Below are positions 1 through 64,000 of a DNA stretch of 64,000 bases, one piece after another. The number at the start of each line of letters is the position of its first letter. Within the stretch, counting starts at the first letter, position 1. The DNA is from Chrysomallon squamiferum (Eukaryota > Animalia > Mollusca). The stretch is taken from NCBI GenBank assembly GCA_012295275.1, contig CM022665.1, positions 31,434,001 to 31,498,000 of the forward strand, written 5' to 3'. The notes under the pieces are model-generated. The model had not been told where the DNA came from and did not search any database. It saw only the letters and a program-made list of their open reading frames with translations. The translations under genes were made by a program, and so were the position numbers.

Positions 1-3000
1 ACTTAATGTTTAGAACTGAACAAACCTGTGTTACCACTAATTTAATTACTTAATATCTGTCTCTCACAATTTTCAGAAGACAACATCACTACTTCAAAAC
101 CATGACAGCTACTGTAATTACCCTACTTTAAACCTTGACACTGAATGGATTTACTGTTGAAGTTATTACAGTAATAACATGCAGAATATATGGTTATTTT
201 TCTTCATATTAAACATTTTCAACTCCATTAACAATTCCACTTACTTTTTTATATTACAGAATATAAACACATGCTATATTTCTGCATCTTATCTTGACAT
301 CTGCAGCAGTTAATTAAGGTGAATTATATACTGTTCACATATATTCTAAATAATATTAGCAAATTAATATTACTTCTTGGTTTAAATTCCAAATGTTCAG
401 AGAAATTATAAATATTTTATGTTTTTGTTTTTAGACCTATAGATACTTTTTTATGGTATTTCTGATTGTTAATTCTCTAAACATTACAGTAATTTAAGAT
501 CAAGAAATGTAACTCAAAATAATGAACATATACATGTGTTTGTGAAATATACTAAGAATATTAAGTCTGCATCATAAAGATATAGTTCATTACAAACCAC
601 TTGTGAAGTTTCTGTATTATTAATAAGAAAGAATATTTTAAACAGTAAATGAATGAGACACAAACAAAATCAGCCTATAAGTAATATTAAATATAATTAA
701 TAAAATACAATAGTAAAATAATTTTTTTAATTATACAAAATAATAATTATTAATGTTGTTGTTATTATTATTATTATCATTATTATCATTACCATTTTTC
801 AGAAATTTCTTTTTGATCTCTCTAAGTCTACTGTCTGGAAAGAAAATATTTTTAAATATTTGATTTTGAAAAAATAATCTTTCACAACACATGGATACAG
901 ATAACTTAAATACAAAAGTTCAAAAACAAAACAGAACAATGAAGTTTTTGAATAACTGTCTTGCAATATTAACTATCCACAAACTTTTGTGTAGTAATAA
1001 ATTCCATAGCAAGTAAATTAATAACTTTGTTTAATAAATGACATTTTATTTTGTTCATGCCAAACATTAATTAATTTTTCTGGTGTAATTTAAAAATTTT
1101 GATTTATAGTATCCCAAACAGTATAAAATATACAAGTATTTTCATTTGCTGTATTAATAACCATATAGCAATGATTCCTACACTGCTTTAGTAGTGGAAA
1201 TTATTTTTAACCTGTAACAGTAAATGATTACTGAGAATATGGAGTATTATAAAAACAACTAAATATAAATCTACAAGGACATACAATGAAAAGTAACTTG
1301 CATATGGCACTTTAAAAAATATGTAGTAAAACAAAAATATAATAAATAAAAATTATTACATTTTTCAGCATCCAGATCCCAAATGCCATAATGCAGGCAA
1401 TGAAACAAAGGAAGGCAAGAGACATCAATGCTGTCACTGCAGTCACCACAGCCATCACATCATCAGCCATCTTGGAAATTGGTGCAAACTTGGCAATTTG
1501 AAAATGTGAAACAACCATCAAGGTAAAGCTCTGTTTTTCATTTAGGAAATAAATACCAAGTTAGGAAGAAAGTCTGTAACAGACTGTTAATAGAAGAATA
1601 TGAAGTTTCATAATATTTTTAACACTTTGACTGAAGTTTGTTCAGAATAACATTTTTCAGGCTCAGTCAAATAATAACACTTTTTTTATTTATAAAAACT
1701 TAAGAATCCACATATGATGACAGTAACTTATAGCAGATTATCCTTTCAGTGAATTCTAGTTATAACTGAAAAATGAAATACAAACTGAAAATACATCTGA
1801 TTCAGTTAAATGATGCCAGAAATGCATCAGTGACATTTTGCAGGAGGCATAGAAGTGAAACACATGAATAATGAAAGACAAGTAATGCTGCAAGAAGTGA
1901 AATTCAGCCCAAAGATTTGCAGGTGTGAATGTGCAAACAATAACTTATGTATTTCTCTTGATGACTATTCCAATGCAGTGAGTGGTATCATCTGATGAGA
2001 ATAATTAACAGTGCCACAGCAGTTCCAGACTCATCAATGAAACATTCCTGTTTTGAAATCAGTTTTTTTTTTTTAAACTAACACAGATTTTTGCTTCAGT
2101 AATTTTCAGATTAAGTGAAATTTTATTACTTGTTTCTCTAGAACTTGAAAAATCCTTCATATTAAGAGAAAGCAGGTGTCTGAAGTAATTAAATGCTTTT
2201 GTGTTAAGTTGTTTTGTATCTGACTTGTTTTTTCCCTGTTAATGATAGATGTTTCTTTCTGATGTCTTATATTTTTTCATAATGATCAAAAAACCTCACA
2301 CCAAATCACTTGATATCGAAATTTTCATAATAAAAAAATCAGACTGATTATTTTAATAAGTTTCCAAGATTCTGATGTCAACTTGCAAGTAACAGATTTT
2401 TCTTACATTAACTGCATCATTCCTATACATTGGAAGTTTGTCCACTGATAATTAAACTCTCTTACTCTAACTCGATGAACCTTAGCTGTTTCAAATTCAC
2501 TGAAAATAGTATATAAAGTTACTACTGGCCATGTCTTGAATGCTCTTTAGGGAGTTACCATAATTTGTTTTTTAGACAGCAAAATACCTTGGCTACAAAT
2601 AGACAGCAATGGTGCTGTCAATTGAAGGTTATCTGATGAGAAAAAAGGTAGCACTTTCTTTGTTGCTTATCGGCAAACATAATATTCAAGCTTTAATACT
2701 TTACGCACATTGGATGGAACTGTCTAAAACATTTCAGAATGGCGACAACATAGCAACCACTCACATGGTTTTGTGCACGTTCATGCTTCCATTTTTGAAT
2801 CAGAAAAAATATCTTCTTGTTTGTGAAGACATATTTACACCTTGTACTCTTCACGTTTACATTCTGCTGGTATGCAAAAAAAGATAACAGCTAAAATCAT
2901 GAACAGAAAATCATGTACTTGTTTTTTTAAAAAGTGGACTTTTCAATCCAAGTTGAAAAACCCCATAATAATAAAAAAAAAAAAAAGAAGAAAAAAATGG

Positions 3001-5614
3001 TTTCTTCAATGCAACATGGAAAAATATGACTAAATTTCAAATGTTTGTTCTCCTCTTCCTAAAATGTCAGCTGGATGAATTGAGTATTTACTGAATGGAC
3101 AACTACCACTAACTAGTGAACCTAATGAATATTTAAGTAGAATAGTGGTTTCTCACAAGTTCACTGAATACCTGGCTTGTTTTGACTTTGTTACTTGTTT
3201 ACATACATCTCTTGCCAAAAAGTTTTGCAAATATGGGTGTCAGCACACAGCTTTTATATTTTTTATTTAATTGGTTAGCATCTGTTAAATTTAAAAACAG
3301 CTCTGAAAAAAGAAAATGATAATATGGCATGAAAAATATAGAAATTACTCTTTAAGAAGAACTTCCAATTACTCCAGCAAGTGAAAAAAGTACAGGATGT
3401 TTTTTTTGTATTTGATTAAAAACCTAGGCATGAACTAGTGACACTAAAACCATCTGTTCCTGCAGTAAATCTCAAACATTTAGAAAGAACTAAAACAGGT
3501 GCATTATTTCCTTGAGCATCGCTTAAATCCTTGAAATTTATCAGAATAATGATTTTTTTTTGTCATTAAGCAAACAACCAGAAACACTTGTTTTTATAAA
3601 CTCAAATGTAGCTGCAAACAAAGAACCAGTAATACTAACATTTTCAAACATTCATAATTATGACCATTTATTGTTTTTCCAAAAAATGTCCAGAATGTCT
3701 TATGAATTTTTTAATATTCTCAGATATTACAAAGCATTTTCCTTCTACAACATCAAGTTGATGGCTAAAATTCTCTCTATTTTGTCACATATTCAAATAT
3801 GACGAAGTGGTTTCTTCAAAAACACAATGGCAAACAGCTTGGAATTTTTTTTTTTTTTTAAATTCACGTATTCAAAAATAACAATATGTTATCTTCCAAA
3901 GCAAGAAGGAATACACATATGTTTTCATACACTGATGTAAAACAACACAGTAACTTCATTACTCCTTAACTGATGAAATTTATAATTCTTGATAAAGGTG
4001 AATGAAGAAGTGGTGTGTTCCAAGCACCAGCAAATCTTAACACCTCACTCCTGTATCTGTGTTAGGTATGTAAAGTCTCATCAAAACAACCCAACTGTAC
4101 AGAAGAAAAAAAAAAACATAATCTGAAACAAATGGAAAATCCAGTTGCTAATCTTGGAGCTTGAATGGAAAAAAACAATGATGGGCATCATGATGTTTTT
4201 CCCATGTTGACAGCAGAAGGCTGGCTTGTATTCTACATGTAGACTGACTCTATATTTCACACACACAGAGAGAGAATGAGAGACTAGCCGTCGTCACCTG
4301 GCTATGCTACAGGTAGGCAATGAACACTGGGCTAAGTATACGAGGAGAAAAAGGTCTGTGTGAATGTGAATACTACGCTCAGCATGCCATACAGGTCACT
4401 AACAGAAATGGTGCATGTATATAGCAAATAGTGCCAATCTCTCTACAACTGATAGGAGTGTGTGGAAAAAATATTCAAATTCCAACCTCCAGAAAATAAT
4501 ACATGTACATGTGATGTATGTTGGATGTTATTATTACTATACATTGCTAATCAAAATAAAATATGGAGATGTTTAATTTCTTTCTTAGTTATCTTTAAAA
4601 TGTATTGTACAATGTAGCTTAATGAATAAAGACTTGTTACCTGTTTATGGTAAACTTTTAAACAAAACTTTGTCAAGTATAAATTTTATACTCTCTGTTA
4701 GAACTTCATATTAACTGTTTAATTTTATATTTAACATTATTGTTTATTTGTATCTTCTTGTAAGTTAGGTGAGTCAGATCCATCTCAAATTGTAGATTTG
4801 ATTGTAGGTAGTAATATTACTACTATTATTCTTAATAATAATAATATTAAGAAGAAGAAGAAGAAACAGAAGAAAACCTCTTAAAACTATTTTTTTTTTT
4901 AAAACACATTTTAATTCTACTTAATAAAGCAAAGTAAAATTTCAGCTATGGAAAGAATTATAAAGATTAACTATCTCACATGTCCACAAATCAAACCATT
5001 TAAAGAATTTTTTAAACACAGTAACAAAGATGATGTGAAATGAAAACCAGTATTATCAGTAAAACTCAGTTATAAACATCTGTTAGTAACTTCAGAATGT
5101 CTGTGAAGTATTTGCTTTATTTGAAATTTTTATCACATTTTACAATTATTTTCTTTGATGTGGTGTTTTATGAACATCCACATGTTCAAATTAGTTATTA
5201 CATCATTATTATATATATTATTTGTCTTCTAAATTTGAAATATTAGCATCATTATAAGAAAAAAAATATATCAGTTATTAATCTTATTATCATCTTATTA
5301 ATAAATATTATTGTTGTTTTGTTTTACTATTATTAAAAGCATATATGAACAGAGCATAAATTATTAGTTGTATTTTGCTATTGTTATTGGGTTTCATTTT
5401 TTTCACTTCTACTGCATTATTAAAAATATGAATTTCTGCAAGTACAATTTATTAGCTGATATTATTATTGCTTTATTATTACTTGTGCTGATACTTTTAC
5501 ACCTATTTGTTTTCCAAACATCATTTATTTGTTTAAAGTAGTACTAGTAACAGTATTTAAAAGTACTATAAAGCTTTTAATTGTTATTGTTACTGATCTT
5601 GTTTTAACTTCTAC

Positions 5615-5618
<4 letters not shown>

Positions 5619-5666
<48 letters not shown>

Positions 5667-5696
5667 GGCCTATATATATATATATATATATATATA
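5619..5696. repeat. (TG)n + (TA)n compound microsatellite
   Basis: Direct inspection. Confidence 0.95.
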
Positions 5697-8600
5697 GTCA
5701 CAGTTACAGTTTCTGTTTTGTATTATTTTTATAATTATATTATTATTAATATTATTATCATTGTTTTTATTGTTGTTGTTGTTATTATTCACATTTTACC
5801 TTAATATCATGCATCTGCAACTAGTTATTCTTACTTGAAGTGTTTTTAGTAAAGTGTTGCTGGGGTTTTTTGTTTGTTTTTTAGGTTAAATTTAAAGGGA
5901 AAAAAATCATTCAAGCCCTGTTAACAAATCTGTCAGTTTAAAATGAAATCTAATTCAAAGTGATGGCAAACTAATTAGACAATTTTTCTAACTTTTAACA
6001 CATCTAATCTGAGAAAAAAAAATAAAAAAAAAATGAAACAAGTAAAGAAGCATTTAAAAAAAAAAAAAAAAATTCATATACATTCAAAATGTTATGGGCT
6101 GAAGAAAAGAACAAAATATCTTATTAATTACTTTTATTTTTGATTGTAATTTAAAAAAGCTTTAAATGAATAATAAATGGACTATATTGTCTTATATATA
6201 TTAATAATAACAGTATTTATAATCATCATGGTCATATATAAATTTAAAAATATTAAGAAGATAATATTAAATTAAAAAATATGCATTAAGAAATTTATTC
6301 TAAAAACTGTTAAGAAGGTGTGTATATATATATATATATAAAAATACAAAACAAACCCAATTAATCCCCAGAGCCTTAAATTAAAGCAATAAACTAAAAT
6401 CCTACAGTTCTGTTATTGAACCTGACAACAAATATATACTGACTCCGCCTGTCTGTCTTCTTTCTCTCTACTTCTTTACACATTTACTCAACTATACAAT
6501 AACTAAAATCCTGCATGGGCTTTATTGTTACACCCACATAATCTTCACCATAAGATTAAGGCAATAAAATATTCATTGCATAGTTTTACCTGTATATAAT
6601 ATGCACTGTAGGAATTGTAATTTATTATAATTTAAGTTCAGCAAACCAAATTATTACTGTAATAATAATTTCATAATTTCATAACAAATTCTCACTGTAA
6701 TTATGACAATGTAATTTGACTTCTACATAGAAATTGCCCTTTGCAATAATTACTGTGTGATTGTATACAATAAACTTCACAGTATATTAATGTTTTTTAC
6801 TTTTCTATATTAAAAGCCAGCTGAACATTTTTAGAATGGTTTTATAGTGATGTTACATTATTATACTTCTATATTGCCAGTGCTCATTACAGTAACTATG
6901 ATATAACTTCTAATAATTACAATATATAATCTCTGTATCAAATGGATATTCATGTCAGTATAATTTGACTTCTCTATAGCAAATCAAATGTTTATTGTAT
7001 TAATTACAGTAAATGGTGGTGTTGTTGTTGTTCTTCTTCTTTTTCATCTTCTTTTTCTTCTTAGTATTAATATTTAAAGTATTATAATTTATACATCAGT
7101 TTCAAGGTTTAAACATGGGAACACTGATTCTTTCATTTAATCAAAAATCAAAAATATAACCATGCAGCATATTTCTCTTTATATCTGCTGTGTATCTATT
7201 TAGTTTTATCTTGGCCAAAAGTGCAGGTGATGTCAGAAGTCAATTTCTCATATTACAGCAGGCTCTTTAACAGGAGGAAAGCATGTAAAATGGAGGAAAG
7301 CATGTTTAGATAATTAACACACAAGTGATAAACAACACAGGTTAGATGAGCACATCTATGGTTAGCTAATTATCGAGAACTGCCAGGAAGATAAAGTAAG
7401 CAGAGAAACCAACACCATGTTATTAGACAAAAAACATTACAGTGGTACTAGACTGAAACACATATAACAGTACATATAGTATGGCAGATAATCTCCATAT
7501 GATTGTAAGATTTTTACATGTTTTTTGTTTTTATAGGCTGTATATTTCCAAATGATAGTTGTTGGAAATCAATCTTTGCAAATAATAAAATATAGTAAAA
7601 TAAAAAATTCATAATTTTGCATGAACATTATTTCATAAGAAAAAATTTCTACATTCTCAAAAGGATTTTAGTTTACAGTTATACTTAATTATTAGCAAAC
7701 ATTTGTTGCGAAACAAAAATAAAACAAAAACTTATATATATATAGAAAATGATTTTAGGCCACAGATATATTTTAACATTTTATTGAAGTAAGAAAACAA
7801 CTGAAACAAAAAAAAGAGACGACAGTTTTGTTACAGAAATAAGCTTAATCATATATTACATAATCACACTTGATTTTATTCTGTAATGTTAAAACTAGCC
7901 AGAAAACTTAAAATGGTTATTTTATCATTTCATTTTCCCATAAAATGGAAAGCACACACACAAACACACAAATCAGTTAGTTGATGAACCAGTTACATTT
8001 CAGTGTCTAGAACTGGATAAATGGTCAGAAAATGAAATATGGTTGAAAACAGAATGAAGCACAGAGAGAAAGCAATTAGATGGAACAATTTACCGGTTAA
8101 CGTAAAACGAAAATGAAGAAGATGTGAAGTACCTGGTGATATGTTTATTGATGGGCTGCCATTTGTGTGTGTTGGAGGCTGTGTGTTTGTATTTTGTAGG
8201 TGGTGTATGTACATTTGGCTCCTGAAATTACAAACCATGAATGCATCTGTAAATGCTTTAAGGGTTTCACTGGAAAGAGTGAAAAAATAAAACAGTAAGA
8301 AGCTAGAAATAATAACAATAAAGTTATTTAATCCTGGCAATCTATCTTGTGTTCTAAGAGATGTGAGAAGATATAATGTATATAAATAAGTTTAGAAATT
8401 AACTTGCTCTTTGATGGTATTACTGGTATGTATATTCTGGAGTGAGTTTTCAAGGTAAATATGTTGATTTTACCTAAATTATCTTGATTTAGTTGTGTTT
8501 ATCAGCAATGATATAGATTTGTTTTAATTAAGGCATTTATGCATGTTTTGCCTCAACTGGATTATATTTTAAGGTAGATTTTAAAAATGTAATTCATAAT

Positions 8601-11484
8601 AAATTCATATAATCACAATTCACTTGGATGAAGGTTTGTTTCAGTTGATATATTTACTGAATTTTTAAATCTAATAATTTTTTTATTTTTTTATTTATTT
8701 AATTTTATTTTTTTGCTACTGCTAGACCTAATGATAAGATGCTGTTTGAATCTTGTATACATACAACAGATGTAATATGAAGATAATGTATGCAGAAAAA
8801 AAAACCATTATACAAACAACAATAACAAAAACAAAGTAAAATGTATAACTTTAAAAATTCATAGAAACAATTCACAGCTTCTGGCAAACTTAGATAAAAG
8901 AAAATTGATGCTAAAAGGGTATTATAATTATCTTCAGTCTCTATTTATGTACAAAATTTCTATAATGTTTTTTCCTCTTAAATTAAATATAAATATAAAT
9001 AATATTGATTAAATGATTTTTTAGTAAAACAGGTAGAGAATTAACAATAGCACTTTGCTCAAGATAATTTTATTCTGTAGTCTTTGAACCTGCACACTTT
9101 TGAGTCTGTTCCTTTTTATCAACACCCAACATAACTGACATACCATCCCACATCAGCCAAGTGGCACCTGAGAAATATTCTGTATGTTTCTCCAACTGTC
9201 AGAGAAATTTCTGTCCAAATGGCAGCTCAATATGTGAGGCATGATGTGCTTTCCCAGATGATATCAATCTGCAGATATATCTGCATCATACTTTTCTTCT
9301 TCTTCTTTTATTGTTGTCATGGGTACTTCTGTCAAACTTTACAGAATGTTATGACCATGTTATATGTTGGATGGCAGTTCAAATAGTTTGAACTTATTCT
9401 TTTTTAAGTAACTGGAAAAATACTGTTTTCATTCAAATCACTAAAGGCAGTATAAAAACTGTATCTTGTATCTTATTTTGATACCTGTAACATGTTGAAG
9501 GTTATGAAATATCCCCAATACATTGTCTGATGACTGTTTAATTTTGGTATATCTTTAGAAAATGCAGGTAAACCACCAATTTTCCAGTTTATGGATGATC
9601 ATTCATTTCTTTTAATAATTACTAAATTAAGAAAGAAAGCATTTGAAAAGTACAAATAATAAATTTAAAAAAAATGTTTTTTAACCTGATTGGCTTGTTA
9701 AATTTCCTTTTTTACCCTTGTTATATTGTTGTTACATCTAATGTAATGAATTAGTTGTGCTAACTGGGCTGTTGGTACACGTTTATTTGTTCATGAATTA
9801 TATTATCTAGCTTAAAAACAGATGTTTTAATCACTGTCTGTTATTATAAAAAAAAAAAAATTCAAACTGCTAGAAGACATAAATAACAATAAACTGTTAA
9901 CATTATCATTAAAACACGCATTAAAAATGCCACTGAGAAGAAAAAAAGAAATCTGTCTCATACATTTGTCTGATAATATTCTTAAGAAATAATGTTACTG
10001 TTATAAAATGAAATGGATAACTTGCTGGCAATAAGAATTTTACTGGAATTTAACGCTGAACATTCTTTTTCCCCATCAAACTATTTCTTTTATAAAACCT
10101 ACATACACACACACACTCACTCACACACACAAATGTACACACACACAAACACAAAAAAAAGTATCAGTAAACAACAAAATGTTGATAATGCCATACAAAA
10201 ATAACCTTTTCACAAATTTTACATTCTGTAAACATTATAATTCTGTCTTATATTACACCTTGTGACATCAGCTTTTAGATTTTATCTTAAGTATTGTTGG
10301 AAATGTATTTGTAAATATGATGTATATATACTTGTACACAGATGTAGAGACTGAAGCTATAAAAATGAAAGATATGCCTCATTTATACTTCATTCTATCT
10401 TAATAATTTCTTTTTTCACTTGGTTTTATTTTCTGTAAGATAAAATTCTGACTTCTACTCAACTATATGGCATTAGCTTTCAAAATTTATCCAAAAAAAT
10501 TACTCAATTCTAAAGATACTGGAAAGCATTCTAATTTAAATAACTACTCACAGCTAGTATTTCTCTCTAAGGGATGTCCTGTTTTTTATTTTGATTTGTG
10601 AATGATAATGGGAAATGATTTTCATGGTTTTCTTGGTTTCACAACATGAGACAAATCAAGACAAAGTAGTTTTAATTTGAAACAACAGTGCAATAGGTAA
10701 CACATTTAGAAACTTTAACTGTTGATTTCACCTTCACTCTAAGATGAAAGGTTCTTTAACATAAAATCACAAAATTAACTGCAGGCCTTTTTAAATATGT
10801 AGTGGTTATCTTTCTCAGAAACTTAATGTACTTTTATTTGAAACTGGTCACACATTAAATTTAACACACTTCTTTTGAAAATTATTTACATTATTCACAG
10901 CAGTAACTGAAATTTCTAAGCTAAATCTGACACATTTCAGAGAGATTTGAAAGCAAAATTCTACAAAAATGTTTTATGCATTTGTTTCAACTGATTGGCT
11001 TTGTACTTTAAGTAAAAAATCTGCAGCCATGTTTATCCAGTCATCTTTTCAGTTATATTCCTTTATATACATGCTAACAATAACTTGTAATTACTTAACA
11101 ACTTCACACCATAATTACCTTTTATTTTTGGGTACTTTCTATTTTACTGTTTTTCTTTAACCCCATTTGTGTTCTGTTACATTAAAACTGTACCAAATGA
11201 ACAAGCTGCCAGATATATATTTTTTAACCACTTTCATATTCTTATGAACTGGAGAACCTAATAAAACTATAACTTTTTGCATAGACTTTGAATCAAGAGT
11301 AGATTCTGAAGCCAGTCTAGACTTGGTTGTTATTAGTAAACATTGTAGGAAATCCATAGCATACAACAGATTGTAAAAACAGCAACACTTAAACATTGTA
11401 AGCTCACAAATCATTATAAAAACATCTTTAATAATAATGCACATGATGTTTTTGAAAAATTCAGTAGCATATTCAGTTAAACCT

Positions 11485-11825
11485 GTCATCAGAGGAACAT
11501 AATATTACTGAACAGCTGTCATGAAGAAATTGTTTTATTTGATGGCTATTAGGTGTCAGATACACAATTATAACACATACTGTGTTTTAGGGTATTAGTG
11601 AAAATATCTGCCAGACATGATTATAAGCCATTCTTGTACTTTACAAACAAAACAAAAATATTCTGTTAAACTTTTTGTCAGAGAAGCATAATATTACTGT
11701 CATATGGAAATTGTTTTATTTAACAGCTATTAGCTTTTAGATAAACATATTCTAAGGCATTAACAAAAATGTGCCATCATGATTATGTTATTCATGTACT
11801 TAACTAACAAAACTAAAATAGAATA
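11485..11825. repeat. Diverged direct tandem duplication (~190-bp period)
   Basis: CATAATATTACTG...GAAATTGTTTTATTT...GCTATTAG...CATGATTAT...TGTACTT...ACAAAAC appears twice. Confidence 0.7.
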
Positions 11826-12571
11826 TAGTTTTGTTTCTTGGTATGAGAAAATTCAGGTTTACTTTGAAGTTACTTGTTCTGATAGTGGGTATGCTGTAAC
11901 ATAAGCAAGTGCTTCATATTTTCTGCAGATAAAATGCTTATTTCTAAATATGACGTGCCTACATCTATGCATCATTTTTGCATATTTTTTAAGATGGATG
12001 CATATATGGTAAAACATAATTACATACATTTTTGTCATTTTGAAGATGAAATATATATTTTAACAATATTAAAGACAAAACCATCAGTTTTATATAATAT
12101 GTTTGCTTTGTTTTTATGTTATGTCTACAAAATTGTTTGCAGTAAGATATTTTCTTCTTACATTATCAAAGACAGTGCAAAATGTACTTTTTCCTGTTAC
12201 GAAATTGTGGTAAAAATTAATAATTTATTTAAACAAAGTGAAATTTAAAAAAAAAAAAAATTATTGTTTAATGGTTCATTTTTTTATTTTTAAATTTTAT
12301 AATTGATAATTGCCTGTTTATTAAATTAATGAACTATCTGAAATATTTGTTTTTATATCTTGTCACAGCTAAAACACTGCTGGCTTCATTATCTTCCACA
12401 TTAGTTTTCCCTTTCATAACTGTATCTGGCTCAAACATATTATCATTTAACCTACACTTCAATATTTCTTTGAAGACAAAAACAAAAACATTTTTTCATC
12501 ATTTAAATTTGTTTTTGAGGGGAGTGATGACAATGAGGAATATAAAATTATTTTTAAAAACTGCTTCTTAC

Positions 12572-12733
12572 CTTATCTACTTTGACTTCTTGAGAAGAGA
12601 GTTTCTTTAAAGTTGTAGCTATCCACATCTCCATGTCTTTTTTCTCTCTGGAGATCTTGTACCAGGTTGGTGCTAGAGCTACAAGAGTTGTCTTTTTCTT
12701 TTCTGCATCATCCTCAATTGTCTTCCATTTTGT
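12572..12733 (-). CDS. DMD: Dystrophin exon, 162 nt, phase 0->0 (last exon recognised in window)
   Basis: tttaaag|ACA AAA TGG ... GAT AAG|gtaaga; [41 protein letters not shown]. Confidence 0.87.
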
Positions 12734-15700
12734 CTTTAAATAAATAAATTTTAAAACTAAATAAACATATGAATGGTTTAATAAAAAAGTAAATAAACAA
12801 ATTTTAAAATGTTATAAATAAATATAATATAAAATGCAAATAACTAATAAATAAATACATACATACACAAGTAATGAATTAAATAAATAAATAAAATTCA
12901 TATAGGTTTTAATGTGCATTACACAAGATAAATTATAGATATAAAAAATTAAGAATGAAAGAAAGAAAGAAAACAATAAATTCAGATAAAAATTAAATCA
13001 TAAAAATAAATTTTAAACAACTGTAAAAACAAATTTAATATATGTAATTTCTGAATTTATACTATTATACTATTTTTTTTCAGTAGTAATAAAAAATTTA
13101 AATGAAAGAAAAGCAAGAATATACAGTATATTAATTTTATATTAAAGTATTATTACCTTTAGTTCTTGAAGTCTTTTGCTCACTCTAACATGGACACTAT
13201 GATCACGCACTGTTTCAGCAGACACCAAGAGTTCTTCCCCTTGTTTCACAAGACTGTCAACTTCAGGTTTTAGTGCTTGAATCTCTTCATCAATCATCTG
13301 AAATAGAAAAAAATTAATTTTAAAGATCATTAATATATGTCATTTACATGTTATCATTTTATATATATATATGACCATGTAGATGACCATTTTTTAATAT
13401 GTGCATGGTTTAAAGAAAAACAACACTGGGAAAAGGTACACTGACGAAAAGATAATTTTAAAATTAAAAATTAAAAAGAAAATATAAAAAGTAAAAAATT
13501 ACTTATTTTAAATAAATAATATTATAAAACAACCTAAAAAAATAAATAAATAAAAGTAATAAATATAATAACATAATATAAATTTGTATATACACACACA
13601 CACACACACATAATCTGTTAAAGCGAAACAATTTTCTGTTGAATAATTTTTTTGGTGATAAATTGAATAAAACTAAAATAAATTACTTTCATTGTGGCTT
13701 CAATATTGTCAGTGAGATCACTCTCCTGCAAGTTGCCCCCTGTAGAAATAGTACTCTCGAAAACAACAAGGGCAGTCATTACTTTATCACATTGAAGGTC
13801 AAATGCATCTTCACCTTCAACCTTTGACCCCTGGCGCTGAAATCTTGGAGGATGTGACATAACTGGGGAAGATTTTATAACATCCACTGCAGCTTCATGC
13901 TGAGTAACTTGCTTTTCCTGTGAAAACACATTTTTTTGTAAGTTAAATAGAAGTTTAATACAATCAAACAGTTGTCTCCAAATTCATTGGCTTGAAAGAT
14001 TAATCTGACATTCCAGAAATATAAGTTTTCAATGATTCACTAATGCTTTTGATTTGTAACAAGCAATAAGTATTTAAAATAAAGACTCTGCTAAAGAAAA
14101 TTTCAGATAAACATTCATCCACCAGGACACACACATCTTGGTTCTAAGACCAACTGAATAGGGAGCACATACCACAAATTTTTATCAACTATTCATGGAG
14201 TTCTACTTGTAACAGGAAATATCCCAAAGGAGAAACACGTGACTATTTATTCTGCTGACCATCAAGTATTCTAAATACTGAACAACAGCTCATTCAATAA
14301 ATGTATTTAACAGCATTCAAATTTATATAACAAAATTATAACAAAATTTTTAAAGATAATTCAGGAATATATATATATAAAAAAATAATAATAAAAAGAA
14401 AAAGAAGAAAGAAAAGGCTTACTTTTAATTTCTCTGTGACCTCCTCCCATCTCTGATTAAGGTGAGTCAGTTCTGGCTCCACCATTTTGTTGTAACGATC
14501 ACTTCTTGTCATCAAGTTGATAGCTGAATCTCGAACTTCATCAACTTGACTGCGAAGTTCATTCATCTGCATCTGTAAAACCTGAAATTAGAGCAAATTA
14601 TTGTTGAAAAGTATCTATAAATTGCATTGCATTCATAAAGCTGTTATCCTGTTAATTCTATTATTAAACATATTTTAATTTTTATATTTTTTAAACTCAA
14701 TAAGCCTTGGCAAAGAGACATCTCAGACAATTTTAACAATAAATGCCAACCATTGAATGATTAACTGTTTTTGTTTTCCTAACCATTTCTCTGTTACTTG
14801 TAATTATTATAATTACATATATACTATTTTCATTAATCTTACCTAATTACAGAAGACTATTTCATTTTGAAAAAAATCAAGCAACATTTTATATCAAAAT
14901 GAACTGAAAGCTAATAAAAACAGTTACCTCTACATTATACAGAATGTTATATTGTATCTTGTCTCGTTTAAATAGAACAATGGACAGTCTGCATTGAATA
15001 TTTCAGTTCACTGACATGTCATATTACATAATGAAGTGCCTTACACTGACTGTCATTACATTAATGATTCTAAACACCTGACTAAACATTTAATTATTTC
15101 TGTAAACACAGGTACAAGAAAATCTGATGTCTTAGTATTATCTTGTTATGACATATAGTGAAGAGGCTGTCAGTGGTAATAACTTTGTCAATGTGTTATG
15201 CAGATAATATTTTATAACCTTGTCTAAGACCTTTTATTTGTCTGTAACAGTACAAATTAATGAAATAATAATAATAAACATAACCACAATAACAATAATA
15301 ATATTATTGCTGGTAACTGTATTATTACTGTCGTTGTTGTTGTTGTTGATGTTGTTATTGTTAATATTATTATTATTTTATTGCTGCTTTGATAATCATT
15401 ATTAGTAACTGATTACTAGGATCCTACAAAATATTAATTAGTAGAATAATTAAAAAATATCTTTATATATAAAAACCAGGCAAAAATACAATATATTTTA
15501 TCGTCTCCTTTAACAACAACCCATTAAAAAATGAAACTAACCTGTCATCCAAATCATCCAAATTTAGTATTTGAAACATTTCTTAAACACACCTTATATA
15601 AATATATACACAAGCTAGCAAAATTAGACATTCCTTAGTCATCCCCTATAATTACATTTTTTAAACATCAGTGCTCATCACTAAACGCTTATGACTTCTT

Positions 15701-15824
15701 TAACCATTAACTTTGAACTGACCATGGCCTAAATACAAGAGAGAGAAACTGTACAGAGATTGACAGGGAAAATCTGATGCACTAGTAAACTGAATGACTT
15801 GTCAGTCCATATACAGACAGCCAT

Positions 15825-15855
<31 letters not shown>

Positions 15856-18800
15856 CAATACTAAAGAGAAGAAAGAGGGCTGAGTGATTTGATTGTCAAG
15901 ACAATTCCACAGCTATTATATCGTGCAAGCCTCAGTGTCTGATTGTTCCTGTCATTTCAAGATTGGTTTTATTTGATGAAATTCGATTAATTTATTTATA
16001 ATTGCCAGAAGCTGCTGTGGGTTAAATAAAATAGCAATATTCCATGCATTTTTATTAGTCTTTTTGATAAAATCTTTTTATTTTTTTTTTTTTTTAAATA
16101 TAAACTTAGGTTTGTAGTAAATGTGTATTAAAATATTACAGTTTAATATAAAATAAAATTATTTACTCATCTTGACATTTTATATATATGTAAGTGTGGG
16201 TGTATGTATGTATGTATGTATATAAAACAAAATTGTTATTATTATTTTTTTAATGTTTTTCATAGCATTTTAACTGCAAATTGTATTATGACTAATAATT
16301 ATGTTGGGGAATAAATAAAGCAAGAAGTCATGCAAGATAAAGTTTCATAACTGTTATTCTATTTTTGCCATAATATTCTAAATTTGCTAAATTAAGATTT
16401 AATTTTCTTAATCAAATAGTTAACTCAAGTAACATCTACTGTTGTCACAATATTAAAATTGTCTTAGAATCTGGATTTCTTTTTTCTTTACAGTTTAGTA
16501 TATAAAAGACTGCATCATGCTATAGTTTCCCCTTCTAATTGTTTCTATGTATTCAAATCCATAAGTAACACTATCATAATAAATTATTAATACAAAATGA
16601 AAAATGTAAGGTGCATTATTTCCTTCTTTTTTTTTTTTCTCTTGGTGTTGATAAAATCAATATGAAATTAGTGTGCAACATAAAATGGTGAATGGAACAA
16701 TTATTTCATAATGTGAATCAATATAGAGATCAATACAGACTGACAGCAGATCTGATCACAGTCATTTAATTACAATTGCCACATATTAGTCCAACATGCA
16801 TGCTTTCATAACATAACAAAGGGAAGGGACAAACCATAGTGTGTATATCATGTCTAATGTATAATGATACAAAGTCTTCATATATGAAATTATGACATCA
16901 GAAAGCATTAAAATAATAAAACATATGATTTACTGTTTAAATCAGTGTCATTTAATTACAGCCATCATGAATTAGTGTAAGAAGAAGTCAATATGAAATT
17001 ATGATATTAAAAATCATTAACATAATGAAACATGTTTTAAAGTTTAATTCAGTTGGTATATGTTAAAATTATTTAATTATAAAAATTATGTATGCTTTCA
17101 TAACATAACAAAGGGAGCAGGAAAAAATCATGGTATATAAAATTTGTCAAATGTATGACAAGAGGAAGCCAATATCCTGAAGCATTCAATATAGACCAAG
17201 CCATTCACTAATAACACACTTAAATTGTAGCATATTACAGTTTTAATTTGTTCTAGCAGATCTCCAAGCCATTTAATTACAATTACTGTAACACTGATCA
17301 ATGATTATAGGGTGAACGAAACCATAGTGATTTTGTAGACAATATATATATAAAATTGTAACATTAAAAATCATTTGCATAATAATAACAATACTATGTT
17401 TTACAGTTTCAGTCAGTGCTGACAGATCTCCAAGTATCATATATTGCAAATCTGCCAAATATGCATGTTTTCATAATACAACAAAGAGAGGAGAAAAAAC
17501 CAAAAACATGGTGTATAAGTAATTTTATTAAAGAAATTATAATAGAGTAAAATTCATTTAAATAATAAAATTAATGTTATGCTACCCAACTGAAAAAAAA
17601 CCAAAGAAAAAAAACCAATTGTTCAGTTCATGTTAGTTGATCTCTAGGTCTTTTAAATACACCTGTCGTATATATCATAAATCTGAGCTTAACTTGAATT
17701 CTTTAACAAAAAACAAAAAAACAAAAATAATTTGCTGTAATCAAATGTTCAAAAGAAAAATGGCATTTTATGTTAAAGTCCCAATATGTACAATGCTTTG
17801 ACTTATTAAAAATCATAAAAATCATAAAAAAAACCCATTAATAAATATGTATTACAGTTTCAATCCATCTTGGTATGTCATTTTATAACATTAATCATGT
17901 ATTTAAAATATGTGTCCAAACTGACTGTATTCACAAGGTAACATGTATTAAGGCAACACTATGTGAGGAATAAAAAACCCAGTATACTGTTTTGTCTAAT
18001 GTATGTTGTATTCCAGCATGAAGATTTTCTTTATAGATTTTTAATTTGGTTAGCCATCACAGCCACAATAAACAAATAATTCATTAAATATATATATTTT
18101 TTTAAAGAAACAACAGAATGAAAATAATAAAACAACAATAATAAAAGTAACAACAACAACAATAGTAGTAGTAATGGTAATAATAATAATAATAATAATA
18201 AGATAATACACTAAATACTTACTTTCATTCTTTCTTTCTCAGTGAGTGAAGACTTCTGTGACTCTGGCAGTTTATCATGGGCTGCTATGACAGTCTCAGC
18301 CTCAGCCAACCAGTCTTTAACTTTCATTATCTGAGTCTGAAACTCAATAAACACCCCATCCAGTCTCTCACTCTCCTCCTGCAACAAAGTTTAAAACACT
18401 CTTTTTAATCCGATAACAGTCTATTATTTTCTTTCTGATTACAGAATATGCATATGAAAAAGGTTTATTAAAAAAAAATTATCTTCATTTTACTGAGCAC
18501 ATATATAACAATGTAAGTTAAGCATCCCTTATCAAAATTTCCAAATCCCCGAAAACATAAGAAAGCTTTTTTTCTGAGCAGCCAATATAGATATATCTTA
18601 CAGTTTTTTGATGATTTAATGTACATAAGCTTCTTTTTGGACATAAAAATTATATAAAATAATCTGCAAGCAGCTTCTGTAATTTATGTGAAATTTAAAT
18701 CAATTTTTAATTTAGTCTTGACTCCTATTTCACCTTATATTCCAAATATGAAATATACTTAGACCTGAATCCCACTCTCAGGCTGAAAATTTATGAAATT

Positions 18801-19400
18801 CAACAAATGTCTGGTGCAAAGCATTCCAGATAAATGATGTTTTAACTGTCTTAAATGTTATAATTTCATATGGTTGAGAGGAAAGACAAGAAGTCTGTAA
18901 TTCTGTATCTGAAACCTCCAAGTGTACCTGTAATATTTTCTTCCTTCTGGACAATCGCTGAGCAAGATTATTGAGATCATCACCAAGTTTGGAAGTCAAA
19001 TCTGTGGCATTGTCAATCTCTCCTTCATCACTGAGAGATCTTAGCTGTTCTATGATGTCTATCATAGAGGGAATCAGAGGTTGCCTGTGGATTAAATCAT
19101 TCTGGGCAGTCTGTAAGATAACAGTCAACATCACTTATTATTGTTTATTACTGTTAAGACTATTTTTATTGCCATGATTATGATGATGATCATCATCATC
19201 ATAATCACTGTCATTATTGTTTATTATTAATATTATTATTTTCAAATACCTTATTTCTGCTATACTATTATTATTTTTGAAAATTTATTTTATTAAAATT
19301 ACTAAGACACATTCATGATGCTTGACTCAAAGCTTTAAATTTTCCACAGCAATATTTTTTCTTGGGATTATTCAATTAATTTTCAATATTTATTGTTGTT

Positions 19401-19434
<34 letters not shown>

Positions 19435-22400
19435 ATATAAAACTGGGAACATTAACAATAAAACTTCCAAAGACACTATTTTCCCAATAGCTTTATTTTT
19501 TTTATTTTTTTGCCACTGTCATCTTTTTAACTGCAGAGGTCAAGTTAAAGAGGCTGTTTACCATGACAAATTGCATGTCTTCATCCACATTGTTGGTAGG
19601 TGGTGGCAGTTTCCTGTCTGCCCAGCTCTTCATTAGTTTTCAGAATAAACTCATGAAGAACCACTTCTTCTTTCTTCAGTTTGCGACAAAGCTTTAGTGC
19701 TTTTTCCAAATTTGCCTTCCCTTGAGTTACCTTCAAGGACAAAGGATTACAATAATGCAGACTTAATTACAAAATGTCTATAAAATTAAAAATAAAAATG
19801 TAAATTTAAAAACAAAAATGTAAAATTATTTAAATTATATATATATATATATATTTTTAAACATTAAAACCATAATGACAAGAATATATAGCAATGTTTT
19901 AAAGCTGATAAATACTGTAATAGAGTGAAAGGTGATATTATTTAGTTTTGTCCCACATATATATGTATATATATATACATACACACATATATATACAGTA
20001 TTGCAGGGCGTGCAAGCACTGATAATATTTTAAATAAACAACTGTTTCTCTTATATACAGTGACTGATTATAGTTGTGTTTTTAAAGATAGCATCTGCAA
20101 CCTGTATTTATTGAAATCGGTTATAGAACTTACCTTGAAATATATAAATAAAAAAAATAACTTTTTGTTATACTTAATCAGATATGCTAAATATATATAT
20201 ATATTTTTTAAATATACTTAAATGAAAAATCAAGTTTGAATAAATCCTTTCTGTTACATCATCTGATCAAAAGTTTGTGTATACAAACAAATAAATAAAT
20301 AAAATGTATAATGCTAATTTGTTGTATAAGAAATCATTTTTGTTTTTCCTAAAACTTATAAAAACAAAATTTCAGAATTAAAACTCTTTTTTGTTTATAT
20401 ATTTCAGGACTAACAAATCTGTTTTGTAACAAATAAAATTCAATATTAATCTGCATTTCAAATTTAAATCTTTTCTTCTTTTTTTTTTTTTAAATCCAAA
20501 GTAAACAAAAAATGAAACAAAATTCTATTAACTTAGTTTATACCAGATATACTTAGTTTCTTCTCACCAGTGTGTAAGCAGACCTCATTTGATAACAGTA
20601 AAGTAAAGAAAAAAAAAGAGAGAAACTCTTACATCATTCAGCTGAATGTTTTGAGGCAACACAATCTTCAGATATCAGTTATGCACCATCAGTAACCTTT
20701 CTTTTTATTTTGTCTGGTGAAGTCACAGTTAGCAAAGTTTATTAAATATCCAAAGATGATGGTGGCAATAAATTCCATTCAAAGAGTTTTAGAATCAAGA
20801 AAAAGAATAAAAAAAAATTTAAATAAAAAAAATGTATACTATGGCTAAAGCATATTAGTTCTTTATGTTTGCCCTACCCATCCCTCCCATGAACTGATGA
20901 AAAGCAGCAGAAATAAACTAACCAAATTGAGATGTATACTATATAATGTATTTCTTAATGACCTGATAATGTGATTTCTTATTCAAACACTTCAAAAAAA
21001 ATCAAACAATTAAGATGTAAGTGTACATTTTCAGGTGGTTTCTTTCAGGAAGATGGCCAAACCTGTTGCCAGTTAAAAGCTCTGATTTTGTCCTTAAATC
21101 TGTAGCACTGCTTTGGTAGATAGATTTGATGCCAGTTCAAAATCTCCAACTTGAGCTTAAATCTAGCACATGTCAGGAAAAACCCAATACCAATTCAAAA
21201 CCATATACCACATAGCAGACAAACCTGCTGCCAGCTTAAAACATTTTACCTGATGCTTAAATCTAGCTCCATGATGAGCAAAGATCTCAATCTAGTGTCT
21301 ACATCCTTCTTCAAGCACAAAATAAACTACTGAATTCAAAAGAATGACCATCCAGAAAAACTAGTAATTGTGATTTATCCTTACAACAGTACAACTATTT
21401 CTAACTAGTGTAGAAGCCTTTCAAGCTGTTATTTAAAATATTTCTCAAATATTAGCTAAAATTTACTTACTGAATTAAGGACATCAAAAATTTCTTTTGA
21501 GAAATATAAAAAATTCTAACTACTACAAACTTTAACGTATAAATCACTTTAAAATTTAAAATAAAAACCTGCAAAAATCACAGCATATTTGTGAAATTGT
21601 AAAATTCATAATAAAAACTACTGCAAACATTCCACACATAAATCACTTCTAAATTCAAAAACATAAACTACTATAAAATTCACAACATAAACTACTGCAA
21701 AATTCATCAACATAAACTACTGCAAAATTCAACAAATTATTTCAAAATTCAGTGACATACAGATGAGGAGGAAAGCTCTAAATGTTGTTAGCAGAGCAGA
21801 AAGCAAGCATTAATAAGCAAAACCCTCAGAAAACAAGAATCAAACTCAAACAAGGGATGGAACAAAACCATGCAGAATAAAATAATATCATGAACTTAAA
21901 AATAAAGACAAGAAAATCATCCATGTTTTCTGAAGGAAAAATACATTCATATTAGACAGCCAATGTTAATAATATATACAATATACAAAATATATCAGTA
22001 TAACCAGGGATTAGAATTTGAGCAGTTATGAGGAACAGTTTGCTCAAAGTTAAAATACATTTGAGTAAATATATCAGCAGTACAATCAGATATCTTTCAC
22101 CCTTATAGAAATCATTTTGTATAGGACTGTCTTTATCAAATGCTGATTATTTTACACAAAAAGTGAAATATTAATTAAATACTTATAATTATTTATAAAT
22201 AATTTGAATTTCAGATTTAGTATGTGTTTTTTGTGTATGGAATATAAATAAAGGATATAACGTAGGTGAAATGTGCTGGAACTTTTTAAAATTCCAGTAA
22301 AGAATATTGATAACAATTAATTTAATTTTCACATATCCAATAAGATATTTATTATTTTATTTGAGTTGTTCTTAAAACTATATTCCACATTAAGAAAAAA

Positions 22401-25400
22401 AAAAAAAAATGTTTACAACCATTAAAATAATGATTTAAAATATTTAATATTCAGTACTTTGGCTTTGGATGATCAAACAACAGTAGATATAAATAAGTAC
22501 ATTAATGACAAATAACAACAGAAAAAGTCCAAAAATAAAATTAACATTTTAACAATACATTGAATTATTGTGTCACTGTAATGAACACAGTTATAGTCAT
22601 CTAATAAATATTAACAAGTTCTCTTAAATGACTGCACTTTTTCACATCAGATTAAAATACACGATTATCAGAAGAACATGCCTGATGACAACATCAGCAA
22701 CAACAACAATATATAAAATGACCAACAGAAGAGGAAGGAAAATGGATTTGGGAGAATGAAAATACAAATAAATACAGGGGGAATGGAAAAAGATGCCACT
22801 GGTAATGTACGAGGCAGCACCAAGACAGCCAATGAGCGAGTACCTGTGCCCCCAGGTCGTTATATTGCTGTTTTATGGCATCCAGCTGTTTATTTAGCGT
22901 GTCAGGGAAGTCTACCTGTTTCTTTTCAACCACGTGACGGCCGGTTTTTATCACATACTCCACTTCCGGTTTCAGTTCGCTCATCGTCTTGTAAAATTTC
23001 TGGATAAAAATAAAATAAAATAAAATAAAAATAAAGATTAAAATAATTAAAGAATTCAAATTAGTATATGCTTTTGATTATTATTATATATGTTGTTATG
23101 ATAATTATTTATTTTATTATTGTTATTACTGTATAATGTTTTACTCTTATCTTTATATATTTCATTACTGTTATTATTATACATTTTATTACTATTATTA
23201 TATATATATTTTATTAATAATATCATAATAAATAGTGGTATTATTATTATTATATATATATATCATCACTATCATTATTATTATTACTATTATTACCATG
23301 CAATGGTCATGTCGTTCCTGTATGATTTCCGTCTCTCTGCTGGTGATGTCCAGTAGATGCAGTCTTTCCTGAATACTGTCCAGTTCTCTCTTCACATGGC
23401 TCATCTTTGGCTCGAAATCTGCTGGTCTCTGGAACTTGCGAAACTTCACCATAACCTCAGCGAAATGTTTCTGAATAAATTTGAAGGATATTTAGAATTG
23501 AAAAAAAATATTTAAATAAAAACATTCAGTGAAGTAATTAAGAAATAAACAGAATAGATTAAAAAATAAATGAATAATGATAATGTAAAAAAAATATATA
23601 AGAGTGTGTAATAATTTAATGAATAAATAAATTTAAAATAAATTAGTAGGAATGAATTATAACAGAAAAGTTAAATGAATGAATGTCACAAAAAAGAAAG
23701 GAAAAAACAAAAATAATCAGAAGAGAAAGGAATGATAGAAAAACAATAAGAAATAGAAAACAAAAAATTCCATATAAATGAAATTAAAGAAACAAATTTA
23801 TTACAGTAATTATATTATTCAATATTAATAAATTAATACTGAAGATACAGTATTACTTTATATTTATACCTTTAACAGCTGTATCTGCTGCTCCAGTCTT
23901 GCACTGGCTTCAATTTTGCCCTGCAATTTGTACTCTTTAGCATGCTGTTCTAGTTCTTTTAACAAGTCTTCCTGTTGTTTGAATTCTTCTTTCAGAGACT
24001 ACAGATAAATATAAGTTATTTCATATTCAACACTATTAAATAACACAAGTAGACTGAAGAATCTACAACAAGCATGTTTAGTTTTTATTTTATTTTTTGC
24101 GTAAAAAATTATTTGTTCCTGTTTATTATTATTATTTTAAATTAATCTTGACTCAGGTAATTTTTATAAAAAGAAATGTTTTTGCTGCACTAATTTTATA
24201 TAATTTAGAGAACCTCTGATTAAAGTATAAAACATAATGTACTTTAATGTAGCTTTATCTTTGGAGGTAGGCACAGAATTAATAATTAAAAATTTATACT
24301 GTAAGGACGACAATACATAATGATAATCTTGATACATTTAGGGATTTAATAAGTAGCAGACTAGTCCCCAATGCTTGATGATAAATCTTGCAATTATGAT
24401 GTAAGCCAGAGTATAGACTCAATGATAAAACATAACAAACTCTGATTTTATGGTCATTATTTCTTTTGTTACTTTTTTAATCTGAAAATGCTGTTTTATA
24501 GTAAAATAGTATACCTCATATTCTTGTGCAGGGGCATCTTCAGCTAACATGTCAGCATCAAGTCGTGACTGCAGATGTTCAGTGATGTCTCCCATCCACT
24601 GAGACATGTCCAACATCTGTCTCTCTATTGTCTGAGCTTGCTGGATTGATTCTTCCAGGCGGACTACTTTATTCTTGGCCTGTCAGAATAATAATATGTA
24701 CAATGACAATGATAACAACAATGATGATGATGATGATGATATTGACAATATTAAAAGCAATAATAGTATTTTGTTTAAGCATCATTTAAATATACCATCT
24801 GTCTGTTTTATATTACATTAAATAAAACCAAAATTGTTTTTATAGTTTTTGTATGTTTTTTTTTGTTGTTTTTTTGAACCTCTAGAGTTCTTTCAACTTG
24901 TTTTTAAAAATGAATTTAATCAATCACTGGATGTTTATTAAATTTTAAAAAAAAAAAAATGTATTCTCATTAAAATTAACATTCTCATTCTTACCTCAGC
25001 TTCTAAAGTTTCATGTTTTTTGTTCACTTCTTCCAAATCTTTTTTTACTGAGTCAACAAGAATTGAGTTTGAAATTAGTTCATCAGCTAGCTCATTAATT
25101 CTCTGATGGTTATTTGGATCATGGTCTCGTTGGAGAGTTTCCATCTCCTAATTTAGGACAAAATAAATATTATTTTCTCAATTCAAACAAATAAATAATA
25201 TTATTATTATTATTTGATGTCACAAACATTTTCAGAATTCTTAAAAGTGAAATAACATAAAATAGCAAACTCTAAAATAAATCTGAGATATATCTCTTTA
25301 AACCAGCTATTTTGTAAAAAACTGAACTTGAAGTATTCAATTCTTTAAAGCTCTTAAATTTCCAGTAGAATTTGTTTCTGTAATTCTTGAAAACATTAAT

Positions 25401-25602
25401 ATTTATAATTTATACTGAATAACAGAAAAAAAATCTTGCCCTTTTTCTGAAACTAAATTAAAAACTCCCCTAAAAAAAAAAATAATAATAATTAAATAAA
25501 TATTAATAATACTAGTAAAATAAATAAATAATAAATAAATAAATAAATTAGTAATAACAATAATAATAATGATGATGATGATGATGATGATGATGATAAT
25601 AA

Positions 25603-25657
<55 letters not shown>

Positions 25658-27391
25658 ACTCACATCCAGTTCTTCAGATATCTCTTCAGCATCTAAACTT
25701 TTCACTGAAGACTTTCTAACTTTTCTTTCAAGTGCAATAAGGTATCGTCTTTCTTTTTCAATTAATTCTGAAAATAAAAAAGATGATATTCAGCACTGGT
25801 GGTATAAACTGAAATGTCGTTTTCTCTTGGTGAAAATAAAAGAGAAAAAAAAAGGTTATTTCCCTTTACATTTTACCAACATTACTACTTTATGACAATC
25901 ACTACGTTGACTTCTACTATATTTACTACCACTTTTATATTTTTAACTGTTTTTAAAACTTAATTAAAATAAGTTTAAATAATTTTATTTAATATATACA
26001 TACACAGACACATACAAGAAGAAAAAGAAAAAAATAAGAAACACCTACAACTTTAAATACATTTTATTTGTTCTCTTTACAATAATATAACATATATACC
26101 AAATCATAGAAACAGGTTTCACTATTACAACTTTTATTCAGAAGAAAAAAAAAAGGAAAACAGAAATTAGTTTGACGTGCATAAACATGGTGCTCATGAA
26201 AGTTATGATCTACCTTTGAATTCTTTCCACTGTAAGGAAGCATTTTCAAACAGCTGATGGTAATTTTCAACTCGCTGTGCAATGTCACTCCACAATGAGT
26301 TCAGTTTCATCAGAGCTCGAGCTAATTCTTGAAGTGATCCGGATGGAGCATTATTCAACATTTCATTTGTCACTTCATTAGACTCGGTCACTTCAAACTC
26401 TCGCTCATTCACTTCTTTCTTTAATGTCTGATAGTATCATCATAAAAAAAGAAATATAAAAAAAAAGTGAATAAGTATAAAATGAAAAAAACAACAAAAA
26501 AAATCTTAATTTCTTTCATTAATTGAAGAAAACAATATTATATGAACTAATATCACACAGAAGAGATAACTGATTTTTAATGTATTACAAAACTGAAGTG
26601 TGATATATATATATTTTTTAAATCTTCTGTATGAAAAACTGATTATAAGGTTGTAATAATAAAATGAAATGAATAAAAATATTTAAAAATTATACAAACA
26701 TATTATATAGAAATTATACAGAAAATAAATAAATAAATAAATAATACTTTCATCTAATAACCCATAAATATTTAATTGTCTAAATAATTACATATTCACA
26801 TCCTATTTCATTTTTCACCTCTAAGAATGCTCATGAGCTATTACTATTCAGAACACAAAATAGGTAAAATATTTGATCCCATAACCAGCACTGCATAAAA
26901 CTGGTTAAATATTTATACTACTACATCACAAAAGATTATACTACAAATGTCATCACATACCTTGAATTTCTTATTTTTCACAAGTAGATCATTGGTATTT
27001 TCTACAGAATAGTCTTTGTTTGACAGATCCACTTTAATCAACTCCAGCCATTTTGTAAGTGTGTCAATCTGATCGTAGACTTTGCGACTCTTCTCAAGAA
27101 TCTGTGTCAGTCTTTGGTTCTGCTCCTCGGCAAGGACAACAACACGTTCCCACTTCTGATTCAATGATTTCACCTCACTGGCAATGCTGTCCTGCAGGCT
27201 GGCATCTCCCTCTTTCATCAATGATGCTGCCAGTGTGTTGATGCTGCTCACATTTTGTTTCAGTGTTTTTATATCTTCTAATACACCCTGCATTTTTTTT
27301 TAAAAGTAAAGGAAGATTTATTTGGCTGTTGTTCTTTTTTTAAAGATACTTATTGATGTTATATTTTATTATTTTATTTCTTAAATATTTC

Positions 27392-27431
<40 letters not shown>

Positions 27432-30146
27432 ACAGTATACATAACATTATGGAAAATGGAAAAGGGAAAACAATGACAAACATTTATGATTTGCAAATAA
27501 TAATAATAACAATAGCAATAAAAATAACAGATTGCAGACTTACAGAACTTTCATGTAACTGAGCTTCCAGTGTTGGAATATCTCCACCTGCTGGATCTTC
27601 AGCATGCAGGAACACATCCATTTCATCCATCCAGCGGGTCAAACCCACCAGCTGATTCTGCAAAGAATAAAATAAAATGAAAGTAAATCATTTACTTTGA
27701 TGACACTCTGAAAACAAATCGGTCTTTGCTGAAGTCTTTGGACTTGATATTACATAGTACTGGATTTATAAAAGCATTCTTCATTTTATTTTCTTATCCT
27801 TTTCATTCATTTATTATTTTAATTAATGTAATTATTTGTATTGCTTAAATTTTTAAAATCATAATTTATTTCTTGTAACTCTTTTTGTTGCAGGATTTGA
27901 AATGTATTACAGAATTGCTTAAACTAACTGAGCTGATATATTTTGGCACCTGAACTTTATATCAAAGAGTTTTTCTAACCAGAGATCCACCCACGGGCCA
28001 CTTGGGTGTTTTCACATTAAAGTAATTGACATGCTTTTCTCAGTTTCTGTTAATACCACTGGTTATATTTATCTGAACATTGAAAAAAAATTATTTTGAG
28101 AAATTGATTTTTTGTTTTAAGTAGTTAAAAGAAATTTAAAGAGAGAAAGAAAGAAAGAAATAGTAAACTATTCTTAAACCTGATATTTTATGAATTTTTT
28201 TATTTTTTATTTTTTATTTTTTTTAAATAACAGACTGTTTAGCTAGCTTTATTTAATATTAACCAGCCCAGTAATTTCTGGTACACACCTTAGGCTGTTA
28301 GGTGGATATGTATTTTATTTTTTGGCATCCTATTATAACATGCTGTTGTTTTAAACTGAACAAATATAAATACTATTAACAAAAGAAAATATATTCTATT
28401 TTTAAATATATCTTACCTGATATTGTTTCATCTGACTAATACATCTCTCCAACTTGCCCAAGCGTTCACCAATTGCTGTTGAAACATCAGTCCAGCGGCC
28501 GTTGAGGTTTTTCAAATCCTTGCTCAGGTTGCTGGATTTTTCCTTGTCTTCAGTTTTCTGTACAAGATCCTGTCCAGTCTTGTTAATGTAATCCAAACTG
28601 CTCTGATGATCTTTGAGGTCTTGCTGTAATTCCTGACAAAGACACAAAATTTATTTTTAATTTTATATTCCCATTAATGAACAGATTTTATTTTATTTCT
28701 AGTTTAAAAGTTACTTTTAACCTCATTTTCCATTAATGAATAGAAATTATTTCATTCTCTTGCAGTTTCAACAATTATAAAAGTAACAGTTAAGAAGAAA
28801 AAATCTTTTTACGTTTGGTGATCCAAAAATGGAAATTGTTTTATTAATTTAGTTTTAACATTTAATGTACTGTTTTGTGTATGTCTATAATCAAATATAG
28901 TTCAGCTTAGCTCAATGAATTTTGAAAACAGTATCAAAACATTAAGTATGGAATGCTTACATTATTTCAATTCTAAACATACTCATATTGTATCACATAA
29001 AACAAAAAATAAATAAATAATAAATAAATTAAAAGGATGTTTATGACAATTCAGTACATAGTATAAAATCCAAAATTGTCTGTAATATTAAACACTTGTA
29101 GTATTTTTGGAAAAAAGCTTGTTAAACACAATTTACATTTTTATAAAAATCTAGATAAAAACATATTTACGGAACACAAAATTTCAAAAAGCATTGTATA
29201 AATAATCTGATTTCTTCTTCCAAAAACATTACAAGTGTAAACATCAAAAGAAAATTATCCAACAGTTCTAGGATTTGAAAATAATTACTGGTATTGATAT
29301 ATATATGTTCTTTTCATGATTTTTTAAATAAAATGTATAATATTTAGTTCGGACAAAATAGCTATGTTAAAAATTTGTAACAGTTGATCTCATTTTGTTA
29401 TTTTACCTTAGCTTTATTGTTTTTTAAAGAAAGAGAAATATTTTTAAAAATTTAAACCTCAATAAATAAAATAAATAAATAAAAAAAATCCTTTAAGACA
29501 AATAAGGTTTTGTTGTTGTTATTGTTGCTGTTGTTTTTATACTCTATTTAAGAGTAATTATTAGTTCAGTGATGTAAAAATAGTAATAACAAACATTACA
29601 CTGTGAAATAAATTCTTAATTTTAATAAATCTAATAAGATTTATTAAATTCAATAATCTCTCCTCACTCTGAAATCTGACTAATTTCTGTTATATTTATC
29701 CATCAAGCAATATTTAGATACTAAATAAATAAAAAAAGACACAAAAAAAAACAATACACAAATAAATACAATTTTAAACATATAAACACACACACACACA
29801 CACGCGCATGCACAAAATTACATACATGTATACATTCCATATGTTACATACACAGATGTGTGCATTAACACATGCACAAATGCACATAACAAAACACATT
29901 CACGTAAGTATTCACCCGATATTGCTGCAACTGTTCCTCCATTGTGTCTACAGTTGTCATGGATATCTTTTCTGACTGCAAAATGCCCTCCATATCAGTG
30001 AGCCATCTGATAATTGCACTCATAGCTTCCAGGTAAGATTTGGAGGGTGCTTTTGCCAGAGCTTCACTAAGCAATCTATTCCTCTCCCCTACAAAATACA
30101 AAATGTTTTTTTTTTTTAAAAATATGCAACTTATCTCTATGTAAAA

Positions 30147-30189
<43 letters not shown>

Positions 30190-33100
30190 ATATTTAATAA
30201 AATAATAATAACAATAGAAAATACATTAACTGATTTCTTTCATTCTTCAACTTAGGAAACTTCAAAGACAAAATATCTCTGAAGCTAAGAGATTATTTTT
30301 CAAATTGGAAAAAAAATAACAATTTATTTTTGTGCTCAAAGTTTTTCATTTTATAACAGTTTTTGTTTTCTGTTTTATAGGTACATGAAAACAGAGACAG
30401 ATGGAAATGATGAACCAAGCAATTTAAGAAAAAAAATTAAAAGTTGTAACAGTAAGAAAAGTTTTGATTTTTACTGTTAGAAGTTTAAAAATATATATAT
30501 ATATATATATATTGGAATGAAAAAAATCACTTAAAAGAAAATTTTTATAATATACTAGGTCACAGTAACATTAACAAATGAAAAACAGTTTTAAACATTT
30601 ACAAAACAGTACAGAAAGATTTTTTTATTTATTTAAATTTACTTTATTTTTTTTTATAGTTGTTTAAATGCTAGATATTCAAAAAGAGGTTGTAATTTCT
30701 GTTAAATTCTTGGAAATGAAAGTGATTATTTAAACTATATGAAATCACAAGATGAAGACAATTTATACACACAGACATTTTTACACAAAAGACAAAAATA
30801 ACATATTTTTATTCATGCAATTTATTATATCAAATAGAATATTCTGGTGAAATATCTTTCTACTTAACACATAAATAAAATGTATAAAAATACGAAAATG
30901 AAGTGAAAACTAATCACTGGAAGCATGATGGTGATAATGAGCAAATGAAGAAATCAAGTTGAACTGAACATGCAATATGGAATACATGCATGACATGATA
31001 TTTGATAAAACTAAAATTTATATTCTTTCATCTACAATAATTACATTTAATTAGCAGATCCTTACCTACAGCTAAATATATATTTTTAAAATTTTAGTTG
31101 TTTTTGTTTTTATCATAACCATTTAGATAAATAGGGTTATTTATTAAATACAGATAATAATTCTGCAATACCATTTAGTTATAATTATTTTTTGTTGGGT
31201 TTAATAACAATCAATGTAATTAATGAGATCAATTTTTAATTTAGTTTGTAAACTACAATGAACTAATATAAATTTAAAAATCCCTGATAAAATCTGTAAC
31301 ATAGATGTTTAGAAAATGTTTTTGAAAATTGTTTAATTATTATTTTTAAAACATTAAATAATAATAATAATAATGTTATAGTTAAAAATTAAAACATTAA
31401 TTAAATAACTTATTATATCTGTTTTTAAAATATACTGTATAAATAATAAATAAATAAATAAATATTATTCAATAATTTAAATTACACAATATTAACTTAT
31501 ATTTACTGATAATCATTCATTAAAAATTAAAAAATAAATATATATATATATATATATATTTTTTTTTTAATTATAAAATGTTTAACATACAACACATATA
31601 GTATACATTAGATGAAATCTCTACAAATTATAAAAACATAAAACATTTACATTCAGTACTGAAAAATAATATATTATAATAGAGTGACAGACATATTATT
31701 ACATATTATCTATTTTACTTACAATCCTCAGCATCTGTAATAAAGATTTCTTATATAAACAATTTCTGGCAGAAACACGAAATAAGTGCTGAGGTGATTA
31801 TCAAAATTTTAAATTAATAATAAATTAATTTATGTAAACTTATATATTTTATTTGCTTTAAATTTATTTAACTTCATTTTCAAGTTTTATTTAGTAATAT
31901 TTACATCTAGGTAATTAATATAAAATGATAAAATATAAATATCACTCTCACAGTAGACATGTTTAATGTATTTAATGTATTTTGATATTTTAATGTATTT
32001 ACTTACTTATTTCATTTAATGTAAATATAATTTAATATATTAAATCAATATTAGACTGATGAAAGAAGATGTCAGTTTTATATGAAGGTTAATGTATGGA
32101 TGGGATTGCAAAAGACATACAAAATCGTACAGTATGTATCATACTGCAACAAAAAGGATACATGTAATACACACCAGATATGCAACATAAATATTATATA
32201 AAATAAGTATATTGCGACATAAATATTATATAAAATAAGTATATTGTGACATAAATATTATATAAAATAAGTATATTGTGATATAATTATTATATAAAAT
32301 AAGTATATTGTGACCTTGAGCATCAATTTGTTTAAAAACATTATCAAAATTTTAAAAAGTGTATATGTAAACTGCATATATAATAATAAAAACAAATTAC
32401 TTAGTCATTAATTTTTTTCTTATTATCAGTTTACATTAAAAATATACATTAAAAACTATAACAATGATTCTCTGCAAAGAAAGGTTTTTGAAAATATGTC
32501 ATGATAAATAAAATCTGTAACTAACCCATTTTCTGTAAAGTATTCATCCATCTAATATTGAAAGTCTCCAAGTCTTTTATGACTTTTTCTGGTCCATGAA
32601 GATGTTTCACAATTATTTCCCCTTGTCGTCTAAGACTGTCTACTCTGTCTTCATGGGATTTCATAGCTTTTAATTTCACCTTCAGAAAATTAAATTTTAA
32701 AATAAATTTTAATAAAATAACTGAAACATTAGTCTTTTAATGTAAATAAAAGATTTTCTTTATATTAAGATATATATAGTCGTATTTGTGCAAAGAGATT
32801 TTCTGTGTGAAGAGACATTATTAATGAATTTTAACTTCATATGCGAAAATAAATTTAATATTAGATATGAAAAAAAAATATGAAATAAAATGAAAAAACA
32901 AAACAAAAATAAAAATAATAATAATAACTATTTCTTTAATGTAAATACTAGACATATTGGCACAGATAAACTCAGGGATTTGTTTTAAGAGAATTTCTAT
33001 TGAAATGAACATTATTATTTAGCTTCATATATTAAAATAAATACATCTAGATACAGATAACAGAAATTGTATTTCTTTGAAATCTAAATCCATTGCATTT

Positions 33101-36100
33101 AACACAACAAAATGAAACAAAATAAAACAGATCAAAGAAAAAAGAAAAAGAAAAAATTCTTGCACACACTTAACATTCCTTGCACACTGTCATCAGTCCT
33201 TCTACATTCCACACAACACATACCTTGCACTGATCCAGCTGTCTGCTGATGCTGGATGTTTCCTCTGCTATTTCTTCTACAGTACTCATCCATTTCTCAT
33301 AGCTAAGTATGAGCTCCTGCAGACTGGACAGCTCAGCATAGAATTTCTTTGTTTCCATGTTCATGTCCACCTTGGTCTGAGTTTGTGACAAGAGCTTGTT
33401 AATTTCTTCCCAACGAGTTTCTAACTTCCGGGTGGTAGCCAGTACATCGTCATTTGAAGCACCTACTGTATGTATGTAAAAACATATTTATATAATTTAT
33501 ATCTGTACATTTGCAGTGCAAATAAGATAATGTCAGTAACATATGTTTTGTCAAAATATTTACTTTTGGAAAAATGCTTTATTTACTTCATTTTATTTAT
33601 TCTAGTATTACTACTTAGCTTCATATTCTATTATAATATGGAGTTTTTAAAAATGTATTTATTTAATTTTTGCTTTCTAGATCTATTTATTCAATGTTTT
33701 GATAAAATAATTTTAACATATTACTTTATAATGTGATATGTATTTTTAAAATAATATAAAAAGTTTTGCCGAAGTTTTACCAGTGACAACAGATACTTTG
33801 TGAGTATTATAGTTTTCATTATTTTAGATATCATATTTAATAAAATAACTGCTATTGACATAAAAATCACTTACAACTTTTGAGTTCTGCTGCAACAGTT
33901 TTTCCTAGTTTGAGCACATCATAAACATGGTTTGTATGAGCCTTCACGTCATTCTCAGTATCCTGAAAAACACATTTAGTTTCATAAAATACAAGCAAGA
34001 TTTAAAAAAAAATAATAATAAAAAATACTTTCAGCACCTGGACACACTTCTCCCCACATGACTGGAGGATATTCCCCAAAATCTTATCTTTATTACTGAT
34101 AAAAACAGAATGCTAACCCAGTGCAAATTTTCAAAAAATGAACTGCTTTATCAACTGGTTTCTTTCAAAGTATCAGTTGTTTTAATTTGATATTCAGAGT
34201 AACTAATTTAGTTCATTTCCATATGCCTTTATTCCAGTACTGTGGTTGAAAAAACACCATCAGTACTGTAGTGGTTAAGCCATCACCTCAAGACTGGAAG
34301 ATTATAACACTTATTCACAGCTAACTGGGACTGTGTGAAATTGGTAATTTCTCTCTTTTCTTTTAAAAATCTTCAAACAATATCATGAATAAACAACCCT
34401 GGCCCATGCATTATAGGTCCTGGACAACATCACTGAATTTTCAGTTAAGAACATCTTAAAAAGTTGACTAGTATAAGAACAAAACCTGAATCAAGACTTG
34501 CTGTTCTTCCACAGTGAACTGTTCCTCACTTGAAACAGAATCACACACCAAAAGTTCCAGATTTGACTCCACTTTGTCAAACCATTCTTTCAGTTTCTTG
34601 GATTCAATGTCAAACTGGACCTTGTTGGCTGATTCTAATTTACGTTTATATGTCGATCCTTGTAGCTTTGTCAATCTGGCTTCTTCCGAAACTTCAGTTA
34701 TTGTTTCTTCTTCTATCTTACTCAGATCAACACCTGAGCTGGCAATCTACAAAAAATAAATTCATAAAGTAGGTACCAGCAGGCAAATTTTGTCTGACTT
34801 TAATTTCACATAATATGCAAAAAAAATAGCACATAATGAAAGCTGTAGCAAAAAGAATGAAAACACACCAAAAATTATGACTATCTCCAGTGGTTAAAAA
34901 GATATATGCAGATTGGTACGACAGGTATTTGGTTGTTTTTTAGCCCTATTTTGGCTAATTAGCAGAAAGGGCTACTTCGGCCAACTGTAGTTTGAAAAGT
35001 AATTGACACAAAAGACTGAAAATCAACAGGAGTGATGGTACCAACTTGCTAAATGAGCTCAATTTTTTTCAGACCTGTATGTTTGTATGTGTGTTCACAA
35101 TAACATGCTGAAAATGCCAAAATCTTCAAAATGACACGTGGCAAAATGACTAAAAGTTCAAATAGACACTGTGGTTTCAGTTTTTGTCTTATTTGACAAA
35201 TGACATACTTGAATTTAACATTTGTAATAAAAAAATAAAAAAAAATTCTGCCAAGCCCATAAAAAAATGTTTACCTTTTCAATTTATATAGAACAGCACA
35301 ACTTTATTTACATAAGCAGCTTCAATTTTCACTCTGTTAAATAATTGGTAGTAATAAGTTAAGATACTGTGATATGTATATATCACATATATATAAATGT
35401 TACTTAAAAGGTCTACAAGCATTTGATGTTTAACCATAATCCTTTGCAATACATGAACTCAGCTAATCCTTGGAGTCAACTCCAGAAAGGTGTTGCAGGT
35501 ATTAATTAGGGACAATAAAATGTATGTAATCATGAGACTAGAGGCAATTAAAGACACAGGTGTTATAAGTCTGTCATTTGAAGCAAACATAAAATAATTT
35601 TCTTAGCTTTGTACTTGCTGTGATTTGACAGCAAACAAGTTACCTATCATCTGACCATTGTTGAAATTTTCTCTGATAGAACTGATCAATTTATGATTTT
35701 ATATTTTAAAAAAAGTGATTAGATTTTTATTCAGCATTCCATCAATACCTCTGAATACATTGTTCTATTATGTTGTAGAGTTTGTTATGTTTACGATTCT
35801 TAATTCGATGTTTATCGCAAGAATTTTGAAAGCAAAATAATTGACTGTTTTAAACTGAAGATAGTAATTGGCAAAACAATGTTAATTTTATTTATTTCAG
35901 AACGCGTTTTCGCTACGCATGTGCTATAATGTATACGCTAAAAGTAAGAACATTGAAGAAAAACCAACAGTCAACAAGTTATTAAAACTATAAACAACAT
36001 ATAAATATAATCATTTTAAACAGCGCCAGACCTTTCTAGCTGTACCTACGATTTACGGAGATTTCATTCTGTAAAAAAATGTAACGTAATGGCGATTTCG

Positions 36101-39100
36101 CTAAGCATGTGCTACGTTCAAATGCAGAGCTTGTTTTCGCCAAAGACGACACACCACAGTGTCGCACATTGTTTGAAAGGTAAGTGAATGATCTTTCATT
36201 TGATCCCGTGAATATAGGTTTTATTTTCAGCCAGTTTTTTTCAAAATAGGTTTGAAGGCATGAAAAAGTACATTTTTGGACACAACTTTTGATATAAGCC
36301 ATTGCTGGCAACGACATGCACACGGTTAGATTGAAAGATTGAACTTTGACCCTGCTAGACATGCTAAAAATAACATTGAAGTCATTTTGGTGAAAACAAG
36401 CCAAGCATATGTAGAGAGCCCCTATTTTATGACTTTTTACTCCACACTGTTAATTGCTGACCACATGCGCCGAAGTGCGTTTATCCCCATTGCATTCAAC
36501 ACTCTCGTACAAAGAACTGATTCAACATACAACAAGACCAATACCACCATTTAAAAGAGCACATAAAGATCTTTAGTTAAATGTTTTTTATGATAGGATT
36601 TATAGAAGGGATTTGGGAATGGACGAAAATGGACAAAATCTGAACTTTTAACAGCTTCGACCAATTATATATGCTAGGTTGCCAGTACCTACATAAAGTG
36701 GTTATTAAATCATCATGAGAAATCAGAAGAATTTTTATTTACTGCCTTCCATATTTGAAAGATAAGTCCTTTGTGAAGGAAAAAAGAAATTATTGCTTAC
36801 ATATGCATTAAATTTAGTTTTCCATAACTACAAATTTTATAGCTGTAGTTTTAAACTTGACACTAATTTAAATGAAAATATATAGATTCATCTTCTCAAG
36901 TTTTAAAGTTTTTATTTATATCTTGCATTTACTTAAGAAGTTATTAAAAATGAACTTTTTAAGATATTAAAAACAAAATAATTGAAAAAAGCATGAAACT
37001 ATTATATAATGAACCTCTTTGCTTTGATATTCCATCTGCAGTACAAGATGTTCCCATCTTTCTTGGAACTCTTCAAGCTGTGAGGATATCTTATCTATTG
37101 CTGACTGATTGTCGACATACTGAACAATTTGCTGTCCGCATTCATTTAGTTCATCAAATCTCTGAACTTGTACCACCATGTCCTTTTCAATAGACTGAAA
37201 TAAATAGTCATTAGGAGATTACAAAGTTTGAAGACTACAGAAACAAACAAATAAAAATGCACACCTCACTAAAGAATACAACAAGAAAAAGTATATACAT
37301 TTCTAAATATTTAGACAAACTAAAATAAATAAATTAAAGATGCTAAAATATTTAACTTAAATAAATAATCTTAAAGGTTTTTATTCTTAAAGCTTTGCCA
37401 AAAGAACCTGTTCTCGTTAATTAAACAAATTTATCTTTCTTCAATTTTTTTTTTTAAAGACTTGCTTCAGATGTTTGATGTTTAATTTCAAAACAAAAAT
37501 TACAAACATGTTTCTTTTCAGATATTAGAATTATAAAGTTTTGTTATTATCAAAATTTTAAATGGCATAAACAGTTAGTGGGTTTTTTTTTTTTTTTTTT
37601 TTTTTTTGGTTTCTTCCAATTTTTATTACTAATTAAGAAATTGCCAAGAGAACAAAAACAAATTGCATAAAAAATATGTTCTAAATAGTATCAGCATAAA
37701 CACATACCTTCAAGTGTTTGACTTGTGCCACAACTTGTGCTGGATCAGAAATATCAGCCAATCGCATTTGTCCTAACAGTTGTTCTTTTTGTGATAACCA
37801 ATCAGCAAACATGTCTTGTTCATCTTTGAAATGCTGCCATTTGAGTAGAACTTCCTGTAATAATATCCACTGTTTTTCTGTCCACCTACAGATGGAAGCC
37901 CATCTTTTCCCCAGTGATTCTAACTGCTTTTCCATTGCTTCACAAACTACAAGAAAACAGTTGTAAGAAATAACGTATTCTTAAAATATAGAAATTAGTT
38001 CTGGGAAACATAATCATAATGCAGTATAATTTTTCTGCTTTATCTTACCATATACAAATTAACTCTTGAGTTAGAGTATACTGTATGTCACTATTTCATC
38101 AATTTATTATTATTTTTTTTTTTTAAAATCTCTCAGGTAATTTATTTTTTATAAAAAAAAAACATGGTGTGAATATTACATTAGCTTAGTTATTTTGAAA
38201 CTTCTGCCTGTATAAGGTAAGGAATGCAGCAGTATTTTATTATTAAAATTTATTAACTTTTTCACTAAAGTACTTGAATACATAAGAAAAATAATTTTTT
38301 GCTAAAAGAAGATCAATTTGAATATCAAGGAAATGCATTTGTATGAGATTTTATGTAAACAATGGATCAAAAACAATGAATAAGGTCTCTACTGAAATGC
38401 ATGAGCAAGAAGTCAATGGACGAAAGTTATAAAAATGGATACAACTTACCAGTCTCGGTGTTTGTGTCATCAACTATCACCACCATATTCTGTAGACTAT
38501 CCACTCTTTTCTGCTGGGTCTCAAGTGATTCCTGGATTTTCTGTAATAACATTAGAAGTATTAACAGATAATCCAAAGCTTTATATTTACTAAATGTAAA
38601 GATTTATGACAATATGTTTCTTTTTTATGGGGATTTGTTGACATATTTGTATTTTCATCATTTAAAATGTTTTGCATTTACTTATGTTTTGTTTCTTGGA
38701 TATTTTCATTGAAGTTTTTACATCACTATATGTTCTTTCTAAAAACGTGATAATATACCTTGTGGTCTTCAACCTGTTGTTTTATTGTCTCAAGATCTGA
38801 GCCAATGGGTTCCTGGTTGGCAATGCATTCTTCCATCTGAGACAGCCATTTCTCCAGCTCATCGAGTTGCTGCTGTTGCAGATCCATTAGAATCTGCTGC
38901 AGTCTGTAAAAAGATTATATATATATAATTATTTAATGAAATCTCAAGATATTTTAATATTAACTATTATTACGTAACAGTTATAATTATATTTTACATA
39001 AAACAATGATTATTCTTTTAAATTAGTAGTAAAGAGTCTTTTACATAAATCATCACAGAGGAAAGTATATACAACAACCTTGGATAACTACATTTGTTTG

Positions 39101-41864
39101 TTGTTGTTTTTTTGGAAAACATTCAAACAGAAAGTATGAGAGAGAAATAATAAATGTAAAGAAAGCATAATGTTTCTTAAAATATATGCACAGATTTGGT
39201 TTTAGTAAGCTAATTAATATAAAATTTGAAACAACAAGTAGAGTCAATGAAAATTTGATATACACCAGTGTCATATATTACTTATATTACACAGTATAAT
39301 ATCCTGGCTTTGGTATACAGTGTCTTGTATTACTTATATCACACAGTATAATATCCCAGCTTTGGTATACAGTGTCTTGTATTACTTATATCATACAGTA
39401 TAATATCATGACTTTGGTATATAACACAGTGTCTTGTATTACTTATATCATACAGTATAATATCATGACTTTGGTATATACCACAGTGTCATATATTACT
39501 TATATCACACAATATAATATCATGACTTTGGTATATACCACAGAGTCATATATTACCTATATCACACGGTATAATATCATGACTTTGGTATATACACCAG
39601 TGTCATATATTACTTATATTATAGTGTACAGTATCTTGGCTTTGGCTTCCAGGCACCAGTTATTAACCTGTCATGCCAACCTGACAGAATTGTCTCTCAT
39701 CAAGCCTGTACAGTGACAACACAGACAGTGATAGGAGAAACAACTGCACATTAATCTAGGTCGCAGTTTGATATTTAGATGCAGTGACTGAACTTTGACC
39801 CTTAGCATCTACATAACTATTAAATGGCACATTTCCTGTGAGAAAAATGCTATGAATTGAAACATTTCACAGTTTAATGTAAATCGTTTGTTGTTTTTTA
39901 AGATGGATTTGTTTTGAATAATTTATTTCTAAAGTTCATATCAAAGACATACTACTATATACTAATGGATAACATAAGAATAATGTCAAGTCAATATATA
40001 CATAGAAATCGCTGTACTATACACACAGACACAAATACAGTAATTTGCACACATACACACCACACATACATACACATACATGTCCATTACACTAACTTTC
40101 AGCAAGAGAAATATACATACACAATTTTACACACACATTTACATATACACATACATATAATTAACATAAAATTTCTATAAAAATATTTAAAAATAATTTA
40201 TTTTCTGTGGTATAAGCTCGATGTTTCAAAGAAATATTTAACATGAATGTGACATTTCTTAATAGAAAACATGAAAACTTGGTGTTCCTAGCAAGATGTC
40301 TTTTTCTACAAATACAGATATATTTAAAAACGTTAAAAATATGATAAGCAAATGCTGTTTTCTTCACAGTTTACCAGAATTTCAAGAATGATGAAACCAG
40401 GAATCTGTAGCACCTTAAAACACCCAAGTCCCAATGAAGTGTATCTTGTTCTCAAATTAACCAAAGAAACATGATATAAAAGGAGTTTTGGTCAACAAAT
40501 AAACAGACATAAAAACCTCTGCCAAAAAGTTCATTTGTGTGTGGTCGAGGTTATAAAAGCACTCAACAAATTTACCAATTACTTGCAGCAGTGCATTTAG
40601 TAGAAGACGAAAAACCTTGGCAACTAAGTGGGTGAAAAACAAAATTGTCAAAACTCCACCCAGTTAATCTAAATAGTAATCCAATGTCTTGGTTCATTTC
40701 ATGTCTCTGATGTTTTTAAATTGTCATAGCTCTGAAAAATGGACATCTAATTATCTAATACCTTATAAAAATAAAAATGGATACAAAATAATAACTGATT
40801 AACTATTTTAAGTGTATTAACATATTCTGGGATTGTTGGGGGTTTGTTTTTTTGTTGCTTTATTTATTTATTTATTTATTTATTTATTATTATTATTATT
40901 TTATTTTTTTTCTTCTGGATAAGGAAAAAAATTATTTAAATGTTTTTAGTAATTTTATTATTTTATTATTTTCTTTGGTAAACTGTTATTGGCTGTGGAC
41001 TTTTGTCTTTATTATTATTTTTTTTTTTAACTTAAAGATACAAATGCAAATTGGAACTGTTATAAAATCTGCAACAATCTATGTATTATTCAATCCCTTT
41101 ATGAATAAAAAACAAACAAAATCAAAAAGAAATCCCCAACAGCAGCAACTGGATGAGCTGGAGAAATGGCTGTCTCAGATGGAAAAATGCACTGCCAACC
41201 AGGAACCCATTGGCTCAGATCTTGAGACAATAAAACAACAGACTGAAGACCACAAGGTATATTATCACGTTTTTAGAAAGAACATATAGTGATGTAAAAA
41301 CTTCAATGAAAATATCCAAGAAACAAAACATAAGTAAATGATTAAATGTGTTTTAACATCAACATATGTAGAAGCAGACACACACACACACACTGACTTA
41401 TATAACCAAATATATTTCTGATACACAAATAAACAGACATGCTTTTTGTGTGTGTGTGTGTGTGTGTGTGCGTGTGTGTGTGCATGTGCGTGTATGCATG
41501 CACAGAGATATGCAAACAAAAAAACAGATATTCATTTTCCACAGTAAAATAAAAATAACTGTTGAATTAGTGACCATAGGTTAAGAAATAAACAACAGAT
41601 GCAAGCTGCATGGTCAACTGCCAAACAGTTGTGCATGTATTCTAAACTGATGATGTGTTTCAGTCAGCTGTCTATGATTATCTGGTAATTACACACAACT
41701 GTATGCCAATATCTCAAACCATTTCTTAGTGATAAAGAAGGCGGTGTGTTTGTATATAAATTAGAAAAGATGGTAAACAGTCATAAAACTGGATAATGAT
41801 GTTAATGAGAAAGGGCACTAAATGACAATACTTGAAGTATAAAACTATACATTATTATATTCTG

Positions 41865-41900
<36 letters not shown>

Positions 41901-44900
41901 CAGTCACTGTTTAGAAGAAAGCACAAGGGATGGAGAGAAACAGAAAAAATAAAGGTGAAAGAAAGAGATGCAGATAAAAGTGAAAGAGGGAAATAAATTG
42001 ACAAATAGAACAAGAAACAGAGACAAACTAGGAGGACAGACAAAAAATGAGAAAGAAAGGAAAAGATAACTGGAAAAAAAAAGAATGTGTGAAACAGAAA
42101 AAGTGTGAAGAGAAATAATGAACAAGACAGAAAAATAAATAAAATAGCTGTGTAAAACTAAAAGACAATAAACTTGTTTAAAATAGAAAGAAAAAAATGG
42201 AAAGCAAGTAAAGAAAGTATGGATCTGATTCATGTTATTAAAATTACTTAACTTTTTACAGTAGATTCTGAATGACAAAATATATTATAGAAGTTGTATT
42301 TTTAATGTTTTTTTCTACAACATGCACTCTGCTTTAAGCTTTACTGTCAAAAAGAATTTTGTTCAACATGAACAGATATAATGGAATGTTTTTGTCAATA
42401 TTGTATTACATGCACTGCACTTGCATGTTTTACACTAAGCATTATTCTAATGTTGTTTTTATTTTATTTTAAGAGCAAGAGAGAAAATTAACACTTTTTT
42501 CTTCTTTTGGTAAAAAAAAGAAGATAAAAGGAATAATTAAGAAAAATAAATGAGAAAACAAATAAATAGATAATTTAAAAATCTAGTTAATAAACAAAAA
42601 GCAGATTTTTCCAATTAAATAAAATAAAAAAAATAAATTAAGCCAAAAAAAAAAAAAAAAAAAAAAAAATCTAGTTATGTAGGGCATGTATGTTGTAACA
42701 ACAATATTGCACCAGCAAAGATAAATATCACGTAATAAGGTGCACTGACTCATTGTTTTCAAATAACACAAAGACGTCATATGTGTGAAGAAAGAACAGC
42801 AGAAACCAATTACAGTTGGACAGCCATCTCATCAATGAAGATGGCTGTATAGTGTTTGTTTTCTCTACCACCAGTACATACTGCTATATTCATCTGGGAA
42901 GGCTGTAAAAAGACCCAACATTCTCCACAGTGATAACTTCTATATTTACCTCAAGAAATCTCACCCATCAGCAGAACTATCTAAACCAAACAGCAGTTAG
43001 TGTTTACTACCAACAAATGTTGTGCTTTGTTAATTCTTCTTTCTGATTTGCTAAACATATTGACATTTCTGGTACATGTATATGTATTATTAGAACAGAA
43101 AAAAAAAAAATAAAATAAAATAAATAAATAAATAAATAGAAACCAACCAAAAAAAAATAAAATAATAATAATAATTCAACAAAAAAATACCAACAACAGA
43201 AAACAACACTACTAAGATTTCCATTTTCTATTATTGTTACATATCCCCAGAATTTTAAATTAAGTTTTTATAACTGATGCATGATACTTCAAATTCAAAA
43301 TGGAGTTACTGTTCTGAATGCCCCCCCCCAAAAAAAAAGAGAGAAAAAAGGTCCATTTAAAAACAAAATTAAAGATAATATAATGAAATTTATAAGTAAA
43401 TGAAAATATTCTGTCCATGTTGAACTCAAGATAACACTATGATGACTTGTCTGTGCCAGTTTTCAAGCTGAATTGATGTGTAGTGTCCTAGTACAACATG
43501 TGACTGTTTAATGCATTTGTCTAGACGCCAACCTTTGATAATTATAATAAAATATGTCAATGAAAAACCAAGCCCAAGGAGATGCATTTAAGCTGTCTTT
43601 TTTCTTTTTTCAAGATGACATATCAAAATGATTAAAAAAACAAACAAAAAAAACACAACTTAAAAACTGATAGATACAGGAAGTTATTTACTTGTTGATT
43701 TAACTTTATGAAAACATCTCCATAATATTGTTTCATGCCACGTTAATACTTTATTATTAGAAAAGGCTGGTAAGTAGAGGTTGTAAATTATCATTTGGAA
43801 AATGTATTTAAAAGTATTTATACCACCATAGATACATGCACACAAAAGGGATTTGCTGTTTCTAGTCATGCCTGGATAATATTATATCCAATTACAGACT
43901 GGAAAGAATAATAATAATAGTGATAATAACAATAATAATAAATGCATGATAATATTATATATATCCAATTACAGATGCTAATATTTAAAAGAATAAATAA
44001 TAATAACAACAACTACAATGACAATAATAGAACTGCAATGGTATAATAACAAGGACAGCAACAACAATATTAATAAAAACCTATAAAAATTAGAACCACT
44101 TAGACCAAACAATGATAAATGACAAAATGCATTCAATGATTAAGTAAAATTTAAAGTCAGTAATGAACTCACTTGCTTTGTCTTGACAATGCTTTGAGTC
44201 TCAGATCCTCCCATCTATTATTAAGAAGACCCATCTGCATTCTGATTTCATGTTCCTCCTCATCATTAACTTTACCATCAGCTATCAAATCATTGCCCTC
44301 CTTCAGGACATTCCCAATACTGTCCTGATGTTTGGTTAACTCCAGCATAAATTCCTGAGAATCAAAACATTAATCTGCTGTGGGTTTGTTTTTCTATTTT
44401 CAGATTTAGATTTTGAGGCTGAGAAACAATTAAATTTAGTGTTTGATAAAGTCAGGTACTGCTGAATTTTAATCACTCTGTGAGCACAGGTGTGTTGAAA
44501 GACAGGTACGGAAGACAGAAAAACTGACTTAACAAGGTGATGGAGAGGGTGGGCCAGAGACAGAGGGACCGACTGAGAGAAAAGAGGAGAGAGAAGATGA
44601 ATGATTTCAATAAAAAAACATTGGGATAACTTTATAGAATAATGCAGAAATGCAACAGGTATTTTTCAATAGGTCAGCAGTCAGTATTATTAACTAATTT
44701 GGTTAAACCAGATTTTTAGGTTGACTAGTTTTATTTGATACAGCTGAAGAAAAGACATGACATTTATTTTGATTTAAAAGTAAAAGAAAAGAAAACAACT
44801 TGATATTAAGATAAACAGCTAGAGAATGAAAGAAGGGATGACATTAAAACAGAAATACAGACAGCTAAAGGGATTTAGAGGGAGAGATAAAGTAATCCAA

Positions 44901-47900
44901 AAAGATAAAGATACAGACATAGAGAGACATTAAACTAAAATGATGAATAACTTTACAACTTATAATAACTCTCAGATAATAAAAAATACAAATAGGCCTA
45001 TCAACTCTTCACCCTTCAGATATAATTATACCTCATGCTCATTGAACTGTTTCTTCACTGTGTGCACATCACTGCCTATAGGAACCTGTTTCTCTATGAC
45101 CTCCTCAGCTTCCAGCAACCAAGTCAGGACATTCTCCAGAGCATTTTGGTACGAAGAGATGTCTCCAGACATGTTACTCATAGTGCTGTGTCGACTCTCA
45201 GAGCTACTCATGCTCAGGGACATAGCAACCTGAAGGAAAATGAGAAACATGTTAAAATATAGCTCAATTTAAAACCAAATCAAAGAATAAAAATAGAAAA
45301 TTAAATTAAAAACAGATTTTTAAAAATATAATTCTGAAAATAAAACAGTTTAAAAAAAATATCAAACATACAAACAGACTTGAACATTTTTATAAAAAAC
45401 AATTAAATGAAAAGCAAAATGAAGAATTAGTGTGGGATAAAAATATCAAAAACGATAAGTTCAAAAATGAAGTAAAACAAAAACAAAATATTAAAATACA
45501 AATGAATCTGAAAATGATAAAAGTGAAAAGAGGGGGAAAAAAACATTAATGATTATTATGAGATAGTGAGTGAAAAGCAAAAACAAAATAATGTAATAAA
45601 ATATAATTATAAAATGTAGCTGAAAAGTTAAGAAATAAAGATAAAAAAATATTTCAACATAATACAAAAAAATTCACTTTTGAAATAACAATAACATACT
45701 GGATTTATAAACATATAAACCTTTTTATAAATCTAACAACATAAACTTCATTGAACTTAAAATAAATATGGCCAATCATTCAATTAGAAAGAATAGATTT
45801 ACATACAACAGATATTTTAATAATTTTATTGTATAAAAATAAACAATATTCTGGATAAAAAAATAAATAAATCTATTTATGAATCAATCAACATAAAATT
45901 CAATGAACTTGGAACACACATGGCCAATCAATCACTCAAGATGAAAACATCCAAGTATGTGAAAGAAAAGAAAAAAGTATCTCTAGAGAGTGAAATTATA
46001 GCTGATACTATAGGGGAATGTATTTAAAAAACAACAACATTAGAAGAAAGAGGTCAGTTTATTTATGTGAATGTAAACAAAATTCACAGCCTGTGTTCTT
46101 GATGTAGTGGGGAAAACTGAAGATGGAAGATTACAAAAATAGATTTATATAAATAGCAAGAAAAGAAAACATGTAAAAATATATGTATGGATGGATGGAT
46201 ACATTAATGCATGTTTGTCTATCTTATCAAATTTTCTTGCAGTGACAGTATGATCACAGAAGGTCACTGCTGCAATGTGACAGATCACCTTTCCAATTAA
46301 TAGCAAGAGCTTTTTATAAATGTATATTCTTTCTGTAGCAGGAATGTACATCCATGGTATCTAATAAACCAACTACAGGAAACTTGGACAAAGGATGAAA
46401 CATTCCTGCAGTTTTCTCAGGTGAGCACTGTAATACTTAGTTACAACTTACACCTATTCACAGAAGATAATTAAAAACTACTTGAGATTGTGGTACAAGA
46501 TGGGTAATCTAAAACAGAAACCAGAACAGCTTGATACATTTTCCTAGTTCTTTTTCACACTGTTCTAAATATCTTCTAAGATAAGCACATTTACCCTTCA
46601 GTACCAAATAGCTATCTATTTTCAAACAGAACATCAACTTTTACACTCTTGAAACAATGGTTGCAAAAAAAAATGTATATTATGGATTAATTATATCCAA
46701 TGGCAATTTGTTTAATAACCATAAATATATGTCATGATGATGATACTCAGAAACTTTCAGATGATATTGCACTGATGATAAACAAAAGGATCACATTATC
46801 ATAATAAGTTAAATTTATTAATTTAAAAACATAAAAGAAATCATTTGTTAGTTTTAAGCAGCTTGTAAAATAGAAGAAATTAAAACAAATTTATCAAAAT
46901 AACAATGAAATATACTTTATCATATTAACATGAAAATTCCAGAAATAATTTCAAAATAAGAGTAAAATTTTTAATTTCAAAATGTAACAGAAAGAAAAGA
47001 AAGGACATACTAGACAGACATACTAATGTGTAAATATGTTTATAAATGCAACCATTCACATTCTAATCTAAGCAGTTTCATTCTGGCTTCAACACTGGTG
47101 TTCTTGTTGTCGAAAGCAGATTCCATCAAGTGCCGTAGAGTTCAGAATAAGCTGTAATGTATGTGATGACAACAGTTAGGATCATTCAGTATTAGTATTT
47201 TGGCAGCAGGTTGTTTCTGCTGCATTAAAATGTATCCTAAGTTTGCCAGAACTTGGACAAGTATCTGCACATTCCCCTCAGATATCAATCATCTTTTTCA
47301 TGCTTGCTTATTGTAGCAGTTAACCAGGTATGTCTGATACCTTGGATGCAAGTGTACGTGTCAACAGTAGATACTATTTCAAACACAGTTGTGCCTTAAG
47401 ATACCTGGCATGTTCTTTTCTCACAGCTAATGCATGCACAATGGCTTTGATACCCTTTGGCAGACAGTTATCTTAAGTTGTATCATAATCTTTGTACACA
47501 TGCACAAGGGTATAATGTTATCTTTTGATGACATCTTTAGCAACTGAACAAGACACACATAACTAAAATTACTTAAATTTAATGTGAGCCTATCATTCAG
47601 GAATTTGTTTTGCAATGTACAACAGCTACTGTTGAAGTAAGTTAATATAATTTCACCAAAAAAAAAAAATCCACCTGGGATGACCTTTCGTGACCTGACA
47701 CTTCAAGCACTGGTTAGTGATACACGTTTATTTTACATGTATGTGAAATGTATAACATTTAAATATAACATTTTTAAAAATATAAATTAAATTCAGAGAG
47801 AAAAATACTATATTAAAATTAAATAAAGTATATTTCACTCTGCATTTAAATAAAGTTTTTAATGACTGGTTCAAATCCAGGCTTATAATACAAATGATCT

Positions 47901-50900
47901 GTTTATACTATTAGCAATGACAAAAAACATTTTATATTTTCTACACTGAGACAAAAATAAAACCAAGAATAAAAACCAAACGGTTACTGTTTCAGACAGA
48001 ATCAAATTCCTTCAATCATAAAATAAAGTTTTTAATGACTATTGCCTTGGAATTAAACTGACTGGTATGTGCATAGGTTGCATTCAGATCCCAAAGCAAG
48101 GTTATGAGGTGTATGGTTACCATACCTGTCTTTCTTCTTTCACTGATACCACACTATTCTTGACCAGACAAATTATTCTCTAGGGGATTTATACAGACAG
48201 TGGATCTCTGAAACATCTATCAGTGTTCTGTGATCTATTTACCATTCTGAAGCAATGAAAACAGCCCAAAGAAGGAGAAAAGTGAAAACAGCATAGAACC
48301 ACAGCTTTAATGTTTTATTATTTTTCAAAAAAGAACTTTGAAAAATAAACAAATAACAAAATAATAATAAAAATGATAATAAATCAAATGAACAATATTC
48401 CATTGTATAGAAAATGACTTAGCAAAACTGTCTAATAACAACAAAATTGCAATGACCAAAGAAGCAAAAAAAAAAAAAAACCATGCCAAAATAAACTATA
48501 CTGTGCTGGGCACCCTTATAAGAAACTGTTTTATCATGAGACAATCACAGAAGCAATCACATTCTCCAATGCTCCAGTGAGTATGAAGAACGTTGTGTCA
48601 CAATAAGCTTGCTAATAAGGAACCATTGCCTCAGTGGACAACATAAATGTCTGTGTGTCTGTGTGTCATGAACCGTGTGAAAGTTTGATCTGATATTGTA
48701 TCAAAAGGATTAGAAGAATGCTTCTGGTCTAATGAAGCAGCTATAATGTGAAATGTACCTCAAGGAGGCCAGTAAATAAACACATACTAAAACCTTTATG
48801 TTTTTTATTTTTGGGAAGAGAGTGTCTTTTCTTTCTGTTCTTTTTTAATATATTTTATTTAACAAAACAAGCTCTGAACCTAAGGTATGTTTTAAAATGC
48901 AGTTTCTCATATTTTATTATGATAAATGGTATCATCTTACAACTGAGATAAAAATAAAAAAAACATGTTTTTTTTTAAATTATATTGTAAATCCTATACA
49001 ATATTCACTAATTTATAACATAATAATCACTGAATATTGAAAACATAATGTATATATAGGCTATATATATATATATTTATTATAAATACAGGTATAAACA
49101 ATCATATATTGATAATGCAAAATATCTGATGTTAAACAGATGAATCTGTAGCTTTGAAAAACAATTACATTATAAATATGGACTTAAAAAAAATTATTCT
49201 TGTACAACAGTATTTTTTTCCCAGTTCTTTTTCTCAAAAGAATGTAGATAAAACAGTGAAAACTGTCTGCAGTTGTTTGTTCTAAATGTGCAAAGTTCAT
49301 CTTATGGTTAAACAGTCTATATTGAATATTACTACATATAACCTTAGAGCACCTCAAATGAATAAATGCATCTACAGAAAGTAACTGTAATATATATATA
49401 TTTTTAAAAGATGATGATGAAGAAAAAGATGCAGAAGAAGAAGAAAAACAACAGTTTTACTTACATTCAGTAAATAACATGTAATGTACCAAAAGCCTGA
49501 AACACTCTGATTTCCAAACACTACAACAATGTAGCTTTCTGGGGCTGAAATATGCCATCTTTTTCAAATTATTGTTACAGTAATCTCTCCAATTTGCCAT
49601 CGCTTTCAAATTGAAGACAGAATAATCTCCCCTTCCTCTAAGTGAGAATGAGAGAATTGATGGGTTCATGAGACTAAGAATAGGCAAACACTACATTCAC
49701 TGAGAGCAGATCTTGCAAACAGGGAAGAAAATTTGGAAATGAATTAAAGATTTGAGAACTTACAGCCAACTGAGAGTAATCATTTTTACAGTCTTTGATC
49801 TTTAAATATACTAATATTTAAAGATATTTTTAAAACTAGCTCTACATGGTGAAAACATAAGAGTAAGCCTTTTTCATATCATTATTAAGCAAGTTTCACC
49901 ACTTCTGAATTTATATTCACCTACATATCTGTCTCTTTTTCTCACTCACTCTCTCTCTTTTCTCTCTTTCTTAAACACACACACAAAAATAAATACATAC
50001 AGACTTAAATACACATCAAAAAACAAAATAACACAGTTTTTCTAATCTTTTTTTTCAAAAAAATTCTTAAAATAACAACTTCATACAGCAGTTATGACTT
50101 AGGAAGCAAATGTTAAAAAATACCTGAAATTAAGCAGGTTTTTATATATTAAAATGTATGTCCCAAAAATTGAATTACCCATCTTATTAAGAAATTATTG
50201 TGACATATATTTTAAACTCTTTCAAAATATCTTTTAATAACTTGTAAATGACTTAATACAATTTACCCTGCCTTTTCAACCTACCAAATTTCAAAAGAAA
50301 TAGTTATCACAAAACTTTGATAAAAATATGTATGAAAAAAAAAATGTATCCTATCACAATAAGATAATAATTGTTATTAACATAAACAATGGGTTGTTTT
50401 CTCGTTTTTTTTTTTTTTTTAAATCAGTACTCACTGAATCAACAATGATCATACAACAATCCACTAAATCTGTGCATAAAGCAAATACTTCAAAACAGAA
50501 ACAAACACATTGATTTAACAAAGTCATTCACTGTGACACAGACTTGCTCAATCAGTAACGATATATTTACAAATATATGAAATATTATTGCCAAAACTGC
50601 CTCCAGATTCTATTGATTGACAGTAGTGATTATATACTAAGAGAGATTCCATAAAATGTTGGTAAAACGTCTACAGTAGGCTTGATACAGAAGACAACCT
50701 AGGGGTCAAGATTGAAGAGAGAAAAAAGCATTTCTGAAATCTATTCACAGATACAGCTTAAATGTAAATAGGAGCAATGACAATAGTTTGTTGTAGACAT
50801 TCCTTCATTTATCTTAATGATCCTAAGCCACAAACAAACCACATTTGTCTTTTCTCACAATTTACTACTGATACAAATACAGGTATTTTTTCTTATTTTT

Positions 50901-53774
50901 AATCTTCATTTTTTTTCCTTTTTTTTCTATTACTGTTAGAAACAGATTATGTTTCAAATATGTCTGCTAAGAACTGATGGGAAAAATAAGAAAGAAGGAA
51001 TGATATACAAATGAAATAAAAAATAAAATAACAAGTTTAGTAAACAGAAATTGGACATCAAAAAATGAAATTTAAAAAAAAAGTAATATGCAATAATAAA
51101 AATAATAAATAAATAAATAAATAAATAAATAATAACAAGGAGATTAAGAAAAACAGAAACAACATTAATATATTTAAAATTATAAAGGAAGGGGAAAAAG
51201 TCACATTTCTTAAATATCTAATTTATCATCTTGTTCTAATTAAAGTCATGTCTGCAAAAGGCTCAGATTCCAAATTACAAAAGGAGGCACCATGAACAAA
51301 TCTCTAATTAGATACAACTCAGGAAATTATTATATTATCTATATATGAAACAACACTACCCAACACCAAATTTATGAATGTGGGAAAGAATCTGTGTTCA
51401 AAAGGAAGGAGATGTGTATTTATGAAAACAACACTGATTCATCCATCAGCAGTCATTAGGTGTTCAACATATGGTATACAGAACCATCCCGAGTGGTGCA
51501 GTGGTTAGGTCTTTACCCTGTGTTAATTGGGAATATGCCTGGCATGAATAACAATTTTAAATCACTGATGTATTAATTAGGAAGTTTTCTGTAAAGAGGA
51601 AACTTCATACTATATTATAAAGATGACTTTTGATTAGGGTATTAGAGTGAAAAGAAAACTGTAAGAAATAGAAGAAATGTATATGTTTATTATTACTATT
51701 ATTTCAAATTTCTTTTTATTACTATTAATATCTCTACATGCACATATTATTATTATTTTGCTGAACTATTTGTTTTGTTATAAAACTTTTGAGTTTTGAA
51801 CAGAACTGAAAAAAAGAAATGAACAATATAAACATCGGTAATAAAAATAATGTTGGATTTGATAAATAAGTATGCTCAGCATTTAAGAGAATTGATAAAT
51901 GTGATTTTCAAAAAACATTTGTGTAAATCCACACCTAAACGGAACATAAACATATGTATTAACCATGTAATTGCCCGAACCTTTCACCTTTGATGAACAA
52001 AAAGCACATGCATCAATAGTTAAGTGGTCATATGACAATTTCAAAAGCTAGGAAAACTCCATCTATATAAATTTACTTTCTAAACATTTAACATTTTGTG
52101 AAATATCATTTAACCTTTGATACCAACAACAACAGATATTATGAAAAGCAATGAAATTCTACATTCTTACCATCAAAAGATGCTTCTTTACAAGATGTTG
52201 GTTATAGTATCAGTTACATTATTCAGTTTATAAAGAATAGAATAAAATTAAGAAATGAAAGAAAAAAGGAAATCAAAATTTTAACAAAAAGAAACATATA
52301 AAAAAAAGACCAATAAGTTGAACAAGGAAAATAACAAGAAAGCAATAATGAATGATTAAACTGATAATATCTTTTATATTAAATATTATTATTTTGCTAT
52401 TGTTCATTTCTCATCCAGTTACGGAATGAAAGAAGAAACCTGTCATCATAAAAACAAGGTTTATTCCAATTTATTTGTATCAAGTGAAACTTTTATTATA
52501 GAAGTAGCCTATATAGTATACTACAATCTCTGACACATCAGTTTTTGAGCTCTAACTCAGTTTTGGGAAGCAGTTCATTTCACAAAGAAAAACAATTACA
52601 GGAAGAACAGAAAATAAAATAAAATGTAGAACAAGAAAGAAAAGGAACAATGAAAAAGAAGAAACACAGAAGAAAACAACAGAATAAAGAAAAGAACAAC
52701 AACAACAACATGTACTTGAAGAATATGATGCAGAATAAGAAGAGTATTAAGAAATTTTAAAAAATATATATTAATCTATGTAATTTAATTGAAGACATCT
52801 GTGTACTATTACAAAAATGAAATGAAATCTTTTGTTGCACTGATATACAAGACATGGAGCTGTGGTAAGTGAGCCATGTTTTATCTCCAGTACAGATACA
52901 GTTACATATAGACTGACTGTCCCCTGTGTTAGTCTGCTCTTGGCTGAAGTTCCTATCTCACTGTGTTTTGTAAATGAGACGTCATTGGAAACTAATGTGG
53001 CTTTGTTCTCCTGTCAGACATTTCCAGACTAGGACCGGCTGTTTCTAGAACAATGCAGATTGTATTTATAACAAACTGGTATTAAATTCAGATTCAAGAA
53101 AAAAAAAAAAAAAGTAATATAATAAAAAAAGAGATGAGTTTAAAAATAGAAATATAGAAATAACAGAAATGAACCAGATCATGTTTATATAATATATTGT
53201 AAAATCTTTGGTTTCATTACTTAAAGTAATTTTATTACTAACAATAATAGAGAAATCAAGGAATATTTTGATAAAGCTCAAAATATAATGGGGAATGTAG
53301 AACACTAACCCACATTATGATGAATTACAAGATAAATTCACTGTGGTGTCTGTTAAACTGCTTTTTGTTTTGGAAAATGTCTTCTGATTGATTTATAAAA
53401 TGCCAAGATATTCACTTCCCTTTCTATCATAGGGTGCATCAAAAAATAAATTTCTTTATTGTGTATTGTCAAAAAACAAAAAGAACAGCCCCATTTGTAA
53501 TATTAGTGGATTTCCATTCTTTTTAAACATTTGATTCAGACTGATAACTGTTATAATGAGATGCACTTACATATTCATTCTCAAAATACAGGACAAAATG
53601 TTCAATTAAATTCATCATTACAAAGATACTGTATAAAATTCAGTTTAAATAACTTGATATCTATCACAATGATTATTATAAATTCAAATCTTCTGACATT
53701 TGGTTTTCTGTTTGCATGTAATAAGCATAAAGAATTCAATTATTATTAACTGCATCATTAGATAAAATACATGT

Positions 53775-53822
<48 letters not shown>

Positions 53823-54526
53823 CTATATAAATTATCTAAACATGTAGTTATATATATAAATATATAACATCAATGACATTGTCATGCAAGCAAATTCTTT
53901 TTTACTGTTGTACAATAACTAAGACACATGCTTTTCTATACTTACATCCCAGTATTATATATCAGACACAGTATCCAGCAATCCATGGCAATATAAGAAT
54001 ATTCTAAACAAAGCACTGATTAATAAATTAAACATACAACAAGAGAATCATAGCATCATAGGCAGAGCCTTCTTCTTCAATCACTAGCAAACATACTCAG
54101 TGTTTTTATCAATGAACTGCAGCCGGAAATATAGATGTTGAATTGGTATTATCAATTTACCCTTGGGCTGCAGTGTGCGCCACTGTATTCATTATCAATG
54201 GAGCACTACGCAAATACCACAGTTCACCACCTGTTTGTGTTATTATGCCATAAATCTCACCTGCGGGCAGTAACACTAATTTAGCTTGCAGGTCAACTGC
54301 AGACATGCAAAACAAAAACTTGATGAAAAATACACAGATCATGCATGAGAACACAGGACACTTGTCAGTAAACAATGAAATAAAGCAAAGGAAGTGTTAT
54401 CCAAGTATACACTTTCATTAATAAATAACTGACAACTTGAAAGATTTATATCCATGGAAGAAAACATGACTAATAAATAAATATTCTTAAATCTCTATCT
54501 CTATCTCTTTTTCTCACAATCTCTGA

Positions 54527-54584
<58 letters not shown>

Positions 54585-57500
54585 ACAATAACAATACAAA
54601 ATATAATCAAGATATGATTAATATTAGTCTGATAATTAAGAATATCATAAATATATATAAAATTGATATTAACAAATTATTCATGTATTATTATAATAGT
54701 GATGACAAGTTAGATCTCTGTATCAAGTAACTGTATATATATTATTATGTATGCATATACATGAAATTGATGAATGAATTGTGATTGACATTATGACCCA
54801 AATGCATATCATTTATATTCATAAGAAAGAAATTAAATGCAGCATGTAAATCTAAATACAAATGTTTTTGTACATAGCTAAATGTATTAATATTTATTAT
54901 CTAATTATTCTATATAAGTGTGCTCATGAATTTTCATTAATGTGACATAAACACTGCACATGAATATTTAATGTTGTTATTTTTTTTTTTTTTTTCTTTC
55001 TCTACTTTTTTTTAAAATTTTATCTTTTGATTTATTTATTTATTTCTTTTTTTGTCTTTGTGTAAGTGAGCTTATGAGAATAAGAATTTGGGAATCTTTT
55101 AAAAAAAAGACTGATAATTCATATACAGTTCTATTTCTGTGAAGAAAAAGTCCTAAAATAATGTATTAGGGTGAAAAAAATAAAAATAAAATTAGATATA
55201 AATGATTTTATAATTCTGCAATATAATACAGCATTGTGTGTGTGTCTTGCTTGTGTGCACATGCACACACACAAGCAAAACAAAATTGAAAAAGCAGACT
55301 TAGATTTTTGAAGTAATAAAACTGGAATCAATAACATGAGGACATTTTATTTCCATATGTGGGCCACCTCAGATGATGTACTTCAAACCTAAGATAACTC
55401 CATTAGTAAAGGACATAAATCGTATTGCATCAGTGGTCATGTATACACACACTGCCTAGTACTTCAATGTAATATTATTTTCTGTAAATACCTTGTGGTA
55501 TACAATTACAGCTTCAGTGTATAGCAATATTCTACCAGTATTGATTTTACAAAACAAAGACAATGGAATTATGTTAAAAAACCAAATTTGGAACAATTCT
55601 TCTAATAAAAACCACTAACATATTGTTTGCTGGGGTTTTTTTTATGCAAAATATAAATGGCATGAAATAAAATGTTCTATAATACATATATATTATAAAG
55701 ATGAAAAGAAAATTAAAACCACTCTAATACATTTTTATTTTCCACATTATAGAGAACAGTGAGACTGAAAGCAATATTTTTTATTTTTTTATTTTCATTA
55801 TTTTTAAATATGTAATTAAACTGTACACCATACCAGTAAGAATTATTTTGATTTAATATTTGTTTTTCTGATTGTAGATAATTTACATTAGATATATCAG
55901 TGTGTCTGAGCTAATAAAATGTGCCCACTAAACATTAGTTCTGATAATCAAATACTATCAAAATTTTAACAATACAAATTGCTCTTTATTAATGTATTTA
56001 AAGTTCTTCTTCTTTCTGCCTGTTTTACTAAACTAAAAGGAAATTAGAATCATGTTACAGATTCTTGTTAGAAAGCAGCAGAAAAAAAGAAGAAAGGTTG
56101 AAAGAAGGAAGAAATGATTTATGAAATGACTCATTCAACATGTATAAATCTACAGATATGTAGTATCACACCTATGGTTTATAAATGATAGTGTTAAGAA
56201 CCATACAAGTAATGGGAAAAAAGAAAAAAAAAAAGGAAAAATGAAATCTGCTGTTGTTATGCAGAAATCTATTCTTTTTCACTTATTATCGTGAGAATTT
56301 TTATTTATACCCTCCTGTAGAAAGGAATGAACATACTAGTCTTTTCATACTAGTCAAGAAACAGCCCAATAGGAAGACTAAAGAACATGTATGTTATACA
56401 AAATAAAAAAAAGAGGCTGTATGTGTGTGTGAGTGGGTATGCACAAGCGTGTGGATATGTGTGATGAAAATATGTATAGATATTTAACAGCCCATAACAT
56501 TTATTTAGCCATTTACAAAAGTTTATTTAAAAAAATTAAGTATGCTTGCTTAGTGAGTTCTCGTTTAACCTATCTATATCAGCAGAAACACAAGTAAAAT
56601 TAATACTTTGAAATGAGACAAATACATAATGGTTTTCCATTCAGTAATGGTGTATTTATAAATAAATTTAATGTCATTGCCACAATTTAGTTTAATAAAG
56701 AAATCGCTAATATAACAATTCTTTACAGACTTGAGATATGACTACACAGGTCAAAGTTCAAATTTTAATGCAAACTATAATAATTATTAAAGCTAAAGAA
56801 TGGAAACATTTCATTTGCAATTCTTTATTTTTTAAATGTGACAAAAATTTCATAATTAATGAAAAATTTAATGGGAATTAAAAATTCAAGAAAAAGAAAA
56901 ATAATAATAATAAAAAAAAGAAATTCAGGTCAGAATGTTTGTATACAAATTTAAAAGTTTTCTTGAAGTAATTTTTGAAAGAAATATTCATGACTGTTCA
57001 TGCCACATATTATGTATAAAGCATGAGAAAATAAATATATAAGAAATGTGTAAAATAAACCCAAGTAAAACTGTAAACATTTTAAAAACAAAGATAATTA
57101 ATTTCAATTTCAAATACACCACAAGAAGAAGAAAAGTCTATTACCAAAAGATAACTTTCTGTTAAATCCATGCTAAACCAAACTTTAACTAAAATGTACA
57201 TACCCAAACAGCCAGAATTACTTTCTCATTAAGCTTTTATCAAGGTAATCCTGATTGCGTGTGTAATATCCATTGTAGGTCAAGTGGTGAAGGGTTTGCT
57301 CTGATAGTGGCAATGTCAACACCACATAGAAGTATCTAACTGTTCTACCTGAAACTTGCAACCTGCCTATGTAATAACACATGAGACTCAAAGACCAGAA
57401 AAACACAGATCTAGATTCCTTTTGGCCATATTCTCCCAGCTTTGCACATACACAAACACCACTGTTTATATGCCACTATCCAGTTCCTGCACGTGTTATG

Positions 57501-60500
57501 ATTATAACCGTTTAAATGGCTGGTTCACTTTACAATGAGAATAAATCAGATGAACTGCCAAAAGGCAGTGTGACCCTCTCAGTCAAGGTCTATCGGAGAG
57601 AGGAGTCTTTCGTACCTGCTTGTTTAAGGGACTGTAGTAGCATGGGCTAGGTCATCTGTCAAGTATTTTGCAAACAGTTTTCGGCAGAACCATTGCTGAG
57701 GTACCTATGAAGGTATTTGAACTTGGATTACCTTTGGCCTATGTTTTGCTATCTGTGTAACAGTAAATGAATATATGACTTATTTTTAGAACAGCTGAAG
57801 TATATGCAGTTATGATGAATTGGTGTTTCTCTTTTTCTTCCCCGGTATATAATTTAAAAAAAAACCTACAAATTACTGATTTTATGTTCATTTAATACTA
57901 TATATGTAAAACCGATAAAATAAAGTTACATTCTCAAACTCAGCTATTTAATAATTTGATTATGTTCACATTATATTAATTCATACATTTTAACAAAATA
58001 CACTTATTTTGACAATAACATAATTTTATTAGATATTAAAAATACCAGTATTATTATTATTATTATTACTATTACTATTATTTCTTGTTGCATACATTTG
58101 GTTGCTAAATTCAGCTTTTATAAAGATATTGCATATTTTATTAGTAGTAGTAGTAGTATTATTTATAAAAGAAGAAAAGCTATCAAATAAATTGAACCTT
58201 TTTTAAATGTTCATTTTCTTATTTTCATTTCAGATGAAATTAGTTATTATATATTTATATGGAAACATTTACAAGGACAGAGTGATTTGCATACATATAA
58301 TTAGCAAAATATTTATGAACATAATTCACGAGTAATGTCAATATGTATACATAAAATACATATTGGTTAATAGAAATATGAAATTCACTTCACCAAAATA
58401 TAGTTGAAAACCAAATTTCTTGTTATTACCTTATTTCTTTAAACCTTTAACACAGTTTACTATCTAACTAATTTAATAAAACTAGAGTAACACATTTTTA
58501 TTGCTTAATGAAATCAAAACTAGTGAAAAGTCTGGCACTTTACAATCAGAATTAAGTCAGTGGTTTAGATGTCTGAAAGTAAAGACATACTGTCCGAGTT
58601 GTTAATAACAAATGTATATAGAAAATGTCTGTAGTAAGTACCTGGCCTTAGGCAGTGAGCACCAAAAGACCTTTCATCTTGCACAAATAAGATGTGAAAA
58701 TCCTAGGAGGCTGGCACCAATTATTACCTCATTCCAGACACTGATAACATCACCACACTAATGTCAAACAAAAATAACTCATCACTGGGCATATAAAAAT
58801 ATAAAAAATATATATACATTTTTATTATTTTTTTTAAATCATATTTTCTTAAGATACAGACCCTTTTTAAATTTTTACTTTGTATTTATAATTTTATTGA
58901 GAATTTCTTTGTTTTGCTGTGGGGTTTTTTTGTGGGTTTTTAATTTAAATGATTTTTATTTTTATTTTTTACATTTTTAAATGTGTTTCTTAAATTAGAT
59001 TTGTTGTTTTCCTATTATTTTAATTAGTGAAACAAAGCATGATTAAAATATGGAATTATATGGGTGTATATTGATACATATAATTATGAAATTAATGATA
59101 TTTTTATAATGTGTCTGTGCATGTCTGCATGTATGTATGTATTTATGTATGAGTGTGTGTGTATATATGTTTGTGAATGTAGACATGTATGCTTGCATCT
59201 ATATTTGTATATATGTTTGTGTATGCATCCAGGCATATTTTTATATTTACAGACACACACATATACAGAGATAAATCTGCAAACATGAGCTAATTCTGTT
59301 TTCTTTATCTTACTCTCTTCTGTCTTTAAATGTTTGAGCATTCACTTATTACTGAAGTTTTATCTTATCTTAAATAGTTTTCTTGGCAGCAAAGATTTAT
59401 GAAATCAACTACATGTAAAAAGGATAAATAAATGGCCAAGGAAAATGTTAAAGGTGCTATTAATGTACTTTTTCTTGTGCTGGTGTGCATGTCAGACACA
59501 TAAATGTACTTTTGTTGACTACACTGGCTTCTCACCTGTCTGAAAATTTCCATACTGAAAAATCTACAACATAAAACAGATAAAGAAAGAGAAAAACTAA
59601 TCTCAAAGATGGATGTTGAAAACAGTGCTTTTAGAAAATATAGGATTTGTCAAGACATGTGATTCAGCTTCTGACCATGTACAATCCAAACTGCGGGCAA
59701 CTTATGCAGAACAATTCCTTAACATCTCTGTCTAAAGACTGATCTATTTGAAGTAAAGTGATATGATTTTTTAAAACAGATTCTATAGACAGATCTTTAT
59801 TTCTGAACTATCAGATTTATATGACAAGAGTCTGTGCAAAGGACATCCCTACAGACTACCTAACCAATTAATGAATGTAGCAAACTATATTTTAGTTCTT
59901 TTAACATGCCAAACAAGCAACAAAAAATTGTGCCAATATATCCATTAAAATATAATAAATTTATATTCTGATGAATGAAGACAGAACCGAAATTGGATTA
60001 TCCATATTAATAATCAACCTTTCCTTCTGGATCATTTAGTAAAACAAGATATATGTAAGTTCTTATGTGTGGTCTTCCTGCCACATATATATATTAAACA
60101 TTAAAAGATTAAAAAGAGACTTGTTTGCTTTATTTATTTATTTATTTATTTGGTTTTCTTTTGTTTTTCTTTTTTTAATAATCCTTTTGCTTATTAGAAT
60201 ATTGCAACTGCACATGCAATTGCAAATGATGGAATGTGCATTTAAAAACTCTTACTATGAAATCATCTGCTGTTGTTATGAAATTACATGTTTACAAGGT
60301 ATAGCAGGTTTATCTTTACAAGAAATGTCATTATCATTATACAGATTAGACTAGGAATGTAATACAATACACGAAAATTGACATTTTAAGAGATTATTTT
60401 ACTTATTTAGCATCAGTGATAGCTAAATATCAGTTTACCCTTGTTGCCAATACATTTTTTAATATCAGTTTTATTAATTATAATCTAATTATTTATAAAA

Positions 60501-63280
60501 CAAGAACAGATATGTTACAAACAAATCTGACAGCAAGGTAACATAAAAACAGTTGAGAATATTCTGCAGCTTGTTCCTAATGTAAACAACATGCTAGCAG
60601 CATCTGGTTGAGTCATTTTATGTTAACTCACCTTTGTTAGTGCAGCATATAGCTCTGAATGTAACCACATACTAAATCACAGGTAATGGAAAACAGAAAA
60701 ATCAAAGTGAAAAGAAAGAGAAAAAAAAGAAGAAGAAGAAAGAAAAAAGAGAAAAGAATAGTTGTAGTTTTCAGAATATTAAGAAACTGGTAAAAAGATT
60801 GGCACAGATTCCTATTTTGAAAATACTCCATGAATTACCCTGATATAATTTGGTTAGTGTTCAAGCTGGCACGAATACCAGTGTGACTGTTTTTTCAAAG
60901 AAAGTATCAGCTCATTAATTATTAGGAATCAAAAACAGAATGAATGATGATTATATTAGTTGCAAATATAACCATTATGTCCAAAGAAGTTTATCTTATT
61001 TGTAAATTACAACTGAAACCTGTTTAATTTTTTTGTTTTGTTTTTGTTTTCATATGGAACAAACATTCATCTTTTCTGTCCCGAAAATGTGATTATGAAA
61101 ACTCCAAAACCAAAGTTTCTAACTCCAATGTATTATTATCAGTAAGATTTAGAATTAATATTCATTAGGAAATAAAAATAAAAATACTTTAAATAATTAA
61201 TCCTAAATTGGATACAATTACCTTTTTATAAATATAATTAATATTGTTTTCTAAATCAAATATTCAAACTCATTTACATACACTGAAGTTAAAAAATAAC
61301 TGAAATATATACAAGATTATATATAAATTAATATACCTTTAAAAGGCACACACGACTTACAATCAGAACTATCTATCAAGTCCTTAATATTTATTTTTTA
61401 TTTGTATGGTGTTATAGAGTACACTTGATTGAACCAGAAAATGATTAGAGTCTATATAAACACATTAACCTACATGCTTATCTTTTGTGTACATGAACCC
61501 TGTGTGTTAACAGAACAAAAATCCCTCAAAAGTCACAGAAAAAACATGACAAAAATCTCCAAATGAACACATATTGAAAAAAATGTCAAATGTTTGCACA
61601 GATTTAAAAAAAAAAAAATACACAACTCTACAAAAGCTAAAATCAAAGTCATACAGAGTATGTCACAAAATGAATAAATTACTGGGAACCGAAGTATCAT
61701 AAAAATACTGTCTTGTTTACTCATTGTCTGACAGATTACTCTTAACATTACAATATATAAACAAAGTTTTAAAACATTGATCTGACAATTGTTTAGTTAG
61801 TTAATTAAGAAAGAAAAAGAAAAATTAAATTTCAGTGTCATAAGCATTTTTGAATTTACATTCTAACTTATTAGGCAATTAATGTTACCATAAATTTTCT
61901 ATACAGTACAAATGATATTGCAACGTAACACTATAGTTAAAGATATTGCTATATATATTAAGTATTATACAATCAAATTTCATACTGACAACTTTATGAT
62001 AGAATACTGATACTAACTATAATGCAGTAATTTTAACTGTACAGCCATGTTTGAACCTAACAACAATATCATACAAGTAAAAAAAAAAAAGGAAAGGTAA
62101 TTAAATTTTAAGATAGTTATAAATAGCTGAGAAAATATATTAATTTGAACAGAATGATATTGTTAACTTTCTAAAAAAGAATTTTAAAATAACAAAAAAT
62201 AAAATAAAATAAAATTTAAAAGAAATAAAATATTTACAAATTTATCTTATTTAAAAACAATTAATGGGAAAGAAAAAGCATGTTTTCAAGATACGCATTT
62301 CATGAGATAAAACAGAAACAACCTATAGTGACAGATGCAATATTTTTGCTGTTGGTTTAATATTTATGAGCATTTTAATGTATGATACAAACATATGTTT
62401 ATGTTGGAATCTACAAGTATGCTGTATAGTTATAACAAGTACAAATGTCACAGAGGTCAGGTAAACAGACTTTAAGATGAATACAGGTAATAAGTTAACA
62501 CTCAAGCTTTGCAGTTAACAGTTCCAGTCTATGATGTCTTACATTATGATGTTAAATTACTAATCTTTTAATAAATAAATAATAATTTTGTTAACTAAAT
62601 GCTGTCAGTAACATTTTGCAAGTTTCTGGATGTAAGTATATGTTTAATATATATATATTATTGTGTGTGTACCAATTTTTTTTTATTTTTTTTATTTGAA
62701 TAGTGGAATACTGGATATAGTTCAAATTAAAATTCCAACAAAAAATAAAATATTAGAATTTATAATAATCAGAAATCTGTTGGTAGTTTAAATAATAACA
62801 AAGTTAATAATATTAATAATACCATTAACTATAACAACAACAAAGACATCCATCACAGTTCATGGTGTGTATTTACATAGGTTTCATTTTACTTGATGAT
62901 TTAATCAAGAACTGAGAGACTTAAAATTTCAAACTCATTCTTTTCTATTTTAAAGTAGTTTTGCAAGATAAGAATATCTGATACAATCTAAATTTTCTTC
63001 AAGATTATACTGCCATTTACTTAGTTACATAATCAAACTGTAATTTTCATGATACTGCTCAAGGCTAAAACCCTGCATCTAACCAGTCTTAATTAATTCT
63101 TATAAAATCATGTGTGATGATTTGAAGACTCAGCGGCTGTAGGATTTTAGATATTGATTAAAAAAAAAAAAAAAAGGTCTATGTAAATGACATTCATTAA
63201 AAAAACAAAATTAAAAAAATTAAAAACCTGGTCACTGGATAAGTGGAGTGGTATCTGAATGTTTAGAAGGAAGCTGCAGC

Positions 63281-63317
<37 letters not shown>

Positions 63318-63820
63318 TTATAAGAGTCTGTTAGTTACTAAAGCAGAATTCAGTTTATAAAACTGGAAAATGTACAGTTTAAAACATACTTTACTAAATC
63401 TTTCATTCAGATTATCACCACGTGTTAGCTTTTAATTTAAAACATATAACTTAGATTTGTGTCAATGTAATAAAAATGAAACCTATATCATTTTAAAAAT
63501 TACATTCTGAAAATATGAAAAAGAAAAAACATAAAACCAAAAAAACAATCCTACAGATCAACCAAAGAAAACAATTAAAATCCAGGTAAATCTCACCTCT
63601 GTATTTTTAACAGGAGAAGATGCAGGTTCGATCACTGGCTCTATCGAAATTGTATTGTTATCCTGTTCAGGTGTGATGGGACTTGCCTGGAATTCGTTAA
63701 TGGTGATGTTGGCTGGAGAGACTGTTTCTTCAACTGTTATGTTTGAGTGAGGCAGGACTTGGAAGAAACACATCAGGTAAGTCATTATAGACTTTTTGTC
63801 AGGCTGGTTCACATCAACAT
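12572..63820 (-). CDS. DMD: Dystrophin orthologue, partial multi-exon gene (29 coding exons in window; CH2 end, hinge 1, spectrin-repeat rod); extends past both window ends
   Basis: Exon translations match dystrophin motifs: [24 protein letters not shown] (CH2 end), [16 protein letters not shown] (repeat 1), [59 protein letters not shown] ends and phases chain correctly except exon 19562-19730. Confidence 0.96.
13157..13297 (-). CDS. DMD: Dystrophin exon, 141 nt, phase 0->0
   Basis: tatttcag|ATG ATT GAT ... CTA AAG|gtaata; [23 protein letters not shown] (spectrin helix B). Confidence 0.9.
13687..13917 (-). CDS. DMD: Dystrophin exon, 231 nt, phase 0->0
   Basis: tttcacag|GAA AAG CAA ... ATG AAA|gtaatt; open frame including [19 protein letters not shown]. 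Confidence 0.85.
14423..14581 (-). CDS. DMD: Dystrophin exon, 159 nt, phase 0->0
   Basis: tttcag|GTT TTA CAG ... TTA AAA|gtaagc; [17 protein letters not shown]...[16 protein letters not shown] (in-frame alternative acceptor at 14572). Confidence 0.92.
16740..17520. repeat. Old tandem triplication of a ~300-370 bp unit
   Basis: ATGC/GTTTTCATAA(C/T)A.AACAAAG.GA...AA(C/T)CAT.GT.TAT motif at ~16800, ~17092, ~17465; CAGATCT and CATTTAATTACA blocks also recur. Confidence 0.7.
18223..18378 (-). CDS. DMD: Dystrophin exon, 156 nt, phase 0->0
   Basis: gttgcag|GAG GAG AGT ... ATG AAA|gtaagt; [23 protein letters not shown]. Confidence 0.92.
18514..18848. mobile_element. Degenerate pogo/Tigger-like MITE (~335 bp)
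   Basis: Left end AAGTTAAGCATCCCTTATC and right end CTGGTGCAAAGCATTCCAGATAAATGATGTTTTAACTG form an imperfect inverted repeat. Both resemble Tigger4/Zombi termini as I recall them. Confidence 0.6.
18928..19110 (-). CDS. DMD: Dystrophin exon (~human exon 35), 183 nt, phase 0->0
   Basis: cttacag|ACT GCC CAG ... TTA CAG|gtacac (alternative in-frame donor at 18916); [26 protein letters not shown]. Confidence 0.85.
19562..19730 (-). CDS. DMD: Dystrophin exon (~human exon 34), 169 nt as assembled; apparent internal frameshift
   Basis: ccttgaag|GTA ACT CAA: [39 protein letters not shown], then a frame change to [17 protein letters not shown]|gtaaac. The unshifted frame hits TGA at 19583-19581. Confidence 0.85.
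21059..21268. repeat. Three diverged copies of a ~45-bp bipartite motif
   Basis: TG.TGCCAG(C)TT.AAA-variable spacer-CTTAAATCT at ~21061, ~21127, ~21222. Confidence 0.7.
21535..21750. repeat. Degenerate ~24-bp minisatellite
   Basis: Recurrent CATAAACTACTGCAAAATTCA(C)AA units. Confidence 0.75.
22844..22999 (-). CDS. DMD: Dystrophin exon (~human exon 33), 156 nt, phase 0->0
   Basis: ttatccag|AAA TTT TAC ... GCA CAG|gtactc; [28 protein letters not shown]...YNDLGAQ. Confidence 0.94.
23297..23470 (-). CDS. DMD: Dystrophin exon (~human exon 32), 174 nt, phase 0->0
   Basis: tattcag|AAA CAT TTC ... TGC ATG|gtaata; [23 protein letters not shown]...HDHCM. Confidence 0.94.
23870..23998 (-). CDS. DMD: Dystrophin exon (~human exon 31), 129 nt, phase 0->0
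   Basis: tctgtag|TCT CTG AAA ... TTA AAG|gtataa; [43 protein letters not shown]. Confidence 0.91.
24515..24679 (-). CDS. DMD: Dystrophin exon (~human exon 30), 165 nt, phase 0->0
   Basis: ctgacag|GCC AAG AAT ... TAT GAG|gtatac; [22 protein letters not shown]. Confidence 0.91.
24995..25147 (-). CDS. DMD: Dystrophin exon (~human exon 29), 153 nt, phase 0->0
   Basis: aattag|GAG ATG GAA ... GCT GAG|gtaaga; [30 protein letters not shown]. Confidence 0.91.
25558..25658. repeat. (AAT)n/(GAT)n/(TAAA)n compound microsatellite abutting an exon donor
   Basis: Direct inspection. Confidence 0.93.
25664..25767 (-). CDS. DMD: Dystrophin exon, 104 nt, phase 1->0
   Basis: ttttcag|AA TTA ATT ... CTG GAT|gtgagt; [16 protein letters not shown]...[10 protein letters not shown]. 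Confidence 0.92.
26214..26427 (-). CDS. DMD: Dystrophin exon, 214 nt, phase 0->1
   Basis: tatcag|ACA TTA AGA ... AAA G|gtagat; [22 protein letters not shown]...SLQWKEFK. Confidence 0.9.
26961..27287 (-). CDS. DMD: Dystrophin exon (~human exons 25+26), 327 nt, phase 0->0
   Basis: atgcag|GGT GTA TTA ... TTC AAG|gtatgt; [20 protein letters not shown]...[15 protein letters not shown]. Confidence 0.92.
27544..27657 (-). CDS. DMD: Dystrophin exon (~human exon 24), 114 nt, phase 0->0
   Basis: ctttgcag|AAT CAG CTG ... AGT TCT|gtaagt; [38 protein letters not shown]. Confidence 0.94.
28417..28632 (-). CDS. DMD: Dystrophin exon (~human exon 23), 216 nt, phase 0->0
   Basis: ttgtcag|GAA TTA CAG ... TAT CAG|gtaaga; [23 protein letters not shown]...LNGRWTDVS. 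Confidence 0.93.
29916..30088 (-). CDS. DMD: Dystrophin exon, 173 nt, phase 1->0
   Basis: tttgtag|GG GAG AGG ... TAT CGG|gtgaat; [27 protein letters not shown]. Confidence 0.91.
30143..30192. repeat. (TAAA)n microsatellite
   Basis: Direct inspection. Confidence 0.93.
31723..31734 (-). other. Candidate 12-nt alternative microexon of dystrophin (phase 1->1)
   Basis: ctttattacag|ATGCTGAGGATT|gtaagt; would change KM-G-ERNR to KM-DAEDW-ERNR with no stop. Confidence 0.45.
32185..32314. repeat. Minisatellite, 4 x 32 bp
   Basis: ACATAAATATTATATAAAATAAGTATATTG(C/T)G repeated four times. Confidence 0.93.
32526..32679 (-). CDS. DMD: Dystrophin exon, 154 nt, phase 0->1
   Basis: ttctgaag|GTG AAA TTA ... 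ATG G|gttagt; [24 protein letters not shown]...[16 protein letters not shown]. Confidence 0.9.
33224..33465 (-). CDS. DMD: Dystrophin exon (~human exon 20), 242 nt, phase 1->0; tandem CAGTAG acceptor
   Basis: catacag|TA GGT GCT ... TGC AAG|gtatgt; [23 protein letters not shown]...[21 protein letters not shown]. Confidence 0.91.
33875..33962 (-). CDS. DMD: Dystrophin exon (~human exon 19), 88 nt, phase 0->1
   Basis: tttttcag|GAT ACT GAG ... AGT T|gtaagt; [29 protein letters not shown]. Confidence 0.9.
34486..34746 (-). CDS. DMD: Dystrophin exon (hinge 2 / repeat 4 start), 261 nt, phase 0->0
   Basis: ttttgtag|ATT GCC AGC ... ATT CAG|gttttg (weak donor); [25 protein letters not shown]. Confidence 0.87.
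34770..36691. mobile_element. Non-autonomous DNA transposon (hAT/P-like ends), ~1.9 kb
   Basis: Ends TAGGTACCAGCA and (reverse complement) TAGGTACTGGCA, 10/12 match. Flanking direct repeat CATAAAG at 34763-34769 and 36692-36698. The interior, especially 35790-36660, is much richer in CpG than the background. Confidence 0.6.
37015..37194 (-). CDS. DMD: Dystrophin exon (~human exon 16), 180 nt, phase 0->0
   Basis: tttcag|TCT ATT GAA ... AAA GAG|gttcat; [24 protein letters not shown]...[18 protein letters not shown]. Confidence 0.92.
37708..37946 (-). CDS. DMD: Dystrophin exon, 239 nt, phase 1->0
   Basis: ttcttgtag|TT TGT GAA ... AAG|gtatgt; [50 protein letters not shown]... Confidence 0.94.
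38450..38540 (-). CDS. DMD: Dystrophin exon, 91 nt, phase 0->1
   Basis: ttacag|AAA ATC CAG ... ACT G|gtaagt; [30 protein letters not shown]. Confidence 0.93.
38759..38903 (-). CDS. DMD: Dystrophin exon (~human exon 12), 145 nt, phase 2->0
   Basis: tttacag|A CTG CAG CAG ... CAC AAG|gtatat; [48 protein letters not shown]. Confidence 0.94.
39254..39645. repeat. Minisatellite, 7 units of 52-57 bp
   Basis: Unit GTGTC(AT/TT)(A/G)TATTACTTATATCACACAGTATAATATCATGACTTTGGTATATA..., starting at 39268, 39320, 39372, 39429, 39486, 39543, 39600. Confidence 0.93.
41137..41340 (+). pseudogene. Inverted partial duplicate (pseudo-exon) of dystrophin exon 38759-38903 plus its downstream intron
   Basis: Reverse complement of 38675-38878; 199/204 identical by manual comparison. 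Lacks the acceptor and first 25 nt of the exon. Confidence 0.95.
41447..41490. repeat. (TG)n microsatellite, imperfect
   Basis: Direct inspection. Confidence 0.9.
41867..41898. repeat. (TG)n microsatellite
   Basis: Direct inspection. Confidence 0.93.
44173..44354 (-). CDS. DMD: Dystrophin exon (~human exon 11), 182 nt, phase 0->2
   Basis: ttctcag|GAA TTT ATG ... AGC AA|gtgagt; [27 protein letters not shown]...[20 protein letters not shown]. Not in the ORF track; read by hand. Confidence 0.94.
45032..45229 (-). CDS. DMD: Dystrophin exon (start of spectrin repeat 1; ~human exon 10), 198 nt, phase 0->0
   Basis: ccttcag|GTT GCT ATG ... CAT GAG|gtataa; [41 protein letters not shown]. Confidence 0.93.
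53776..53821. repeat. (CA)n microsatellite
   Basis: Direct inspection. Confidence 0.95.
54530..54582. repeat. (CT)n microsatellite
   Basis: Direct inspection. Confidence 0.95.
63597..63820 (-). CDS. DMD: Dystrophin exon (CH2 end + hinge 1; ~human exon 8), 224 nt, phase 1->0
   Basis: ttgttttcag|AT GTT GAT GTG ... ACA GAG|gtgaga; [27 protein letters not shown]...KNTE. Confidence 0.93.
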
Positions 63821-63926
63821 CTGAAAACAATATAATTTTTTAATAACTTCTCTGAGAACACTTTGTTGTATGTAAGACAATAAGAAAGTAAAATAAGCTT
63901 GTATAATAATAATAATAATAATAATA

Positions 63927-63950
63927 TCTTACCTGAAAACAGAAAAAGAA
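63927..63950 (-). promoter_or_regulatory. Candidate recursive (zero-nucleotide exon) splice site
   Basis: TTCTTTTTCTGTTTTCAG|GTAAGA with the junction at 63933/63932. Confidence 0.45.
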
Positions 63951-64000
63951 CCCCACAACATATAATAAAATATCAGTAGTTGTTATAATAGGATAGCTCT

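What the first reader, a model, noticed from the sequence alone, without database searches (positions are those of the whole stretch)
38675..41340. Inverted exon duplicate that can fold back on its own exon and 5' splice site in the dystrophin pre-mRNA
Seen: 41137-41340 is the reverse complement of 38675-38878, covering the last 120 nt of the 145-nt exon, its donor and 84 nt of intron. Identity is 199/204 and the arms are 2,258 nt apart. The copy lies in the upstream intron, so the pre-mRNA carries a ready-made antisense strand transcribed before the exon, allowing a ~200-bp duplex that buries the 5' splice site. Known: long intramolecular duplexes are ADAR substrates (editing complementary sequences), and masking a donor promotes exon skipping, the principle of DMD antisense therapy. 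Skipping this exon alone shifts the frame (NMD), but skipping it with the preceding 182-nt exon removes 327 nt = 109 codons, about one spectrin repeat, in frame. Inference: a natural cis-antisense switch for exon skipping or A-to-I recoding in dystrophin. The null model is a recent neutral template-switch duplication.
Basis: partly seen in the sequence, partly recalled or inferred. Interest (0 to 1): 0.82.

Follow-up and report, generated by a model that had tools for sequence, protein, structure and literature searches.

The report
Backwards exon copy in dystrophin intron
An intron of what is likely a snail's dystrophin gene really holds a 204-base backwards copy of the next exon's end and splice site, predicted to pair with it in the RNA, but the exon is spliced in normally in both RNA assemblies examined, so the copy is likely a decaying leftover of a DNA copying error rather than a splicing switch.

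Summary
41137-41340 is the reverse complement of 38675-38878 (199/204, sharp ends, arms 2,258 nt apart) and covers the last 120 nt of a 145-nt dystrophin exon, its donor and 84 nt of intron. The frame arithmetic also holds. It is not an assembly artefact: copy-specific junctions or letters occur in contigs of 4 of 4 same-organism genomic runs laid (3 studies). A near-complete duplex is predicted (-361 kcal/mol). The switch reading is not supported. The only forms assembled in 2 of 2 RNA runs (one study) include the exon, join it normally on both sides and carry genomic letters. The copy has changed conserved codons, and the in-frame two-exon skip is generic to dystrophin. Contigs drop rare forms, and NMD would hide single-exon skipping, so low-level editing or skipping stays open. 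Two weak hints of kept pairing (97 identical nt over the donor; all four transitions give G·U) have P about 0.03-0.12 and ordinary explanations. Best reading: a local inverted templated insertion, common or fixed in the species and decaying. The scan has noted such copies in at least five other genomes.

The parts
41137..41340 (+). Inverted copy (204 nt) of the exon's last 120 nt, donor (copy donor after 41256) and 84 intron nt. It is read as antisense in the minus-strand pre-mRNA, 2,379-2,582 nt upstream of the real donor.
   Evidence: junction or copy-specific letters in public runs
38675..38878 (-). Template arm: last 120 nt of the 145-nt exon, 5' splice site (AAG|gtatat) and 84 nt of the next intron
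38759..38903 (-). 145-nt dystrophin exon (start of spectrin repeat 2; phase 2 to 0; equivalent of human exon 12, numbering recalled)
   Evidence: both junctions in RNA contigs
44173..44354 (-). Upstream 182-nt exon (second half of spectrin repeat 1)
   Evidence: joined to the 145-nt exon in X6 and X7
45032..45229 (-). 198-nt exon (first half of spectrin repeat 1; ends in phase 0)
38450..38540 (-). Downstream 91-nt exon
   Evidence: joint 38540-38759 in X6 and X7
38879..41136 (.). 2,258-nt spacer (loop of the predicted duplex), holding the exon's acceptor and first 25 nt and a 57-nt minisatellite (39258-39619)

Best explanation
A 204-nt piece of a dystrophin exon and its donor sits backwards 2.3 kb upstream in the same gene, likely pasted by a local template-switch repair event, and it is likely a decaying passenger: it is predicted to pair with the exon in the pre-mRNA, yet the assembled mRNAs include the exon with unchanged letters. 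Shown: the copy, its sharp ends, its presence in several individuals, its changes at conserved codons, and normal inclusion of the exon in mRNA contigs. Inferred: (1) origin by polymerase template switching or templated break repair; (2) splicing factors and RNA-binding proteins usually occupy the donor before the arm 2.4 kb away can pair; (3) the identical 97 nt over the donor and intron reflect chance or gene conversion between the arms, which selection on the protein would limit in the exon part but not in the intron part; (4) the G·U-type differences reflect ordinary A>G and C>T mutation on the non-template strand.
For: Sharp ends and a nearby template. The left junction is bridged by contigs of X1, X2 and X6; right-junction contigs occur in X1, X2 and X5; X4 holds both letter sets at similar depth, 102 and 119. 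Among 84 of 114 homologues kept, the exon's residues are the common ones (I27 in 72, T in 5; V44 in 50 and I in 27, T in 1; E25 in 28, K in 3), so the copy carries the derived letters, 4 of 5 of them amino-acid-changing. X7 has one 1,907-nt contig running 182-nt exon, 145-nt exon, 91-nt exon with no other letters over the stretch laid; X6 has both normal joins; neither shows a loose end at 38540 or 38759 or a T>C change on the + strand. The introns hold other local duplications (11469-11820, 16796-17525, 45683-45934). The sense strand is T>A (0.051) and G>C (0.038) skewed, the pattern tied to mutation asymmetry in mammalian introns (PMC2927911, passages). Germline templated insertions number about 100 per person in a human study (PMC8421209, passages).
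Against: The predicted duplex is very strong (-361 kcal/mol against -37.5 and -33.2 for the arms alone), and the antisense arm is made first, so some pairing is likely. All differences avoid the donor and intron part (P 0.03-0.12 counting 4 events, 0.013-0.07 counting 5), and all four transitions give G·U pairs (P 0.06-0.125). The RNA evidence is contigs of two runs from one study; contigs drop rare forms and NMD would remove single-skip mRNA. The junction microhomologies (7 nt) are no better than chance (12% of random sites) and no empty allele was seen, so the repair mechanism is inferred. The A>G asymmetry is reversed in fish introns in the same paper and has not been measured in this animal.
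Confidence: 0.68

Rival explanations
1. Same accidental origin, but the duplex forms in a sizeable minority of transcripts and has side effects: ADAR hyper-editing of both arms, some intron retention, or NMD-coupled skipping that trims dystrophin output. Tolerated, not selected.
For: 202 of 204 arm bases pair in the MFE of the 2.8-kb region. There are 85 adenosines on the exon-side arm and 41 on the copy arm. Inverted repeats within a few kb are studied as sources of editing and skipping (PMC13019027, passages). X6 has a low-depth contig (8 against 468 for the spliced joint) across the intron after the exon.
Against: The low-depth RNA contigs over the arms carry unedited letters. The intron contig mixes copy letters with the exon's intron and may be DNA or pre-mRNA, since X6 holds 56% of the words of an 8.4-kb, mostly intronic stretch.
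Confidence: 0.22
2. A selected cis-antisense switch: in some tissue or stage the copy masks the donor, giving NMD-coupled down-regulation or a two-exon skip that makes dystrophin one hybrid spectrin repeat shorter.
For: The copy is common or fixed (4 of 4 genomic runs show it), the 97 nt over the donor are identical, and the differences are mostly wobble-compatible. The double skip is in frame and in repeat register: the 198-nt and 145-nt exons both end at Pfam position 44 of 105.
Against: Nothing about the copy would favour co-skipping of the upstream 182-nt exon. In-register two-exon skips are generic to dystrophin (PMC3748829, passages). No copy at 3 distant loci (weak, 54-61% protein identity). 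The statistics are post hoc and marginal.
Confidence: 0.06
3. Assembly artefact: the copy is chimeric, or it is real DNA placed in the wrong locus.
For: No long read spanning both arms was available. The left-junction path is missing from the contig graphs of X4 and X5, and right-junction contigs have 30 letters on the arm side, one short of the tool's 31-letter rule.
Against: The left junction is bridged with 45 and 222 letters in X1, X2 and X6, from two studies. Both flanks match the window's intron. Both letter sets are present in X4. The missing flank is 20-24% GC, and X4's AT-rich contig has under half the depth of its GC-rich ones, which fits dropout.
Confidence: 0.02
4. The copy works at DNA level or on the other strand. 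Recombination between the arms would flip the 2,258-nt spacer and bring a new acceptor (41037) in front of the exon, or a + strand transcript uses the copied donor as the end of a 219-nt exon.
For: A T-tract plus AG at 41017-41037 gives a 219-nt phase 0/0 pseudo-exon, and the + frame of the copied codons is stop-free for 114 codons upstream (0.17% of window positions; other frames have 6 and 8 stops).
Against: The upstream exon ends in phase 2, so the flipped exon would shift the frame. X6's contig runs unbroken over 40915-41181 and no other partner is joined at this donor. The open frame is largely microsatellite and poly-T, and acceptor-like sites lie within 150 nt of 25% of positions.
Confidence: 0.02

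Closest known systems
Local templated insertions by template switching (MMBIR-type; PMC8421209 passages; PMC7025897 passages)
   Same: A short segment copied from a nearby template, with sharp ends, carried in the germ line.
   Different: Junction microhomology could not be shown (no empty allele; 7-nt matches are at chance level). The template happens to be an exon end with its donor.
Intronic editing-complementary sequences of ADAR substrates such as GluA2 Q/R (recalled, not read)
   Same: An intronic sequence complementary to an exon end and its donor, predicted to form a long duplex.
   Different: Known ones are shorter, imperfect, conserved across species and give measurable editing. Here the duplex is near perfect, arises from a copy of the exon itself, and no edited letter appears in RNA contigs.
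Splice control by RNA structure: donor-masking stems (SMN2 exon 7, MAPT exon 10; recalled) and inverted Alu pairs causing loop-out skipping (PMC13019027, passages)
   Same: Pairing would reduce use of a splice site.
   Different: The masking stems are local, and Alu pairs flank the exon without covering it.
Hybrid spectrin repeats from in-frame two-exon loss in DMD (PMC3748829, passages)
   Same: Loss of the 182-nt and 145-nt exons would join two half repeats in register.
   Different: This follows from dystrophin's exon phasing and needs no antisense copy. No such mRNA was seen here.

Membership tests
Local inverted templated insertion | Template lies nearby and the insert is a copy of it | tested here: met
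   204 nt, 97.5%, inverted, 2,258 nt away
Local inverted templated insertion | Sharp breakpoints, with junctions present in genomic DNA | tested here: met
   No extension past either end; left junction bridged in X1 and X2; right-junction contigs (30 arm letters) in X1, X2, X5
Local inverted templated insertion | Microhomology at the junctions | tested here: inconclusive
   7-nt matches to the template's neighbourhood at both ends, reached by 12% of random sites; empty allele unknown
Local inverted templated insertion | Not carried by a transposable element | tested here: inconclusive
   No target-site duplication or terminal repeat evident at the junctions; no whole genome is held to test the flanks
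ADAR editing-complementary sequence | Intronic sequence able to pair with the exon | tested here: met
   Prediction only: -361 kcal/mol; 202 of 204 bases paired in the MFE
ADAR editing-complementary sequence | A-to-I editing in the duplex | tested here: inconclusive
   No + strand T>C change in contigs of X6 or X7; contigs show majority letters only
ADAR editing-complementary sequence | Conservation with compensatory changes across species | tested here: inconclusive
   No copy in 3 of 3 distant loci with the same donor position and at least 2.8 kb upstream; organism B did not match this exon at 85%; no close relative available
Donor-masking RNA structure controlling alternative splicing | An alternative isoform exists | tested here: inconclusive
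   Only the included form was assembled in 2 of 2 RNA runs; rare and NMD-degraded forms would be missed
Donor-masking RNA structure controlling alternative splicing | Splicing depends on the pairing | not testable with these tools
   Needs a minigene or deletion

The most novel reading that the evidence does not exclude
A fixed, exon-derived antisense arm in the upstream intron acts as a built-in antisense oligonucleotide on dystrophin. In tissues or stages not sampled it buries the donor and sends transcripts to NMD or to a one-repeat-shorter isoform, with the donor part kept perfect by selection. This would be a natural version of DMD exon-skipping therapy born from a duplication accident.
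Probability: 0.07. Interest if true: 0.75.

Novelty: new member of a known kind. Interest (0 to 1): 0.2.

Why it matters
If neutral, it is a clean natural test of how far long-range pre-mRNA pairing matters: a near-perfect 204-bp complement over a frame-critical exon's donor persists in a population while the exon is spliced in. That is useful but modest. If raw RNA showed editing or NMD-coupled skipping, it would show how a duplication accident can create an editing-complementary or splice-masking element in one step.

Tried and rejected
No whole genome is held, so the flanks could not be tested for repeat families, and genome-wide rates of such copies are unknown. A homolog search with another exon against longer proteins found nothing. 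Rfam found 0 matches in 38400-45300. An older, longer duplication was rejected: no homology past the 204 nt. The 7-nt junction matches to the template's surroundings are at chance level. The 293-aa insert at this exon junction in a Bulinus protein model is tandem-repeat sequence with no real match in this intron, so it is probably a gene-model artefact. The first metagenome scan found no relatives. The second gave 13 loci; 9 lack a donor at this position and 1 more has under 400 nt upstream, leaving 3 informative. Organism B (X10) matched only the 91-nt exon (10 differences in 81), so it cannot date the copy. Holes in cover were not used as evidence: X5 at 40987-41094, X4 over much of the exon locus, X6 right of the copy. 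Joints with 21-22-letter sides were set aside as repeats. Both arms were never laid together, so skip joints were sought only as loose ends at 38540 and 38759. The loose-end table was cut (31 rows not shown); that carried no such note. Paper searches for a published precedent found 0 papers or only general ones; searches on mollusc editing found nothing relevant. These cover open-licence papers only, and no supplements were read.

Full report
Observation. The + strand at 41137-41340 is the reverse complement of 38675-38878. It is the longest inverted repeat in the window, 204 nt at 97.5%, E 3e-95. The five differences (38864, 38830, 38823, 38773, 38772) all fall in the exon part. Homology ends sharply on both sides. 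The gene is on the minus strand. Six exons from 45229 to 37015 translate without a stop; loss of the 145-nt exon gives a stop 61 nt into the next exon, and loss of 182+145 nt stays in frame. The 182-nt exon matches utrophin and dystrophin repeat 1 and the 145-nt exon matches dystrophin 445-494. Of 8 homologues I picked, the closest over these exons are two gastropod proteins (65%, against 47-54% for the others), so the animal is likely a snail, as earlier scan notes also say.

Is it real DNA? Nine of 11 listed runs hold the region; all are kept as contigs. I laid four genomic runs of the same organism (X1, X2, X5; X4; X5's kind is not on record). The left junction is bridged (45 and 222 letters) in X1 and X2, and in RNA run X6. 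I take this to be the overlap expected at a graph branch. X4 holds both letter sets side by side at depths 102 and 119. Against this, the left-junction path is absent from the graphs of X4 and X5. That flank is 20-24% GC and X4 shows strong GC bias, so dropout is my reading. X1 and X2 show a single arm contig with the copy's letters only. For X1 its depth ratio (1.60) fits collapse of two different arms (1.56 expected); for X2 (1.95, low depth) it fits identical arms better, so gene conversion in that animal is not excluded (the tool warns that depth is no copy number). X1 may be the source of the window; X2, X4 and X5 remain without it. No read spans both arms, so placement rests on the assembly and on both flanks matching this intron.

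Which arm changed? Among 84 of 114 homologues (kept at 42% identity or more, under 1,500 aa, at least 38 aligned residues), position 27 is I in 72 and T in 5, position 44 is V or I in 77 and T in 1, and position 25 is variable with E commonest. The exon keeps these residues; the copy has K, T and T. The copy is therefore the derived, decaying arm. Its 2.5% divergence exceeds the variation among individuals, whose runs hold 88-94% of the region's 31-letter words (X1-X4), so it is probably older than present-day polymorphism (inference).

Could it pair? The duplex is predicted at -361 kcal/mol against -37.5 and -33.2 for the arms alone, with a loop cost near 12. In the fold of the 2.8-kb region 202 of 204 arm bases pair. 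The antisense arm is made 2,379-2,582 nt before the donor. Whether such long-range pairs form in vivo is limited by protein coating and a short folding window (PMC2639721, passages, citing Eperon 1988, which I did not read).

What does the RNA show? In both RNA runs (one study) the exon is joined to the 182-nt exon and to 38540. X7 has one 1,907-nt contig through all three exons with no other letter over the stretch laid. No loose end lies at 38540 or 38759, and no + strand T>C difference is listed. The high-depth X6 contigs carry the exon's genomic letters. So inclusion without recoding is the assembled form. This does not exclude rare editing or skipping, because contigs drop rare variants and NMD would remove the single-skip mRNA.

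Hints of kept pairing. The 97 nt from 41244 to 41340, which cover the donor, are identical between arms: P 0.03-0.12 for 4 events (GT to AC as one) and 0.013-0.07 for 5, depending on the assumed exon constraint. All four transitions give G·U pairs on the pre-mRNA strand, P 0.06-0.125. Both tests are post hoc. Gene conversion between nearby arms, limited in the exon by selection on the protein, predicts the first (inference). The changes on the pre-mRNA strand are C>T and A>G, the classes favoured on the non-template strand in mammalian introns, though A>G runs the other way in fish (PMC2927911, passages; skews in Drosophila, PMC5786239, abstract and introduction). This gene's sense strand has the matching T>A and G>C skews.

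Context. The introns hold several other local duplications, all direct. This is the only long exon copy among 24 exon segments tested. Of 13 related metagenome loci, 4 have the donor at the same codon and 3 of these have at least 2.8 kb upstream; none has an inverted exon copy, which is weak evidence at 54-61% identity. The in-frame two-exon skip would form a hybrid repeat, as many two-exon losses in dystrophin do (PMC3748829, passages; both exons end at Pfam position 44), so it is no sign of design. Templated germline insertions are common (PMC8421209, passages; PMC7025897, passages). The scan has noted inverted exon-end copies in at least five other genomes, most read as relics (AI notes, not evidence).

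Verdict. Real, and probably common or fixed in the species. Most likely a decaying inverted templated insertion (0.68). A by-product duplex with minor editing or NMD-coupled skipping is the main rival (0.22), and a selected switch is unlikely (0.06). I found no open-licence paper describing this kind of element as a natural splice switch; subscription papers and supplements were not seen. Interest 0.2.

Noticed in passing
window 40795-41289 (+): The + frame of the copied codons is stop-free for 114 codons before the copy (0.17% of window positions; other frames have 6 and 8 stops). A T-tract plus AG at 41017-41037 would define a 219-nt phase 0/0 pseudo-exon ending at the copied donor. The peptide is microsatellite-like and no splice was seen in RNA contigs. 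Probably chance; unexplained.
   Followed up: partly
window 40864-41028 (minus strand): Eleven AATAAA hexamers and an A11 run lie just downstream of the antisense arm in the pre-mRNA. X6 has a contig here at depth 18, which could be internal oligo-dT priming, intronic polyadenylation or DNA.
   Followed up: no
window 39258-39619: 57-nt minisatellite, 6.5 copies, between the two arms.
   Followed up: no
window 11469-11820, 16796-17525, 45683-45934: Older direct local duplications in introns, 68-82% identical.
   Followed up: no
window 38772-38773: The two adjacent changes turn GT into AC, its own reverse complement, so they may be one micro-inversion event; in the exon this GT forms a cryptic donor-like site (CAG|GT) 15 nt before the real donor.
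   Followed up: no
window 19175-19207, 29612-29657, 31525-31572: Short near-perfect palindromes in introns.
   Followed up: no
P0032 residues 271-562: A Bulinus dystrophin model carries about 290 residues of tandem-repeat sequence at this same exon junction, probably a gene-prediction artefact.
   Followed up: yes
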